Both the position numbers and the translations under genes were made by a program. From the NCBI GenBank assembly GCA_039803205.1, contig JBDRYB010000004.1, positions 74,371 to 138,370 of the forward strand: a stretch of DNA of 64,000 nt, read 5' to 3'. The notes below the pieces were generated by a model, which worked only from the letters and a program-made list of their open reading frames with translations, was not told the origin of the DNA and made no database searches. The stretch is from a candidate division WOR-3 bacterium. Its GTDB lineage: Bacteria > Hydrothermota > Hydrothermia > JBDRYB01. Positions 1-64,000 of the stretch are shown piece by piece; the first letter of the stretch is position 1, and each line of letters starts with the position of its first letter.

Positions 1-345
1 CTGAGCATCCCAGCGGCCGCTCTCGCGAAGAGATACGAAGAGCTGTATCTACCAGATGGCGGCCAAATAATCCTTCCCGGGAGGTCAAAGGCCCTTATCC
101 TTCTCAAGAGGATAAGGGATGAGGCGCACCGTTTCGCGGTCAGCTATCACAGGACCCTCCGTGGGAGGAGGGGAATGGGTTCGGTCCTGGATGGCCTTGA
201 GGGCATAGGCCCGGAAAGAAAGAAAGCGCTCATGCGGTATTTTGGTTCGCTTGATAGGCTCCGGGGAGCGTCCCTTGAGGAGATCGAGAGGGTTCCGGGC
301 ATAGGGAAGAAGCTGGCGAGGGAGATATACGAGTTCCTCAGGTGA
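1..345 (+). CDS. uvrC: Excinuclease ABC subunit C, C-terminal part (truncated by window edge)
   Basis: Frame 1 translates to ...ALAKRYEELY...LLKRIRDEAHRFAVSYHR...LDGLEGIGPERKKALMRYFGSL...VPGIGKKLAREIYEFLR*. This has the RDEAHRFA motif and a HhH pair. Confidence 0.95.
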   Translation: MSIPAAALAKRYEELYLPDGGQIILPGRSKALILLKRIRDEAHRFAVSYHRTLRGRRGMGSVLDGLEGIGPERKKALMRYFGSLDRLRGASLEEIERVPGIGKKLAREIYEFLR

Positions 346-348
346 ACC

Positions 349-798
349 CTATTCCTCCCAGGTGGTTATGGAGTGATAGAATATCTGGTCGTTGTCGTCC
401 AGGCCTCGCTCTATTTCGGTGATGTGGGATGTGGTTGCACCAAAGGCTGAGAGGACATACTTCACGGCCTCCATGGGTTTCGTGTGATTCCCGCATGTGT
501 ATATGTCAAGTGCCGCATAACGAACCTCAGGCCAGGTGTGAACGGAGAGGTGGGATTCGGATATGACCACAACGCCCGATACCCCATTCGGAGGGAACCT
601 GTGGACGGATACCGCCCAAACCTGAGCGCCTGCCTTGTTAGCGGCCTCAAGAAGTATGCCCTGGACCTGATCAACCGAGCCAATAACCTCAGGGGAGCAT
701 CCGGAGCACTCCACCACATACTGTATACCAAGGGTGCCGTGTGGCCTTGACTCAGCAAATTGGCCCCTTTCAGGCTTATGACTGGGCTTCTTTGCCAA
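349..798 (-). CDS. speD: S-adenosylmethionine decarboxylase proenzyme (short prokaryotic type)
   Basis: GVSGVVVISESHLSVHTWPE..YAALDIYTCG motif with the ES autocleavage site. Start placed at TTG 798 after a GGAGGAG SD. Confidence 0.95.
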   Translation of the reverse strand: MAKKPSHKPERGQFAESRPHGTLGIQYVVECSGCSPEVIGSVDQVQGILLEAANKAGAQVWAVSVHRFPPNGVSGVVVISESHLSVHTWPEVRYAALDIYTCGNHTKPMEAVKYVLSAFGATTSHITEIERGLDDNDQIFYHSITTWEE

Positions 799-1339
799 TT
801 TCTCCTCCCTCCTCAATTGCCTTCTTGTGAGAAACCACGCTTCCCTTCTTTGAGACCTTGAGCAGTTTCACCGGGATTGCCTTACCCAGTATCCCGCGCG
901 CCTCGCTCTCGGTTATGCTCGTGTGAGATGAGGGCAAAAAGGCCTTTATGCCCATTATATCAACGAGAAAGCCACCCCTCACGATGCTTCTCAGGGTAGC
1001 TTTTACCACACTGCCCTTGGCATGGGCTTCCCTGAGCGCTGAGAGGACTCTTTCAACCTCTCCTTTATCCCTTATGGGTTTCAGCTTTATCTCCTTGCTC
1101 ACATAATCAGCAACGGTTATCCTGGCCTCTGTCTCGTGCCCTTCGGGTAGCTCGCGATCGTAGCAGTGTAGGAATCCAACAAGACCCCAAGGCAGTTCAA
1201 CCATGTATCCACCCCTGACAGGCTTCATCACTTGAACCTTGATTACCTTGCCCTGGTCCTTAGCCGCGAAAACCTCTCCCCATAACTGGGCTCTTCTCAT
1301 TATGGACTCAGGGGAACGATTATCCGGTTTTGTAGCCAT
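776..1339 (-). CDS. Short protein with two S1 RNA-binding domains (resembles the N-terminal part of RpsA)
   Basis: Two S1-like repeats (VRGGYMVEL..GLVGFL; VRGGFLVDIMGIKAFLPSSH...VVSHK). ATG 1339 overlaps the nuoF stop (TGATG). Confidence 0.75.
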   Translation of the reverse strand: MATKPDNRSPESIMRRAQLWGEVFAAKDQGKVIKVQVMKPVRGGYMVELPWGLVGFLHCYDRELPEGHETEARITVADYVSKEIKLKPIRDKGEVERVLSALREAHAKGSVVKATLRSIVRGGFLVDIMGIKAFLPSSHTSITESEARGILGKAIPVKLLKVSKKGSVVSHKKAIEEGGEIGKEAQS

Positions 1340-2562
1340 CAGAGTTCCTCCTCGTATTTGTTTATGAAGGCTCCCGCAACCGCAACCGCTCCCTCCCCAA
1401 GTGGGCAAAAGCACTTGCCCCTCATTCCTTCAATAACATGCCTTATCCTGTCCGGATTTCCGTTCTTGTGTCCCAGCTCTATCTCCCTGAAAAGCCTGGC
1501 GAGCCAGGTTGAACCTTCCCTACAAGGGGTGCACTTCCCGCAGGACTCGTGGGCGAGAAACTCAAGAGACCTCCTGGCAACTGAGGCCAGAGGAACGGCG
1601 TCGTTAACCACTATTACGGCTCCTGAACCGAGCAGGGAGCCTGCTCGTTGGATATCCTCATAGGTGAGCCTCACATCCAGCTCCTCAGGCCTAAGGATGG
1701 GGGTTGAAAGCCCTCCCGGTATCACCCCTACCAGCTTCCCCTTCACCCCTCCAGCGTATTCATCAATGAGCTCGCGCAGGGTCAGGTCCCCGAACCTGAA
1801 CTCGTAGACCCCCGGCCTCCTCACGCCGCCAGAGACAGTGAATATCTTGGTTCCAGTGCTGTCCTTTGTGCCCATGGCCCTATACCATTCCGGACCATTC
1901 TTGATTATAAACGGCACATTTGAAAGGGTTTCAACATTGTTGACGACGGTTGGCATGCCGTAGACCCCATATGAGACCGGATAGGGTGGCCTGAGCCGTG
2001 GATGGCCCCTCTTGCCTTCAAGGGATTCTATCAGAGCGGTCTCCTCGCCGCAGATGTAGGCTCCGCCACCTCCGTAGACCTTAACCCTGAACGAGAAACC
2101 GGTTCCCATGATGTTCTCACCGAGAAACCCCTCCTTCTCGGCCTCGGCTATTGCCGCTCTCAGAATCCCCTGCGCCTTCGGATACTCTGCCCTGACATAT
2201 ATGAAGCCTTGGTGAGCCTCTATGGCCCTGGCCGCTATGAGCATCCCCTCCAGGAGGAGGTGCGGATACTTCTCCACTATCTCCCTGTCCTTGAATGTGC
2301 CAGGCTCGCCCTCGTCGCAGTTCGCGATAACAAAGCGCGGCCTCGGATCATCCTTCGGAACGAAGTCCCACTTGAGTCCGGTCGGAAAGGCCGCTCCTCC
2401 TCTTCCTCTGAGGCCGGAGGCCTTGACCGCGTCAATTATCTCCTGGGGTTTCATGGAGAGAGCCTTCCTCGCGGCCTCGTATCCGCCGTGTTTGAGGTAG
2501 AAAGAGAGGCTTTCCGAGCCATCTGCTCCAGCGTGCTCAAGTATTATTCTGGTCTCAGGCAT
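1339..2562 (-). CDS. nuoF: NADH-quinone oxidoreductase subunit F
   Basis: SGLRGRGGAAFPTGLKW, DEGEPGTFKDR, YICGEETALIESLEG, ESCGKCTPCREG, CFCPLG. Confidence 0.95.
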   Translation of the reverse strand: MPETRIILEHAGADGSESLSFYLKHGGYEAARKALSMKPQEIIDAVKASGLRGRGGAAFPTGLKWDFVPKDDPRPRFVIANCDEGEPGTFKDREIVEKYPHLLLEGMLIAARAIEAHQGFIYVRAEYPKAQGILRAAIAEAEKEGFLGENIMGTGFSFRVKVYGGGGAYICGEETALIESLEGKRGHPRLRPPYPVSYGVYGMPTVVNNVETLSNVPFIIKNGPEWYRAMGTKDSTGTKIFTVSGGVRRPGVYEFRFGDLTLRELIDEYAGGVKGKLVGVIPGGLSTPILRPEELDVRLTYEDIQRAGSLLGSGAVIVVNDAVPLASVARRSLEFLAHESCGKCTPCREGSTWLARLFREIELGHKNGNPDRIRHVIEGMRGKCFCPLGEGAVAVAGAFINKYEEEL

Positions 2563-3037
2563 TCCCGACCTCCCTTCTCAACCCATCAAGCAGGTTTTTC
2601 AGCTTATCCCTCGTATCAAGGGGCCCTATTCTCTCGCCGTTGAGGAGGACGGCTGGGGCAAGGTCGCACGAGCCGATGCACTCAGCCTCCTCGTAGGAGA
2701 AAAGCCCATCCGGCGTCGTCTGGCCGGGTTCAACCCCGAGGAGCTCCTTCATCCATCCGAAGAGGTCATAAGCGCCGCAGATCATGCAGGAAAGGTTCGT
2801 GCAAACGAGGAAGTGGAACCTCCCGACGCTCTCGCGCTTTATGAGGTGATAAAAGGATGCCACAGCCTCAACATGCTCGGGCTTCGTGCCGAGCTCATCC
2901 GCTATGACGACCGCCACATCCCTGCTGAGGGCTCCGAAACGGGACACCGCCTCATGTATTGAGGGGATTAGAGCACTGTCGCCCATGGGGAACTCGGCCT
3001 TTAGCTCCCGTATCCTTTCTCTGAACCCGTTCATCAT
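2555..3037 (-). CDS. nuoE: NADH-quinone oxidoreductase subunit E
   Basis: VASFY, CTNLSC and ECIGSCDLAP [2Fe-2S] ligands; operon position. Confidence 0.93.
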   Translation of the reverse strand: MMNGFRERIRELKAEFPMGDSALIPSIHEAVSRFGALSRDVAVVIADELGTKPEHVEAVASFYHLIKRESVGRFHFLVCTNLSCMICGAYDLFGWMKELLGVEPGQTTPDGLFSYEEAECIGSCDLAPAVLLNGERIGPLDTRDKLKNLLDGLRREVGNA

Positions 3038-4242
3038 CTGTCCACCTCCCCGAGGACCACATCAAGGGTCCCTATTAGCGTTATCACATCAGCAATAAGC
3101 CCCCCAACAGCCATCTTCTCAAGGGTTTGTAGGTTTATGAAAGTTGATGCCCTTATGTGCATTCTGTAAGGCCTCTGAGACCCATCTGATACGATATAGA
3201 ACCCTAGCTCGCCCTTTGGCGCTTCTATTGAGACATACACCTCTCCCTCCGGGACCGAAAACCCCTCTGAGACTATCTTGAAGTGGTGGATGAGGTTCTC
3301 TATGGAGTCGTAGACCCTATCCTTCGGGGGCGGAATAACCTTTGCCTCGTCCGCGATAACAGGCCCCTTTGGCAGTTGGGCCAAACATTGCTCGGCCATC
3401 TTGGCCGATTCCTCCATTTCCTCCATGCGGACTAAATACCGGGCATAGCTATCCCCTTCGGTATAAACAGGAACCCGGAAATTCAGCCTGTCGTAAACCA
3501 GATACGGCTCATCCCTGCGCATGTCGTGGTCAAGCCCAGAACCCCTTGCGACCGGGCCGGTTGCTGAGAGAGCCAGAACATCATCCCTCGTTAGGATGCC
3601 AACCCCTTGGGTCCTCTTCTTCCAAATGATGTTGTCCGTGAGCATGGTGTGCAGCTCTTGGAGGGCCTTTGTCCGGAAGTTAGCGAGGAAATCCGTGAGG
3701 CCCACGATGAACTCGTGGTTCAGGTCAGCCGCGACGCCGCCTATCCTCATGAAAGTGTTGTTCATGCGTTGGCCAGTGAGTATTTCAAGAAGATCGTATA
3801 TCTTCTCGCGCTCGCGGAAGGCATAGAACCAAGCAGTCCAGGCTCCTAGGTCCATGCCGTGTGAGGCATACCAGACGAGGTGGCTCTCTATCCTCGTTAG
3901 TTCTGCCAGAAGGGTTCGTATATATTTGGCCCTCTCGGGAACCTCAAGACCGAGGAGCTTCTCAACCGCCATCACATAAGCTAGGTTGTTGGTTAGCGGA
4001 GCGAGGTAGTCAAGGCGGTCCGTGTATGGGATTACCTGGTGATATGTCTTTTGTTCGGCTATCTTCTCGGTCCCCCTGTGGAGGTAGCCTGGGGTTATCC
4101 TGGCCTTCACGACGGTTTCGCCATCAAGCCAGAGCTTTATGCGCAGGACCCCGTGGGTTGCTGGGTGCTGGGGCCCCATGTTGAGCTCTATGACATCCGT
4201 TTCAACCCCAGCTGAATCCCTAAAAAGGATCTCTTTTTCCAT
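3034..4242 (-). CDS. nuoD: NADH-quinone oxidoreductase subunit D
   Basis: NMGPQHPATHGVLR, GYLHRGTEK, DRLDY, EAPKGELG, C-terminal GEVDR; no NiFe CxxC motifs. Confidence 0.96.
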   Translation of the reverse strand: MEKEILFRDSAGVETDVIELNMGPQHPATHGVLRIKLWLDGETVVKARITPGYLHRGTEKIAEQKTYHQVIPYTDRLDYLAPLTNNLAYVMAVEKLLGLEVPERAKYIRTLLAELTRIESHLVWYASHGMDLGAWTAWFYAFREREKIYDLLEILTGQRMNNTFMRIGGVAADLNHEFIVGLTDFLANFRTKALQELHTMLTDNIIWKKRTQGVGILTRDDVLALSATGPVARGSGLDHDMRRDEPYLVYDRLNFRVPVYTEGDSYARYLVRMEEMEESAKMAEQCLAQLPKGPVIADEAKVIPPPKDRVYDSIENLIHHFKIVSEGFSVPEGEVYVSIEAPKGELGFYIVSDGSQRPYRMHIRASTFINLQTLEKMAVGGLIADVITLIGTLDVVLGEVDR

Positions 4243-4248
4243 ATCAAC

Positions 4249-4710
4249 CTACCTGTTATCCGGCAGGGGAACATCCTCCCGCCAGTTGAAGTCCTTTCTC
4301 AGCGGCCAACCCGGAAACCCATCCCAAAGCAGGATGTGCGTGAGCTCAGGGTTTCCCTTGAACTCTATTCCGAACATCTCCCAGGTCTCGCGCTCCATGA
4401 AGCCAGCGCCTAGCCATATATCAACCACGCTATTGACCGATCCTTCGCACGGACATTTGACCCTGAGACGCAGGTTTCTTGAGTATGAGTGAAGGTGATA
4501 GACCACCTCAAAGCGCGGCTCACGCCTTCCGAGCCAATCAACGGCGGTCAGATCTGTTAGCATCTCAAAGCCGCCGGAATCCCTGAGATAGAGCATGAGA
4601 TCGTGAAGGGCCTCTGGTTTGACTATCAATGTAGTCTCACCGAGCCTCGTGTAGGAATCCAAAACCGCATGACCAAACCTTTCCCTTATGGCGTTTATGA
4701 GCTCATCCAT
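4249..4710 (-). CDS. nuoC: NADH-quinone oxidoreductase subunit C
   Basis: LTDLTAVDW, RFEVVYHL, ERETWEMFGIEF, PLRKDF. Confidence 0.95.
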   Translation of the reverse strand: MDELINAIRERFGHAVLDSYTRLGETTLIVKPEALHDLMLYLRDSGGFEMLTDLTAVDWLGRREPRFEVVYHLHSYSRNLRLRVKCPCEGSVNSVVDIWLGAGFMERETWEMFGIEFKGNPELTHILLWDGFPGWPLRKDFNWREDVPLPDNR

Positions 4711-4761
4711 TTTGACCTCCGTTCCCAGGCCACAGGGATAGGGAGTTCTTTATGATGAGTG

Positions 4762-5355
4762 CTATTTTATCCACGGATAAAGCCTCCCTTTCTCCTTGCG
4801 TATCTTCGCGGCAAGCTTGAGAAACCCGTAGAGAAGGGATTCCGGCCTCGGGGGACAGCCTGGGACATATACATCTATGGGGATTATCCAATCGGCTCCC
4901 TGGACAACAGCGAAGGAGTTATACATTCCTCCAGTTGAAGCGCATGCGCCCATGGCTATTGCCCATTTTGGCTGTGCCATTTGTTCCCAGAGCTGTCGGA
5001 CAACGGGTGCCATCTTCTTGGTCAGGGTTCCAGCTATGACGATGAGATCTGATTGGCGAGGGGATGGCCTGAATACCTCGTATCCGAAACGGGCCATGTC
5101 AAACCTCGGGCCCCCTGTTGCCATCTGTTCAATAGCGCAACAAGCGAGGCCGAATGTCAGGGGGAACAAGGAATTTCCCCTTGCCCAGTTGACTATCCAC
5201 TGGCTCATGCTTTCCACGGTAGTGAAAAGGACTCGCTGTGCCAGCGTTCGTCTTATCGCCTCTTCCTCCTGGGGGCTCAGCCTGAGCCTTATCTCATCTA
5301 GCTCCAGGAGAAACCTCTCTCTGGCTTCCGTCGTAGGTCTTTCGCCTATTTCCAT
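4762..5355 (-). CDS. nuoB: NADH-quinone oxidoreductase subunit B
   Basis: [38 protein letters not shown]. Start taken at ATG 5355, overlapping the nuoA end. Confidence 0.95.
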
Positions 5356-5699
5356 TCGAGTCCTCTCCTCCCCCACGCGTATATATATCCGAATACCAAT
5401 ATGCCCATGAAAACGAACGCTTCAATCAGGCCAAAAATCCCAAGTTTCTCGGCCTGCACAGCCCAAGGGAACAGGAGAACCGTCTCAACATCAAAAGCCA
5501 GAAAGAGAAGCGCCACGACGAAGAACCGGACAGAGAACCTTATCCTAGGCGTTCCTACTGGCTTTATCCCGCACTCATAGGGTTCGTTCTTCTTCTCCTC
5601 TCGGATGGAGGGCCCGAGGAACATTGAAGCGATAACGCCCCCGAACCCTATGACCATTCCGAGTATGAGCATTATCAAAAGGGGTATCTTTGGATCCAT
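5346..5699 (-). CDS. nuoA: NADH-quinone oxidoreductase subunit A
   Basis: Three TM segments, PYECG, FDVET..LFPWAV, GLEW. Confidence 0.95.
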
Positions 5700-6245
5700 T
5701 TATGTTCCTCCAAAATCCTCCCACCTCAGGATATACCAGAAACCCGTTTCCGGGTCCCTTTTCATGAAGAACCTGGCCCTTCCCTTTGCCACAGAAGCAC
5801 CTCCCTCTGGTGGAGGCTCTATGACCAGGTAATACTCGCATATCCAGCACGAAGAGGAATCGTTCCCTTCTATCCTCCGGAGCTGGCTCAGGGTGAGATC
5901 AAGGCTCCCGCCCTCGCTCCCCTTTATGTAGTTAAACAGGGCCTCGGCGGAAAGCCGCTCCTCTGTCCTCCCCCAGACCAGGCTATCCAAGCCCCAATTC
6001 TCCTTTAACAATTCCCTTATGCCCTCCTCGCCGGGGTCAAAGTAGAACTTGAATGAGTCATCAAAACAAGCCATATAGCCCTCAAGATCCAGAGAAACAT
6101 ATGAGGTCTGGAGGTTCTGAAACACCACGGAGTCGCTGAGGGGAAGCGGATAGCCCGTTCCAGGCTCGGTATGTGGATTAAACGGATTCCAGCATCCTGC
6201 AGTGATGAGGGATGTGAATCCCAGGATTCGCCGGGGGCTAGGCAT
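5700..6245 (-). CDS. Hypothetical lipoprotein
   Basis: Signal peptide with lipobox ITAG-C followed by WNPFNP; coupled between rpmA and nuoA. Confidence 0.65.
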   Translation of the reverse strand: MPSPRRILGFTSLITAGCWNPFNPHTEPGTGYPLPLSDSVVFQNLQTSYVSLDLEGYMACFDDSFKFYFDPGEEGIRELLKENWGLDSLVWGRTEERLSAEALFNYIKGSEGGSLDLTLSQLRRIEGNDSSSCWICEYYLVIEPPPEGGASVAKGRARFFMKRDPETGFWYILRWEDFGGT

Positions 6246-6490
6246 TAGACCACAGAGACATAGACCCTGCCCTTTCTGCGCTCAAACCTTACTGTGCCTT
6301 CTTTGAGAGCAAAAAGGGTGTCATCTCCGCCCCTGCGAACATTTGTCCCGGGGTAGATCCTGGTTCCCCTTTGCCGGACGAGAATCTGGCCAGGCCTCGC
6401 TATCTGGCCATCGCCCATTTTAACGCCCAAACGCTTTCCTGGACTATCCCTTCCATTTCTCGTTGATCCCTGGCCTTTCTTGTGAGCCAT
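6245..6490 (-). CDS. rpmA: 50S ribosomal protein L27
   Basis: [23 protein letters not shown]...[15 protein letters not shown]. Confidence 0.98.
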
Positions 6491-6557
6491 GGTAACCTCC
6501 TTGCCGGAGATACAAATGATAATCCAGGGCTACGCCCCGGATCAAGGCCTCGTATAG

Positions 6558-7117
6558 CTGAGATCTCACACTTTCCTCCCCTCTGAAACCCTTATCCTGC
6601 AAGACTCTCAAACCCTTGGGGCCGTAGTGGCCCAGGGAGGCCCTGAGGGATGAAAATATAATCCCGGCCCCAAGAAGGAAGGGCCGGGAAAGGAGAAAAA
6701 ATATGACCCTTTCTCCACAAGTATCAAGCAAGCTGAAGCTATGGCTCAAGTCCATGGGGGCCAAAGAGGGTCTCGTCCTGGGCAAGGTGCGCATCTAGGC
6801 AATTGAGTATTCCCGCTCAAGCCTCGCATGGTGGGAGGCAAAATCCGAGGTCAAAAGGGCTTCCTCAGGGGATACATGGATGCGATAAACCTTGTGAGAT
6901 ACCTGCAAAGACATAGACAGCACGGATGAGGACTCTGAGAACAGGTTTCTGATGATAGCCAAGCCCCTACTCAAGAGGCTACTCATCATAGGGGACAGAA
7001 GATACGCTGACGGCAAGAGCTCACCAGGAAGATACGCTAAGTTCTTGTGCCCCAAGAACTACAGGCTATCCTAATTCAAACCTTGTTTTTGGAAGGTGGG
7101 GATATGTGAGATCTCAG
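6558..7117 (+). mobile_element. Decayed IS remnant (DDE transposase pseudogene, IS4/IS5-like) bounded by inverted repeats
   Basis: Exact 13-bp IR CTGAGATCTCACA (6558-6570) / TGTGAGATCTCAG (7105-7117), with partial inward extension. Broken + frames give KVRI*AIE, KGFLRGY and LIIGDRRY, in the order of DDE motifs. Confidence 0.5.
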
Positions 7118-7156
7118 GCAATTTCAAAAACAGTCGCCTCCAGGTTGCTGTTGGTT

Positions 7157-9004
7157 TTACTTTACCAGCAACTTGGCTGTGGCCGTTCTCTCCCTGCTCT
7201 TGTAGACCGCCATGTAAATCCCAGCAGGGACAGATGGCCTGAACTCAAAGACACCCGGCCCCATGTCTCCTTCGTGAATAACGCTGAGGAGTCGGCCAGT
7301 GGCATCGTAGAGACTGAGCCTAGCGGTTGTAGGCCCTGGAAGCTCAAGAACCAGAGCGTCCCCTCTTTGGTTCATCCTGAACACAGAGGGCATGGGCTTT
7401 GTCTCCTCAACCTTCTCATACAGGGGGCAAGAGGTGTATTTTATCCAGACCCCTCCCTGGGTCGCTATCTCCCTGTTGACCTGGTCGGCCCTGAGCACTA
7501 TCCTGTATTGGAAATACTTCTTGCATGGTGTCCCCAGGAAAATAGAATCAGCCCCTGTTCCCTCTGGTAGGAATATGGGGCCCACCCAGGGCGCGGCCAG
7601 TATCTCTGCCACGGTGTTCCCAGCGCGCCAGAATAGCGCGACAGCGGTATCGTTTGGAATGCAAGTCCCATATCCCCACCCGAACCAGGATATTGCGCCT
7701 CCTGAATCCGCTACAGCGTGCAGTTGCAGAATTGAGGATTCAAGCCATCCTGACGGGGCGAAGGCGGATACCATTCTGTTCTCGTATATGGCGTGCTCCC
7801 CCTCCCTGGTGGCGAATATGTCAATATCAGGGGTGCACGAGATCTGGTCAGCATCATCAGGATAAACCCAGTGGGAGTTGAAGAAGCCTGCGATGAAATA
7901 TTCCGTGAATGTTGGGAAAGGAAGAGTCTGCCGGAAATAGCCGAGATTCGACCAACCCCCTGATATATCCGTGAGGCCGTCCAGATCCATGTCCCTGGCT
8001 ATACTGCCGTCAGTGTAGCTGCCAGCGTCGCCGGTAAGGGGAGTCCAAACATAGTTGAAACCTGTTCCGTCATTCAGAAGTCCCTCAAACCTGTATTGAC
8101 CCAGGGAGTTCGGATATGTGGCTACTGTGATGTCAAGGTCCCCATCCCTGTCAAGGTCATTGAACCACATCCCGTCCACGCAGGAGAAGAAATAGCCTAC
8201 GGTGTTCAGGCTAAAGCTTCCTGATCCATCATTGATAAAAACATTGGCCATGCCGTTTCCACAGCAACCGGTCGCCACGAAATCCGGATCAAGGTCCCCG
8301 TCAAGGTCGCCAATTGCTAGCCGCCAGACATCTATGCCCGGAAGCCAAACAACCTCCTCGGTGAAGTTGCCTGAGCCGTCGTTCCTGTAGAGCCATATTC
8401 CGGGGACATCCCACCAGCTTCGGTTTGAAGCCAGTATGTCCTTGTCCCCATCCCCATCAAAGTCAGCTGAGAAAGCACGGGACCGAGAGCTGCTTGTCAG
8501 GGTTGTCGCGGCCCAGGCACCGCCGTTGTTTCTGTAGAAGATGAGCCTCCCGTTGGGGTCTCCTGCACCTGCGTCAGCGACCACAACATCCCCATCCCCA
8601 TCCCCATCAAAGTCATCTGCCCAAACCCCAGCGTAGCCTTCACTCGTGAGTGTTCCAAGGTTTGCTATGTCATGGGGTATGTATGTCCAGTTGGCAACGA
8701 ACTCATACCAGCGGACTATCTCTCCGCTGAGAAGGATCAAATCCTTATCCCCATCCCCGTCTATATCAAACGGTGTGAATCCCTGGTAGTGATGCTTGCC
8801 GCCAGCGTCTATGCTGTGGGCTGTCCAACTGGTGAACATCCAAAGGATGGCAACTAGGGAGAGTATGCCCGGATTTGAATAGTTGACATTCTGAGACTGC
8901 CAGAAACGGTTTCCCCAGGCCGCTACAGGCCCCTGAACCCCTGGCCCCCCAGACCAGTCGTTCTGGAAGGCATATATCTGCGATAGGAGCAAAACCATCA
9001 ACAT
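7157..9004 (-). CDS. Secreted FG-GAP/VCBS-repeat beta-propeller protein with T9SS-like C-terminal domain
   Basis: Signal peptide; about six DxDGDGDxD repeats; C-terminal LSLYDATGRL...GIY...KLLVK. Start at ATG 9004 after GGAGGTG. Confidence 0.85.
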   Translation of the reverse strand: MLMVLLLSQIYAFQNDWSGGPGVQGPVAAWGNRFWQSQNVNYSNPGILSLVAILWMFTSWTAHSIDAGGKHHYQGFTPFDIDGDGDKDLILLSGEIVRWYEFVANWTYIPHDIANLGTLTSEGYAGVWADDFDGDGDGDVVVADAGAGDPNGRLIFYRNNGGAWAATTLTSSSRSRAFSADFDGDGDKDILASNRSWWDVPGIWLYRNDGSGNFTEEVVWLPGIDVWRLAIGDLDGDLDPDFVATGCCGNGMANVFINDGSGSFSLNTVGYFFSCVDGMWFNDLDRDGDLDITVATYPNSLGQYRFEGLLNDGTGFNYVWTPLTGDAGSYTDGSIARDMDLDGLTDISGGWSNLGYFRQTLPFPTFTEYFIAGFFNSHWVYPDDADQISCTPDIDIFATREGEHAIYENRMVSAFAPSGWLESSILQLHAVADSGGAISWFGWGYGTCIPNDTAVALFWRAGNTVAEILAAPWVGPIFLPEGTGADSIFLGTPCKKYFQYRIVLRADQVNREIATQGGVWIKYTSCPLYEKVEETKPMPSVFRMNQRGDALVLELPGPTTARLSLYDATGRLLSVIHEGDMGPGVFEFRPSVPAGIYMAVYKSRERTATAKLLVK

Positions 9005-9034
9005 AATATTCACACCTCCATCTTAGTTGCCTAA

Positions 9035-9063
9035 AGTATACACCTTCCCTCGTGGATTTTCAA
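9035..9063 (-). promoter_or_regulatory. Sigma70-type promoter of the FG-GAP gene
   Basis: Minus strand TTGAAA-17 nt-TATACT, about 30 nt upstream of the start. Confidence 0.7.
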
Positions 9064-9110
9064 GTTTGCGAGGGCGTCATTAACCCGGATTTGGTCTTTG
9101 AGTTGAACCT

Positions 9111-10751
9111 CTAATATTTCCTATCCGATTCCAGGAGGGATCTGAGGAGGTCAGCCCTTATTGGGTTTTGGAGCTTGCGAAGCGCCTTTGCCTCTATCTG
9201 GCGGATGCGCTCACGAGTTACCCCGAATATGTATCCTACCTCCTCAAGGGTCTTCGGGGGCTCGTTGTTCAGACCGAATCTGAGCTCTATGACCTTCTTC
9301 TCCCTCTTAGTCAGCGTTGATAGGACATCATCAAGTCGCTCCCTGAGAAGGATGTCCCTCGCGTCCTCGTAGGGGGTAGGCTGTATGGTGTCAACCAGGA
9401 GGTCGCCCATATATGTGTCATCGTTCTTGCCTATGGGCTTGTCTATTGATATGGGATCCCTCGCCGCTTCCATGGCCTGCTTGACCTTCTCAACCCTCAC
9501 ATCAATGTATTCCGCTACCTCCTTAGCCGTTGGTTCCCTTCCGTATTCCTGCATGAGAAGGCGAGAGGCCTTTGAGATCTTGGTTATGGTCTCTATCATG
9601 TGTATCGGTATCCGGATCGTCCTTGACTGGTCAGCAATTGCCCTTGTTATGGACTGCCTTATCCACCATGTAGCGTATGTTGAGAACTTGTAGCCCTTCC
9701 TGTAGTCAAACTTCTCTATTGCCTTCATGAGGCCGACATTACCTTCCTGGACGAGGTCCATGAAGTCAAGCCCGCGATTCAAAAAGCGCTTTGCTATACC
9801 TATAACGAGCCGGACATTTCCACATGTCATCCTTTCCTTGGCTTCCATGAAGAGCTCGTATTCAGCGTTAAGCCTTGCCGCGTAGTCAATCCCGTCCTGA
9901 ACATCCATTCCAAGGGTCTTCGTGACTTCTCTGAGCCTGTTCCGCAATCTCCTCAATTCCTGCTTTGCCGTGTCTATCCGCTCAGCGGCATCAGGGTCCT
10001 TTGAGCCTTCAAGCAGGAGTATTTCGTGCTCAAGCTTCCTTATCCTGGTGTCAAGCTCCTTCGCCTTGCTCACCAGGCTCATGAAATCGTCAAGCCAGCG
10101 GAAAACTACCTTGGTTTTAGGTTTCAGCGCGTCTATCTTGTTGACTATCTCAAACAGAGCCCTTTTGGCCTTTTGGGCTTCCTCCTGGCTCACCTCCTCA
10201 AACCAGGTCTTGCGCACCATCTCAAAACGCTCTGTCAGATAAGCAAAAGCCTCAGCGACTCGGGCCTTTTCCTCAGCGTTCTTCTGCCTGCTCGTCCAGT
10301 ATTTGGAGTCAACCTGAACCAGGTCCTCTATCTGCATTATGTCCTTCTCAGTGAGCTCTATTGCCTTGAAGAACTTCTTCAGGCCGAACTTGGTTGAAAA
10401 GAGTATCCTGATGATGTTGCGCCTAGCATCATCCAGCTGCTTTGAGTATATTACCTCTTCCTCCTTCTTGAGGAGTCGCAGGTTTGATATCTGCTTCAGG
10501 TATGCTTTTGCCGGATCGCCGCCTGCACCAGGGAATTCCTCCTCTGGCACGAAGGATCTCTTCTTGGTCTTGGCACCCGCTACCTCAACCTCCACGCCGG
10601 CTTCCATCAGAGCGACCACTATCTCATCCATGGAATCAGCCGAATAGCCAACCGAGGGCAGGAGCGCGGTTATCTCCTTGTAGGTTATCCTGCCCTTTCT
10701 TTTGGCCTTTTTGACCAGCTCCTCTATGCTTTCGTCTCTCTTCTCTTCCAT
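9111..10751 (-). CDS. rpoD: Primary sigma factor RpoD (with region 1.1 and non-conserved insert)
   Basis: [65 protein letters not shown]. Confidence 0.97.
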
Positions 10752-10764
10752 TTCTCAATCCTTT

Positions 10765-12606
10765 TTATTTTTCATCGTTCCAGACAGGCTCGTTTATCCG
10801 CGACAGAAGAAGATCAAGCCTGTCCAGTTCAGCCTCAACCCCACTTCCATCCTCGCGGTTGCTAACCTTTTCCCATATCTCCCACAACCTTTCCAGTAAG
10901 ATCTTTCGCCTTTCCGGATAACGAACCTTTCTTTCCCTTATCTTCTCAAGGGTGTTCTTTATGCGGCCCATCAGTCGCTGGGCGCTTAGGGCCGCGTTTG
11001 CGGCCTCCGGATCGCTCTCGGTCTTTGCGATCCGGGCCTTTTGCCTTCTTATTGCATCAAAGACCATTATAGCAAAGGACATCTTGAGGTCCTCATCCGC
11101 TATCTCCTGTGCTGTAAGAACGGCTGAGACCATCTCCCCAAGCCCCTCCTCCCGAACGATCTCGGCTACGGGTTTACCTTCCCGCCACAGCTCCAAAAGC
11201 CTCCTGGCCGCCGGGTTATTCAGGTCCTCTGGCTCCAAGAGGGAAAGAACAGAGGAAAAGAATTTCTCCTTTGACCGGGCGATCGCGTGCGCAATAAAGA
11301 ACACCTCTCTACCCGAGCATTTCTCTTCATCTGCGGATTTTTTCACTGGGCCTTGGTTTGAGAGCCTTTGATTCACCCCAGAGACCCAGTCCTGGCCGTA
11401 TCCGAGAATTTCCCTGGCGGCTGAAAGATACGCCTCGCGCTCCTCGGGCAAGAGGGGCCTGAGAATCTCCATGATCTCCCTTTCAAATCCCTTCTTGCCC
11501 TCAAGGGAGCTATCGTAAAAACTACTGAAGAGAAACTCAATCCAATCGGGCGCGCTCTCAAGGGAGACGCGAAGCGCATCAGCGTTTTCTCCTGCAACCA
11601 GGCTTGCTGGGTCCTCCCCCTCCGGAAGCCTCGCAACCTTCACGAGGAGCCCATTCTGGACCAGATATGGGATTGCTCTTCTTGCGGCTAGCCTGCCCGC
11701 ATTATCGCCATCAAAGGCTATTATCACCTTATCCGAATACTTCCTGAGCAACCTGGCCTGGGAAGGGGTCAGAGCGGTTCCCAAAGGCGCGACCGCGTTT
11801 TTGAGGCCAGCTTGATGCGAGAGAACCACATCAAGGTTCCCCTCAACGAGGACGGCAGAACCAGTCTTGCGCATCTCTTGGCGAGACCTCCACAACCCGT
11901 ATAAGAGCTCCCCCTTCTTGAAATACTGGGTCTCAGGGGTGTTCAGATACTTTGGCTCATCACCGCCGAGCGCCCTTCCAGAGAATCCAAGGATGTTTTT
12001 GCCTGACGGAGAGTAAACCGGAAAGACAATCCTATTTCTGAAAAAGTCAAACCAAGCGCCGGAGGGCCCCCTGTGAACCAGGCCCCCAGCGGCAAGCTCA
12101 TCCACCCCGAAGCCCTGATCGTGCGCGGCGCGCAGGAGAGCGTTTTCGCTTGGTGCATAACCGATGGCGAAATCATTGATGCTTTCCGCGGTTATTCCGC
12201 GGGACTTGAGGTATTCAAGAGCGATCCTGCCATCAGGCGAGAAGAGCCTCTCGTGGTAGAACCTGAGCGCGAAATCCAGGGCCTCGGCTGGTCTAGGCTT
12301 TTCCCGAGAGGTTGGGGTTTCTGGCTTTGGAACCCCGAACCGTTCCGCGAGGTAATCAAGAGCCTCCGGAAAAGAGAGCCCTTCGCTCTCCATAACGAAT
12401 TTTATGGCGTCTCCGGATGCTCCACAGCCAAAGCAGTAATAAAGCCCAAGGTCAGGCTCCACATAGAAACTGGGGGTCTTTTCTCTGTGGAATGGGCAAA
12501 GGGCCTTGAGGCGCCTGCCAGACCTGGTTAATCTTATCCCCCTCTCAGCCATGAGCTGGGTTATATCCGTGGCCTCGCGAACTTTCTCTACGAAATCCCT
12601 ATCCAT
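10765..12606 (-). CDS. dnaG: DNA primase
   Basis: CPFHREKTPSF...CFGC zinc finger, KYLNTPET, Toprim VEG..D and FDGDNAG. Confidence 0.97.
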   Translation of the reverse strand: MDRDFVEKVREATDITQLMAERGIRLTRSGRRLKALCPFHREKTPSFYVEPDLGLYYCFGCGASGDAIKFVMESEGLSFPEALDYLAERFGVPKPETPTSREKPRPAEALDFALRFYHERLFSPDGRIALEYLKSRGITAESINDFAIGYAPSENALLRAAHDQGFGVDELAAGGLVHRGPSGAWFDFFRNRIVFPVYSPSGKNILGFSGRALGGDEPKYLNTPETQYFKKGELLYGLWRSRQEMRKTGSAVLVEGNLDVVLSHQAGLKNAVAPLGTALTPSQARLLRKYSDKVIIAFDGDNAGRLAARRAIPYLVQNGLLVKVARLPEGEDPASLVAGENADALRVSLESAPDWIEFLFSSFYDSSLEGKKGFEREIMEILRPLLPEEREAYLSAAREILGYGQDWVSGVNQRLSNQGPVKKSADEEKCSGREVFFIAHAIARSKEKFFSSVLSLLEPEDLNNPAARRLLELWREGKPVAEIVREEGLGEMVSAVLTAQEIADEDLKMSFAIMVFDAIRRQKARIAKTESDPEAANAALSAQRLMGRIKNTLEKIRERKVRYPERRKILLERLWEIWEKVSNREDGSGVEAELDRLDLLLSRINEPVWNDEK

Positions 12607-12608
12607 GG

Positions 12609-14564
12609 CTATACCTCATACAAAGCCGAGCTCTCAACCTCCACCCTTGCGTTACCAACCAGAAGGAGGGCCTTTGAGCCGCGGATCTCTATTAGCTCCC
12701 CAACAAAGCCCATTGGGGATACCCTGTATTCCTTTCCGGGCTCAGGGTTTTCTGCCCTGACCGAGAACGCTTTGTCCAAAGAGGCCTCAGCCTTCTTGAG
12801 CTCCGAGCGCGCCTCCCGGGCCAAAGCGATCCTGCGCTCCGCCCTCGTTTCCTCCCTGAGCTTTCTGGCCAGCTCTTCAATCTCTCTCCTCGCTTCGGAG
12901 ATTATCCTCTTCGCTTCCGCTCTCGCGGCGTTTATTATGCGCTCGCGCTCAGCCTCAGCCTCGGCTATGAGGGATCTCTGTTTGGCCAGAGAGGCCTTGA
13001 GCTCGGATTCCAACCGGGCTAAGCGCCTGGATGTTCTCGCCATCTCCTCGTCGTATCCCTGCATAGCGGCCTCAGCTGAGAGAATCACATCCTCAGGGAA
13101 GCCTGCCCTTCTCGCTGAGGCTATAGCGTAGCTCTCGGCTATTGCTCCCAGCTTAAAAGAGTATGTGGGATTGCCATCTGGCCCCAACTGCGCGGCCGCT
13201 GTGAGAAATCCCTCCTGGCCCTTGGCCAGGTTCTTCAACACTGTGAGGTGGGTTGTGGAGAAGGTCGTGGCACCCGCATCAGAAAGCCTCTTCAGTATTG
13301 CGAAAGCAAGGGCTCCGCCCTCAGTCGGGTCTGTTGATGAGAGAACCTCATCAAAGAAGGCCACGGTCCCAGGCCCCGCGCTCTCAAGAACCTCTCTCAC
13401 CTCCTCAAGTAGGCCAGTAAAGGATGAAAGCCCTCGTTCAACGCTTTGCTCCTCCTCAAAACCTATCGCGAACAACCTCTCCGGAAGCCATATCCTTATC
13501 TCTTCTCCCGGGAACGGCAAGCCGCACGCGCCCGCGAGAAAAGCCAGGGCTATTGTCTTCATCGCGATTGTCTTTCCGCCAGCATTTGGCCCCGTGAATA
13601 TGAGAGCGCTTACATATGGGCCTATCCTGAGATCAAGCGGAACCGTGTGAGAACTTCCCTTGACCGAAAGGAGTATTGGGTGCTTGGCTCCCCTGAGGAC
13701 GAGCCCCCTATCCTTGATTATCGTTGGAATGCAAGCACCAAAAGCCTCGGCGTAGCGGGCCTTTGCCCAGATCAGGTCCGCTTTGCCAAGAGCATCATAA
13801 AGGTCTCTGAGAAAGCCTGAGTTAGCCCTGGCCCTCTCGGTCAGATCCGAGATTATCCGAGAGACCTCCTCTCTCTCCTCCTCCTCAAGGCGAATGAGCC
13901 GGTTCTGCTCATCCACGCATTCCAAAGGCTCAACATACTGGGTCTCGGTTGTCCGCGAGTATCCGTGAATTATGCCATCCGTCTTAGCCGAGGAGGAGAA
14001 CGCGAGAACGAACCTCCCGCCGCGAACCGTCACCACCTCGTCACGGAGCGAGTCCCTATATCTCTCTGCGACGCGCTCCATGAGAGAGATAACCCTTTGA
14101 CGCTGTCTGCGTTTTGCTTCTCTGAGCCTTTTCAGGGTCGGGGTGGCGCTATCAACCACCTGGCCATCGGGATCAAAGCTCCCCTGAATGTCCTTGGCCA
14201 GGGGGATCAGGTAATACGGATCCGGAACAACACCCAGGCTCTCTAGAGCGTCGTATATCCTCGCTCCTGCTGTGATGAGCCAGGAGAGCTCAAGGAGCTC
14301 CTTGCCCGTGAGCACCGAACCTATCCTGAGTTTTTCAAGTGCCTTCTCCGCATCCGGAACATCGTGGAACGGAGGGGAAACCCCCTCTCTGAGGAGTTCA
14401 AGGGCTTTCTTCGTCAGATCGTGCTCCCTCGCGGCTTCATCGGGCTTCATGGGCTTGACGCGAGCTATAGCGGCCCTGCCTGGCGGGGATGACAGAAATC
14501 CCCCGATAATTTCGAGCCACAGCCCGAACTCCAATCGGTGGAGGGTTCTCTCCTCGGCGTTCAT
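12609..14564 (-). CDS. mutS2: MutS2-family ATPase lacking the C-terminal Smr domain
   Basis: LHRLEF N-terminus, TGPNAGGKT, SSF, DE...TDPTEGGALA, TTH, coiled coil, KOW-like tail, then stop. Confidence 0.85.
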   Translation of the reverse strand: MNAEERTLHRLEFGLWLEIIGGFLSSPPGRAAIARVKPMKPDEAAREHDLTKKALELLREGVSPPFHDVPDAEKALEKLRIGSVLTGKELLELSWLITAGARIYDALESLGVVPDPYYLIPLAKDIQGSFDPDGQVVDSATPTLKRLREAKRRQRQRVISLMERVAERYRDSLRDEVVTVRGGRFVLAFSSSAKTDGIIHGYSRTTETQYVEPLECVDEQNRLIRLEEEEREEVSRIISDLTERARANSGFLRDLYDALGKADLIWAKARYAEAFGACIPTIIKDRGLVLRGAKHPILLSVKGSSHTVPLDLRIGPYVSALIFTGPNAGGKTIAMKTIALAFLAGACGLPFPGEEIRIWLPERLFAIGFEEEQSVERGLSSFTGLLEEVREVLESAGPGTVAFFDEVLSSTDPTEGGALAFAILKRLSDAGATTFSTTHLTVLKNLAKGQEGFLTAAAQLGPDGNPTYSFKLGAIAESYAIASARRAGFPEDVILSAEAAMQGYDEEMARTSRRLARLESELKASLAKQRSLIAEAEAERERIINAARAEAKRIISEARREIEELARKLREETRAERRIALAREARSELKKAEASLDKAFSVRAENPEPGKEYRVSPMGFVGELIEIRGSKALLLVGNARVEVESSALYEV

Positions 14565-14566
14565 CC

Positions 14567-14758
14567 CTAGAGCTCTCTGGCTCTTCTGGCCGTCCTTCTT
14601 CTAGAAGCGATTGCCTTCTTTTTTCTCCGCTCGGAAGGCTTCTCGTAATATTGGAACTTCTTGACATCCTGAAGCACTCCATCCCTTGAAACGATCTTGC
14701 GGAAGCGCTTCACGAGAGAATCAAAGGACTCGCCATCTTTGAGTATAACTCCTGACAT
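14567..14758 (-). CDS. rpsU: 30S ribosomal protein S21
   Basis: GESFDSLVKRFRK...YYEKPSERRKKK; strong AGGAGGTGA SD. Confidence 0.95.
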   Translation of the reverse strand: MSGVILKDGESFDSLVKRFRKIVSRDGVLQDVKKFQYYEKPSERRKKKAIASRRRTARRAREL

Positions 14759-14787
14759 GCCTCTATCACCTCCTTTCTCTCATGTCC

Positions 14788-15111
14788 TCATCCTGGCGGC
14801 CAAGCCATCTGCCTGCCGCCGAGTATGTGAAAATGCAGGTGGGGAACAGCTTGTCCCGCCTGCGGCCCTTTGTTCAGAACTATCCTGTAGTCGGTGAGGC
14901 CAAGTTTCTCTGCGGCCTCTGATATTGCTTCAAGTATGTCTCCGGCTAGGTCAACGATCTCCTCAATCCTCTCCGCGTGGCGTTTCGGGATCGCGAGGAG
15001 ATGAACCGGAGCCTGCGGGTTTATGTCCCGAAAAACGAGGACATTCTCGGTCTCGTGTATGACATCCGAAGGTATTTCGCGGTTGATTATCCTGCAGAAA
15101 ACGCAATTCAT
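14788..15111 (-). CDS. hinT: Histidine triad (HIT) nucleotide-binding protein
   Basis: [37 protein letters not shown]. Confidence 0.93.
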
Positions 15112-16253
15112 GCCGCTCTCCTCGCTTCCTCTTTTATCCTCTCAAAGAATCCGTTTCGTTTTTCCTCTTCAAGGAGCCTCTTGTAGAGCTCTTTTTCGGA
15201 TTTGCCCAGCTTCTCCGGCGTCCTGGCTATGACCCTCACGAAGAGGTCGCCCCTCCCGCCTTTGAGGCCGGGCATTCCCGCGCCCTTTATCCTGAAAGCG
15301 GTGTGGGTCTGGGTTCCCGGCGGAATCCTGATCTCGTGCTCCTGGCCGCCGAGACCGCCAACCATCACCTTATCACCGAGGGCCAACTGCGCGGGTGAAA
15401 CGGGAATGTCTCTATATAGGTCATCCCCTTCTCTCCTGAATACCGGATGCGGTTTCTCATCAACCAAGACATGGAGGTCTCCCCTTTGGCCGCCCCTGGC
15501 ACCAGCAGAGCCTTGACCCCTGATGAGAAGCACTTCTCCCTTTCTTATGCCGGCTGGAAACCTGATCTCTATTTCAACCTCCTTCTTTATCCTTCCGCGC
15601 CCCCCGCATTCATGGCACAGGGACTCCAGGACCTCGCCGGCGCCTCCGCACTCCTGGCAGGTTATGGTTTGGTAGATCGGGCCGAGAAATGTGCGGTGGG
15701 CCCTCTGGATGACGCCGCGGCCGCCACACGCGGGGCAGGCCTTGGTTTTTCCCGTTGTCGAACCCGTTCCCCTGCAGTATCCACAGGGTTCAAATCTTAG
15801 AAGCCTTATGCGCTTTGTCGTTTCTCTGGCCATCTCTTCCAAGCTCAGGGGAACGGTTATCCTTAGATCCTCGCCCGGCCTCGCCTTCAAGCCGCGCTTT
15901 GGTCTGGATTGGGTCTGAAACCCGAATAAGCTTCCCAGAAGGTCACCGAAGAAGTCCCCAAATATGTCCCTGAGGTCATCGTAATGCGAGAAATCCTGCC
16001 AGGTGAAGTTCGGTCCTCCCGAGGAGAAGGAGACATCGCCGTATGTATCGTAGGCTCTGCGCTTCTCGGGATCCATGAGGACCTCGTATGCCTCTGATAT
16101 CTCCTTGAACCGTTCCTCAGCCTCGGACTTCTTCTCAGGCGGGACCCTATCCGGGTGATACTTCAGGGCCAGGCGCCTGTATGCTTTCTTTATCTCATCA
16201 GGGCTGGCAGACCTTTCAACCCCTAGGATCTTGTAATAATCCTTGGCGGCCAT
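15108..16253 (-). CDS. dnaJ: Chaperone DnaJ
   Basis: J domain with HPD, four CxxCxGxG repeats. Confidence 0.97.
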
Positions 16254-16256
16254 TAC

Positions 16257-18155
16257 CTATTCCACCACCTTGTAATCCGTATCATGCGGACCACCATCGC
16301 CTCCTTCATCGCTGTCTTTCCCATCGTCAGAAGGGTTTCCTCCGCTGGTCGCCCCAGTGGTCTGGTATATCTTAGTTGCTATCCTGTTCCAGGCCTCTTG
16401 AAGCCTGTCAAAAGCCTTTCTGATGGCCTCAGGGTCATCTCCTCCTATCTTCTCCCGCAGCTCCTCTGAGAGCCTGTTTATCTCATCCCGCTCCTGGCTT
16501 GTCATCCTCTCCCCGAAGTCCTTCATTGACCTCTCAACCGAGAAGAGATACCCATCTGCTTGGTTCTTCAGGTCCACTAGCTCCTTCTTGCGCTTATCCT
16601 CCTCAGCATGGCGCTCTGCTTCTTCAACGAGACGCTGAACCTCCTCGTCCGTGAGACCAGATTTTGCGTGTATCTTGATCTGGGATTCTTTGCCCGTTGC
16701 CTTCTCTCTCGCGTGGACATGCAGGATGCCGTTCGTGTCTATATCAAAGGTCACCTCTATTTGCGGGACGCCTCGCGGGGCCGGAGGGATGCCCGTAAGC
16801 TCAAACTGGCCGAGAAGTCGGTTTTCGCTAGCGATAGGCCTTTCGCCCTGATAAACCTTTATCAGGACAGATGGCTGGTTGTTCTCAGCAGTAGTATAGA
16901 TCTTGGTCTTCTTCGTGGGTATGGTGGTATTCCTCGGTATTACCACATCAAAACCACCATAAAGCACCTCAACCCCGAGGGAAAGCGGCGTCACATCAAG
17001 AAGGACGATGTCCCTGTCAGCATATTCGCCAGCTATTATGCCAGCCTGTATAGCGGCTCCAACAGCGACAACCTCATCGGGGTTTATGCCCTTGTGGGGC
17101 GTCTTGCCGAAGAAGTTCCTAACAGCCTCCTGAACCGCGGGCATCCTCGTCTGGCCGCCAACGAGGATCACCTCGTCGATCTCAGAGGGAGAAAGTCCTG
17201 CATCCTCAAGCGCCTGCCTGCATATGTTTATTGTCCTGTCAATGAGATCCTGAACCATCGCCTCAAGCCTTGATCTGGTAAGGGAGACATCAAGGTGGTG
17301 TCTCTCGTAGAGGAAAGGTATCTTAATCGGTGTCTCCATCTTGAAGGAGAGCTCCTTCTTCGCCTTCTCCGCGGCCTCCCTTACCTGCTGGAAAGCCTGA
17401 GGGTTTCCTCGGATGTCCACCCCTGTCTGGGCCTTGAAGGTCTCCGTGAGCCAATCCGTGATCCTGAGATCGAAGTCATCGCCACCGAGATGCGTGTCTC
17501 CTGATGTGCTCTTGACCTCAAACACGCCCTCAGCTAGCTCAAGTATGGATATGTCAAATGTCCCGCCACCGAGGTCATAGACCGCAACCCGGAGGTTTTT
17601 CTCCGTCTTATCCAGGCCGTAGGCCAGAGCTGCTGCGGTTGGCTCCGGGAGGATTCGCATGACTTCAAGCCCTGCTATGGTTCCTGCATCCTTTGTTGCC
17701 TGGCGCTGGGCGTCGTTGAAGTATGCCGGAACCGTGATAACGGCCTTGGTTATCTTCTGGCCGAGGTAGCTTTCCGCGGCCTCCTTGAGATACTTCAGGA
17801 TCTTTGAGGAAATTTCCTCGGGCGTGTAGTTTCTTCCCTCAGCCGGGATGAAGATCTCAGCCCTGCCCTCCTTTCCCTCAACAACCCTATATGACAGCCT
17901 ATCAACATCCTCTCTGGCCTCCGTGAACCTCTTTCCCATGAGGCGCTTTACCGAATACACCGTGTTCTGGATGTTCATGGCCGCGGAACGCTTCGCGAGG
18001 GAGCCGACCAGGGTCTCATTTCCGTCAAAGGAGACGACGGACGGGGTTATGCGTTCCCCCTCAGGGTTCGGTATGATGACGGGATCACCTCCCATCACTA
18101 TCGCGACAGCAGAGTTCGTGGTTCCTAGGTCTATTCCGATTATCTTCTCCTTCAT
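16257..18155 (-). CDS. dnaK: Chaperone DnaK
   Basis: IGIDLGTTNS, TVPAYFNDAQRQATKDAG, DLGGGTFDIS. Confidence 0.98.
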   Translation of the reverse strand: MKEKIIGIDLGTTNSAVAIVMGGDPVIIPNPEGERITPSVVSFDGNETLVGSLAKRSAAMNIQNTVYSVKRLMGKRFTEAREDVDRLSYRVVEGKEGRAEIFIPAEGRNYTPEEISSKILKYLKEAAESYLGQKITKAVITVPAYFNDAQRQATKDAGTIAGLEVMRILPEPTAAALAYGLDKTEKNLRVAVYDLGGGTFDISILELAEGVFEVKSTSGDTHLGGDDFDLRITDWLTETFKAQTGVDIRGNPQAFQQVREAAEKAKKELSFKMETPIKIPFLYERHHLDVSLTRSRLEAMVQDLIDRTINICRQALEDAGLSPSEIDEVILVGGQTRMPAVQEAVRNFFGKTPHKGINPDEVVAVGAAIQAGIIAGEYADRDIVLLDVTPLSLGVEVLYGGFDVVIPRNTTIPTKKTKIYTTAENNQPSVLIKVYQGERPIASENRLLGQFELTGIPPAPRGVPQIEVTFDIDTNGILHVHAREKATGKESQIKIHAKSGLTDEEVQRLVEEAERHAEEDKRKKELVDLKNQADGYLFSVERSMKDFGERMTSQERDEINRLSEELREKIGGDDPEAIRKAFDRLQEAWNRIATKIYQTTGATSGGNPSDDGKDSDEGGDGGPHDTDYKVVE

Positions 18156-18161
18156 CTCTTC

Positions 18162-18647
18162 TCACTCCTCCATTTGCATCTCCACCACAACCCTTGCTGG
18201 CCTCAGGACACGGCCCCTTAGCTCGTAGCCGGGGGCCATTACCTCGGCAACGATGTTTGAACCATCCCCTCTCCTCGTCTCAACAACCTCCATAAAGCTT
18301 GGATCAAAAGCCTGGCCAGGACTCGGAACGATCTTCCTGGCGCCGGCTGACTCAAGCGCTCGATCCATCTCCTCCTTTATCATTATAACGCCCTCCAGAA
18401 GGGCTTTTGGGTCTGGATTGCCTTGCGCGTATTCCAGGGCCCTCTCCATGGAGTCAAGGGCGGGTAAGAGAGCGAGTATCACCCTCTCCGCGCCCCGTCG
18501 TTCCCGTTCCTCAGCTTGGCGCCTGGCCTCTGCTTTCAGGTTTTCCAGCTCAGCCAGGGCCCTCGCATAGGCTTCCTTATAGCGGTTTCTCTCTTCGGCC
18601 AGGCCCCGGAAAAATTCAGACAACCTTTCCCCTAATCCTTTCTTCAA
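18162..18647 (-). CDS. grpE: Nucleotide exchange factor GrpE
   Basis: RALAELEN, LLPALDSMERAL, FDP, GYELRGRVLRPARVVV; TTG start. Confidence 0.92.
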   Translation of the reverse strand: MKKGLGERLSEFFRGLAEERNRYKEAYARALAELENLKAEARRQAEERERRGAERVILALLPALDSMERALEYAQGNPDPKALLEGVIMIKEEMDRALESAGARKIVPSPGQAFDPSFMEVVETRRGDGSNIVAEVMAPGYELRGRVLRPARVVVEMQMEE

Positions 18648-18659
18648 AATCAGCTCTAA

Positions 18660-18688
18660 TTAATAACGGTTTTTGCTTGGACTGTCAA
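18660..18688 (-). promoter_or_regulatory. Putative sigma70 promoter of the grpE-dnaK-dnaJ operon
   Basis: Perfect TTGACA (18688-18683), 17 nt spacer, TATTAA(T) as an imperfect -10. Confidence 0.55.
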
Positions 18689-18916
18689 GGGCCGAGTCCA
18701 CTCATCTGACACATTCCATACCCCCGGATTAAAGGTCTGGCCAGGGTTTCCTTGCAATCTACGGGGGTCTCTGAGATGAAGGCTTATGTAGCCTCTCAGA
18801 AACTCTCTAACCAGGAGTCCAAGTTCGCTCAAAACTAAGACCTAACCCTGAGCTACCAGAGGATAATGCTCAAGCTCAGAGGGGTTCTACATGGGGAGAG
18901 ATTGTGAAATTGAAGA

Positions 18917-18942
18917 GCACGCGAGGGAATGCCCTCGCGTGC
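18917..18942 (-). terminator. Perfect 11-bp hairpin, terminator-like
   Basis: GCACGCGAGGG-4 nt-CCCTCGCGTGC, followed on the minus strand by TCTTCAATTT; just downstream of the transposase fragment. Confidence 0.5.
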
Positions 18943-18950
18943 GTTAACCT

Positions 18951-19175
18951 CTACTCGTTCTTCTGGTTCATCCGGCTCCTCCCATCCTCCGTGAATGCCC
19001 AATACCTTCTCTGGGTCTTCTTGATCTTGAGCCTCTGGCGGTGGGGTCTAGCGTATCTGTTCAGCTTTGCTATGGCGTATTTCCTGGTTTTCAGCACGGT
19101 GATGGCCATATACTCGTCCACTATCCTGGACTTCTCCTTCTTGGTGGCCCTTCTGTATCTCAGGGCCATTCGCAT
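18951..19175 (-). pseudogene. N-terminal fragment of an rve/ISNCY-type transposase
   Basis: RYRRATKKEKSRIVDEY..IT....RKYAI.KL resembles the RY..A.KKEK..ILDEF..TG..RK.AI..L N-terminus of this family; in-frame stop upstream and early stop downstream. Confidence 0.7.
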
Positions 19176-19331
19176 GCTCAGCTGATATTTGGCCCTCCCC
19201 TAGCTCAGGGTTAGGATTCTATTTTGAGCGAACGCGCAGTTGGCAATGCCACGAAAGGATGCATTATAATCTCTCCACACTCGTAATTGAAGAGCCTGGT
19301 AAGCTGGTTCAGGCTCTTAAGGAGGTTGATT

Positions 19332-19955
19332 ATGGAAAAGGGAAAAGCGGGAATGTTCGTTGATGTGCAGAATGTCCAGGTAACCTTTGAGAAGGCTGGG
19401 AACGAGGTCAGATATGACAAACTCCTCTCTGAGATAGCAAGGGCATGTGAAAAGGAAGGGCTTTCACTCTGGAAGGCCGTTGCTTTTGTGCCATTTGACC
19501 CCAGGGATCAGCGGAGGGAACGCCTCATCAACGCGCTCTCCTTCATGGGTTACAGGGTAAAATCTAAGCAGGTCAAGCGCCTTCCGGATGGCTCGGTGAA
19601 AGCGAACATGGACATGGAAATAACCCTGGAGATACTATCCGCCGCGGATTATCTGGACATGATAGTAATAGTCTCCGGAGACAGCGATTTTGTTCCTCTC
19701 ATTGATACCCTGAACAGGATGGGCAAAAAGATATGGGTCATAGGCACGAAGAAGGGCGCTGTCGGAATAGAACTCATAAGGGCATCCGACAAATACGATA
19801 ACATGGATGACATGGAGGGCGTGATAATTCCTTTCAGCGTTTCCTCAACCAAGTGGGAGGAGGATTTCTTCACGGTTTCCGGAGGCGTTGAGGAGTTCAA
19901 GGAGGGATGGCCAGAGGAAGAGCCGGATATTGGTCAACCTGAGGAAGAGGAATAA
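19332..19955 (+). CDS. NYN domain (LabA/DUF88, PIN fold) protein with acidic tail
   Basis: FVDVQNV, KANMDMEITLE, IVSGDSDFVPL, ELIRASD; AGGAGG SD before ATG 19332. Confidence 0.9.
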   Translation: MEKGKAGMFVDVQNVQVTFEKAGNEVRYDKLLSEIARACEKEGLSLWKAVAFVPFDPRDQRRERLINALSFMGYRVKSKQVKRLPDGSVKANMDMEITLEILSAADYLDMIVIVSGDSDFVPLIDTLNRMGKKIWVIGTKKGAVGIELIRASDKYDNMDDMEGVIIPFSVSSTKWEEDFFTVSGGVEEFKEGWPEEEPDIGQPEEEE

Positions 19956-19968
19956 TTAAGCCCAGAAT

Positions 19969-21018
19969 TTGGAAACATCTCTCTCGCTTTATGACTTTGC
20001 ACTGCCGCCCGAGAGGATAGCTCAGTATCCCTCCCAGAGGGGGAGGTCAAGGCTATTTGTCATACAGAGAGATGGCTCGTTCCTGCACGGAAGCTTCTCG
20101 GACATCCCGGATTACTTTGAGCCAGGCGATGTCCTCATCGTAAACGATACGAGGGTTCTAAGAGCGAGACTCCTCGGCAAAACCCCTTCAGGGGGCAGAG
20201 TTGAGATATTGTTCACGAAGGCTAATGAAGCTAAAAGGTTCAGGGCGATCGTCAGGCCGGGGAAGAGGTTCAAGCCGGGCACGAGGATAGCGGTTGAGGA
20301 TGAGGTCCTTGTTGTTCTATCAAGGGATGGCCGGTTGGCTGAGCTGGAGATTGAGAGCGGCAATGATGTCATTATGCTCCTTGAGAAGCACGGCCGTGTT
20401 CCGCTTCCTCCATACATAAAGAGGCCTCCGGAGCCTGACGACGAGAAGCGCTACCAGACGGTCTTTGCCAGAGAACCCGGCTCCGTTGCCGCGCCCACAG
20501 CAGGACTGCACTTTACCGAGGAAATCCTTGAGGGAATAAGGGCAAAGGGAACCAAGATAGCCAACATAACCCTTCATGTTGGACCCGGAACCTTTAATCC
20601 GATAGAGGCTTTGGACCTTAAGGAGCACAACATGGAGGCCGAATACTACACCATCCCAAAGGAGACCGCGGAGGCGATCCGAGAAGCCAAATCAAAAGGT
20701 AGGAGGGTTTTCGTGTGCGGCACGAGCTCGGCGAGGGCCACCGAAACCTGGGCTATGGGCCGGGGGCCTCTGGCTGGTTGGACAGACCTGTTCATTTATC
20801 CGGGCCACGAATTTAGCGTTCCATCCGCCCTCATAACCAACCTTCACCTGCCCAAAAGCACCCCCCTCGCGCTTGTCGCGGCCTTCTGCGGTAGGGAGCT
20901 CATCCTTGAGGCATACAAAGAGGCATTGAAAATGGGCTACATGTTCGGCTCGTATGGGGATGCAATGCTGGTTCTGTATCGTGTGGCCCCTGGGGAAAAC
21001 AGGCTTCTGGAGTTTTAG
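19969..21018 (+). CDS. queA: tRNA preQ1(34) SAM ribosyltransferase-isomerase
   Basis: YDFALPPERIAQYP, NDTRV, PLPPYI, YQTVFA..GSVAAPTAGLHFT, SYGDAM. Confidence 0.96.
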   Translation: METSLSLYDFALPPERIAQYPSQRGRSRLFVIQRDGSFLHGSFSDIPDYFEPGDVLIVNDTRVLRARLLGKTPSGGRVEILFTKANEAKRFRAIVRPGKRFKPGTRIAVEDEVLVVLSRDGRLAELEIESGNDVIMLLEKHGRVPLPPYIKRPPEPDDEKRYQTVFAREPGSVAAPTAGLHFTEEILEGIRAKGTKIANITLHVGPGTFNPIEALDLKEHNMEAEYYTIPKETAEAIREAKSKGRRVFVCGTSSARATETWAMGRGPLAGWTDLFIYPGHEFSVPSALITNLHLPKSTPLALVAAFCGRELILEAYKEALKMGYMFGSYGDAMLVLYRVAPGENRLLEF

Positions 21019-21028
21019 CCCCCCGCAG

Positions 21029-21387
21029 TGTTTCAAAATTCCAGATCACCGAACCAAGGGTCCACAGGGTTAAGGCGTTGTCTGAGCTCCAGCTCCTTAG
21101 CTGTCTCCTCGGGGAGATATGGTAAGAGCCTCTTTGGGGGCCTCTGAGGCTGGCCATATACGCTCCTCGGCCTGCCGCTTTCTGTTCTCACCTTGAGTAT
21201 GCTACGCCTCGTTGAGGTGAAGAGGTTTAGAAGCGGCTCGTGGTGGCCTGGTTCACCATCCCTCCCTGTGGCTATGGAATAGGGTATCCTGGCTCTCAGG
21301 GGCCTCTAGGCTGATGAGTTTCTCTTCACGAGGGACTATAACCCATGCCTATCTGAGGGTCGTATTCGGCGATCACATTTTTGGAGC
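21029..21387 (-). mobile_element. IS remnant containing the C-terminal part of an rve/ISNCY-type transposase
   Basis: Minus frame 21305-21033 reads LLNLFTSTRRSILKVRTESGRPRSVYGQPQRPPKRLLPYLPEETAKEL...LNPV. The end sequence TGTTTCAAAATTCCAGATCACCGAA has a degenerate inverted partner at 21365-21387 and an exact inverted copy at 58586-58610. Confidence 0.6.
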
Positions 21388-21434
21388 TAAACGCCGGTTT
21401 TTAACCAGCAACCATGAGCCAATATAATTTGAAG

Positions 21435-22082
21435 GTGATCCGTGGCGCTTTTCACCTGCACTCGTCCCTCTCCTCCGATGGGCAAGGGGATTTTAGGGAT
21501 TGGGCACTTTGGGCACGAGAGCGCGGGCTTTCCTTCCTTATTTTCACCGAGCATGAGCCTGATGTAACCGAGGCACAGCTTGCCGGGATGCCTGATGAGG
21601 TAGCAGGCGTAAGGCTATTTTGGTTCTTTGAAAAAGGAAACGAGCATTGCCACTGGGTTGAGCTTCCAGGCATGGCGGTTCTCCTCCACCCGGGCGAACC
21701 AAAGTCCCCTGATAAACTTTTCGCTTGCGTGGAGGCGTGGAACCTGAAACGCGACGGGCCTTATCCATCGCGCCGGGTTCTCACGGCATTCAAGGGACAG
21801 GATCTTATGTTCATCGGGGGATGCGATTTCCATTCTCCTCGGTATACGCCTATAGTCCTCGAGCTTGAGGGGAACGACCCTCTCATTTCGCTACGGGAAG
21901 GCAGGTTTGTTTCCCGCCGGGGCAGGGTTATTCTTCATCCGGACGGGAGGGTTGAGGGCGCCGGAATGGGTTGGAGGGCTTGGGAAGCCCTGATGGCCGG
22001 ATACCGTGGGCTAAGGTGGATTGCGAGGAATCTCGGCCTGGCAGGGGTTCTCAGGCGGATAAGGAGGAATCTGAGAAAATGA
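21435..22082 (+). CDS. PHP-domain metal-dependent phosphoesterase-like protein
   Basis: FHLHSSLSSDG, FTEH, LLHP, GGCDFH; GTG 21435 lies 6 nt after TATAAT. Confidence 0.75.
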   Translation: MIRGAFHLHSSLSSDGQGDFRDWALWARERGLSFLIFTEHEPDVTEAQLAGMPDEVAGVRLFWFFEKGNEHCHWVELPGMAVLLHPGEPKSPDKLFACVEAWNLKRDGPYPSRRVLTAFKGQDLMFIGGCDFHSPRYTPIVLELEGNDPLISLREGRFVSRRGRVILHPDGRVEGAGMGWRAWEALMAGYRGLRWIARNLGLAGVLRRIRRNLRK

Positions 22083-22798
22083 GAGGCAAAAGGGTTCTTT
22101 TATACCATTCAATAACCGATAGAGACGGATTTCTCCGGCAGATTGACATTATATCAGGCATGCGAACCTGTTTTGCTTCTGAGATATTGAGGGCAGAAGC
22201 CCCTTGCGTCGCGATAACATTTGACGATGGGTGGTCGGATCTCATCTGGGCTTTTTCCGAATTGAAGGCCAGGGGCCTCCCGGCCACGCTTTTTTTGACA
22301 ACAGTGCTTCCAGAGCTGAGAGAAACAGGTCGCTGGGAGAACTTCACTCGGGCCAAATTCCCTCGCTTGTCAGAGACATCGTTTTTGGTTCCGCTTTCCT
22401 GGGATGAACTGCGAGAGCTTGTCAAGGAGGGACTTGAGATAGGCTCACACGGCTACATCCACATCAGGTTTGCCTCTGGGGCAGAGGAGGAGCTCAGGGT
22501 TTCGCGGAAGATGATAAGGGAAAGGCTCAGCGTTGAAACGAAGATATTCGCTTATCCCTATGGAAGGCGCAGGGACATTGAACTCTCGGCAAAGGGGCTT
22601 CTTCCCGCGTCCGGTTACGAGATGGGTTTTATCGGCCATGGCTGGGCTGTCCCCGATGATTGCGATCCCCTTCTCATTCCGAGGCACCCCGTGAAGGAGT
22701 CGTGGTCTCCCGAAAGATTCAAGGGCATACTGGCAGGAAAGACGGATCTCAAGGAGCGGATGTCCTGGTGGGTTCAGGGTCTTATTTCCCAGAGGTAA
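22079..22798 (+). CDS. Polysaccharide deacetylase (NodB/CE4 family)
   Basis: LLYH, ITFDDG, ATLF, EIGSHG..H, FAYPYG; ATGA overlap with the upstream gene. Confidence 0.88.
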   Translation: MRGKRVLLYHSITDRDGFLRQIDIISGMRTCFASEILRAEAPCVAITFDDGWSDLIWAFSELKARGLPATLFLTTVLPELRETGRWENFTRAKFPRLSETSFLVPLSWDELRELVKEGLEIGSHGYIHIRFASGAEEELRVSRKMIRERLSVETKIFAYPYGRRRDIELSAKGLLPASGYEMGFIGHGWAVPDDCDPLLIPRHPVKESWSPERFKGILAGKTDLKERMSWWVQGLISQR

Positions 22799-23309
22799 TC
22801 GTGAGCCTCTCCGAATCTGAGGGGTTGGTCATCCCGCTCTCATCGTAACCCACCACATATATCCAGTAGTTTCCGTAAGGCCAACCGGAGACATCCAGGT
22901 CCAGATATACATCCTCGGAATCCGAATCAAACGAACCATCCGAGGGTTTCATGGATTTCTGGGTAAAGCCAGGAATCTCCTCAAATGATTCTGTCCTCGC
23001 ACAGAGCTCAGCCCGGGCTACGCGATGAGTATCGCCGGGTTCAGGACTATAAGTTATGACGGTCGCGACCACCCTGACCGTCCTCGCTCCCTCAGTTGGG
23101 TTCGGGAAAACGATTAAGCTCGTGATACCGGGGCCGTAATAACTGGGCATTGGAACATAGCATGTTGGTGCGATGTCTTCTGCCGAGAGTCCGGAAGCCA
23201 AGAAACCCAGCAACCCAAAAACTAATCCTGAGGGCAAAACCCCTTTCCTCGCGCCGAGGAAGAGAAGTCGACAAAGCCCCCGCAGGACATCCTTTTTCAT
23301 TTTTGCCAT
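22782..23309 (-). CDS. Hypothetical exported protein with long basic leader, PTCY motif and Ig-like domain
   Basis: Basic N-region, hydrophobic stretch, TCYVPMP, beta-rich domain (FPNPT...DGSFDS...LDVSGW..G.Y.IYV.G.D..G); ATG 6 nt after TATAAT. Confidence 0.65.
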   Translation of the reverse strand: MAKMKKDVLRGLCRLLFLGARKGVLPSGLVFGLLGFLASGLSAEDIAPTCYVPMPSYYGPGITSLIVFPNPTEGARTVRVVATVITYSPEPGDTHRVARAELCARTESFEEIPGFTQKSMKPSDGSFDSDSEDVYLDLDVSGWPYGNYWIYVVGYDESGMTNPSDSERLTITSGK

Positions 23310-23437
23310 GGCCAAATTATAGATCTTGCGAAACCCGATAAGAAAATCCTTGGCGGAGAACCCCCGCTGTTTGCTCCTCGGTTATCTTCAGTTCCATCAA
23401 TCAGGGTTCTGGCCATCGCCACGGAATAATTCCCCAG

Positions 23438-24268
23438 CTATCTCATGAGAACCCACCAGGCCCGCTCCAGTTTCTCTGGTTTTGGTTTGATGCTTAGAGG
23501 CAATATCTCTTCAACTTCTTCCTCAGACAGCCTGTAGGCAAATGCGCTGGTTATTAACGAGCCTTCCTGGAACCAGGGGCCGGGTTCCTCTTTTCCCCTT
23601 TGTAGGGTGAATACCGGCCACCACTCTCCGAGGAAAGCCTCAGCGGCCCCTTCGGTGAGTCCTGCAGAGACCAGATTTCTCCTTATCTCGCTTTCGGACG
23701 GAATCCCTGCCGGCTCGGGCCAGATCGTCTCTGATGGCCCCAGAATAGGTATGTAATACGAAAGGAGGATTCCCTTTTCGGCTCCGGGGTAGCCAATCAG
23801 GTATATGATATCATAAACAGGATGCTTCCCGGAGTTCAGGAACCCCATTTTGTCCCCCTCTCTCAGTATCCTAACCTTGTTCTCGTATGAGACCTGAGCC
23901 TCGTAGAAGATGTAGCCGCACGCGTGCTCGTTCGCGAGGATTGCCGTCGCTTTCTGATCCGTCCAGCACGAGGGTTCGGGGCTGGCCTTCTTGGGATCAC
24001 ATTGCCTTATCCTCCAAGAGGGCTTTCCATTTATCTCAACAAATGGTGGTTCTGAGACGGTTATCTTATCAGGAGAAACTCCAAGGCTGAGAACCAATTC
24101 CTTGGAGATGTTCCCGTAGAAATAGAGGACAGGGGCTTTCACGACAGGCATATCCGAGGTATCCTCTATCAGCTCTCCGAATGCTGTGGCCGAGGATATC
24201 ACCTTGCCTGAACCGAGGTCTACAACTCCCCACTCCGAAACAGAGAAGCTCAGAATAATCGCTATCAT
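23438..24268 (-). CDS. Hypothetical exported protein (KxPV(I/L)Y(L/F)Y-type uncharacterised family)
   Basis: Short hydrophobic N-terminus, SEWG, KAPVLYFYG, FYEA, GLTE..A.AF..EWWP, LPLSIKP.P...ER; ATG 24268 lies 6 nt after TATAAT. Confidence 0.6.
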   Translation of the reverse strand: MIAIILSFSVSEWGVVDLGSGKVISSATAFGELIEDTSDMPVVKAPVLYFYGNISKELVLSLGVSPDKITVSEPPFVEINGKPSWRIRQCDPKKASPEPSCWTDQKATAILANEHACGYIFYEAQVSYENKVRILREGDKMGFLNSGKHPVYDIIYLIGYPGAEKGILLSYYIPILGPSETIWPEPAGIPSESEIRRNLVSAGLTEGAAEAFLGEWWPVFTLQRGKEEPGPWFQEGSLITSAFAYRLSEEEVEEILPLSIKPKPEKLERAWWVLMR

Positions 24269-24300
24269 TATCATATTATAAAGCTTCTCGCACCTGAAGT

Positions 24301-24495
24301 CTACTCGGTTATCTCTGTGTCTATGGAATCCGGAGAGCCAAGCATTCCCTCCATGTCCCACCCTGAGACAAAGACCCTGTGCTTTCCAGGGGTGAGGCCC
24401 GTTATGTCCAGGCCAAGGGGTATCCTTCCTCTTCTTAGCGAGGTCAAAAGAAACCTGGCAAGACCGCGCGTCAATTCCTTTTTCACCTTTGTCAT
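24301..24495 (-). pseudogene. Internally deleted paralogue of the 22782-23309 protein
   Basis: The first ~28 aa match that protein's leader and the last ~36 aa match its C-terminus; the middle is absent. Confidence 0.65.
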
Positions 24496-24528
24496 GTGTA
24501 AAATATTAATTCAAGGATGAGGGATCTT

Positions 24529-25476
24529 TCAAGGCTCAAAGCTCCTGAGAAACGCCTCCATCCTGAAGATATACTGGAGCTTGTCCGGTTTCTCTGGCGC
24601 GAAAACAGCCATGTCTATCATGTAGAATTTTCCTCCTTCATTAAAGGCTATGAGCTTAAAAGGCCCCCCCGCGACCCGCTGGTCGTTCTGCCAGACCCCC
24701 CAGATGGCCATAGCGGGATTACCCCTGAACCTGGTCTCCTCAACCTCAACCAGGTCCCTCATTGAATAGTCCCCGTCGTAGAAAGCCGCGGTCAGCTCAT
24801 CCCTGAGATCAAGGATCCCCTTGGGATCCAGGGCACGAGGAGCGGATTCCCTGTAAATGAAGAAGAACTGGTCTGGGTTGTGCTTTGCCATACAGAGGAA
24901 GTTCTCCTCCTCTTTTACAAAGGACCAGCCATCCGGCAGGTCTATTTTGTAGCCATATTCCTCCCTTATGGTGTTTGCGAACTTCTTGTTCCTGCCAGGG
25001 TAGTATGAGAGCCGGGAGTAAAGGAACATGACCCTGTCAATCATCTTGTCCCTGAGAATGGGCGTTATGGCTGTTAGCGAGCCGTATAGCCCCTCCTCTT
25101 TTTCGCCAAAGAGCCCTATCACATAATCGTCTCTCACAAACCCCCCATTCTTCTCCGAGAGGCCTTGTCGCGGTTCAGGGAAAACGGAGAGGTAGAGGTT
25201 GAAGGTCTTGGATGAGGGCGTGGCCAGGATGATTATGTTCTTGTGGCCTTTCCAGTTCTTCTGGAATTCATCCGGCGTCACGAAAGTCAGCTTGAAGAGG
25301 CTCTCGGGTTGCGGGGTCTGGATGATCCTGAACATCTCTGCCTGCAGGTGCGTTGCGACCCGTCTCAGGTCATCCGAATAGACGATAACCCATCTCCTCT
25401 CTTCTCCTCTGGCATAGCGCTCTATCCTTGGGAAACAGGAAAGCGCGATCACTACCAGTATAAAGGCTTTCCTCAT
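24529..25476 (-). CDS. DUF4837-like lipoprotein
   Basis: MRKAFILVVIALS-C lipobox; PQPE..F.L, WGVW.N...AGGPF, FAP..KLQY; ATG 6 nt after TATAAT. Confidence 0.7.
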   Translation of the reverse strand: MRKAFILVVIALSCFPRIERYARGEERRWVIVYSDDLRRVATHLQAEMFRIIQTPQPESLFKLTFVTPDEFQKNWKGHKNIIILATPSSKTFNLYLSVFPEPRQGLSEKNGGFVRDDYVIGLFGEKEEGLYGSLTAITPILRDKMIDRVMFLYSRLSYYPGRNKKFANTIREEYGYKIDLPDGWSFVKEEENFLCMAKHNPDQFFFIYRESAPRALDPKGILDLRDELTAAFYDGDYSMRDLVEVEETRFRGNPAMAIWGVWQNDQRVAGGPFKLIAFNEGGKFYMIDMAVFAPEKPDKLQYIFRMEAFLRSFEP

Positions 25477-25553
25477 GGACAAATTATAAACGGGGAGATC
25501 GCGTTTGATCCGCAACGCGCGGGGAGGATATAATTGGCGTCTAGGCGAAGCCC

Positions 25554-26807
25554 ATGCGAGATTTTCATATCGCAGACCCAAGGCTAGCTGAGGCTGGCCA
25601 GAAGCGGATAGAATGGGCAGGAGAACACATGCCTGTCCTTGCAAACCTCTCCAAAGAGCACACCGGAACCCTGAAGGGCCTAAGGCTCTCGCTTTGCCTT
25701 CATGTGACCACCGAGACAGCGAATCTGGTTTTGGCACTGAGGGCCGCGGGTGCGGATACCAGGCTTTGCGCCTCAAATCCCCTATCAACCCAGGACGATG
25801 TGGCCGCGGCCCTGGCGGTCAATCACGGGGTTCCGGTCTTCGCCATACACGGCGAGGATAAAGAGACATATTATGAGCACATAAAAAGGTGCCTCAGCCA
25901 CCGGCCCCACATAACCATGGATGATGGAGGAGACCTCACATCGTATATACACAAGGAGGATCCGGGTATGGCTGAAGGCGTCCTTGGGGGAACCGAGGAA
26001 ACAACCACTGGGGTCATAAGGTTCAGGGCCATGGAGCGCGAGGGGGTTCTACTTTATCCCATAATAGCGGTCAACGATTCCCGGACCAAGTTTCTGTTTG
26101 ACAACCGGTATGGCACTGGTCAGAGCACAATAGACGGGATACTCAGACTAACGAACATCCTTCTTGCCGGTAAGACCTTCGCTGTTGCAGGATACGGATG
26201 GTGTGGAAAGGGAATAGCTCAGAGGGCCAAAGGCTCAGGCGCGAGGGTCCTCGTCTGTGAGGCAGACCCAATTAAGGCGCTTGAGGCGGCGATGGATGGG
26301 TTTGAAGCGGTTAGCGTTGCTGAGGCCATAGCGAGGGCTGACATCCTCGTTACGGCCACCGGGGACAAGCATGTGGTTGACGAGGAGCACATTGCCCTGG
26401 CAAAGGATGGGATAATCCTGGCCAACTCTGGCCACTTTGATGTTGAGATAAACATCCCGGCCATACGGAAGGCCTCGGTTAAAGAGGATGAGGCCAGGCC
26501 TGGGGTCAGGCGCTTCACTCTGAGGGATGGCAGGAGGATATACCTACTTACGGATGGGAGGCTCGTTAACCTCTCAGGCGCTGAGGGCCACCCCGCTGAG
26601 GTCATGGATATGAGCTTCTCCAATCAGTTCCTAGCCGCAAAATACCTAAAGGAGAACGCTGGCAAACTGGAGAAGAAAGTCTATACCCTCCCTGTTGAGA
26701 TAGATGAGATGATCGCCAGGGCAAAGCTCAGACACATGGGGATGGGCCTTGAAGAGCTGAGACCGGACCAGCTCAAATACCTTTCCGACTGGAGAGAGGG
26801 AACATGA
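25554..26807 (+). CDS. ahcY: Adenosylhomocysteinase (short form)
   Basis: MPVL, LHVTTETA, SNPLSTQDD, DDGGD, EETTTG, KFLFDNRYGTGQS, GHPAEVMDMSF. Confidence 0.97.
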   Translation: MRDFHIADPRLAEAGQKRIEWAGEHMPVLANLSKEHTGTLKGLRLSLCLHVTTETANLVLALRAAGADTRLCASNPLSTQDDVAAALAVNHGVPVFAIHGEDKETYYEHIKRCLSHRPHITMDDGGDLTSYIHKEDPGMAEGVLGGTEETTTGVIRFRAMEREGVLLYPIIAVNDSRTKFLFDNRYGTGQSTIDGILRLTNILLAGKTFAVAGYGWCGKGIAQRAKGSGARVLVCEADPIKALEAAMDGFEAVSVAEAIARADILVTATGDKHVVDEEHIALAKDGIILANSGHFDVEINIPAIRKASVKEDEARPGVRRFTLRDGRRIYLLTDGRLVNLSGAEGHPAEVMDMSFSNQFLAAKYLKENAGKLEKKVYTLPVEIDEMIARAKLRHMGMGLEELRPDQLKYLSDWREGT

Positions 26808-27877
26808 CTCTCTTTCTCTGCCTCGCCTCTCTCCAGCCCCCAAGGAATCTCAGGAGCGCAACCTGCGTCGGAGATACGACCGCTGGCCTGCTCCTGATGT
26901 GGGATAGGAGCCCAGACGCGGAGCTATACGATGTCTTTCTGGTTGATTCCACCGGAAACAAGCTCTATCTCGGAACGACGAGTCAGGACTACAACAGATA
27001 CAAGCACTTTGATGTTAAGGCCGGGGAAACATACACCTTTATAGTTTCATCAGTAAGGGGCGATGAAAGAGCGGAATCAGCACCATACACGATCGCATTC
27101 AGGCCGGCTTGGTTTGATGTGACCAGGCTCAACAACCTCGTTTTCCTCCTGGGTTTCAGCCTCGTCTTTTTCGCTTATCTTTTGGTTGCCCGGAGGGGGA
27201 TCCCCATGTCAATCCGGAAGATAGCGGGGCTTGAGGAGATTGACAACGCCGTTGGCAGGGCAACGGAGCTCGGCAGGCCCATACTCTTCATCCACGGTCT
27301 GAGCACCATAAGCGAACTGCCGACCGTGGCCGCTCTCACTGTGCTGAAACACATAGGAAAGAAGGCCGCTGAGTATGAGATCAGGCTCCTCGTTCCGAAC
27401 AACGATCCCCTGGTCATGGCCGCGAGCCAGGAGGTCGTCAAGGAGGCATACACCGAGTCCGGGAGGCCTGACCTCTACAACGAGGATGACATATTCTTCG
27501 TCTCGCCTGAGCAGTTTGCCTATGCGGCCGCGGTGAACGGCATCGCCATAAGGGAAAGGGCAGGTGCTGTATTTCTCCTCGGATACTTCTACGCTGAGAG
27601 CCTGATGTTCGCTGAGGTCGGGCAATCGGTTGGCGCTATACAGGTCGCTGGAACATCAGCTACGGATCAGCTTCCCTTCTTCGTGGCCTCGTGCGATTAC
27701 ACCCTCATAGGAGAGGAGCTCTACGCGGCCTCGGCTTATCTCTCTGGAGATGCCCTGCAGATAGCGACCGTGAAAGCAGAAGACATATTCAAGCTCTTAA
27801 CGGTCATTTTGGTTCTTCTTGGCTCCATAACCGAGGCAATTGGTTGGAGGTTCATCTTTGACCTTTTGATGACCTGA
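26804..27877 (+). CDS. Fibronectin type III + DUF6754-like membrane protein
   Basis: PPRNL..LMWD..Y.V..YTF.V FN3 domain, TM helix, IRKIAGLEEIDNAVGRATELGRP...QLPFFVASCDYTLIGEELYAASAYLS, C-terminal TM. Confidence 0.75.
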   Translation: MTLFLCLASLQPPRNLRSATCVGDTTAGLLLMWDRSPDAELYDVFLVDSTGNKLYLGTTSQDYNRYKHFDVKAGETYTFIVSSVRGDERAESAPYTIAFRPAWFDVTRLNNLVFLLGFSLVFFAYLLVARRGIPMSIRKIAGLEEIDNAVGRATELGRPILFIHGLSTISELPTVAALTVLKHIGKKAAEYEIRLLVPNNDPLVMAASQEVVKEAYTESGRPDLYNEDDIFFVSPEQFAYAAAVNGIAIRERAGAVFLLGYFYAESLMFAEVGQSVGAIQVAGTSATDQLPFFVASCDYTLIGEELYAASAYLSGDALQIATVKAEDIFKLLTVILVLLGSITEAIGWRFIFDLLMT

Positions 27878-27888
27878 AGGAGGTTTAT

Positions 27889-29529
27889 ATGGAAGGCTTT
27901 TTTGCCATACTCATCTTAAATCAGGCTCCGGAGCTTGTCCCCCCGCAGAACCTCATGGTGGGAGTGAGGTCTGATGGCTACTGGATACTCTGGGAGCCAT
28001 CCCCAACCGATTCCCTGATCACGAGATACGAGGTTTTCAGGGACGGCCAGTTCATAGGACGGGCAGGCATAGGGAAGTATGAGTTCGTAGACAAAGGCGT
28101 CTCAGGCCCCCACACATACTTTGTGAGAGCGGTAGGAGGCTCTAGATACCTGAAGGAGGTGGAAATCTGGGGAATGAGACTCCCCCTTCTCTTTTGGAAA
28201 GAGGAGGGCTACGCTGAGACGAAACCCATAACGATAGCGCCCCTACCCGGTTTCACGGCATCCTATGAGTGGCAAGGCTTTGGCTTTGGAGGATACAGGC
28301 TTGAGTGGGGGTTCAGGCCCCAGGGATTCGTTGAGGTCCTGAGAAAAGGGGCTGTCATAGTCACCCTTCCGCCGGGAACACAGAGCTACACCGATCCTTC
28401 TGCAACCCTGGGCCAGGCGGATTACACGGTCAGAGATGTCAACTCCGGCATGGAAATTAAGCCAAACATAAGGGCGAGGTGGTTCGCTGTGCACTTCCGA
28501 GGCGTGAAGGTTTCGTGGAATCAGGTTGATCAAGGTTTTACCCTAATGAGGTCATCGGAGACCAGAGAGCAGGACATGAAGACCGTGGATCGCACCCCTC
28601 CTGAGCCAATAGCGCAGATAAAGCCCGGGGAATCCACCTTCACGGATCGCGGAGCATCGGGGGAAATAGCCGCTCTCCTGAGAAGCAGATCCCCCATGAG
28701 CACATACCGTTATTACCTCGTATCAGAGGACGGGTCTAGGGTCTTCTTCTCAGAGCCAGTAAGGCCTCAGCCCTTCAACTTCATGAAGCTCCCTGTCCTC
28801 ATATTTGACATCCTTTTCGCTTGCGTTTTCTTCGGTTTTCTCTTCGCGGCGAAGCAGGGGAAACGCATGTTCATAAGGAAGATAGCCGGACTTGAGGAGC
28901 TTGATAACGCGGTTGGACGCTCAACGGAGATGGGGAGGCCTATTGTATATGTGCCTGGCATAGGCACGATAGCTGACATAGAGACAATAGCCTCCTTGAC
29001 CATACTCAAGCATGTGGCGAAGAAGGCCGCAGAGTATGAGACTGTGGTCATAATGCCTAACTTTGACCCAATGGTCACAGCCGCGGCCAAAGAGGTGATA
29101 AAGGAGGCATACACCGAGGCGGGAAGGCCAGACCTTTACAACGAGGATAATGTTTTCTATGTCGCTAGCCAGCAGTTCGCGTTCGCTGGCGCGGTGAGCG
29201 GGCTTATCGTTAGGGAGAAGCCAGGCGCTACTTTTCTGATAGGTTATTATGCCGCGGAATCCCTTGTTATCGCTGAGGCAGGCTATTCGGTTGGAGCAAT
29301 ACAGGTTGCAGGAACAGCGTCTGTCCTCCAGACCCCGTTCTTCCTCGCCGCTTGCGACTATGTCCTTATTGGAGAGGAGGAATACGCGGCCTCAGCATAC
29401 CTATCGCACAACGCCCTACAGATGGCAACCCTAAAGGCAGAGGATGTCTTCAAGGCTACCTTCGTGAGCTTTATAGTTCTTTTCAGCTTGCTGGTGAGCC
29501 TTGGCGTTTCCTTTATTTTCTTGAGTTAA
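27889..29529 (+). CDS. Second DUF6754-like membrane protein with a longer FN3/Ig-like ectodomain
   Basis: C-terminal ~230 aa clearly paralogous to the preceding gene (IRKIAGLEELDNAVGRSTEMGRP...PFFLAACDYVLIGEEEYAASAYLS); GGAGG SD. Confidence 0.75.
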   Translation: MEGFFAILILNQAPELVPPQNLMVGVRSDGYWILWEPSPTDSLITRYEVFRDGQFIGRAGIGKYEFVDKGVSGPHTYFVRAVGGSRYLKEVEIWGMRLPLLFWKEEGYAETKPITIAPLPGFTASYEWQGFGFGGYRLEWGFRPQGFVEVLRKGAVIVTLPPGTQSYTDPSATLGQADYTVRDVNSGMEIKPNIRARWFAVHFRGVKVSWNQVDQGFTLMRSSETREQDMKTVDRTPPEPIAQIKPGESTFTDRGASGEIAALLRSRSPMSTYRYYLVSEDGSRVFFSEPVRPQPFNFMKLPVLIFDILFACVFFGFLFAAKQGKRMFIRKIAGLEELDNAVGRSTEMGRPIVYVPGIGTIADIETIASLTILKHVAKKAAEYETVVIMPNFDPMVTAAAKEVIKEAYTEAGRPDLYNEDNVFYVASQQFAFAGAVSGLIVREKPGATFLIGYYAAESLVIAEAGYSVGAIQVAGTASVLQTPFFLAACDYVLIGEEEYAASAYLSHNALQMATLKAEDVFKATFVSFIVLFSLLVSLGVSFIFLS

Positions 29530-29541
29530 GGAGAGAGAAAT

Positions 29542-30354
29542 ATGTTTAGAGCACCGGTTTGGCTCGTTTTCATAGCGGGGCTTTTCATGGCTTCGGCCTT
29601 TTTCATCCCCGTAGACCCGTTCCCCATGATGCAGACCTGGGCCCTTAAGTGGGATGTCATAGTTAGCGCGTTCGCTCTGGTTGTCGGTATAGACTCCCTG
29701 GTCATGCATCACATCCGCAGGGTCCAGCGCAGGCAGAATGTCCTTTACTCAGGCACCCTGCTGGTTGGTTTCTGGGTCACTATAGCCTGGGGAGCCTTCG
29801 CCTGGTGGAGATACGGAGGGCCTTTTGCTACCCAGTCAACATTCCTCTGGCTCTTCCGCTACATCGTCGTTCCAATGGATGCCACGATGTTCTCCCTGCT
29901 CGCGTTCTTCATAGCATCAGCCGCATACAGGGCTTTCAGGGCGCGGAACTTCTCGTCCTCACTTCTCCTTCTGTCAGCCGGGATCGTAATGCTCGGCCGG
30001 GTTCCTTTTGGCGATTGGGCCGCGGCTCCTATTTTCACCGCCTTCGCGCTCCTCCTGGCCTTCTATTTCCTCAGGGTCTTCAGGCAATACGAGGGCTGGG
30101 GAAGGGGCATCAGGCTCGTGGTTGGAATAGCATTTCTCGCGGTTGGCATCGTTCTCCTATGGCCTGTTTGGCTGAATGGGCAGATATTCCCCGCTTTCCG
30201 GTTCGTGGTTCACCACATACAGGGCCTCGCGGGCTGGATAATGGAGGTCCCGCAGATGGCCGCGCGAAGGGGGATTGACCTCGGAATATCTCTCGGTTCC
30301 CTCGCTTTCGCGCTCAGGGTTCTCGTCGGAATAGAAAGGGGGTATATGAGATGA
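29542..30354 (+). CDS. Uncharacterised polytopic membrane protein
   Basis: About 7-8 hydrophobic segments; PMDATMFSLLAFFIASAAYRAFRARN, MLGRVP, AARRGI.LG, RVLVGIERGY. Confidence 0.75.
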   Translation: MFRAPVWLVFIAGLFMASAFFIPVDPFPMMQTWALKWDVIVSAFALVVGIDSLVMHHIRRVQRRQNVLYSGTLLVGFWVTIAWGAFAWWRYGGPFATQSTFLWLFRYIVVPMDATMFSLLAFFIASAAYRAFRARNFSSSLLLLSAGIVMLGRVPFGDWAAAPIFTAFALLLAFYFLRVFRQYEGWGRGIRLVVGIAFLAVGIVLLWPVWLNGQIFPAFRFVVHHIQGLAGWIMEVPQMAARRGIDLGISLGSLAFALRVLVGIERGYMR

Positions 30355-31232
30355 GATTCCTGTACATTTTGACCACCATAGACAGGCGAATAATCTATGC
30401 CCTGGTGTTTCTGGCAACCGCACTCCCATTCCTCTTCAAGAAATCCCCAGATGTCCAGATAACACCTGAGGTTGAAAGGGTTTACCGGTTCATAGACAGG
30501 CTTCCGGCTGGCTCAAGAATAGTTATCTCCGCTGACTACGGGCCTTCATCCATGCCGGAGATACAGCCCATGCTCTACGCGATATGCAAACACGCTTTCA
30601 CGAAAGGGCACAAGGTATATCTTCTTACCCACTGGACCTATCAGGGCCTCATTGCTGGTCAGGACGGAATAATGAGCGCTGTGAGGGACTTCAACAGGGA
30701 GATAAAGGAAGGCAAGCATCCGGAGAGAACCGACACCCTCATAGAAGGGGTTGACTATGTTTCTTGGGGATTCAGGCCTGGCGGGATGGCCGTGATGCTT
30801 CTCATGAACTCTGACATAAGGATGGCCTTCTCCCGTGATGTGAGGGGCATACTCCTTGATAGCCTTCCGGCAATGCAGGGCTTCAGGAACCTCAGAGACC
30901 TCGGCACGGTTGAGAATCCAAAGGGCATATTGATAGGGCTTGAAGCTGGTTTCACCGGCGATGTCTGGGTTGTATACGGCCAAGCTCAGGGGCGCTGGCC
31001 CATGGCCCTCGGTTCAACCGCTGTCGTCACCCCATCATACTACACCTACCTTGAGGCTGGCCAGATAATCGGGATCCTCGGAGGTCTGAAGGGGGCCGCG
31101 GAATACGAGCAGTTGGCCGGATTCAAGGGCCAGGCCTCCATAGGAATGCTCTCCCAGAGCATAGTCCACATCCTCGTGGTTGTCCTCATCTTCCTGGGCA
31201 ACCTGGGGTTTTTCCTGGCAAGGAGGAAGTGA
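30351..31232 (+). CDS. Uncharacterised membrane-anchored protein (TM - soluble domain - TM)
   Basis: IDRRIIY, DYGPSSMPE, GVDYVSWGFRPG, GQIIGILGGLKGAAEYE, C-terminal TM. Confidence 0.75.
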   Translation: MRFLYILTTIDRRIIYALVFLATALPFLFKKSPDVQITPEVERVYRFIDRLPAGSRIVISADYGPSSMPEIQPMLYAICKHAFTKGHKVYLLTHWTYQGLIAGQDGIMSAVRDFNREIKEGKHPERTDTLIEGVDYVSWGFRPGGMAVMLLMNSDIRMAFSRDVRGILLDSLPAMQGFRNLRDLGTVENPKGILIGLEAGFTGDVWVVYGQAQGRWPMALGSTAVVTPSYYTYLEAGQIIGILGGLKGAAEYEQLAGFKGQASIGMLSQSIVHILVVVLIFLGNLGFFLARRK

Positions 31233-31233
31233 G

Positions 31234-31890
31234 ATGAACATATGGGAACTAATAGGGATATGGTTGGCCGCGATTTTAACCTTCGCGGTTTTCTCTTTCC
31301 TATACCGGGATAACCCTGTCTACAAATGGGCAGAACATCTCTTCGTCGGGGTCTCGGCCGCTATAGGCGTTTATGCTACTCTGGATCAAGCAGTTGTGCC
31401 TGCTGTTCGGGAGGCCCTCGCATTCCCTGGGGTCTTCAAGCTCGTAACCTGGCTAGCTGTTGTGCTTGGCGCGTTGATCCTCTTCAAGCTCGAGATATTC
31501 GCCACATACCTCCCTAACCTGACCTTCCTCTCCAGGTATCCCATAGCGTTTGTTACTGGAATGGGGGTCGGCCTAACCCTCGTGAATGTGGTGAACGGGT
31601 ATCTGTTCCCGCAGACGCAAGCGACATTCCTTCCCTTGTTTAACATCCAGGGCGCCAACTGGTTAACCATTCTGAACAACTGGATCATCGTCCTGGGCGT
31701 CGTGTTCGCGCTGATGTATTTCTTCTTTTCCGCGCAATACAAGGGAAGGCTGGGAATGGTTCTCAGGGTGGGCATAACCTTCCTAATGGTTGCCTTCGGC
31801 GCTATGTTCGGATACACGGTCATGGCAAGGCTATCCCTGCTCATAGGCCGGATATACTTCCTGCTTCACGACTGGCTACACCTAATATAG
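31234..31890 (+). CDS. Uncharacterised polytopic membrane protein
   Basis: FSFLYRDNPVYKWAEHLFVG, YFFFS, MVAFGAMFGYTVMARLSLLIGR; about 6 TM; start ATG 31234 after AGGAGG. Confidence 0.75.
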   Translation: MNIWELIGIWLAAILTFAVFSFLYRDNPVYKWAEHLFVGVSAAIGVYATLDQAVVPAVREALAFPGVFKLVTWLAVVLGALILFKLEIFATYLPNLTFLSRYPIAFVTGMGVGLTLVNVVNGYLFPQTQATFLPLFNIQGANWLTILNNWIIVLGVVFALMYFFFSAQYKGRLGMVLRVGITFLMVAFGAMFGYTVMARLSLLIGRIYFLLHDWLHLI

Positions 31891-31903
31891 CTGGATTGCG
31901 AGA

Positions 31904-32395
31904 ATGCGGCTGAAGCTCAGGTGGAAGAACCTCGTCATCGCGGCCTCATTGTGGGCTGTGATAACCTCTCTGGACCAGCTCACCAAGTTCCTCATAACCA
32001 GAAACCTGAGGGCGTATGTGGATTATCCTGTTCTCGGCAACTTCTTCAAGCTGACCCTCGTTTATAACAAGGGGATCCTGTTCGGGATAAACCTCTTCCC
32101 GTCTGACTGGGGGCCGATCCTATATCCGATCGTGATGATCGCCATTATGATACTTGTCCTCGTCTCGCTTGGTCTTGAGGGGAGATGGCCAAACACCGTA
32201 GCATACGGAATGATCCTCGGAGGAGCGCTTGGCAATCTGATAGACCGGTTTAGGATAGGCAGGGTCGTTGATTTCTTGAACTTTGGGATAGGGGAGCTAC
32301 GGTGGCCATACTTCAATATCGCTGACAGCGCGATAGTCTGCGGGATGATAACTCTTATTGTCTTCTCGTTCTTCAGGAAAAAGGGTGCGGAATAG
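31904..32395 (+). CDS. lspA: Signal peptidase II
   Basis: DQLTK, NKGILFG, GGALGNLIDR, VVDF, FNIADSAI. Confidence 0.95.
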   Translation: MRLKLRWKNLVIAASLWAVITSLDQLTKFLITRNLRAYVDYPVLGNFFKLTLVYNKGILFGINLFPSDWGPILYPIVMIAIMILVLVSLGLEGRWPNTVAYGMILGGALGNLIDRFRIGRVVDFLNFGIGELRWPYFNIADSAIVCGMITLIVFSFFRKKGAE

Positions 32396-32404
32396 GTTGG
32401 TCGT

Positions 32405-32456
32405 GCCCCAGGCGCAGGGGCCTGGGGCTAACCGGCGCAGGGGCCTGGGGCTAACC
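32405..32456. repeat. GC hairpin with a 23-bp tandem duplication between convergent lspA and rho
   Basis: GGCGCAGGGGCCTGGGGCTAACC x2 (32411-32433, 32434-32456); stem GCCCCAGGC/GCCTGGGGC at 32405-32428. Confidence 0.8.
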
Positions 32457-32466
32457 GGGAAACCCG

Positions 32467-33735
32467 TTAGAACTTTCCCTCCGTGAGCATCTTGAGGAAA
32501 TCAGCGTTTGTCTTTGTTAGCCTCATCTTTTCCTGAAGGTACTCCATCGCGTCCGAGGGCTCGAGGTCCGATATGACCTTGCGCATGAGCCAAACCTTCT
32601 GAAGGGTGTCGGCTGGGAGGAGCAGTTCCTCTCGCCTCGTGTAGGATTTTATGAGGTCAATGGCGGGATATATCCGCTTGTCAGCCATGTGCCTGTCAAG
32701 GTCCATCTCCATGTTTCCGGTCCCCTTGAATTCCTCAAATATGACATCGTCCATCCTACTGCCGGTCTCTATCAGAGCGGTCGCTATGATGGTCAATGAG
32801 CCGCCCGACTCTATGTTCCTGGCTGAACCGAAGAACTTTTTGGGCTTGACGAGGGCTGTGGCATCAAGGCCGCCGGAGAGGGTCCTTCCTGAGTGAGGCG
32901 CGACGGCATTGTGAGCCCTGGACATCCTGGTTATGGAGTCAAGGAGTATTGCTACATCCTTGCCCATCTCAACGAGGCGCTTTGCCCTCTCGAGGGTTAT
33001 GTCTGAGACATAGACATGGCGGTCTGGGGGCATGTCAAATGTTGAGGAGACTATCTCAGCATCAACCAAGCGCTCCATCTCCGTGACCTCCTCTGGCCTC
33101 TCGTCTATGAGTAGGATGATGAGGTGAACATCGGGATAATTTGCTCTTATGGACTGGGCTATCTTCTGGAGGAGGACGGTCTTGCCCGCTCTTGGCGGGG
33201 AAACTATCAAGCCTCTCTGGCCCTTGCCAATGGGGACAAAGAGGTCAAGTATCCTCATGGAGAGGTCAGTGTCCCCGGAATCCGGCCTCTCCAGGATCAT
33301 CCTTTCAGTGGGATAGTAAGGGACCAGCTTCTCAAACTCGGGCCTCTGGGTAGGAAATTCCTCCGGGGAGAAGCCGTGAACGCTCTCAAGCCTTATCAGG
33401 GAAGGGAATCGTTCCTTCTCCTTGGGTGGCCTCGCGTATCCCACTATATAGTCTCCGCGCCTCAGTCCCAGCCTCTTGATTATGTTGGGTGAGACATAGA
33501 CATCTGAGGGGCTCGGAGCATAACCGTGTTCCAAGAACCTTAGGAAGCCGTAGCCGTCCTTGTGTATATCAAGAACCCCCTCTTTGCGGAAGAGCCCTTC
33601 CCTCTCAGCGGTTTGGTTTGTTATGTGCTGTATGAGCTCGGCCTTCTTTAACGAGGAGTAATTGGGTATCCCAAGCTCCTTTGCTATCTCGTATAGCTCG
33701 GCGAGCTTCTTTGTCTTAAGCTCCTCTATGTTCAT
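32467..33735 (-). CDS. rho: Transcription termination factor Rho
   Basis: DGYGFLR, PIGKGQRGLIVSPPRAGKT, LIDERPEEVT, EEFKGTGNME. Confidence 0.98.
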   Translation of the reverse strand: MNIEELKTKKLAELYEIAKELGIPNYSSLKKAELIQHITNQTAEREGLFRKEGVLDIHKDGYGFLRFLEHGYAPSPSDVYVSPNIIKRLGLRRGDYIVGYARPPKEKERFPSLIRLESVHGFSPEEFPTQRPEFEKLVPYYPTERMILERPDSGDTDLSMRILDLFVPIGKGQRGLIVSPPRAGKTVLLQKIAQSIRANYPDVHLIILLIDERPEEVTEMERLVDAEIVSSTFDMPPDRHVYVSDITLERAKRLVEMGKDVAILLDSITRMSRAHNAVAPHSGRTLSGGLDATALVKPKKFFGSARNIESGGSLTIIATALIETGSRMDDVIFEEFKGTGNMEMDLDRHMADKRIYPAIDLIKSYTRREELLLPADTLQKVWLMRKVISDLEPSDAMEYLQEKMRLTKTNADFLKMLTEGKF

Positions 33736-33780
33736 ATTTACCTCCCGTAAAAGGTGCCCTGAAAAAAGCGACCAGGGGGT

Positions 33781-34437
33781 TCATAGCATCCTCATCCCGT
33801 TTATCCATACCTGGAAGGAAGCCGAGAGCGCCCTCGCGGCCCTTTCGGCTATGTGTATCCTCGGCGTGAAGATCTCAAAGTATTCCATGACGGGGCTTAT
33901 CTCGGTATCTATCTCTATCCTGTAAGATATAACTCTAGCGGCAGGGTCCACTTCTATAGTGCTGTCAGTTGCCGCGAAATTGACCCTGTCGTGTATATCG
34001 TGTTCTATATCATACGCGACCACCCTCGATCTGTGGACATCAGCCTTATCGGCGAGGATGACGGCCGCTGTTATTGCTGTCACGGGTTCCCCGGTCTCCT
34101 CGTGGTGGTTGCCTATGGCAGTGGCAACATCAAGGGCGTCCTGGAACGGCATTCCCATCCCGGTGAGATAAGTCAAGGCGAGGATGGCCCCGGTCTGCTC
34201 GTGCTGGTTGCGGTTTACAGCTGAGCCGATATCGTGTAGGTATCCGGCTATCTCCGCGAGCCCAACATCCCTCTCAGGATACCCCAGATTCCTCATTATC
34301 TTGCCAGCATCCTCCGATACCTTTGACATGTGCCTTTCCCCGTGCTCCGTGTATCCCAGCTTGACAAGGGCCTCCTGTGCCCTTGATATGAGCATGGTTA
34401 TCCTATGGTCCCTTTTAAGGTCTTCTACGGTTATCAT
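33781..34437 (-). CDS. HD-domain phosphohydrolase
   Basis: YTEHGERH, GYLHDIG, GNHHE, ILADKADVHRSRV. Confidence 0.88.
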   Translation of the reverse strand: MITVEDLKRDHRITMLISRAQEALVKLGYTEHGERHMSKVSEDAGKIMRNLGYPERDVGLAEIAGYLHDIGSAVNRNQHEQTGAILALTYLTGMGMPFQDALDVATAIGNHHEETGEPVTAITAAVILADKADVHRSRVVAYDIEHDIHDRVNFAATDSTIEVDPAARVISYRIEIDTEISPVMEYFEIFTPRIHIAERAARALSASFQVWINGMRML

Positions 34438-34452
34438 AAATAAGACTAGAAC

Positions 34453-35169
34453 CTATAGGGCAAAAAGCCCCTCTTCCTCTACAACGGTTCCCACAACCAC
34501 ATAGTCTGCCCCTGCCCCGAACGCGGCCTCAGCGGCCTCCTTTGTCCTTATGCCACCGCCAACCAGGAGGGGAAGGGTCGTTTCGGCCCTCGCGGCTTTT
34601 ATCATCCCAGGCGGAACCGGCTTAGGCGCACCTGAGCCCGCCTCAAGATATATCGCCTTGAAACCCAGAAGACAAGCGGCCATGATGTGCGCAACGAGTA
34701 TATCAATCTTATCCCTCGGAATGGGCTTTGTGCCGGACATAAATTCTACAGCTGTCTGAGCCCCGGATTCAACCAGTATGTAAGCCGTGGTCACAACGGA
34801 TAACCCCATTCTCTTTATGTGCGGAGCGGCCCGGACATGCTCCCCTATGAGGAACTCGGGGTTCCTACCCGATATCAGAGACAGAAGAAGGATGCCGTCA
34901 GCCTCGGGCGAAAGCTGGGTTGAGTTGCCGGGGAAAATTATGACGGGTTTCGCGAAGTTTCGCTTGAGCTCCCTTACGAACCCTGAGAAATCCTCTGAGA
35001 GCATGAGGCTCGTGCCAGCCAAAACCGCCTTTACCCTCTCGTCAGGATTGATTCTCTCCGCAAGACGCGGTATGTCCTCCCTGGGAAGACGGTCAGGGTC
35101 TAGGAGCACGAAGAATCCCTTGTCCCTATCTTCCGAAAAGAGTCTCCTTAAGGTATCTGAAAAGGGCAT
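34453..35169 (-). CDS. Geranylgeranylglyceryl phosphate synthase (GGGPS/HepGPS family, group II-like)
   Basis: LLDPD, PVIIFPG, LSLISGRNPEFLIGEHV, TAYILVESG, IYLEAGSGA, LVGGGIR, GAD.VVVG. Confidence 0.92.
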   Translation of the reverse strand: MPFSDTLRRLFSEDRDKGFFVLLDPDRLPREDIPRLAERINPDERVKAVLAGTSLMLSEDFSGFVRELKRNFAKPVIIFPGNSTQLSPEADGILLLSLISGRNPEFLIGEHVRAAPHIKRMGLSVVTTAYILVESGAQTAVEFMSGTKPIPRDKIDILVAHIMAACLLGFKAIYLEAGSGAPKPVPPGMIKAARAETTLPLLVGGGIRTKEAAEAAFGAGADYVVVGTVVEEEGLFAL

Positions 35170-36346
35170 TTTTCCCTTTTTTTAGGGCAAAGGCCGCGAG
35201 CCCGGGCGCGCCTGAGAGTATCATGCGGCCGATATATATAGAATCAACGCTTTCAAGGCTCTTTTCGTGGAAAAGGGGCTTCAGCTGGCCGAATAGGTAA
35301 TCCAGATCCCGATCCGTGAAATCAAAATATGCCTCACGGAGGCTGTATGAGAGCTCGTAGGACTTCCTGTCAGCCTCAGACCAGTATCTCTTTGGATACT
35401 CTGCCAGGTTCTTTTCCGAGAGGTCATCCTCCAGGAGCGCCCTCGCGCCCACCTGGCCGGCTATCGTTCCAGAAAGGAGGGCGGGGCCTATTCCACCCCC
35501 GGTTATCGGGTCAGCGAGCCTCGCGGCATCGCCGACGACCATCACCCTATCTCCATAGGGCCTGAGCCTGTGGCCGCCGGTCGGAACAACGGCCAGGATC
35601 CGAGAGAGCCTCTTCCCACGAGGAAAATATCTGGCCAAGAAGGTCTCAAGATAAGGCAGGGGATCAACCCTGGCCCCTCTATCAGCAACACCGACCCCAG
35701 CGTTGGCGAGCCCGTCTCTTTTCGTGAAAAGCCAGGCATAGCCGTGAAGCCCTATATCAGAACCGGAGTATAGTCCGAGCCAATCCCCCGATATATCCCC
35801 ATCGGAAAGGAGAACCTGCGCGGTGTAATGGACATCCGCATGGGAAACATCAACGGCCAACCCGAGGGCCTTTCCCACGGCGGACGCCGGGCCATCAGCG
35901 CCAATCACGAGCCTCGCCCTGACCCGTTCATCCTTCCCCAAATGAACGAAGCTGAGCTCTATGTCATCCTTCGTTCTTCGGGCACCCGTGAACCTCGCTG
36001 ACACGAGAAACTCAGCGCCAGCAGAAGCGGCCCGGACGGCCAGGTCCCTATCAAATATCCTCCTTTCCAGGATGTAGCCGACATGGCCTACATGAACATG
36101 GAAATAATCCCCTCCGGGGGAATAGACCCTCACATTCCTAACATGATTGGATATCCACCGGGGTTCGGGCTTCCATCCCAGGGCACCGAACCAGAAATCC
36201 GTTATACCCTCCGCGCAAGCTATCTCTCCAGCTACCTGGCGTTGGCGTTCCAGGACAAGAACCCTGAAGCCGCTCCTGGCGAGCTCATATGCGGCGCATG
36301 AGCCGCTAGGCCCAGCACCAACAACCACAGCGTCGTAGCGCTCCAT
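35126..36346 (-). CDS. Geranylgeranyl reductase family flavoprotein (resembles archaeal DGGGPL reductase)
   Basis: YDAVVVGAGPSGS, CAEGI, LERRIFDRDLA, IGADG, GYAWLF.K...ANAGVG, VGDAARLADPITGGGI. Confidence 0.85.
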   Translation of the reverse strand: MERYDAVVVGAGPSGSCAAYELARSGFRVLVLERQRQVAGEIACAEGITDFWFGALGWKPEPRWISNHVRNVRVYSPGGDYFHVHVGHVGYILERRIFDRDLAVRAASAGAEFLVSARFTGARRTKDDIELSFVHLGKDERVRARLVIGADGPASAVGKALGLAVDVSHADVHYTAQVLLSDGDISGDWLGLYSGSDIGLHGYAWLFTKRDGLANAGVGVADRGARVDPLPYLETFLARYFPRGKRLSRILAVVPTGGHRLRPYGDRVMVVGDAARLADPITGGGIGPALLSGTIAGQVGARALLEDDLSEKNLAEYPKRYWSEADRKSYELSYSLREAYFDFTDRDLDYLFGQLKPLFHEKSLESVDSIYIGRMILSGAPGLAAFALKKGKNALFRYLKETLFGR

Positions 36347-36354
36347 GAGGATTA

Positions 36355-37413
36355 TCAGGGGGAGAGTCCGGCTTTCTCCAGGATCTTAGCCCTTATTTCC
36401 CCAGCGATATCAGGGTGCTCCCTGAGGAAATCCGCGGAGCGCTCCCTTCCCTGACCAAGCTGGGTATCCCCATATGTATACCACGAACCAGCCCTCTTTA
36501 CTATGCCCTTATCAAGAGCAAGGTCAACCAGCTCAGCGAACTGATCTATGCCCTTCCCGTAGATGAGGTCAACCTGAGCGCTCTTGAATGGGGGCGCGAC
36601 CTTGTTCTTCTGAACCTTGATCTTTAGGGTGTGGCCTATTGCCTCCTCGCCCTCCTTGATCTGGGCGGCCCTGCGAACCTCTATCCTCACTGAGGCGTAA
36701 AACTTGAGCGCGTTGCCTCCGGTGGTTACCTCCGGGTTCGCATACGGGCCAACGCCTATTTTGTATCTTATCTGGTTTATGAATATTACCACCGATCCGC
36801 TCTTGCTCACGGCCCCGGCGAGCTTCCTGAGGGCCTTTGACATCAAGCGGGCCTGCGCTCCAACGGTCGTATCCTCCATGGCGCCCTCCAGCTCAGCTCT
36901 TGGAACCAGCGCCGCGACGGAATCAACAACAAAGATGTCGATTCCGCCGGAGCGGATCATGGTCTCAAGTATGTCCAAAGCCTGCTCCCCATCATCCGGT
37001 TGTGAGACCCACAGGTTGTCAACATCAATTCCGAGAGCCTTCGCGTATCCGACATCCAAAGCGTGCTCCGCGTCTATGAACATGGCGGTCCCCCCCTGCT
37101 TCTGAGCCTCGGCTATTGCCAGGAGAGCGACGGTCGTCTTACCGCTCATCTCAGGGCCGTATATCTCAACTATCCTTCCTCTGGGATACCCGCCAACCCC
37201 AAGGGCTATGTCAAGCGCGAGGGAACCCGAAGGTATGACAGGAACCTTCTCAACTGGTTTCCCGCCTATTATCTGCACCGCGCCCTTTCCGTAGTTCTTT
37301 TCTATGATCCTGAGAGCGGCTTCGAGCGCCTTGGCTTTTTCTGAGGGAGGTTCAGTCTGCTTTGGCTTCCCGGAAGCCTTTGTCCCCTCATCCTCGTGTT
37401 TTTCTTGTGTCAT
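36355..37413 (-). CDS. recA: Recombinase RecA
   Basis: [51 protein letters not shown]. Confidence 0.98.
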
Positions 37414-37979
37414 GTCTCTTTCTCCTCGATCTTTGGTGCCACCACCCCTTTCTGCTCCTGATACTTCCCCTTCCTGTCCTTGTATGATCGCCTCGTTATC
37501 TCGCTCGCTTCAATGAATATGAGCTGAGCTATACCTTCCCCAGCGTAGACCTTTGCTGGGAGAGGGGTTGTGTTTGAGATCTCTATCGTCAAGTGGCCCT
37601 CCCACTCCGGCTCAAGTGGGGTTATGTTGACCACTATGCCGCACCGGGCGTATGTGCTCTTTCCGAGGCATATTCCGAGGACATCCCTCGGCATTCTGAA
37701 GTATTCAACTGACCTCGCAAGGCAAAAAGAGTTCGGAGGAATGATGCACTCAGGTCCTCTGAAATCAACCAGGCTCCTAGGATCAAAATTCTTGGGGTCA
37801 ACAACCGTATTCCAGACCTCAGTGAATATCTTGAACTCATCCGCTACCCTTATGTCATACCCATAGGAGGAAAGCCCATAGGAGATAACCCCGCGGGTGA
37901 CCAGTTCTGGCACAAAAGGCTCAATCATGCCGTGTTTTAGGGCCATTTCCTCTATCCAGCGGTCGGATTTAAGCCCCAT
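37410..37979 (-). CDS. dcd: dCTP deaminase
   Basis: [43 protein letters not shown]. Confidence 0.95.
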
Positions 37980-37981
37980 AT

Positions 37982-38359
37982 CTATTCTATAGCGGCTATG
38001 CATTCTATTTCCACCAGCGCGTCCTTGGGCAACCCAGAAACCTCAACGCAGGCCCTTGCCGGATAAGGCTCTGAGAAGTGCCTCGCGTATACCTCGTTCA
38101 CGCGAGGGAAGTCCTTCATGTCCCTGAGGAATATGGTCACCTTGACTATGTCCTTCATCTCAAATCCACCAGCCTCAAGTATGGCCGATATGTTCCTGAG
38201 GGCTAGATCCGCCTGAGCCTCAACCCCCTCAGCGAGGGCGCCTGTTTTCGGATCTATACCGAGTTGGCCTGATACAAAGACGAAATTGCCAACCTCAACA
38301 GCCTGGCTGTAAGGTCCAACGGGCTTCGGCGCGTGCTGGGATTCAATCGCTCTCTTCAT
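37982..38359 (-). CDS. ridA: RidA (YjgF/YER057c/UK114) enamine deaminase
   Basis: [37 protein letters not shown] 6 nt after TATGAT. Confidence 0.92.
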
Positions 38360-38366
38360 GGCTAAA

Positions 38367-38949
38367 TCATAGACCCAAAGCTGGTTCCGGTGCAACCAGA
38401 TTAAGGCCCCGATTATCTAACAACGAGTCGTGCCTGTTGATGAGTATGGAAAGTCCATCCTCGTAGGCCTTTGGAGAGAGGAGAAGAAACCAGCTTTTGC
38501 CAAAAGTGGAGGCGACGAGGCTATCGTAGCTGTATCCATATGACCATTTCAGATGGCTTGAGGGGATGCTGAAGGTATCACCGCTGAACTCCCAGCCACT
38601 TATCTCGCCATTCATGAGCTTTCCGATGGTAATTTCCTCATAGTAGTTAATCTTCAGATTAACCGAGAGAAAAGCGCTATCCCCGAAAACCAGAACTCCC
38701 TATACATCACGAAGAAACCGCCGTTTCCGTAGGCTACAATGGGTGCCTCATAGGACAAACCCCCCATATTCCTCCCAATAGCCTTCTTCCAGAAGTGCCG
38801 TCGCGAGCGGCCCTTATCTGATGAGAACCGTTCACGAATGTGTGCCAGGCAACGAGAAAGTATCCCCCGCCAAAAGCAACAGCGGGTTGATCGTGGGTTC
38901 CTGGCGTGTTGCAAACCGGAAAGATCAGGCTTATCAGAAAGGTAAGCAT
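38367..38949 (-). pseudogene. Frameshifted remnant of an exported repeat protein
   Basis: SD + ATG 38949 and a signal-like start. QPAVAFGGGYFLVAW is in one frame, the similar unit APIVAYGNGGFFVMY in a second, and the continuation in a third. Confidence 0.55.
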
Positions 38950-39038
38950 GATAACCTCCTGTCTGGACAAATTATGAACCGGAGAGAAGGTAAATTGCAA
39001 GCGCTAAAGGCCGAGCTTTAGAATTTTAGCCCCGCAGA

Positions 39039-39326
39039 ATGCTGGTCGCGCTTTTGGAGCTTGATCTCGCCCTTCCTGGGGTAACGAGCCTGAAGGAGAA
39101 GCGCATGGCGCTGAACCGGATAAAGGACAAGGTCTCCAGGCAGTTCAGGGTCTCAATCGCTGAGATCGGGGATTCAAAGGATTCCTGGGGCTCCGCGTCC
39201 ATGGCGGTCGTAGCCGTATCTGATGATGGCGCTTTCCTTTCATCCGTTATGGCCAAAGTAATAGACTTCATAGAGAGGGAAAGAGGGGTTGAGATAACGA
39301 GGTATTCAACGAGATTTATCGGATGA
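39039..39326 (+). CDS. DUF503 (YlxP-like) protein
   Basis: L.LPGVTSLKEKR...F.VSIAEIG..D.W pattern. Confidence 0.85.
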   Translation: MLVALLELDLALPGVTSLKEKRMALNRIKDKVSRQFRVSIAEIGDSKDSWGSASMAVVAVSDDGAFLSSVMAKVIDFIERERGVEITRYSTRFIG

Positions 39327-39589
39327 TAGAGAGACAGGTGACCATAGTCAACGCCCTGGGCATACACGCTAGGCCCGCGACCCTCGTGGCTCAGGTCGCC
39401 CAAAGGTTCAAGTCGGACATAACCGTGGAAAAGGACGGACTTGAGGTGAACGCGAAGAGCGTCATGGGCGTGATGATGCTCGTTGCCGCAAAGGGTTCTG
39501 TGATAACAATAAGGGCCTCTGGGCCGGACGAGGCCGAGGCAATTGAGGCCCTGGTCCAACTCGTGGAGGACGGATTTGGAGAGGAATAA
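39323..39589 (+). CDS. ptsH: Phosphocarrier protein HPr
   Basis: VNALGIHARPA (His15), NAKSVMG (Ser46), GPDE. Confidence 0.95.
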   Translation: MIERQVTIVNALGIHARPATLVAQVAQRFKSDITVEKDGLEVNAKSVMGVMMLVAAKGSVITIRASGPDEAEAIEALVQLVEDGFGEE

Positions 39590-41246
39590 AACCCTCTACG
39601 GCACCCCTGTATCAAAAGGGATCGCTACGGGCAAGGCATTCCTGAGCGATGCTCACGGGAGCCCGGAACCAGAAGGGCTCTCCGGTGAAGAGGCCTTCGC
39701 TCGCGTGAAGGAGGTCCTTGATGACGCGATAAGGGAGATGAGGGAGTCCTCAAGGTTGTTTCCCCCTGAGATAAAGAGGATGACAGAGGCGCAGATAGCC
39801 ATCCTTGAGGATAAGGGCTTCCGCGATTCCATAATGAAGGGAATAGAATCCGGCCTTTCTCCACAGGAAAGCATAACTGAGGCCGCGGAGCGAGTGGCTC
39901 TCAGACTTGAGACCTCGCAATCCGAATACATGAAAGAGAGAGCAGGGGAGATAAGGAGCCTCGCGAGGGAGATATGCAGGTTCCTTGCCGGAGCGAGGGC
40001 TATACCCCCTGATTCTGTTCTGGTCTGCGAGGACATGACGGTATCAGAGGCTTTGAGGGCAGTGAAGGCAGGGGTGAGGGCCGTTATCATGGAGCGCGGC
40101 GCGATAACATCCCACGGGGTGATAATTCTCAGGGACTACAGGATCCCGGCCTTGATAGAGGTCTTTGAGGCCGCTAATGTCATAAAGGAAGGAATGACCC
40201 TGGCCGTGGATGGGTCAGGGGGCATGGTTGTGATTGAGCCGGACGAGGAGACCCTCTCATCGTTTCAAAAGAAACAGGAAGAGGAAAGGATTGAACAGGA
40301 AGAACTTGAAAGGCTCATTGGTTTGGAGACCAGGACCCTGAACGGCCACAGGGTTGAGATAATGATGAACCTTGATCTCCCTGAGGAGATAGAGCTCGTT
40401 GAGAAGGTAAAGAAGTGCGGGGTAGGGCTTTTTAGGACAGAATACCTATTCCTAACCGGCAGAAGGGACGAGGAGAGCCAGACGAGGATATACAGGGAAA
40501 TGGCGAGGGCCAACTATCCCTATGTTTTCACGGTAAGGACATTTGACCTGGGAGGGGATAAGGTGATAGGGGTCAAGGAGCCAAACCCGTTTCTCGGGAT
40601 GAGGGGCCTCAGGTTCCTGATGGTGAGGCCTGACCTCTTCAAGGCACAACTGCGCGCTGTCATGAGGGCGAACGAGCTGGGAAACATCAGGATAATGTTT
40701 CCGATGGTCTCATCCCTTGAGGAGCTTTCCGGGGTGAAGGCCCTGTTTCAGGAGGTAATAGACGAGGTTTCGCCTCCGCATGTCCCTGATTTTGGCATAA
40801 TGGTTGAGGTTCCATCTGTCATCATGATGGCGAAGGAGTTCGCCAGAGAGGTTGATTTCATGTCCATAGGCACGAACGACCTAACCCAATATACTCTCGC
40901 TGTTGACAGGCAGAACTTCAGGGTCTCTCACCTATACCAGCAGCTGGACCCCAGCGTGCTCAGGGGGGTCTACAGGGTGGTGGAGGCCGGAGCTGAGGCA
41001 GGTATTCCAGTAGCCGTGTGCGGAGAGCTCGCTTCCGATCCCATTGGAGCGCTCGTTCTTCTGGCCCTTGGGGTCCGAGAGCTCTCGGTCTCGCCCCCGA
41101 ATTACCTGAGAACGAAAAAGCTGGTGATGAACCTCGCTTTGGGGGACACGGATATGCTCCGAGAGAGCATACTTTCAGCGAGGACCCCGGAGGATGTGAA
41201 ACGGATGGCCCATTGGCTCATGAAGCAAAAGGGGATTCCAGCATGA
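39576..41246 (+). CDS. ptsI: PTS enzyme I
   Basis: TSH phospho-site, GVGLFRTE, VRTFDLGGDK, EPNPFLGMRG, SIGTNDLTQY, CGE; TTG start after GGAGG. Confidence 0.95.
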   Translation: MERNKTLYGTPVSKGIATGKAFLSDAHGSPEPEGLSGEEAFARVKEVLDDAIREMRESSRLFPPEIKRMTEAQIAILEDKGFRDSIMKGIESGLSPQESITEAAERVALRLETSQSEYMKERAGEIRSLAREICRFLAGARAIPPDSVLVCEDMTVSEALRAVKAGVRAVIMERGAITSHGVIILRDYRIPALIEVFEAANVIKEGMTLAVDGSGGMVVIEPDEETLSSFQKKQEEERIEQEELERLIGLETRTLNGHRVEIMMNLDLPEEIELVEKVKKCGVGLFRTEYLFLTGRRDEESQTRIYREMARANYPYVFTVRTFDLGGDKVIGVKEPNPFLGMRGLRFLMVRPDLFKAQLRAVMRANELGNIRIMFPMVSSLEELSGVKALFQEVIDEVSPPHVPDFGIMVEVPSVIMMAKEFAREVDFMSIGTNDLTQYTLAVDRQNFRVSHLYQQLDPSVLRGVYRVVEAGAEAGIPVAVCGELASDPIGALVLLALGVRELSVSPPNYLRTKKLVMNLALGDTDMLRESILSARTPEDVKRMAHWLMKQKGIPA

Positions 41247-42046
41247 GAGAAAACCCTCCTCTTTGGGACGAGGTAGAGGTTACCAGGGCTATATTCAAAG
41301 CATATTCCGAGAAGTTTATCAGGAGCCTTGAACTGGATGTCGCGATAGTCGGAGCTGGGCCGAGCGGCCTGGTCGCGGGATATTACTTGGCAGGCGAGGG
41401 TTTTTCGGTTTCCATATTTGAGCGAAAGCTGGCGCCAGGTGGGGGGATGTGGGGAGGGGGGATGATGTTCAACGAGATAGCTGTCCAGGAAAGCGCCCTG
41501 CCAATCCTCAAGGAGTTCGGGATAAGATATGAGAACGCTGGATGTGGGCTTTACACAGCTGATTCCGTTCACTCCACGGCCATGCTCCTGGCCGGGGCAA
41601 CATCCAGGGGGGTGAGAATATTCAATTGCGTGTCGGTTGAGGACATAATGGTGAGGGAGGGAAGGATAACCGGAATCGTTATACAGTGGACCCCCGTGGG
41701 GCTCGCTAAAATGCATGTTGATCCCTTGACCGTGCGAGCCAAAGCGGTAATTGACGGGACAGGCCATCCAGCTGAGATAGCTCGCATGGTCCAGGATAAG
41801 CTGAAGGCAAACCTGAACACCCCCACGGGAAGGATAATGGAGGAGAGGCCCATGTGGGCTGAGAGGGGAGAGGAGGAGGTTGTCCAGAATACCAGGGAGG
41901 TATATCCTGGCCTCTGGGTCATGGGAATGGCCGCGAACGCTGTATTTGGCTCGTCGCGCATGGGGCCTGTTTTCGGGGGGATGCTCCTCTCGGGGAAACG
42001 GGCGGCAGAGGAGGTTGGGGATTACCTGAGAAGATGTGGGTCCTGA
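41243..42046 (+). CDS. thi4: Sulfide-dependent adenosine diphosphate thiazole synthase (non-Cys Thi4)
   Basis: VGAGPSGL, GGGMWGGGMMF, MHVDP, DGTGH, RMGPVFGGMLLSG; ATGA overlap with ptsI. Confidence 0.92.
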   Translation: MRENPPLWDEVEVTRAIFKAYSEKFIRSLELDVAIVGAGPSGLVAGYYLAGEGFSVSIFERKLAPGGGMWGGGMMFNEIAVQESALPILKEFGIRYENAGCGLYTADSVHSTAMLLAGATSRGVRIFNCVSVEDIMVREGRITGIVIQWTPVGLAKMHVDPLTVRAKAVIDGTGHPAEIARMVQDKLKANLNTPTGRIMEERPMWAERGEEEVVQNTREVYPGLWVMGMAANAVFGSSRMGPVFGGMLLSGKRAAEEVGDYLRRCGS

Positions 42047-43818
42047 GCCTTTTCTTCGCCGCAAAAGATGCCGATCTGAAGGGGCTCATTGAGAGGGACC
42101 CGGACGCGGCCATCCCTGTCTTAAAAGCCCTTTCCGAACAAAACGCTATAGCCAGGCCTTGGGTTCAATATACCCTCCTAAAGGCTTATTTGAAAAAGGG
42201 GGAAGCAGACAGCGCTGAGGCATTGCTATCGGGCCTTGAAACGCCCCAATTGCGATATGCCCTGGAAAGGCTATTTGAGCATCACCTTTCCAAAGGGAAT
42301 TACCGCCGGGTTATCGCGCTTTCCGATAGGTATCCGAAGATCGTGGGGGGGAGGCCTGTGCTCCTCTGGCAGAGGGCCCAGGCGGAAAAGGCAACCGGGA
42401 TGACCGAGAGATACCAAAGGACCCTCTACGAGATAGTTGATGCCTTTCCTTCATCGGTCTACGCTGAAAAGGCAATAGAAACCGGAGGTTTTTCGGCTGA
42501 GGATAAGGCTATTGTCCTATACAACAGGGGAAGATACAAGGAGGCCATTTCCGTTTTCAAGAGGGCAAAACCCATATCAGGACTCGCTTATCACGCTTAT
42601 TTCATGAGCCTTTACAGGACAAAGGATTACTCCGGAGCTGTCTCGTTATACGAGCGCGAGGGCATAAGGAAGCTGGGTGGGCGCTACTCCAACGAGATCT
42701 ATCTTTACGCTGGGATCTCATACAACAGGCTTGGGATGCCGGACCAGGCGATCTCGGCCCTCATTATGGTTGATGAGGACATGGCTGAGAGGGCGATAGC
42801 CGAGGCCTCCTTCGTAATACTTGAGCGGGGATGCTCCTCTCGCTACCAGGATGTGGTTTCTGCCTTCGGTAAAACGAGGGATCCGGATGCGCTTTTGAGG
42901 CTTGGCCTCCTCGCGTTCGCTCTCGGTGAGATGGGAGACGCGGAAGCATTCCTGAAGAGGGCGCTTGAAAACAGTCCCTCTGTGGGGACAGAGGGCGCTT
43001 GCTATTATTGGCTGTGGCGGACAACCGGGGATGGGTTGTGGAAGGCTCGCTTGCTCTCGGTTGATCCTCTCAGCTGGTATGGATTGATGGTGAGGCCTTG
43101 GATCCCTGTTTCAGAGCGAGATCCCTGTTCCTGGGCGGGTATCGGATGCGATCCGGAGGCAGGCGAGGCTGTCAGGATAATGACGAGGCTCGGCCTAGCT
43201 GATGAGGCCTACGGGCTCCTGAAGGACAAGCCGGAGACATGGTGGGTTGGAGGCAAGGCCCTGGCTAGCGCGGGGGATTTTCTCGCCGCGAGCAGGCTTT
43301 TCACGGAGATATACAGGAGGGCTCCCAAAAGGGATACCCTGCCAGAAGAGCTTTTGAGGGCAATGTATCCCCTTCTTTACTGGAATGAGATCAAGCAGGC
43401 CGCTGACTCGGCAGGGATTGAGCCGGCCCTCCTGATAAGCATCGTCAGGGAGGAGAGCAGATTCAGGCCCGACGCGATTTCCCCTGCTGGCGCTAAGGGC
43501 CTCGCTCAGCTCATGAACTACACAGCTAGAAGGCTCGCTGATTCCCTGGGAATAAGATACAACATCTTTGATGTCAACGATAACCTTTACCTCGGGGCTG
43601 TCCATCTCAGGGAGCGTCTGAACGATTTCGGTAAGGAGTATCTGGCCGTCGCGGCATACAACGCTGGGCCCCAACCGGTCAGGCGCTGGATGGGTTTCAT
43701 GGAAGGCTGGCCCCCAGACCTCTTCTGCGAGTTCATCACATACCAGGAAACCAGGAACTACACCAAGAATGTGATGAAAAGCTACTGGATATATAAGTGG
43801 CTCATTAGTGAGCAATAG
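42034..43818 (+). CDS. Soluble lytic transglycosylase (Slt70-like) with TPR-like N-terminus
   Basis: REESRF...SPAGAKGLAQLM, AAYNAGP, ETRNY. Confidence 0.9.
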   Translation: MWVLSLFFAAKDADLKGLIERDPDAAIPVLKALSEQNAIARPWVQYTLLKAYLKKGEADSAEALLSGLETPQLRYALERLFEHHLSKGNYRRVIALSDRYPKIVGGRPVLLWQRAQAEKATGMTERYQRTLYEIVDAFPSSVYAEKAIETGGFSAEDKAIVLYNRGRYKEAISVFKRAKPISGLAYHAYFMSLYRTKDYSGAVSLYEREGIRKLGGRYSNEIYLYAGISYNRLGMPDQAISALIMVDEDMAERAIAEASFVILERGCSSRYQDVVSAFGKTRDPDALLRLGLLAFALGEMGDAEAFLKRALENSPSVGTEGACYYWLWRTTGDGLWKARLLSVDPLSWYGLMVRPWIPVSERDPCSWAGIGCDPEAGEAVRIMTRLGLADEAYGLLKDKPETWWVGGKALASAGDFLAASRLFTEIYRRAPKRDTLPEELLRAMYPLLYWNEIKQAADSAGIEPALLISIVREESRFRPDAISPAGAKGLAQLMNYTARRLADSLGIRYNIFDVNDNLYLGAVHLRERLNDFGKEYLAVAAYNAGPQPVRRWMGFMEGWPPDLFCEFITYQETRNYTKNVMKSYWIYKWLISEQ

Positions 43819-43839
43819 GTTAGCGACGAAAGCTATTCC

Positions 43840-45348
43840 CTAAGCCTCTATTTTCGCCCTCTTGTCCGTGTCTATCTGGGCCCTCTGGAGGGTTCCCGAG
43901 TAGTCAATGTAGACGGTCTTTATCTCGTTGAATATCTCGTATACCGTCCAGCCGCCTTCACGGTGTCCGTTCCCGGTCTGCTTGACCCCCCCAAAGGGCA
44001 TGTGGCATTCCGCTCCTATTGTCGGCGCATTTATGTAGGTTATTCCCGCCTCAAGCTCCTCAATAGCGCGCATGGATTCCCGAAGATCCCTGGTGTATAT
44101 GGATGAGGAGAGCCCATACCTTACGCCGTTTGCGACCCTTATGGCCTCATCAAGGCTACCAACCTTTATCACAGAGAGGACAGGCCCGAATATCTCCTCC
44201 TGCTCTATGCGCATTCCGGGTTTGACGCCCTCAAATATGGTAGGCGCGTAGAACCAGCCCTTAGCAAGAGGGCCATCGGTCAATCTCTCGCCCCCGTAAA
44301 CCAGAGACGCGCCCTCGGCCTTCCCTATTTCAACATATGATTGAATGGTCTTGAGCTGGCTCTCGTTGATCAGCGGGCCCATGTTGGTCTCGTCTTTAGT
44401 GGGATCCCCTATTTTAAGGCTCTTGACCCTTTCTATGAGCTTTGCCATCATCTCATCATAGACATCCTCGTGGATTATGAGCCTGCTGGTCGCTGTGCAA
44501 CGCTGGCCCTGGGTGCCGAATGCTCCCCAGAGGACGCCATCAACCGCTAGGTCAAGATCCGCTGAGGGCATTACTATCTGCGGGTTCTTCCCTCCCAGCT
44601 CAAGCGAAACCCTTTTCAGGTGCTTGCCGGCTATCTCAGCTATGCGCGAACCAACCTCAACCGAACCCGTGAAGGAGACCACGCCGATATCCGGATGGGT
44701 CAGTATTGCCTCCCCGACCTCTCCTCCCCCGCCTGTAACGAGATTGAGCACCCCCGGCGGAAGGCCCGCTTCCTCAAATATCTTGACGAACTCGGCCGCG
44801 CACGCGGGAGTGTCCGTAGCAGGCTTGAATATGACGCAGTTCCCGGAGAGCAGTGCGGGGAATATCTTCCAGGAGGGTATCGCCATCGGAAAGTTCCAGG
44901 GGGTTATGATTCCAGCTATTCCTATTGGTCTCAGGACAGTGAGGGCCATCTTCTCAGGGAGCTCAGACGGAGCGTTTCGGGAGAATAGCCTTCTCCCCTC
45001 GCCGAAAGCGTAATAGCCCGTGTCTATTGCCTCTTGGGTATCTCCCCTTGCCTCAGTGATGACCTTTCCCATCTCCCTCGCCATCAGGAGGGATATCTCC
45101 TCCTTCCTTTTAACCAGGAGCTCGGTCGCCCTGAGCATGATCTCCCCGCGCTTTGGCGCGGGCAGTTTTGACCACTTTGGAAAGGCCCTCTTCGCGGCCT
45201 CAACAGCCTCTGCCACATCCTTCGCGCTCGACTTCGGAAATGTGCCGATAACCTCTTCCCAATCCGATGGGTTCCTATCTTCGAAGACCCTCCCGGTCTC
45301 CGATGGAACCCACTTCCCGTCTATGTAGTTAAGGTATTCCTTTGTCAT
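43840..45348 (-). CDS. Aldehyde dehydrogenase family protein
   Basis: ITPWNFP, FTGS, LELGGKN, GQRCTA, EEIFGPV, PFGG; ATG 45348 after GGAGG. Confidence 0.95.
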   Translation of the reverse strand: MTKEYLNYIDGKWVPSETGRVFEDRNPSDWEEVIGTFPKSSAKDVAEAVEAAKRAFPKWSKLPAPKRGEIMLRATELLVKRKEEISLLMAREMGKVITEARGDTQEAIDTGYYAFGEGRRLFSRNAPSELPEKMALTVLRPIGIAGIITPWNFPMAIPSWKIFPALLSGNCVIFKPATDTPACAAEFVKIFEEAGLPPGVLNLVTGGGGEVGEAILTHPDIGVVSFTGSVEVGSRIAEIAGKHLKRVSLELGGKNPQIVMPSADLDLAVDGVLWGAFGTQGQRCTATSRLIIHEDVYDEMMAKLIERVKSLKIGDPTKDETNMGPLINESQLKTIQSYVEIGKAEGASLVYGGERLTDGPLAKGWFYAPTIFEGVKPGMRIEQEEIFGPVLSVIKVGSLDEAIRVANGVRYGLSSSIYTRDLRESMRAIEELEAGITYINAPTIGAECHMPFGGVKQTGNGHREGGWTVYEIFNEIKTVYIDYSGTLQRAQIDTDKRAKIEA

Positions 45349-45425
45349 TTTCGCCTCCGTTAGGCCTTGATTATAAAACGGATAAGGGATCAGGTGCCAG
45401 GATAAAGCAAGGCTTCGGGTCATAG

Positions 45426-45477
45426 AAAAGCCCCGGCCGGGGAACGGGAGGTGCGAGGATTTTTGCCCAGCCGGGGC
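45426..45477 (-). terminator. Intrinsic terminator with a 24-nt loop containing an anti-SD sequence
   Basis: 12-bp stem (one G-U pair that works only on the minus strand) + UUUU, a few nt after the stop at 45484; loop contains CACCUCCC. Confidence 0.7.
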
Positions 45478-45483
45478 CAGAGG

Positions 45484-46998
45484 TTATCGGACTATCTTCA
45501 GGGTCTTCGTCCCTCCCCGATACCTGAGAACCGCGAGATAGATGCCATTCGTTTTCGTGTTCGGGATGAATGTGTGTCCCCCTTGGCCGAGGACGCCCTC
45601 ATAGAGCCTCTGAAGGAGCCTGCCCCCTGCATCGTAGAGCGAAAGGGATACCTGATCTGAGCTGGGCATGAAGAGATATATCCCCTTACCCATGGTTCTG
45701 AAATCAAACCCTTCTCCCAAGTCTTCTTCTATACCTTCATATACCGGGCCGCAGCCCGTGGCGTTCAGGAAGTCGTCCAGAACCCAAAAATCGGCCGTGG
45801 CGTTCGTGTGCGTTCCAAGCATTATCTCAATGCAGTTGTCGTCGTCTATATCGCCTATGGTCGGATCGTGCAGGTCCTCTGCAAGTGCCTTTGTCCAGAG
45901 GAGACTACCATCGGTGTTCAGGCAATATAGAAGCCCGCCTCCCCTGTTCGGAACAACAACCTCAAGGCCTCCGTCGCCATCAACATCAGCCAGGGCGGGT
46001 GTCCGGTGAACCCCGCTCCCTATGGTGTAATTCCACATAAGAGAGCCGTCGGAACCCCTCAGGCAATATACCTTGCCGTCCTCTGACCCGAAGACAACTT
46101 CAAGCGAGCCGTTGCCATCCATATCGCCAATTGCAACCCCGGATTTCACCAGGCCAACCGCGCCCACCGAGGGATATCTCCAAACCTGGGTTCCCAGACT
46201 GTCGTAGCAGTAGAGATGGCCATCCAGGCACCCGATGAGCACATCCGTTTTTCCATCGTTGTTGACATCTGCAACAGCAGGGGATGAGGTGTCAACGCCT
46301 GAGGGAAGGATGATCTGCCGGAAAACAGTCCCGTTTCGCCTATAATACCAGAGGACATTCCCGGCGCCCACGACTATTTCGGGAAGCCCATCCCTGTTTA
46401 TGTCCGCGACCGCGGGGGTTGACACGCCGCCCGCGTTCAGATGGCTCCACCACAGGGTTCCATCGTGCTGAAGGCAGTATATATACCAGTCATCCATGAA
46501 CAGGACCTCATCCAGGCCGTCGTCGTCCAAGTCATACGCAATTGGAGAGTATGTCGTGCTTGGGGAAGGGGGAGTGTATTTCCACATCAGTGTTCCGGCC
46601 CCTCCGTTTAAACAGAAAAGTGAGCCTCCGCCTGTTCCGCATGTGCCAAAGAGAACCTCCGGATTACCATCCCGGTCAAGGTCAGATATGCACGGAGCTG
46701 AGTATATGTCAGCGCCCGCGCCGTATTTCCAGAGCAGGGAGCCAGTGTATCCAGAGAAACAATAAAGGGTGTCTGTTTGGCTCCCGACAACGATCTCAGG
46801 GCCCGGGTTATAGGAAACGACCTCTCCCAAGCCTGGATTGAAGCTCTCAACCCAGTTTCCTGTCCTGTAGCTCCATTTGACCACAGGAGCCTCCGACATG
46901 GCGCCCTTTGTGGTCTGGAGATGGGTGTTAGAGTAGTTCTGGCCATACTGCGTCCAATAGCCATAGGCTATGATCAGGGTTATCTTAAAAAACATCAT
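45484..46998 (-). CDS. Secreted FG-GAP/PQQ-like beta-propeller protein with T9SS-like C-terminal domain
   Basis: Repeated P.(V/I)(A/G)D.DGDG..E(V/I)V.G...LYC...G.L.W units; LSLYDAGGRL...GIY...KIVR. Confidence 0.85.
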   Translation of the reverse strand: MMFFKITLIIAYGYWTQYGQNYSNTHLQTTKGAMSEAPVVKWSYRTGNWVESFNPGLGEVVSYNPGPEIVVGSQTDTLYCFSGYTGSLLWKYGAGADIYSAPCISDLDRDGNPEVLFGTCGTGGGSLFCLNGGAGTLMWKYTPPSPSTTYSPIAYDLDDDGLDEVLFMDDWYIYCLQHDGTLWWSHLNAGGVSTPAVADINRDGLPEIVVGAGNVLWYYRRNGTVFRQIILPSGVDTSSPAVADVNNDGKTDVLIGCLDGHLYCYDSLGTQVWRYPSVGAVGLVKSGVAIGDMDGNGSLEVVFGSEDGKVYCLRGSDGSLMWNYTIGSGVHRTPALADVDGDGGLEVVVPNRGGGLLYCLNTDGSLLWTKALAEDLHDPTIGDIDDDNCIEIMLGTHTNATADFWVLDDFLNATGCGPVYEGIEEDLGEGFDFRTMGKGIYLFMPSSDQVSLSLYDAGGRLLQRLYEGVLGQGGHTFIPNTKTNGIYLAVLRYRGGTKTLKIVR

Positions 46999-47042
46999 GT
47001 CAAGCCTCCTTTGTTCTCAAGGGGAAGGAACTTTCTTCAAAT

Positions 47043-47789
47043 TCATCTCACAACCACCTTTCCCTTGTGAGTATCTGCTATCCAGATATAGACACCTTTT
47101 TCTAGGCTTATCGTAGTTTCACCCCTTTTCAGTTGTCCAGAATATGCAAGCCTGCCATCGGCAGAGTATATCCTCAGAGGGACATCAAGAGCAGAAAGGA
47201 AAAGCGCGGCGCTAGGAACAAGAGAGCAGGTTATCGGTGGTTGTTGATTGATGCTGATTTCCTCATGCTCAAGAAGAGCTTCGCACGGATCGGCTATTGT
47301 GAGATCAGGAGAGTTCACAGCCAAAGTTGGGGTTACGACTATGGGATCACATGATGTAATACTGGAAGGTAAAGATATGGTCAAGGCCGGACTCAAAGCC
47401 ATAGGGGAACAATCCTGAACGCATCCGGGGTAATTCCCTTCCCGGTCAAGCTTGAGTAACAGAACATCATAATTGCCAGCACCGAAACTCTGCGTTCGTC
47501 CGACGATAGCATAATCCCCATCCGCTGTCTGGATTATGGATCTGGGATATTCTACATAGTCATTGCTTGGGCCTCCGAAAGTCCTTGCCCACGCTATACT
47601 GCCGTCTGAAGCCAGCTTGATCGCGAGGATGTCGTATCCGCCCGCGCCAAAACTATTCGTGTATCCCGTGACCGCGTAGCCTCCATCCGCGGTTTGGATT
47701 ATGGGATAGGCCACATCATCATTTGTCCCCCCATAGCTCTTCGCAAAGAGACCCTGGGAGACGAGCACGGTTATAAAAAGGTTCGTCAT
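47043..47789 (-). CDS. Short secreted repeat protein with T9SS-like C-terminal domain
   Basis: Two units of (Y/F)GG..D....IIQTADG.YA..G.T.SFGAG.YD...KL; Cys/Pro/Ser/Thr linker; LRIYSADGRL...GVY...KVVVR. Confidence 0.7.
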   Translation of the reverse strand: MTNLFITVLVSQGLFAKSYGGTNDDVAYPIIQTADGGYAVTGYTNSFGAGGYDILAIKLASDGSIAWARTFGGPSNDYVEYPRSIIQTADGDYAIVGRTQSFGAGNYDVLLLKLDREGNYPGCVQDCSPMALSPALTISLPSSITSCDPIVVTPTLAVNSPDLTIADPCEALLEHEEISINQQPPITCSLVPSAALFLSALDVPLRIYSADGRLAYSGQLKRGETTISLEKGVYIWIADTHKGKVVVR

Positions 47790-47814
47790 GATAAAAACTC
47801 CGTAGTTTTCGGGT

Positions 47815-47864
47815 AAAAAAGGCCGACTGGAACGATCAGGAGGTGTAAAACTTTCCAGTCGGCC
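47815..47864 (-). terminator. Intrinsic terminator with a 20-nt anti-SD loop
   Basis: Perfect 12-bp stem GGCCGACTGGAA/TTCCAGTCGGCC + U6 on the minus strand; loop AGUUUUACACCUCCUGAUCG. Confidence 0.8.
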
Positions 47865-47928
47865 CGGATGAATCGTCCTGCCCTTGCTGAATGCCTTCTC
47901 GTGGACATGAAAGAACTCCTTCGCTCTC

Positions 47929-48348
47929 TCAGCAGGAGAGGGCTTCCTGTTTTTCAACCAGGGCCCTTCCGGCTATTATCCACGAGAGATAAGCGCTGGA
48001 TTCCCTTATTAATGACCTCGCCAGATCCAGATGTTCTGCGTTTCGCAGGGCCAAGACCATATAGCACCTGACATCATCAAGCGGAGCCACTATCAGGCTC
48101 ATATTTCGTGTGCTCAGCACTAGGTCAAGGGTCTTCCCAACCCGTTCGCGTCCACCAAGCGCTTCAAGCGCCCAGGATTGCTGGGTCAGCATGTCACCTA
48201 GCACGGCAGAAGCGGAGAGGGCATCCAGGCTTTCATCACCAACCAGGGCAAGGGACTCTGCGGTCTCCGCGTCGCAGATCCCCATGAACAAAAGCCCAGG
48301 GAGCCGGTGGCTTATTTTTTCGAGGGCTTCCTTGAGTTGCTGTCTCAT
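47929..48348 (-). CDS. Roadblock/LC7-like small protein
   Basis: 139 aa with a helix-strand pattern typical of roadblock folds (LPGLLFMG.CD..T...L, DLVLST, L.LAR); GGAGGTG SD. Confidence 0.6.
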   Translation of the reverse strand: MRQQLKEALEKISHRLPGLLFMGICDAETAESLALVGDESLDALSASAVLGDMLTQQSWALEALGGRERVGKTLDLVLSTRNMSLIVAPLDDVRCYMVLALRNAEHLDLARSLIRESSAYLSWIIAGRALVEKQEALSC

Positions 48349-48470
48349 CTTTCACCTCCGATCGTTTCGTCCATATTTATAAAAAATCCGCCTAAGCATT
48401 GCCTAAGCGCGGAGGCCTCAACGCTTGCCGTGGTTGCATTTGTCATAGCTTATGCCATATATTCTTTGCT

Positions 48471-50048
48471 ATGGACACACTGGAGAAGGTAAGGGAAGGG
48501 GTTCGGCTCCTGGAGGAGGGACTCGTGGCTGAGGCGGAGGATTACATCCGGTCCATGAGGACAAACGATCCCCTGGCGGCTTCGCTGGTGGAGGTCTATC
48601 TGGCACTCCGAAGGCACAACCCCTCGGAGGTGATCAGGCTCGGCTCCCGGCTATCAAAGAATGTTTCAGAGAAACCGGAGCTCGGCGGAATGTTCTTTAT
48701 CTGGATGGGCAGTGCTTACAGGTTAATGGGGGAACCCGATACCGCGGAGAACTATTTTCTGCGGGCAATTGATTTCAGCGAACACACGGGCCAACCGGAT
48801 TTAGCCTCTGTGGCAAGAACAGAGATATTCTTCCTCATGTTTTCAAAAGGGGAATATGTGCCGCTATATAGGAGAGTCAAAGATTTTCTTCGGACCAAAG
48901 GGCACGGGGGAGGGATTCTCGCGCTATACCTGCTTTCTACCCTGGAGATAATCCGAGGCGAACCAACAAAGGCTCTAGACATCATAGACTCCCTACTTGA
49001 ATCTGGGGAAACCGGAAGGTTTCGACTCAGCTTACTAGAGCTCAGGGGCTTGGCGCTTCGGCTCGCTGGGGGTCTTGAGGGGGCGGTTGAGAATTTCTTG
49101 GAATCAGCCAAGGGATATGCCGAGATGGATGGGGCCTATTCTGTTTTCCCTGTCGCGAAGGCGCTTGAGATAACAAGACTAGCGAGCCTGGAGAGTCCGC
49201 CAGCCAGTCTTCTGAGCAAATGCGCCGAACTTGGCAAAAGGGGCGGATGGGGGGAACAGGCTGCTGTCAAGGAAATAGAGGCTCTCGTCTCACCCGAGGA
49301 CGATATCGCGGCCCAAGGACTTTATCAAGCTAGCATTGATTATTTCAGGGTCTATCAGCCATTAGAGGCGTTCGTTTCCGGCCTAAGCTCGGCCTTCCTT
49401 GCATGGAGATGTGAGTCACCAGTATTCTCAAGGGCCGCAAGGTTCATCGCGCCCCTCGCGCCCCTGCATCCCGGATTTGCTTCTGATCCTCTATTGGGTG
49501 AGTTTCTGAGTAGTCTGAGTCCCCTGCTTTGCTATCAGGTTAAACCGACCTCTGACCGCGGAATAAGGGCCCATCTTGCGGGCGAGTTCTTGGTGAGCGT
49601 GGATGGGCGAAGACTCTCACTTACAGGATGGCGGAACGACAAGGCCCTGATGATCCTGGTCTATCTCCTTCTCTCACCAAAGCACAGGATGGCCTGGGAT
49701 CACCTGCTTTTTCTCCTCTGGCCAAAAGAGAGAGACAGAAAAAAGGCAAAAAACCGGCTCCATGTCGCGGTTAGCATCCTGAGAAAACACCTGGCAAGGC
49801 CGGGCGTGCTTTCCAGAAAAAGGGATTTCTACCAGCTTGAGGATGTCTGGACAGACCTCGGAGAAATTGAAAACCTACTCCGGCTCGCGGACGCGACCCA
49901 TGATCCGGCCGAAAAGGAGGAACTCCTCGCGCGGGCCCGTGAGCTCGCGAAGGGCGAATTACTGCCAGAATTCCCCTATGACCGCTATATTGACGAATAC
50001 AGGCAATACTATGAGAGGCTTAGAAGGAGGCTTTTCGGGGAAAAATAA
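48471..50048 (+). CDS. TPR + winged-helix/BTAD (SARP/AfsR-like) transcriptional regulator
   Basis: N-terminal TPR helices; GEF.V.VDG...W...KA..IL.YLL, LLWP...NRLHVAVS.LRK.L, GELLPE.PYD. Confidence 0.75.
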   Translation: MDTLEKVREGVRLLEEGLVAEAEDYIRSMRTNDPLAASLVEVYLALRRHNPSEVIRLGSRLSKNVSEKPELGGMFFIWMGSAYRLMGEPDTAENYFLRAIDFSEHTGQPDLASVARTEIFFLMFSKGEYVPLYRRVKDFLRTKGHGGGILALYLLSTLEIIRGEPTKALDIIDSLLESGETGRFRLSLLELRGLALRLAGGLEGAVENFLESAKGYAEMDGAYSVFPVAKALEITRLASLESPPASLLSKCAELGKRGGWGEQAAVKEIEALVSPEDDIAAQGLYQASIDYFRVYQPLEAFVSGLSSAFLAWRCESPVFSRAARFIAPLAPLHPGFASDPLLGEFLSSLSPLLCYQVKPTSDRGIRAHLAGEFLVSVDGRRLSLTGWRNDKALMILVYLLLSPKHRMAWDHLLFLLWPKERDRKKAKNRLHVAVSILRKHLARPGVLSRKRDFYQLEDVWTDLGEIENLLRLADATHDPAEKEELLARARELAKGELLPEFPYDRYIDEYRQYYERLRRRLFGEK

Positions 50049-50049
50049 A

Positions 50050-50070
50050 GCTGGGCCAGAATGGCCTAGC
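50050..50070 (-). terminator. Probable terminator for argF
   Basis: Minus strand GCTAGGCCA-TTC-TGGCCCAGC followed by TTTATTTTT. Confidence 0.45.
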
Positions 50071-50090
50071 CAAACCGCAATCATCGTTTT

Positions 50091-50996
50091 CTATACGAGC
50101 AAGAACCTCAAGAGCGCCTTCTGCGCGTGAAGGCGGTTTTCTGCCTGGTCATAGACTATTGAATATGGAGCGTCTATGACCTCATCGGTGACCTCTTCAC
50201 CCCTGTGAGCAGGGAGGCAATGCATGAACATCGCGCCCTCCCGTGCCTTTGCCATGAGGTCCTCGTTGACCTGATAAGGCGCAAAGACCTTCTTGCGGAC
50301 CTCTGCCTCGGATTCCTGGCCCATTGATGCCCAGACATCAGTGTAGACGAAGTGAGCATCACGGACGGCTTCGGCTGGGTCGTTCGTGATGAAGATCTTT
50401 GCGCCGGATGCCCTGGCTTCCTCCTGGGCTCTCTCAACGATAAATGGCTTGGGCTCGTATCCGGGAGGCGTCGCGAGCGAGACATTTACCCCAAGCCTCG
50501 CTCCCATTAGCAGAAGGGAGTGTGCCACATTGTTCCCATCGCCAACAAATGCGAGCGTGAAATTGAGACTCCCCTTCTTCTCCCACATGGTGAGGAAATC
50601 CGCGAGTGCCTGGCAGGGATGCTCAAGGTCAGAGAGCGCGTTTATGACCGGGATACGGGTTTTTGCCATTATCTCCAATGCCTCGTGAGCGTAAACCCTC
50701 GCTATTATCCCATCGCACCAGCGCTCAAGGTTTAGTGCAACATCCTTCACACCCTCTCTTTTACCGAGACTTATGTCCCCTGGGGCAAGATATATTCCAC
50801 GAGCGCCCATCTGAAGCAGGCCAACCTCAAAGGTCACCCTTGTCCGAAGCGATTGCTTTTCAAAGATGAGAGCGAAAACAGCGCCCTCAAGCTCCCTGCT
50901 CACATAACGGGGTTTCATGGACCGCGCCATCTCAAGGACACGAAGCATTTCATCCCTTGAGAGGTCAAGAACCGAGAGAAAATCTCGCTTTTTCAT
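50091..50996 (-). CDS. argF: Ornithine carbamoyltransferase
   Basis: FEKQSLRT, HPCQALAD, GDGNNV, TDVWASMG, HCLPAHRGEE, QAENR. Confidence 0.93.
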   Translation of the reverse strand: MKKRDFLSVLDLSRDEMLRVLEMARSMKPRYVSRELEGAVFALIFEKQSLRTRVTFEVGLLQMGARGIYLAPGDISLGKREGVKDVALNLERWCDGIIARVYAHEALEIMAKTRIPVINALSDLEHPCQALADFLTMWEKKGSLNFTLAFVGDGNNVAHSLLLMGARLGVNVSLATPPGYEPKPFIVERAQEEARASGAKIFITNDPAEAVRDAHFVYTDVWASMGQESEAEVRKKVFAPYQVNEDLMAKAREGAMFMHCLPAHRGEEVTDEVIDAPYSIVYDQAENRLHAQKALLRFLLV

Positions 50997-51000
50997 TTAA

Positions 51001-52134
51001 TCACTTCTGCTTTCCCTCAAGCTCAAGGGCCTTCTTGAAGGCATCCATGGACTCCTTCTTGCGGTTGAGGTTCTTGAGTATAGCGCCCTTGAGATTGTAG
51101 GCCTCAGGGGTCTCCCTTATTGAGATGGCCATATCAATTGCTACGAGAGCCTTTTCCTGATCGGATTTCTGATCGCTCGGAAGATAAGCGCCCGCTAAAA
51201 GGAACCAGCCGTTGTAGTCGTTTGGCTTCATGGATGTGTATTTCTCCAAAGCGGCGGCGGCCTCGGCTGATTTCTCTATCTTTATGTAGCATATGCCCAG
51301 GTTGAGCCAGGCCTCGCCCAGGGTCTCATCCAGCTTAGTTGCTTTCGCGAAGTTCTCGGCCGCGACGGTATAGTGCTTCAGGATTTGGGGCTTGAGCGCC
51401 TCTTTTTCCTTGGGATCCTTTGACTCGTTATACTTGTCTTCGATCTTCTTGCCCCTCTCAAAGTTGATGAAACCGAGCTCCTTGTAGGCCTCGGCGTAGG
51501 CCGTATCCAGCTTGAGGGCCTCCAGCACGAGCTTCTCCGCCTCATCCAGTTTCCCGTCCTGCTCAGCGAACAAAGCGAGGTGCAGTTTTACTTGGGGATT
51601 CTTCGGATCCAGCCTGTCCGCCTCAACCAGGGCCTTTCTCGCGCTCGCTGTATCATTCATCTGCTCGTAGGCAGAGACCAAGAGGAGATACGCCTTTGCC
51701 TCACTGGGACGCAGATCCTTCGCCTCTTCAAAGTATTTCAGCGCGCTTTTCGCATCGCCCTCATTAAGGAAGTTTATCCCGGCGTTAAGGATAACCTGAT
51801 AAACCCCCCCAGCGTCAAACACAGAGGCTCCGGCTATTGTGAGCTCGCGGTTTATGACATCCGGATTCCTGGTGGAACTATCCATAGCAAAGGCCTTCAT
51901 GAAGAAATCGGCCGCGGCATTGTAATCCTCCTCACTGGCCTTGATAACCCCCATCCACAGATATGGCTTGGCACTGGTGGGTTCGGATTCGGCCCAAGCT
52001 TGGGCTTCGGACATAGCCTTCGCGTTGTCCCTTTGCTGGATGTATATCTTGACCGAAGAGGCGTGGGGGTTGCCGGCAACACAACCAGCGATAACAGCAC
52101 CTATGCTAACAAAGACAAAGCTCCTTCTGAACAT
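51001..52134 (-). CDS. TPR-repeat lipoprotein
   Basis: Lipobox VIAG-C, many TPR motifs; ATG 52134 after GGAGG. Confidence 0.8.
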   Translation of the reverse strand: MFRRSFVFVSIGAVIAGCVAGNPHASSVKIYIQQRDNAKAMSEAQAWAESEPTSAKPYLWMGVIKASEEDYNAAADFFMKAFAMDSSTRNPDVINRELTIAGASVFDAGGVYQVILNAGINFLNEGDAKSALKYFEEAKDLRPSEAKAYLLLVSAYEQMNDTASARKALVEADRLDPKNPQVKLHLALFAEQDGKLDEAEKLVLEALKLDTAYAEAYKELGFINFERGKKIEDKYNESKDPKEKEALKPQILKHYTVAAENFAKATKLDETLGEAWLNLGICYIKIEKSAEAAAALEKYTSMKPNDYNGWFLLAGAYLPSDQKSDQEKALVAIDMAISIRETPEAYNLKGAILKNLNRKKESMDAFKKALELEGKQK

Positions 52135-52247
52135 AGCTCTATCCTCCAAAACTCAGAGGCAAATTATTGCACAGGCCGTAGAGCAGATTCAACCTGCCCC
52201 AGGGGGTCTGGAACAACTTGAGCCGCTCCGGAGTCTATCTTTAAGCT

Positions 52248-52928
52248 ATGCAAATGAGCCTTTTTTTCCTTGTTTCAGCGCTTCCGTTTTATTCGGGAGA
52301 GACCCTTACATTCAAGGTCAAATACGGCTTCATATCAGCTGGCGAGATGACCCTCGTTGTCCTCGGAATAGAGGAAAAGAACGGAATTTCCTGCTGGCAC
52401 TTCAGGCTCAGGGCCGACGGCGGAATCCCCCTCTACAATGTTAAGGACGAGATACATTCCTGGGTTTCTGTCTCGGATTTCGCGACGGTCTATTATCAGA
52501 AGGACATAAACGAAGGGAGTTATCACAAGAAGGCCTGGATAGCATACGATCCTGAGAGCTACAGGGCCGTATATCCAGAAGGGGATACCTTGGATATTCC
52601 AAAGGGCGCGCTTGACCCCCTTGCTGTTTTCTACTATGCCAGAAAGCTCCCCCTTGATGAGGGCAAGGTATTCTGGGTTCCTTACCATGTTGATAGGCGA
52701 TCCGAGATGATGAAGGTTGAGGTGAAGAATAAGGAGAGGGTCAAGGTCCCATATGGGGAGTTTGATTGCTATCTGGTCGAACCAAGGGTATCCACTGGAA
52801 AGAACATATTCGGCGCGAAGGGCGGCCTAAAGATATGGTTTACCGCGGACGACCAGAAGTTGCCCGTGAGGGTTGAAACCCAAGTAACCTTCGGATCAAT
52901 GACGGCCGAGCTGAAGGATAAAAAGTAG
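52248..52928 (+). CDS. DUF3108-like exported protein
   Basis: PF..GETL.F.VKYGFI.AG, D.L...YYAR, VPYGEFDC, IWFT.D..KLPV....FGS..AEL. Confidence 0.75.
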   Translation: MQMSLFFLVSALPFYSGETLTFKVKYGFISAGEMTLVVLGIEEKNGISCWHFRLRADGGIPLYNVKDEIHSWVSVSDFATVYYQKDINEGSYHKKAWIAYDPESYRAVYPEGDTLDIPKGALDPLAVFYYARKLPLDEGKVFWVPYHVDRRSEMMKVEVKNKERVKVPYGEFDCYLVEPRVSTGKNIFGAKGGLKIWFTADDQKLPVRVETQVTFGSMTAELKDKK

Positions 52929-52933
52929 CGTCT

Positions 52934-55102
52934 CTATCTTATTACTGCCTTAGCCTCCTGGCTCCTGCCTCCAACAGAAAGCAGCCCGATGTATATCCCA
53001 GGATTAAAGCCGGTCTCGGTTTGCGTTTTCCCGGTTCCTATCCCATCGTATAACCTGACCATCCTTCCGGTGGCATCATATATCCTTAGGCTAAAGGAGG
53101 CTCCCTCAGGCACTATGAACGCGAAGCCCTTCTCCGATGGCCTTATGCTCACCTCTCCTTTGATAGGCTCCTCTTTCTCCGCGATGCCAGTTATATCAAC
53201 GATGGTCCTTACCGGGTGAGACCAGTCTGCCCATCCCCGCGGGGTGTTTTTTGGTTTTACCCTGTGGTAATATATGCCGTTGCTGGGAACGCTCACCTTG
53301 TAGCTTGTGGCTGTTATGTTCGTGTCAATGGTCATCGTGTCCACGAAGTAGGCTATCTTTATGTCGTCAACATAGACGCCCTGGCCTCGGGTTCCTGGGT
53401 CAAGCATGTAGTATATTGCAAAGTAAAGCCACTTGCCTGTCCAAGGAGCAAGGGAATAAGCCTTTCTGACCCAGTTGGAGCTGCTTCCCCACCACTTGTC
53501 AAGGAACTCCCAATCCCTCCCGTTCTCTGAGACAGCAACCTCAACGGCATCGTAGTAGCTCTCGGTGCTATACCATATCCAGAAGGTAAGGGAGTCGTTG
53601 GCGCTCTTAACATAGTAGGGCCAACAGGTTGAGAGCATGCGGCACTTGTTGTTAGCGGTATTGTTCGCTTCATAGGAATAACTCCCTGAATGCGCCCTTG
53701 TCGTGCTCCTTGTCCAATCGCCCGAGTGAAGGTCAAGATACCCGTAATTGGACTCGCAGTCATCCGTGAACTCGGTGTAGCCGATCATCCTTTGGAGATG
53801 GTATTTGGTTGGGTTTGACCTCGGGTTCTTTATTGCCCAGGAAACCGTGAATGTGTCCGTGTGAGAGGTCTCAGGAGCGCTGATTGAGCCTATTATGGGA
53901 TAAGGAACCGTGTTGTTCCTTATGTTTCCCGCCTCCTGCATGAGGTAAAGGGCGCCGCGGAAGTTCTCAACGACTATGGTGTCAAGGTCAGGGGTCTGGG
54001 GCGGCTGAAACTGAGAAGCCTCCTCAACCGTGTATGCTGGGGTTATCCTCCCCCCGGTGTAATAGAACCAGCCGTAGATCCAGTCATCCGAATCCCCTGA
54101 GGTCGGGTAAAGGTCAGAGCTCTGTATGGCCTGGTATCCCCCTATTTGCGAGGCTATCGCCTGGCCGACCCTCCTGAGGAGGGTGTCGTCCGGAGCAGTT
54201 GCCTGGGTGTAGCCGAGGGGCCAAAGAACCAGCTCAGAGTATGTGTGATAGCCTATGGCCGCATCCAATTCCCTCGTCTTCACGAATCGCTGAACCGCGA
54301 GGACCTCCGAATCAGCCGGAAGAAGGCCTGTGTGAACTTCATCAGCGGGATAATGGCTCGCTTTGCTTGAATCAACCGCTCCCCAAGCCCCCCTCGCTAC
54401 ACCGTTCTCAGCTCCGTCGTAGTTCCTATTCAGGTCAGTGCCGTAGACCCCATAGGCTGAGAAATAGTGCCTGTTCTTGCGCCAGTCGTTCCCCTGATCG
54501 TGGCAGTAATAGTAGCCATCAGGATTAACGCATGGTATAAAATAGATCTCTCTGTTGTTCACCACATCCGTTATGTTGGAGACAGTGCCATACGCCTTTG
54601 TCATGGTGTCTATTATGAATATAGGGGTTGCAACTGCTGGCCATTCCCTCGCGTGGTGAAGCCCCATAACGAGGACCTCCGGCTCATCCTCATCCTGGGT
54701 TGGATTGTCCGAGAGCTTCAGCATGAGCATTGGCCTCCCCTGATATGTCCAGCCTATTGTGTCAAGGACGCAGATATTTGAGTATGTCGTGGCCTTGTTC
54801 TGGAGGAATGTGAGTATCTGAGCCCAAGTCATGTAGCTGACATCAGCCTTTTCCAAGGTTGCCTTAGGGTTCGGGTCAATTATCTTCACGGGAAGGCCGA
54901 GGCTCCTCACGGTCATCATCTGGCCATCGTTGTGTATCCAGAAGTCCGTGTATTGGCCCAGCTTGCCTCCTACCCTATCAAGGCCCTTGGATTCGGTTGC
55001 CATGAGCGCGGCGAGGATCTCAGTTTCCGTGCCGTAGACCCTCACGATAGCATCCCCAAAGAGTGGGGCAACTACCAACGCTGATAGGAAAATTCCTCTC
55101 AT
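52934..55102 (-). CDS. Secreted M14 zinc carboxypeptidase with beta-sandwich domains and T9SS-like C-terminal domain
   Basis: HHAREW, NPDGY, WRKNR, DLNRN, HTYSE, LYPTSG.SDDW; LRIYDATGR...GIY...KAVIR. Confidence 0.9.
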   Translation of the reverse strand: MRGIFLSALVVAPLFGDAIVRVYGTETEILAALMATESKGLDRVGGKLGQYTDFWIHNDGQMMTVRSLGLPVKIIDPNPKATLEKADVSYMTWAQILTFLQNKATTYSNICVLDTIGWTYQGRPMLMLKLSDNPTQDEDEPEVLVMGLHHAREWPAVATPIFIIDTMTKAYGTVSNITDVVNNREIYFIPCVNPDGYYYCHDQGNDWRKNRHYFSAYGVYGTDLNRNYDGAENGVARGAWGAVDSSKASHYPADEVHTGLLPADSEVLAVQRFVKTRELDAAIGYHTYSELVLWPLGYTQATAPDDTLLRRVGQAIASQIGGYQAIQSSDLYPTSGDSDDWIYGWFYYTGGRITPAYTVEEASQFQPPQTPDLDTIVVENFRGALYLMQEAGNIRNNTVPYPIIGSISAPETSHTDTFTVSWAIKNPRSNPTKYHLQRMIGYTEFTDDCESNYGYLDLHSGDWTRSTTRAHSGSYSYEANNTANNKCRMLSTCWPYYVKSANDSLTFWIWYSTESYYDAVEVAVSENGRDWEFLDKWWGSSSNWVRKAYSLAPWTGKWLYFAIYYMLDPGTRGQGVYVDDIKIAYFVDTMTIDTNITATSYKVSVPSNGIYYHRVKPKNTPRGWADWSHPVRTIVDITGIAEKEEPIKGEVSIRPSEKGFAFIVPEGASFSLRIYDATGRMVRLYDGIGTGKTQTETGFNPGIYIGLLSVGGRSQEAKAVIR

Positions 55103-55191
55103 CTTAACCTCCCTACGAGTTTCAGATTATAAAGCGAAAGCCATGAACGATCAAGTTGAAGGGCTAACTGACCTTAATTTATACTCTGAGC

Positions 55192-58100
55192 GTGCGCCAG
55201 GAACGCACTGAGAGACAATTTCAGGGTTATGTTCTTCAGATAATAGGGGAGGTCATTAATGAGAATCCCGGCTGGCCCCTCCGGGCAAGACCCGTCCAGG
55301 AAGAGGGCAGGAGCGACATTCTCATTCTGGATGAGAAGGAACAGGCCTTCTGCGTAATAGAGCTCAAAGATTACCTTGAGTTTCCAACACCATATAAAGA
55401 AGAACTCTGGGCCCAGGCTGAGCGCTACGCGGCCAAACTCGGCGCACCTTATTTCATAACATGGAACATGCTACGGGCCGTGGTCTGGGATCGCTCAAAA
55501 CCCATTCACGATTCGGATATGGGTGCCCTGATTGATATCGGGTATTATGATTGCGAACACTTCAGAAACCACCTAGCTCTTCCCCCGAGGGCCGAGCAAA
55601 ATTTGAAGAAACAGGTTGAGCTAACCCTCTCCTTTTTGATCGACCTCAGCCGGGGCGTTGTGCCTGAATATACCCTTGATAGGCGTTTCATTGACCGGCT
55701 GAACGCTCTCATTCTCCGATATTCTGATGCCATGACCTCCGAGGCCCTGGAAATATACAGAAACAATGCGGCTTTCAGACAGGAGCTTGAGAGATATGTC
55801 CGGGACGAGCAGGGCTGGAAATGGACTGGTTCCCCTGAAACACTCCAAGGGGAGACCGAAAGGATAACCAGGTTGGCTCTCCTCTTGTTGATGACCAAGC
55901 TGGTGTTCTATCACGCGCTCAAAACTAAAGGGAAGCACAAGGAACTCCCCAGGTTGATCGTGCCCCCTGCTAACCTTTCCTCTGTGGGGCTCATGGAATA
56001 TCTCTGGCGCGACTACATTTATCCTGTTATAAACAGGATAGATTACCAGACTTTATTAGGGGAACGCCCCTCCTTCATAGACGAATTTCCCTTCAGACTT
56101 TCATCTTGCAGGGAGTTCCTCGGGGAGCTCATCTCAGAGATAACCCAGTATGATTTCTCCGAGGTCCCGCACGACATCATCGGCAGGATATTTGAAGAGC
56201 TCATAGAGGAAGACAGCAGGCACCAGATGGGCCAGTATTTCACGAGGCCTGACATAGCGGATCTCATCTGCGCGTATTGCATAAGGGGAGGTTATGACGA
56301 TGTTCTAGACGCGGGTTCTGGATCAGGGACATTCTCGGTAAGGGCATATCACCGAAAGAAGAAGCTCATTCACTCCCAAACCCATCTTGACCTACTTCAA
56401 CACATCTGGAGCGTTGAGATAGCCCCTTATCCCGCGCACCTGACTACCCTCAACATGGTTATCCAAGACCTGCGCGTGGAAGCCAATTATCCGAGAGTGA
56501 TAAACCGCGACTTCTTTCTGCTGGACACGGGCGCAACCGTTCCGGTGAGAAACCCTGATGGCCGAGAGGAGGAGGTTGGGCTTCCCAAACTGGACGCGGT
56601 GGTCAGTAACCCGCCCTACACCAGGCAGGAAGAGATGGGAAAGGTGGCAACCGGGATAAAGGCCCGGGCATATGAAATATGCAGGAGGGAATGGCCGGAA
56701 ATATCCATAAGCAAAAGGGCATCCCTTTATGCCTATTTCTTCATGCACGCGGCCGCATTGCTCAAGAACGGGAATAACGACAGGCCTGGCGGTAGGCTCG
56801 GTTTCATCACGGCAGACTCGTGGCTTGATGTTGATTATGGCAAGGCATTGCAAGAGATGTTTCTAAGGCACTTCAGGCTGACTGCCATAATTGATTCAGA
56901 GGTTGAGCGCTGGTTTCGGGCCGCTGATGTGAATACCTGCATAACCCTGGCCGAGAAGAAAAAGAACGGGAATAACGGAGATAACCTCGTGAAATTCGTC
57001 AACCTGAAGGTTCGGCTTGATGAGCTCTGGGAGAGATATACCCCTGAGAGCTTTGCCGACGAAATTGAGTCCCACGATCGCGCTGGTTTCTCTGAGAACA
57101 GGTTCTACCGGATTTTTGCGGTTAAGCAATCCGAGCTCCTCGCGGAGGCCACGGACAGCGAGGGGAACTTCGTGGGCGCAAAGTGGGGCAAATACCTCCG
57201 TGCCCCAATGGTCTATTTCAGGATAATGGAGAGGGCGAGAGACAAGCTCGTTCCCCTCGGTGAGATAGCGAGTATAAGGCGCGGCTTCACGACCGGCGCA
57301 AACAAGTTCTTCTACGCTAAGGACATAACCGATCTCGTAGAGGACGAGAGGATCAGGCGTTTTGCTGGAATGACGAGGGCTAGTCTGAAAAAGAAGGGCC
57401 TCGCGCTGATTGAGTCCGAAGACGGGAGCTGGCACCTCATAGAGAGAATATATCTGAGGCCGGTAATTAAGAGTCTGAGGTTTGTCCCTGGAATCAAACT
57501 TACCCTTGAGGACATAGGTAACCAGAGGATAGTCTTTCTGAGAGGCCCGCTCAGGAAATTCGCGAGAAGGTATGTCAGATACGGGGAACAGGAGGGCTAC
57601 AGCAAAAGCAAGACCTGCTCCGCGAGAAAGCCTTGGTATAAGCTTCCCGATCTTGAGCCAGCGCCCCTGTTGATCTCACGCCGCTATGGAGAGAGGTTCT
57701 TCTTACCGATAAATCAGGGCGGCGCGCTGGATGATTGCGTTTTCTACGGCATAGACCTCAAGAGCAAAAGACAGATCGGCTCATTTGTCTCCTTCGTGAA
57801 TTCCACATTCTTCATGCTTCACCACCTTTTGCACTCCTATCATCTTACAGGAAGCATAACGGTCGCGGAACTGGACAGAATTCACCTCCTAAAGCTTCTG
57901 GTCCTGAAACCCACCCGTGCCACCGGGCGCATGAGATCGGCCATCAAATCCCTCTTTCCCCGGCCCATAAGGTCAATATTTGAGGAGCTTGGCCTGCCCA
58001 AGCCGGATAGGGATTTCTCAAACATAGACCCGAAAAGGATAAGGCTTGAGGGGGTCATGCCTGACCGCCTTGAGCTTGATGACGCTGTGCTGGAAGCTTT

Positions 58101-58227
58101 AGGATTTGAGGGTGAGCAAGAGCGCAAGGAGGTTCTTCTGGAGTTATACCGAGGGGTTGTTGCTTTGATAAAGGACAGACTAATGAAGGCAAGGAGCACG
58201 GAGCAGGCCGAAGAGGAGGATGAGTAA
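55192..58227 (+). CDS. Fused restriction endonuclease / N6-adenine methyltransferase (type IIG/IIC)
   Basis: N-terminal SDI...IELK nuclease motif, GQYFT, motif I DAGSGSGTF, motif IV SNPPY, RRGFTTGANKFFY, C-terminal specificity region. Confidence 0.85.
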   Translation: MRQERTERQFQGYVLQIIGEVINENPGWPLRARPVQEEGRSDILILDEKEQAFCVIELKDYLEFPTPYKEELWAQAERYAAKLGAPYFITWNMLRAVVWDRSKPIHDSDMGALIDIGYYDCEHFRNHLALPPRAEQNLKKQVELTLSFLIDLSRGVVPEYTLDRRFIDRLNALILRYSDAMTSEALEIYRNNAAFRQELERYVRDEQGWKWTGSPETLQGETERITRLALLLLMTKLVFYHALKTKGKHKELPRLIVPPANLSSVGLMEYLWRDYIYPVINRIDYQTLLGERPSFIDEFPFRLSSCREFLGELISEITQYDFSEVPHDIIGRIFEELIEEDSRHQMGQYFTRPDIADLICAYCIRGGYDDVLDAGSGSGTFSVRAYHRKKKLIHSQTHLDLLQHIWSVEIAPYPAHLTTLNMVIQDLRVEANYPRVINRDFFLLDTGATVPVRNPDGREEEVGLPKLDAVVSNPPYTRQEEMGKVATGIKARAYEICRREWPEISISKRASLYAYFFMHAAALLKNGNNDRPGGRLGFITADSWLDVDYGKALQEMFLRHFRLTAIIDSEVERWFRAADVNTCITLAEKKKNGNNGDNLVKFVNLKVRLDELWERYTPESFADEIESHDRAGFSENRFYRIFAVKQSELLAEATDSEGNFVGAKWGKYLRAPMVYFRIMERARDKLVPLGEIASIRRGFTTGANKFFYAKDITDLVEDERIRRFAGMTRASLKKKGLALIESEDGSWHLIERIYLRPVIKSLRFVPGIKLTLEDIGNQRIVFLRGPLRKFARRYVRYGEQEGYSKSKTCSARKPWYKLPDLEPAPLLISRRYGERFFLPINQGGALDDCVFYGIDLKSKRQIGSFVSFVNSTFFMLHHLLHSYHLTGSITVAELDRIHLLKLLVLKPTRATGRMRSAIKSLFPRPIRSIFEELGLPKPDRDFSNIDPKRIRLEGVMPDRLELDDAVLEALGFEGEQERKEVLLELYRGVVALIKDRLMKARSTEQAEEEDE

Positions 58228-58508
58228 TGGAGCAGGACCCGAGGAAGATAAGAAGGAAGCTGAGAAGAATGGGCTGGCGCAAGAGGAGGGAGTATATCAA
58301 CAAAATCTTTTCGGAGCAGTTGGCAAAGGAGCTCAGAGAGGAGCACCCTGACCTCAGACCTGGCAAGGTGGCTATGGACCTCATAAGAAAGAAGGTTGAG
58401 GGAAGAGAGCCCTCTCCCCAGAACCAAGAGGTGCTCATTTCAATGGTTTGGAACATACTGTTTCCTGGAATTGAACCACCAGAGATCAAAACCCAATCCT
58501 TGTTCTGA
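58227..58508 (+). CDS. Small basic hypothetical protein
   Basis: TAATG overlap with the R-M gene, GGAGG SD, host-like codon use. Confidence 0.5.
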   Translation: MEQDPRKIRRKLRRMGWRKRREYINKIFSEQLAKELREEHPDLRPGKVAMDLIRKKVEGREPSPQNQEVLISMVWNILFPGIEPPEIKTQSLF

Positions 58509-58585
58509 GAGCAAGATCCTGACCAGGCCAACATTTGCTTTGCAGTGTCCTCACGAGCCCTGGATCTATACTCTTCAGGATGGCT

Positions 58586-58610
58586 TTCGGTGATCTGGAA
58601 TTTTGAAACA
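58586..58610. repeat. Solo IS end, exact reverse complement of 21029-21053
   Basis: TTCGGTGATCTGGAATTTTGAAACA, 25/25 match. Confidence 0.75.
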
Positions 58611-58676
58611 TTACGCTGGCAGGGAGCTAAACTTTTCCTGGCACCGGGGTGGCTTGAGGCCTTATAATTATACTAT

Positions 58677-58907
58677 ATGCCCGCTGGTGAGGAGATAATT
58701 ATACTCGGATGGTCTGATTGCTCAAGGGTCCTTGAGGATGTCTCCGCGCGGCTCGGGGAAATGCCTCCTGGTGGGAGGATCAGGGTTCTATTCTCCAACA
58801 GGGACTTCGCCATAGACCTATCAGCGTTTTGCCACGAGACAGGGAACCGGCTCCTTGACCTCGGGGCTCAGGACGATAAGTTTTACGCGGTTATTGAGAA
58901 GGTATGA
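58677..58907 (+). CDS. TusA/SirA-like protein with degenerate CPxP motif
   Basis: 76 aa; M.PG..I.VL......DL.AFC.ETGN.L..........I.K pattern; Cys in SDCSR. Confidence 0.7.
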   Translation: MPAGEEIIILGWSDCSRVLEDVSARLGEMPPGGRIRVLFSNRDFAIDLSAFCHETGNRLLDLGAQDDKFYAVIEKV

Positions 58908-60184
58908 CCCAGAGACAGAAAGCCCTCTCCGGAGAGATAACGGCTGAGATGAGGCAGGTTGCCTCGGATGAGGGGTTATCCCCTGAGCGCGTCCGCGACC
59001 TCGTCAGAGCCGGCAGGGTAGTGATCCTCAAGAACGCCCTTCACGATGTAAAGCCAGTAGGGGTGGGAGAGGGGCTGAGGACGAAGGTCAACGCTAACAT
59101 AGGCTCCTCCCCTTATCACATGATCATTGAGGAGGAGATAGAGAAGCTCCGCGTCTCGGTTGAGGCCGGCGCTGACACGGTCATGGACCTCTCCCTCGGT
59201 CAGTTCCTAAACAGGATAAGAAGGGAGATAATCAAGCGCTCGCCCATTCCCGTCGGCACGGTCCCCATATACCAGGTCGGATTTGAGCTCTCCAGGAAAC
59301 AGAAGCGGGTTGAGGATATGACGCTATCGGATTTCCTCCGTGTCATGGAGAAGCAAGCCAAAGAAGGGGTTGACTTCATGACCGTTCACGCTGGAACAAC
59401 GAGAAGGGCCTGGGAGCTCATGAAGCAGGGGGGGAGGGTCCTGAATGTTGTCTCACGAGGCGGGAGCATGCTCGTGGCTTGGATGGAGGCGAACGGGAGG
59501 GAGAACCCTCTTTACGAGGGATTTGACGAGATACTTGATGTTGCAGAGGAATACGACATTACGCTCTCTCTTGGCGATGGCATGAGGCCGGGCGCGATCG
59601 CTGATGCGGGAGACAGGCCCCAGATTGAGGAGCTCATAACCCTCGCTGAGCTGGCCGCCAGGTGCCTTGAGAGGGGTGTCCAGGTGATGATAGAGGGGCC
59701 TGGCCATGTCCCTCTCACCCAGATTGAAACCAACATAAGGATACAGAAGAGCCTCACGCGAGGCCTGCCTTTCTACATACTGGGCCCTCTGCCCACGGAC
59801 ATAGCCCCAGGATACGATCACATAGCGGCCGCCATAGGCGGCGCGATAGCCGGAGCCGCTGGGGCCGATTTCCTCTGCTACCTAACCCCAGCCGAGCACC
59901 TGAGATTGCCGACGCCCCAGGATGTCCGAGAGGGGGTGATAATAACCAGGATAGCCGCGCACATCGCTGACCTCGCGAAGGGGATACCCGGGGCCTGGGA
60001 ACACGATAGGGCAATGTCAGAGGCCAGGGCGAACCTGGATTGGGAGACCATGTTCCGCTTGGCAATTGATCCAACCAAGGCCAAGAAATACAGGGCCGAA
60101 AGCGAGGCCTCCGAGAAGGACTTCTGCACCATGTGCGGGGAGTTCTGCGCGGTTAAGGCCCTCAAGAGGATACTGGGGGAATAG
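58904..60184 (+). CDS. thiC: Phosphomethylpyrimidine synthase (short ThiC)
   Basis: KVNANIG, DTVMDLS, VSRGGS, SLGDGMRPG, EGPGHVP, TDIAPGYDHI, CTMCGEFC. Confidence 0.9.
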   Translation: MTQRQKALSGEITAEMRQVASDEGLSPERVRDLVRAGRVVILKNALHDVKPVGVGEGLRTKVNANIGSSPYHMIIEEEIEKLRVSVEAGADTVMDLSLGQFLNRIRREIIKRSPIPVGTVPIYQVGFELSRKQKRVEDMTLSDFLRVMEKQAKEGVDFMTVHAGTTRRAWELMKQGGRVLNVVSRGGSMLVAWMEANGRENPLYEGFDEILDVAEEYDITLSLGDGMRPGAIADAGDRPQIEELITLAELAARCLERGVQVMIEGPGHVPLTQIETNIRIQKSLTRGLPFYILGPLPTDIAPGYDHIAAAIGGAIAGAAGADFLCYLTPAEHLRLPTPQDVREGVIITRIAAHIADLAKGIPGAWEHDRAMSEARANLDWETMFRLAIDPTKAKKYRAESEASEKDFCTMCGEFCAVKALKRILGE

Positions 60185-60253
60185 CCATAAGGCCTGGTAG
60201 GGTTACCATGAGGAAATTTGATACCGCTATGTCATCGTCCTTATAATATCATC

Positions 60254-61540
60254 ATGGCGAATTGTGTAAGGTGCGATAGATTCGAGCCCCTCCCTGAGAG
60301 GGATTTCTGCTGGGCGTGCGCGACCGATACTGAAAGGGAAGGTTGGTGGGGAGAGTGCTCCTATCTTTATTTGGAAAGCTACTTTTCTCTCGTTACTCCA
60401 CTGGGGGAGAACGGTGAGGGCTGGATGGAGATACATCAGGATCTCAGAGATTTCATGAGAGCGAAGGGCTACGAGCCTGTGGATGACCCCAAAAATGCGG
60501 GGGCCGAAAGATTTCTCTTTTTGGTTGATTGGTCAGGTATGGACCTCCAACACCTCGATCTGAGCGGGAGGATCCTCGCGTGCTCTAGATTGGAGAAAAG
60601 CAATTTGACCGGGGCTAACCTAAAGGGAGCGGTTCTGTCCGGAGCCAACCTCACGGAGGCAGAGCTTTACAAGGCCATCTTGGATGAGGCGAGCATCTGG
60701 AACTCCTTGCTTATGGAAGCGAAGCTCGGGAGCACTAGTCTAAAAGGCGCGAGGCTCGCTGAGTCTGATTTGAGAAAGGCGTTATTTGTGGAGGCAGATC
60801 TGGAGGGGGCGTATTTCGGTATATCGGATTTGAGCGAGGCCGTTTTTTATGATTCCAACATGAGAAACGCCAACTTTTGCATGGCGGATCTCAGAGGGGC
60901 CATCCTCAGAAGTGTCAATCTTGAGGGCGCAGATTTTTATCTGGCCGAACTGAACAGGATAATCCTAGATGATATCAGGCTCCGCGGAGCGAAAAACCTT
61001 CGCGCGAGGCAATTTGGCAGAGGGCCCGGAGGGCATTTCACTGAGCAGAGGGAAAAGGCCCTCTTGGAACTGAGGTTTTATTGGCAGGAGCAGGGTTTCC
61101 GTGAGGATGAGGATTGGGCACTGGTAAAATACAGAAGGTCCAGGCTCAGGAGAGAGTTCCTGGAAACTTTTTCAATTTGGGAGCTCATGGAGCTGATGTG
61201 GCGCTATCCTTTTGCGATGTTGTTTAGGATGTTCATCAAGTTTCCGGCATACCTGTTCCTGGACATAGTATCCAAATACGGAACCAGCCTGGGGAGGTCT
61301 GTGGCTTCTTCTTTTGCCATAGTCTTGGTTTATGCTCTCGTTTACAAGTTTAGCAATATGGAACTGGGCTTCTGGCAGGCCCTTTACCTATCTTTGCTTG
61401 GATTCGCTACCTTGGGTTTCGGGAACATAAGGCCTCTACTCAATACTTCGGCAGAGGCATGGGTGGTCTCTGAGATCATCATGGGTTACATCATGTTCGG
61501 CGTTCTGGTCTGGGTTATCATCAGAAAGGTTTCCCGTTAG
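60254..61540 (+). CDS. Pentapeptide-repeat protein fused to a 2-TM potassium-channel-like domain
   Basis: N-terminal CxxC...CxxC, long A(D/N)Lxx repeats, TM - ALYLS..FATLGFGNI - TM; ATG 6 nt after TATAAT. Confidence 0.8.
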   Translation: MANCVRCDRFEPLPERDFCWACATDTEREGWWGECSYLYLESYFSLVTPLGENGEGWMEIHQDLRDFMRAKGYEPVDDPKNAGAERFLFLVDWSGMDLQHLDLSGRILACSRLEKSNLTGANLKGAVLSGANLTEAELYKAILDEASIWNSLLMEAKLGSTSLKGARLAESDLRKALFVEADLEGAYFGISDLSEAVFYDSNMRNANFCMADLRGAILRSVNLEGADFYLAELNRIILDDIRLRGAKNLRARQFGRGPGGHFTEQREKALLELRFYWQEQGFREDEDWALVKYRRSRLRREFLETFSIWELMELMWRYPFAMLFRMFIKFPAYLFLDIVSKYGTSLGRSVASSFAIVLVYALVYKFSNMELGFWQALYLSLLGFATLGFGNIRPLLNTSAEAWVVSEIIMGYIMFGVLVWVIIRKVSR

Positions 61541-61602
61541 CGCGAGCTTGAATCGCCTCTTGGCAGGGCCTTAGACTTTTCGCCGAACAGAGGAAGGATA
61601 GA

Positions 61603-63096
61603 ATGCCTGAGGCACTTATCTTTGAACTTTCAAGGCCCGGAAGAAAGGGTTATTCTCTCAGGAAGCTGGATGTGCCCCAGAAGGGGCTTTCGGAAATGAT
61701 CCCGCCCAAGCTTCTCAGAAGGACACCGCCTCCTTTGCCTGAGGTTTCCGAGAACGAGATCGTCCGGCACTATCACCGCCTTTCTGCCATGAACTACCAT
61801 GTTGACCGCGGCATATACCCGCTCGGCAGCTGCACCATGAAGTATAACCCGAAGATCAACGAGAGGGTCTCTCGCTTGCCCGGATTCCTGAACATCCATC
61901 CCCTTGCCCCCACAGAGGCTGTTCAGGGAGCGCTTCGGCTCATGTGGGAGCTCGCGGAATACCTCAAGGAGATAAGCGGAATGGACGCTGTTTCCCTCCA
62001 GCCCTCGGCCGGCGCGCAGGGCGAGTTCACCGGCGTAATGATAATAAGGCGCTATCACGAGGACAAGGGGGATCCGAGGGAGATAATTCTGATGCCCGAC
62101 TCCGCCCACGGAACCAACCCAGCCTCCTCGGTTCTCGCTGGATATAAGACCCTCGCTGTCAAATCCGCTGAGGACGGAACCATATCCCTGGATGATCTGA
62201 AAGCGAAGCTCAACGACCGGGTTGCTGGTATAATGATAACCAACCCCAACACCCTTGGGCTCTTTGAGAGGAACATAAAAGAGGTCTCCGAGCTCATGCA
62301 CAGGGCAGGCGCGCTCGTCTACATGGATGGGGCGAACCTGAACGCGGCCCTCGGCTACATAAAAACAGCGGAGATGGGGGTTGATGTTATGCACTTCAAC
62401 CTCCACAAGACATTCTCAACCCCTCACGGAGGCGGAGGCCCTGGTTCTGGGCCCGTTGGGGTCGTTAAGGAGCTTGAGCCATACCTGCCCGTCCCGAGGG
62501 TTATGAGGGATGTCCTGAGGGACGGCCAGAGGTTCTATCTGAGCTGGGATTTCCCGAAGTCCATAGGAAAGGTTCACTCCTTCTACGGGAATTTCAATGT
62601 ATTTCTCAAGGCCTACGCCTTCATCAGGATGGCTGGCGCTGATGGCCTCAGGAGGATGTCAGAGGACGCTGTCATAAACGCGAACTACATAAGGGCGGGC
62701 CTGCAGGGGGTTTATGACTTGCATTATCCAGGGGTCTGCACCCACGAGGTCGTTTTCGCGGCAACGAACCTCCTAAAGGAATACGGCATAAAGACCCTTG
62801 ATGTGGCGAAGCGGCTTCTGGACCTGGGCTTCCACGCGCCAACCGTCTATTTCCCCCTCATAGTCCACGAGGCTCTCATGATAGAGCCCACTGAGAACGA
62901 ATCAAAGGAGACCCTGGACGCCTTCATAGCGGCGATGAAGCGTATAGCGAAGGAAGCAAAGGAAAACCCTGAGCTCCTCAGGGAGGCCCCGAAGAGCACG
63001 CCAGTAAGGCGCCTTGATGAGGTCAAGGCCGCTAAGGACCTCAATATAAGATGGGTTCCTGAGGCTCAGGAAAAACCAAAGGAATTGGGTGCATAG
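61603..63096 (+). CDS. gcvPB: Glycine dehydrogenase (decarboxylating) subunit 2
   Basis: YPLGSCTMKYNP, QPSAGAQGE, SAHGTNPAS, DGANLNA, NLHKTFSTPHGGGGPG, IEPTE. Confidence 0.96.
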   Translation: MPEALIFELSRPGRKGYSLRKLDVPQKGLSEMIPPKLLRRTPPPLPEVSENEIVRHYHRLSAMNYHVDRGIYPLGSCTMKYNPKINERVSRLPGFLNIHPLAPTEAVQGALRLMWELAEYLKEISGMDAVSLQPSAGAQGEFTGVMIIRRYHEDKGDPREIILMPDSAHGTNPASSVLAGYKTLAVKSAEDGTISLDDLKAKLNDRVAGIMITNPNTLGLFERNIKEVSELMHRAGALVYMDGANLNAALGYIKTAEMGVDVMHFNLHKTFSTPHGGGGPGSGPVGVVKELEPYLPVPRVMRDVLRDGQRFYLSWDFPKSIGKVHSFYGNFNVFLKAYAFIRMAGADGLRRMSEDAVINANYIRAGLQGVYDLHYPGVCTHEVVFAATNLLKEYGIKTLDVAKRLLDLGFHAPTVYFPLIVHEALMIEPTENESKETLDAFIAAMKRIAKEAKENPELLREAPKSTPVRRLDEVKAAKDLNIRWVPEAQEKPKELGA

Positions 63097-63796
63097 CCTC
63101 ATCCTCTGCGTTCTTTCGCAGACCATTGAGCTGGTCTATGGTGGTGGGAAGGACTACGAGCTCTTTCAGAAGGCGAACTCCATGGTCGCGCAGGGGAGGT
63201 ATGAAGAGGCAATAGGGCTTTACCTTGAGGCGATAAAGCTCTACCCTAGCTTCAAAGAGGCATACAACAACATGGGGGTTGCCTACAGCCTCCTCGGAGA
63301 CACCACCAGCGCTATCAGGGCATTCCGAGAGGCCATAGGGATTGATTCCCTATACATAGACCCCCTCCTCAACCTAGCCTCGTGCTACGCGGGCATGGGC
63401 CTCGGGGATTCTGCCGTGAAATACTACAACCGGGTCCTGAGGCTGGACCCCGAAAACCCGAAGGCACTCTCGGCTTTCACGCAGGCGCAGGCGCAAGCAG
63501 TCAATCAGGGGCAAAGCGCTGGCAAGGGCCAGTCCTCTGAGGCACAGACCGGGGAATCAAAACAGCGCGGCGACGAGATAAAGGAGAAGGAACAAGCCCT
63601 CGCGAAGGACCCCTACAATCCCCAGACCTATTACGATATAGCGGTCTTGCTGGACAAGGCAGGACGCTACGAGGAGGCAATAGACTACTACATAGGGTTT
63701 CTTAACACATCAAAGGACAAGCAGGGCTACGAGGCTATGCGGGAGTTCGCGCAGAAGAGGGTGAATGAATTGGCGAGGGCGCTCAGGAGAAAGTAG
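63089..63796 (+). CDS. Exported TPR-repeat protein
   Basis: Hydrophobic N-terminus, EAYNNMGVAY and other TPR motifs, Gln-rich linker. Confidence 0.8.
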   Translation: MHSLILCVLSQTIELVYGGGKDYELFQKANSMVAQGRYEEAIGLYLEAIKLYPSFKEAYNNMGVAYSLLGDTTSAIRAFREAIGIDSLYIDPLLNLASCYAGMGLGDSAVKYYNRVLRLDPENPKALSAFTQAQAQAVNQGQSAGKGQSSEAQTGESKQRGDEIKEKEQALAKDPYNPQTYYDIAVLLDKAGRYEEAIDYYIGFLNTSKDKQGYEAMREFAQKRVNELARALRRK

Positions 63797-64000
63797 ACCA
63801 GAGAGGACGAGGCTCGCTCACCTGGCCCATTTCGACCCATTTTCTGCCTGACATGGCCCATTTCTAACCCCCTGTAAGTCCTTGTGGCACAAGCACATAG
63901 CCATAATCGTCCCAGGGTTATGGGGCTGTAGTAGCCATTCTCAGCCATGTTGAGAAGGCTCTGGAGCAAAACCCCGCTCTCCTTAGCTTTTCTTCCCACC

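Follow-up and report, generated by a model that had tools for sequence, protein, structure and literature searches.

The stretch studied here raises the question of what archaeal-type lipid genes do in a bacterium: a geranylgeranyl reductase family flavoprotein (GGR) and a geranylgeranylglyceryl phosphate synthase (GGGPS) are encoded side by side in the genome of an uncultured WOR-3 bacterium. The separation of archaeal from bacterial lipids, the lipid divide, is among the central problems of early cell evolution. We have analyzed both genes in the window (the whole stretch of 64,000 nucleotides), in the genome, which is 95.9% complete, and in a sample of 151 WOR-3 genomes. The stretch is contained in four DNA runs from one hot-spring metagenome study; no RNA run is listed among those containing it. 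The likeliest function would be to make saturated isoprenoid glycerol ethers, perhaps phospholipids of the archaeol type within a mixed membrane. We assign a probability of about 0.55 to the reading that GGR and GGGPS are a translationally coupled pair, expressed with a housekeeping run, which makes and saturates an isoprenoid glycerol ether lipid.

The gene pair and its neighbors

The features of the locus are shown in Table 1. Both reading frames are found exactly where the sequence-only reading had placed them, and they are read in different frames across the overlap. The co-oriented run which it described is also confirmed in order, strand and tight spacing: ridA, dcd, recA, GGR, GGGPS, HD and rho follow one another on the minus strand, separated by −4 to 45 nt (8 nt between the end of recA and GGR).

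Table 1. Features of the GGR–GGGPS locus in the window.
Feature	Position	Strand	Basis
GGR, 406 aa, geranylgeranyl reductase family flavoprotein, archaeal DGGGPL-reductase-like	35126–36346	minus	ORF and models
GGGPS, 238 aa, group II geranylgeranylglyceryl phosphate synthase	34453–35169	minus	ORF and models
Overlap of GGR 3' end and GGGPS 5' end, 44 nt	35126–35169	minus	ORF coordinates and sequence
HD-domain protein, 218 aa, neighbor outside the lipid module	33781–34437	minus	PF01966 only

A purine-rich AAAGGGAAAA stretch is found directly before the GGGPS ATG at 35169, and the alignment of GGGPS with the PDB structure 4JEJ pairs query residue 16 with chain residue 21 at its start. Because of this purine-rich stretch and of an N-terminal length which fits 4JEJ, the overlap is probably genuine and not due to an over-extended ORF. 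It is likely to represent translational coupling. The longest-ORF models of both genes, with start codons as predicted, overlap or abut in all 23 WOR-3 loci which have both. The G+C content of the 34–36 kb region is 0.559, within the range of the window (0.509–0.562): In this comparison, nothing in the composition points to recent import.

A link of the HD gene to the lipid genes is not borne out by its distribution. It is found in 77 of the 151 WOR-3 genomes, including all members of families which lack GGGPS (f3, 5/5; f10, 3/3; f15, 15/15), and is absent from two families rich in GGGPS (f18, 0/14; f21, 0/20). The adjacency of HD and rho is retained in five genomes with neither GGR nor GGGPS at that site. 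PDB and Atlas searches with the protein give generic HD-domain matches only. We therefore reject a role as lipid phosphatase: The distribution of the HD gene does not follow that of GGGPS, and its lasting partner is rho.

Families of the two enzymes

For both enzymes the family match greatly exceeds what chance would give. GGR passes the GGR subfamily model TIGR02032 (212.6, cut-off 158.8) and also matches PF22578 (GGR_cat; 38.8, cut-off 27). Archaeal DGGGPL reductases are its top specific models, yet the scores are far under the equivalog cut-offs (NF041160, 172 against 780; NF041080, 136 against 580). NF041385 gives 67, with a cut-off of 700. MenJ and ChlP/BchP belong to the same FAD-dependent superfamily (TIGR02032), but the scores of their models are far lower: 68.9 bits for MenJ (NF045655, cut-off 700, so that there is no MenJ equivalog match), 112 for BchP-ChlP (cut-off 343) and 57 for ChlP.

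The top PDB structure for GGR is 3OZ2, the digeranylgeranylglycerophospholipid reductase of T. acidophilum (E 3.6e-46). The match covers residues 1–351, in which the FAD Rossmann motif, the cysteine of C-(A/G)-E-G, GYxWxF.K and GDAARLxDPITGGGI are aligned. The differences are an identity of about one third, a score of 172 against the Thermoplasmatales equivalog cut-off of 780, a bacterial host, 55 unmatched residues at the C-terminus and a Thr for Pro after WxF. All the motifs claimed for GGR (CAEG, GYAWLFTK and GDAARLADPITGGGI) are found. C44, in CAEG, is aligned with the cysteine of "vrCgeg" in 3OZ2, and 14 homologues show no variation in the columns of C44, G202, Y203, W205, F207, K209 and GDA/P280/G283/G285/I286. 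The departure of LHGYAWLFT from PxxYxWxFP had been correctly described: In the substrate motif GYAWLFTK, Thr is found at position 208, where YxWxFPK has Pro. This otherwise invariant Pro is replaced by Thr in 3 of 117 GGR homologues, all of them from the genus of the window.

The best 80 GGR homologues in reference genomes are euryarchaeal genes of the lipid-reductase type and bacterial genes of the FCB type, with no MenJ or ChlP/BchP among them. Methanosarcinales genes, 35–38% identical, are among the closest matches outside WOR-3. Our GGR trees are unrooted and were made without MenJ and ChlP/BchP. A side observation concerns Poribacteria, whose GGR genes have TGA at the codon of the catalytic cysteine, which probably corresponds to selenocysteine.

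The Methanosarcina-type GGR, reportedly described with a cognate ferredoxin (Isobe et al. 2014, as cited in PMC7852524), is of the same subfamily as the GGR studied here. The Methanosarcina-type genes are preceded by a small 2x[4Fe-4S] ferredoxin ORF, whereas no ferredoxin gene adjoins GGR at the window locus. A ferredoxin-motif ORF is found upstream of GGR in 67 of 80 homologous loci elsewhere, against 1 of 37 WOR-3 loci, and the single WOR-3 case is an ORF of 21 codons which we take as chance.

The description of GGGPS as group II-like is well supported. It scores above the cut-offs of PF01884 (121.3 bits, cut-off 23.9), TIGR01769 (170.3, cut-off 161.55) and NF003198 (249.2, cut-off 247). 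Its top PDB structures are 4JEJ (E 3.8e-54, 187 bits, nearly end to end) and 4MM1 (E 2.9e-43). 4JEJ, a Bacteroidetes group II enzyme which we take to be that of Flavobacterium johnsoniae (presumably from Peterhoff et al. 2014), is its closest solved relative. Seven GGGPS chains in PDB give 109–187 bits, against 32 bits for the heptaprenylglyceryl phosphate synthase PcrB; the A. fulgidus-type and Halobacteria-type models give 40 and 30 bits. Judged by these scores, the enzyme is nearer to group II than to group I or PcrB. It is the only gene of the PcrB family in the genome.

The rest of the pathway and its distribution

DGGGPS, G1P dehydrogenase (G1PDH) and CarS are not in the window, and a search of the whole genome had been suggested for these and for a GGPP synthase. 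A DGGGPS-like enzyme and G1PDH are found, while CarS and a clear GGPP synthase are not. A DGGGPS-like UbiA enzyme is encoded on another contig, directly upstream of the only CdsA in the genome. In NCBIfam its top matches are without exception to DGGGPS models (169.8, 164.8 and 117 bits), the first below its equivalog cut-off of 296, and its sole PDB match is the DGGGPS 6M31 (E 6e-29). G1PDH is encoded outside the window. It gives 225 bits with NF002022 (equivalog cut-off 413), against 72 with a glycerol dehydrogenase model. Its top PDB matches are the G1P dehydrogenases 4RGQ/4RFL (E 2e-44), and G1PDH chains give 155 and 129 bits. Bona fide glycerol dehydrogenases do not exceed 54 bits; 3CE9, which carries the name glycerol dehydrogenase in its PDB entry, gives 128. 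The GD..SN, SGSEH and LHGEQ stretches, which we take to carry the metal ligands (Asp/His/His), are aligned and conserved. By these comparisons the enzyme is nearer to G1PDH than to glycerol dehydrogenase.

For CarS, there is no match to PF01864 in the genome. The bacterial G3P/fatty-acid genes GpsA, PlsY (two copies) and FabH are present, together with two CDP-alcohol phosphatidyltransferases and a quinone prenyltransferase of the MqnP/UbiA type. There are two prenyl diphosphate synthases, neither of which is clearly a GGPP synthase by NCBIfam or PDB names. One is intermediate between the FPP and GGPP types (FPPsyn 269, cut-off 275, with top PDB matches to both), and the other is more like enzymes for medium or long chains in NCBIfam and PDB. 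One has Phe at −5 before the first Asp-rich motif and the other has Gly/Thr; we have set aside a reading of chain length from these residues. NCBIfam names no synthase of tetraethers or of membrane-spanning lipids among the 10 longer of 18 radical-SAM ORFs. Closest to one is a B12-radical SAM protein (C4:45715-47220), with weak matches to HpnJ and to "lipid biosynthesis B12-binding".

GGGPS is found in 99 of the 151 WOR-3 genomes. A close GGR is found in 56, and GGGPS accompanies it in 55 of these. G1PDH is found in 59 genomes (55 of them with GGGPS) and a DGGGPS-like gene, at E ≤ 1e-25, in 60 (56 with GGGPS). All four are present together in 24 of the 151. Of the 99 genomes with GGGPS, 44 lack a close GGR and 43 lack a DGGGPS-like match at this threshold; therefore the full pathway is not a constant of the phylum. 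These co-occurrence counts overstate the evidence, because related genomes are not independent samples. The linkage of GGR and GGGPS, whose conservation had been proposed as a check, is retained: They are adjacent in 27 WOR-3 genomes, and GGGPS adjoins GGR in 17 of 20 relatives of the same class. They are on separate contigs in family f2. We have discarded DGGGPS–CdsA and FabH–G1PDH as conserved operons: Each is restricted to the genus of the window, with 2 of 12 loci (one DGGGPS locus is truncated by a contig end).

Outside the phylum, the loci of the best 80 GGR homologues show the pairing with GGGPS in 8 of 32 bacterial cases. Unlike the WOR-3 window, none of the 48 archaeal loci has GGGPS adjacent to GGR. 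Five of the eight pairs are Poribacteria loci with a DGGGPS-like match upstream, at about 1 kb or less from GGR in four of them and about 3.5 kb in one (L118).

A similar gene set has been published for Ca. Cloacimonetes and other FCB bacteria (Villanueva et al. 2020; Coleman et al. 2019); Table 1 of Coleman et al. has an entry for WOR-3. According to Villanueva et al. (ISME J 2020/21, PMC7852524), GGGPS and DGGGPS from a related FCB phylum give archaeol-type phosphatidylglycerol in E. coli, and the set includes group II GGGPS, a DGGGPS-type UbiA and a GGR akin to the euryarchaeal ones, beside a full bacterial fatty-acid/G3P pathway, with CarS missing and CdsA proposed as its substitute. The genome studied here has the same features: GGGPS, a DGGGPS-type UbiA and GGR beside the bacterial G3P/fatty-acid pathway, and no CarS. 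There are also differences. The WOR-3 operon pairs GGGPS with GGR and not with DGGGPS, while PMC7852524 reports the co-localization of GGGPS and DGGGPS as restricted to Cloacimonetes. The WOR-3 genome has a G1P dehydrogenase, whereas the four MAGs of that paper have none, lacking both egsA and araM. A ferredoxin gene is found beside GGR in 4 of 4 Cloacimonadota loci and not at the window locus. Finally, WOR-3 is a different phylum, and the DNA comes from hot-spring metagenomes.

A possible ether lipid and its alternatives

In the pathway we propose, GGGPS would join a prenyl diphosphate, probably the C20 geranylgeranyl diphosphate, to glycerol-1-phosphate supplied by the genome's own G1P dehydrogenase; we infer the substrates of both enzymes, whose families are clear. 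The UbiA enzyme, which is DGGGPS-like by family, would presumably add the second chain. The single bacterial CdsA could activate the diether with CTP, replacing the missing CarS, and the two CDP-alcohol phosphatidyltransferases would then provide the head groups, as the published promiscuity of E. coli enzymes suggests. GGR would hydrogenate the double bonds of the chains through FAD and the conserved Cys44, as its motifs suggest; NAD(P)H, or a ferredoxin whose gene is at some other site, would supply the electrons. Since the genome also has GpsA, PlsY and FabH, the membrane would be a mixed one, in which G3P lipids with fatty acids stand beside isoprenoid ethers of G1P.

The pathway may also end at the monoether. 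GGGP would be reduced by GGR and modified by other enzymes (dephosphorylation, acylation), like the product of Bacillus PcrB, giving a minor lipid of the membrane or envelope and not bulk archaeol; the DGGGPS-like enzyme would then have another substrate. This enzyme is indeed below its equivalog cut-off, but its only PDB match is a true DGGGPS. Its gene is missing at our threshold from 43 of the 99 genomes with GGGPS, although 56 of the 60 genes of this type are found in such genomes. Tight linkage is limited to GGR and GGGPS, with the DGGGPS-like gene on another contig and a CdsA adjacency specific to the genus; in Poribacteria, on the other hand, all three genes are close together (about 1 kb in 4 of 5 loci). 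As for products, Bacteroidetes enzymes make C20 ethers whose function is still unknown according to PMC7888582, and they are not known to be coupled in an operon to a reductase, as the WOR-3 gene is; the Cloacimonetes pair, in contrast, yielded diethers in E. coli (PMC7852524). We consider a pathway ending at the monoether rather unlikely.

Another suggestion, which we regard as improbable, is that GGR saturates some other polyprenyl compound (the side chain of menaquinone as MenJ does, GGPP or a polyprenol), and that its place beside GGGPS is inherited synteny. GGR misses every equivalog cut-off, but the lipid-reductase model gives 172 bits, against 69 for MenJ and 112 for BchP/ChlP, and the top structure is the T. 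acidophilum lipid reductase: On these scores the MenJ-type alternative is disfavoured. Archaeal enzymes of the GGR family are multi-purpose (PMC10821996), while the best 80 homologues in reference genomes are of the euryarchaeal lipid-reductase and bacterial FCB types. The genome has a quinone prenyltransferase, and GGR and GGGPS are on separate contigs in family f2; against this, GGGPS is found in 55 of the 56 genomes with a close GGR, compared with 99 of 151 overall, the two genes are neighbors in 27, and their ORFs overlap. We give hardly any weight to a role in the salvage or breakdown of archaeal lipids from the hot-spring community, with G1PDH feeding the released G1P into glycolysis. 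Coleman et al. (2019, PMC6431249) suggest, as one option, that in bacteria with GGGPS and DGGGPS the pathway may run in reverse and be catabolic, and G1PDH is reversible in principle. A chain reductase would be pointless in breakdown, and the genes are in a recA/rho housekeeping run, not in transport or catabolic surroundings. Moreover, a prenyl transfer in which diphosphate is released cannot easily be reversed.

Synthesis of a saturated ether lipid is thus the reading we prefer. The possibility of saturated phytanyl-glycerol ethers and of a mixed membrane, raised by the sequence-only reading, holds at the level of the genome, and the DGGGPS-like enzyme, G1PDH and the GGR–GGGPS linkage strengthen it. 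The novelty which it implied does not stand, since PMC7852524 already describes this archaeal-type trait, GGR included, for FCB bacteria. A more specific proposal is a natural heterochiral mixed membrane in thermophilic WOR-3 bacteria, in which G3P fatty-acid lipids are combined with fully saturated sn-G1P archaeol-type phospholipids, the latter made with the cell's own G1PDH, a ferredoxin-independent GGR coupled to GGGPS, DGGGPS and a shared CdsA. From the gene content, we hold this as possible, though not as the expected outcome.

In summary, the archaeal-type lipid genes of WOR-3 are a fuller example of a published exception to the lipid divide, not a new kind of system. The published Cloacimonetes exception was without a known G1P source and was not tied to a reductase operon. 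The nearly complete and coherent pathway (24 of 151 genomes), the tight GGR–GGGPS operon and the hot-spring setting make the WOR-3 lineage a good candidate for testing whether natural heterochiral membranes exist. If there is such a membrane, G1PDH would supply the answer on stereochemistry which is missing for Cloacimonetes, a role of the ether lipids in heat tolerance would be suggested by the hot-spring setting, and the stability of mixed membranes would have its natural test case in the WOR-3 lineage.

The GGR-GGGPS gene pair

The sequence-only reading had placed a geranylgeranyl reductase (GGR) gene overlapping that of a group II-like geranylgeranylglyceryl phosphate synthase (GGGPS), within the co-oriented run ridA-dcd-recA-GGR-GGGPS-HD-rho, where HD is an HD-domain protein gene. 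ORF coordinates and family matches bear this out. The genes run in one direction and are densely packed, with 8 nt from the end of recA to GGR and 15 nt from the end of GGGPS to HD. The GGR and GGGPS ORFs have 44 nt in common, in different frames, and a purine-rich AAAGGGAAAA lies 5' of the GGGPS ATG. This overlap is probably genuine, since a solved GGGPS structure aligns in a way that fits the length of the GGGPS N-terminus. In all 23 WOR-3 loci with both genes, the longest-ORF models abut or overlap. G+C at 34–36 kb (0.559) is inside the window's own range.

Sequence comparison identifies the GGGPS protein as a group II enzyme, as had been claimed: It scores 121 bits with PF01884 and exceeds the cut-offs of TIGR01769 (170.3, cut-off 161.55) and NF003198 (249.2, cut-off 247). 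Of the solved structures, two GGGPS chains match it best, 4JEJ (E 3.8e-54) and 4MM1 (E 2.9e-43); PcrB, a heptaprenyl enzyme, scores no more than 32 bits. The genome has one PcrB-family gene.

TIGR02032, whose cut-off of 158.8 is exceeded at 212.6, assigns GGR, the only true gene of its kind in the genome, to the geranylgeranyl reductase subfamily. Among more specific models, two for archaeal digeranylgeranylglycerophospholipid reductases score highest (172 and 136 bits), followed by two other types of the superfamily, BchP/ChlP (112) and MenJ (69); none of the NCBIfam equivalog cut-offs is passed. Among solved structures, GGR is closest to a Thermoplasma lipid reductase (3OZ2, E 3.6e-46), with the FAD fold, the CAEG cysteine, GYAWLF.K and GDAARLADPITGGGI aligned. 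An alignment of 14 GGR sequences shows no variation at C44, Y203, W205, F207 and K209 or in the FAD motif. The departure from the YxWxFP motif (LHGYAWLFT) had been read correctly: Thr replaces Pro after WxF, as in only three of 117 homologues, all from the window's genus. A GGR with 81% identity comes from an NCBI record named 'candidate division WOR-3 bacterium'.

Features in the window and in other parts of its genome (C4, C7, C8 and C12 are contigs)
Feature	Location	Strand	Size	Remarks
GGR	window 35126..36346	minus	406-aa ORF	
GGGPS	window 34453..35169	minus	238-aa ORF	
HD	window 33781-34437		218 aa	generic HD-domain protein
rho	window 32467-33735			
DGGGPS-like UbiA enzyme	C8:47545-48360		271 aa	one of five UbiA-family genes in genome
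DGGGPS-like gene and CdsA	C8:46693-48360			CdsA directly downstream
G1P dehydrogenase	C7:43742-44827			after FabH
FabH and G1P dehydrogenase	C7:42867-44827			G1P dehydrogenase ORF overlaps FabH end
UbiA-domain membrane protein	C12:43698-46001		767 aa	
B12-binding radical SAM protein	C4:45715-47220		501 aa	~27 kb upstream of window start

Other pathway genes in the genome

The genome (2.32 Mb, 50 contigs, 95.9% complete) supplies two of the three genes noted as missing from the window: a UbiA-family enzyme predicted to add the second chain (DGGGPS-like) and glycerol-1-phosphate dehydrogenase (G1PDH) are present; the archaeal CDP-activating enzyme, CarS, was not found in this 95.9% complete assembly. 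Four DNA runs contain the stretch itself; they come from a single study and carry the label hot springs metagenome. The list includes no RNA runs.

The three best models of the DGGGPS-like enzyme are all DGGGPS (169.8, 164.8 and 117 bits; cut-offs 296, 269 and 353), and its sole PDB match is the DGGGPS 6M31 (E 6e-29). The neighboring CdsA, the bacterial CDP-activating enzyme, is the only one in the genome, and this adjacency is seen only in the window's genus. G1PDH scores 225 bits with NF002022, against 72 with the glycerol dehydrogenase model. In the PDB it matches G1PDH chains (155 and 129 bits) and 3CE9 (128), deposited as a glycerol dehydrogenase; other glycerol dehydrogenases reach at most 54. 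The stretches GD..SN, SGSEH and LHGEQ are conserved. Its overlap with FabH, which joins a bacterial fatty-acid gene to an archaeal backbone gene, is also restricted to the genus.

Of the two trans-prenyl diphosphate synthases, one is intermediate between FPP and GGPP synthases and one resembles a medium-/long-chain enzyme. Bacterial lipid genes include PlsY (two copies), GpsA, two CDP-alcohol phosphatidyltransferases and FabH. We should also note two other proteins. That on C12 has an N-terminal multi-pass membrane region and a UbiA prenyltransferase domain (~300-520), with no close named family; its C-terminal region appears TPR-like by eye. The radical SAM protein on C4 has weak matches to HpnJ (217 bits) and to 'lipid biosynthesis B12-binding/radical SAM' (91 bits), and may act on lipids.

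Distribution in WOR-3 and in other phyla

In the window's class, GGGPS is immediately 3' of GGR in 17 of the 20 GGR loci, the other three belonging to one family. HD comes next in 16 of these 17, the remaining locus stopping at a contig edge. We have excluded HD from the lipid module, because it is found in 77 of 151 WOR-3 genomes regardless of GGGPS and stays beside rho in five genomes without the gene pair at that place. In two further genomes it adjoins a divergent GGGPS, with no GGR. The HD-rho pair is conserved across the class independently of lipid genes.

The 151 genomes are an even sample of the phylum, counted with thresholds of our choice: the family cut-off for GGGPS, and E<=1e-40, 1e-30 and 1e-25 for GGR, G1PDH and DGGGPS-like genes. 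GGGPS is found in at least 99 genomes, GGR in 56 (55 with GGGPS, adjacent within 500 nt in 27), G1PDH in 59 (55 with GGGPS) and DGGGPS-like genes in 60 (56 with GGGPS), all lower bounds: In one genome, for example, the gene adjoining GGGPS is a GGR-family member of lower similarity (E 1.2e-22). The full set of four is present in 24 genomes, and 44 have none of them; related genomes are not independent samples. A uniform pathway across WOR-3 is counted against by the 44 of 99 GGGPS-bearing genomes without a close GGR, and by one large family with GGGPS in 20/20 genomes, GGR in none, DGGGPS-like genes in one and G1PDH in four.

Searching reference genomes with a GGR profile gave 80 loci, of which 48 are archaeal and 32 bacterial. 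GGGPS adjoins GGR in eight of the bacterial loci, but in none of the archaeal ones. Five of the eight are from Ca. Poribacteria, with a DGGGPS-like match upstream of GGR, at ~1 kb or less in L114, L134, L148 and L158 and at ~3.5 kb in L118. DGGGPS-like, ferredoxin, GGR and GGGPS genes form one co-directional cluster in these five loci and in two of unclassified bacteria (L093, L116), which makes the archaeal-type lipid set there more complete than the window's. A small ORF (55–130 codons) with one or two CxxCxxCxxxC ferredoxin motifs closely precedes GGR in 67 of the 80 non-WOR-3 loci, but in only one of 37 WOR-3 loci, a 21-codon ORF judged to be chance (L081-L159 compared with L019-L038 and L063-L079). 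The rest of the window's genome has generic ferredoxin-like matches only, and an electron donor for its GGR is presumed.

In all six Poribacteria GGR genes retrieved (L114, L118, L125, L134, L148, L158; about 4121-4190 in each), the reading frame is interrupted only by a TGA exactly at the catalytic cysteine column ('PVR*AEGI'). A hairpin follows ~14 nt 3' of the TGA, its pairing kept by compensatory changes at three pairs, and SelB is above cut-off in the three Poribacteria chromosomes searched. For these reasons, this GGR is likely a selenocysteine-containing lipid reductase. A full-text literature search on selenocysteine and geranylgeranyl reductase gave no paper whose title or abstract contains either of these.

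In a FastTree of all 117 rows, the window falls inside a 30-row clade (support 100) of 29 WOR-3 rows and one record identical to a WOR-3 genome. A quick IQ-TREE search with 60 of these rows, hand-picked to represent each clade, gives a 14-row WOR-3 clade (support 100), and a branch with SH-aLRT 100 separates WOR-3, Edwardsbacteria, Zixibacteria and Ignavibacteria from 22 archaeal and 15 other bacterial rows. The trees, unrooted and without MenJ and ChlP outgroups, argue for a long residence of GGR in bacteria, as opposed to a recent archaeal import. L091, a contig of 1.26 kb assigned to a Spirochaetia MAG, has a GGR that nests among Methanothrix sequences and is probably a mis-binned archaeal fragment.

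Proposed function

Enzyme families, conserved catalytic motifs, operon structure and co-occurrence are observed directly. We infer, with a probability of about 0.55, that GGR and GGGPS are a coupled pair which makes and saturates isoprenoid glycerol ethers, here within a route to archaeol-type phospholipids. G1PDH, GGGPS, DGGGPS and CdsA would act in this order, alongside ordinary bacterial lipids, and GGR would saturate the isoprenoid chains. Substrates, stereochemistry and chain length are predicted, and the product may be a bulk membrane lipid. The main rival, in which the end product is a monoether, is a tentative possibility. It is rather improbable that the substrate of GGR is not an ether, and a catabolic role of the lipid genes is very hard to credit; their decay is also less likely.

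The part of Villanueva et al. (PMC7852524) cited here describes GGGPS, DGGGPS and a euryarchaeal-like GGR in Cloacimonetes, where CarS and G1PDH were missing, and reports close homologues from further FCB phyla and related candidate phyla; diethers were formed in E. coli. The WOR-3 genome likewise has GGGPS, DGGGPS-like and GGR genes and no CarS was found, but G1PDH is present. Coleman et al. (PMC6431249), in the part cited, surveyed 52 bacterial phyla, WOR-3 among them, and reported genomes that combine all three core genes in Firmicutes, Actinobacteria and Fibrobacteres only. A full-text search on WOR-3 and geranylgeranyl(glyceryl) found no other paper on WOR-3 lipids.

In summary, archaeal-type lipid genes in bacteria are already known: The WOR-3 case is set apart by G1PDH, by a GGR-GGGPS operon without ferredoxin and by the Thr substitution. 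CdsA, beside the DGGGPS-like gene, would carry out the CDP activation of a diether.
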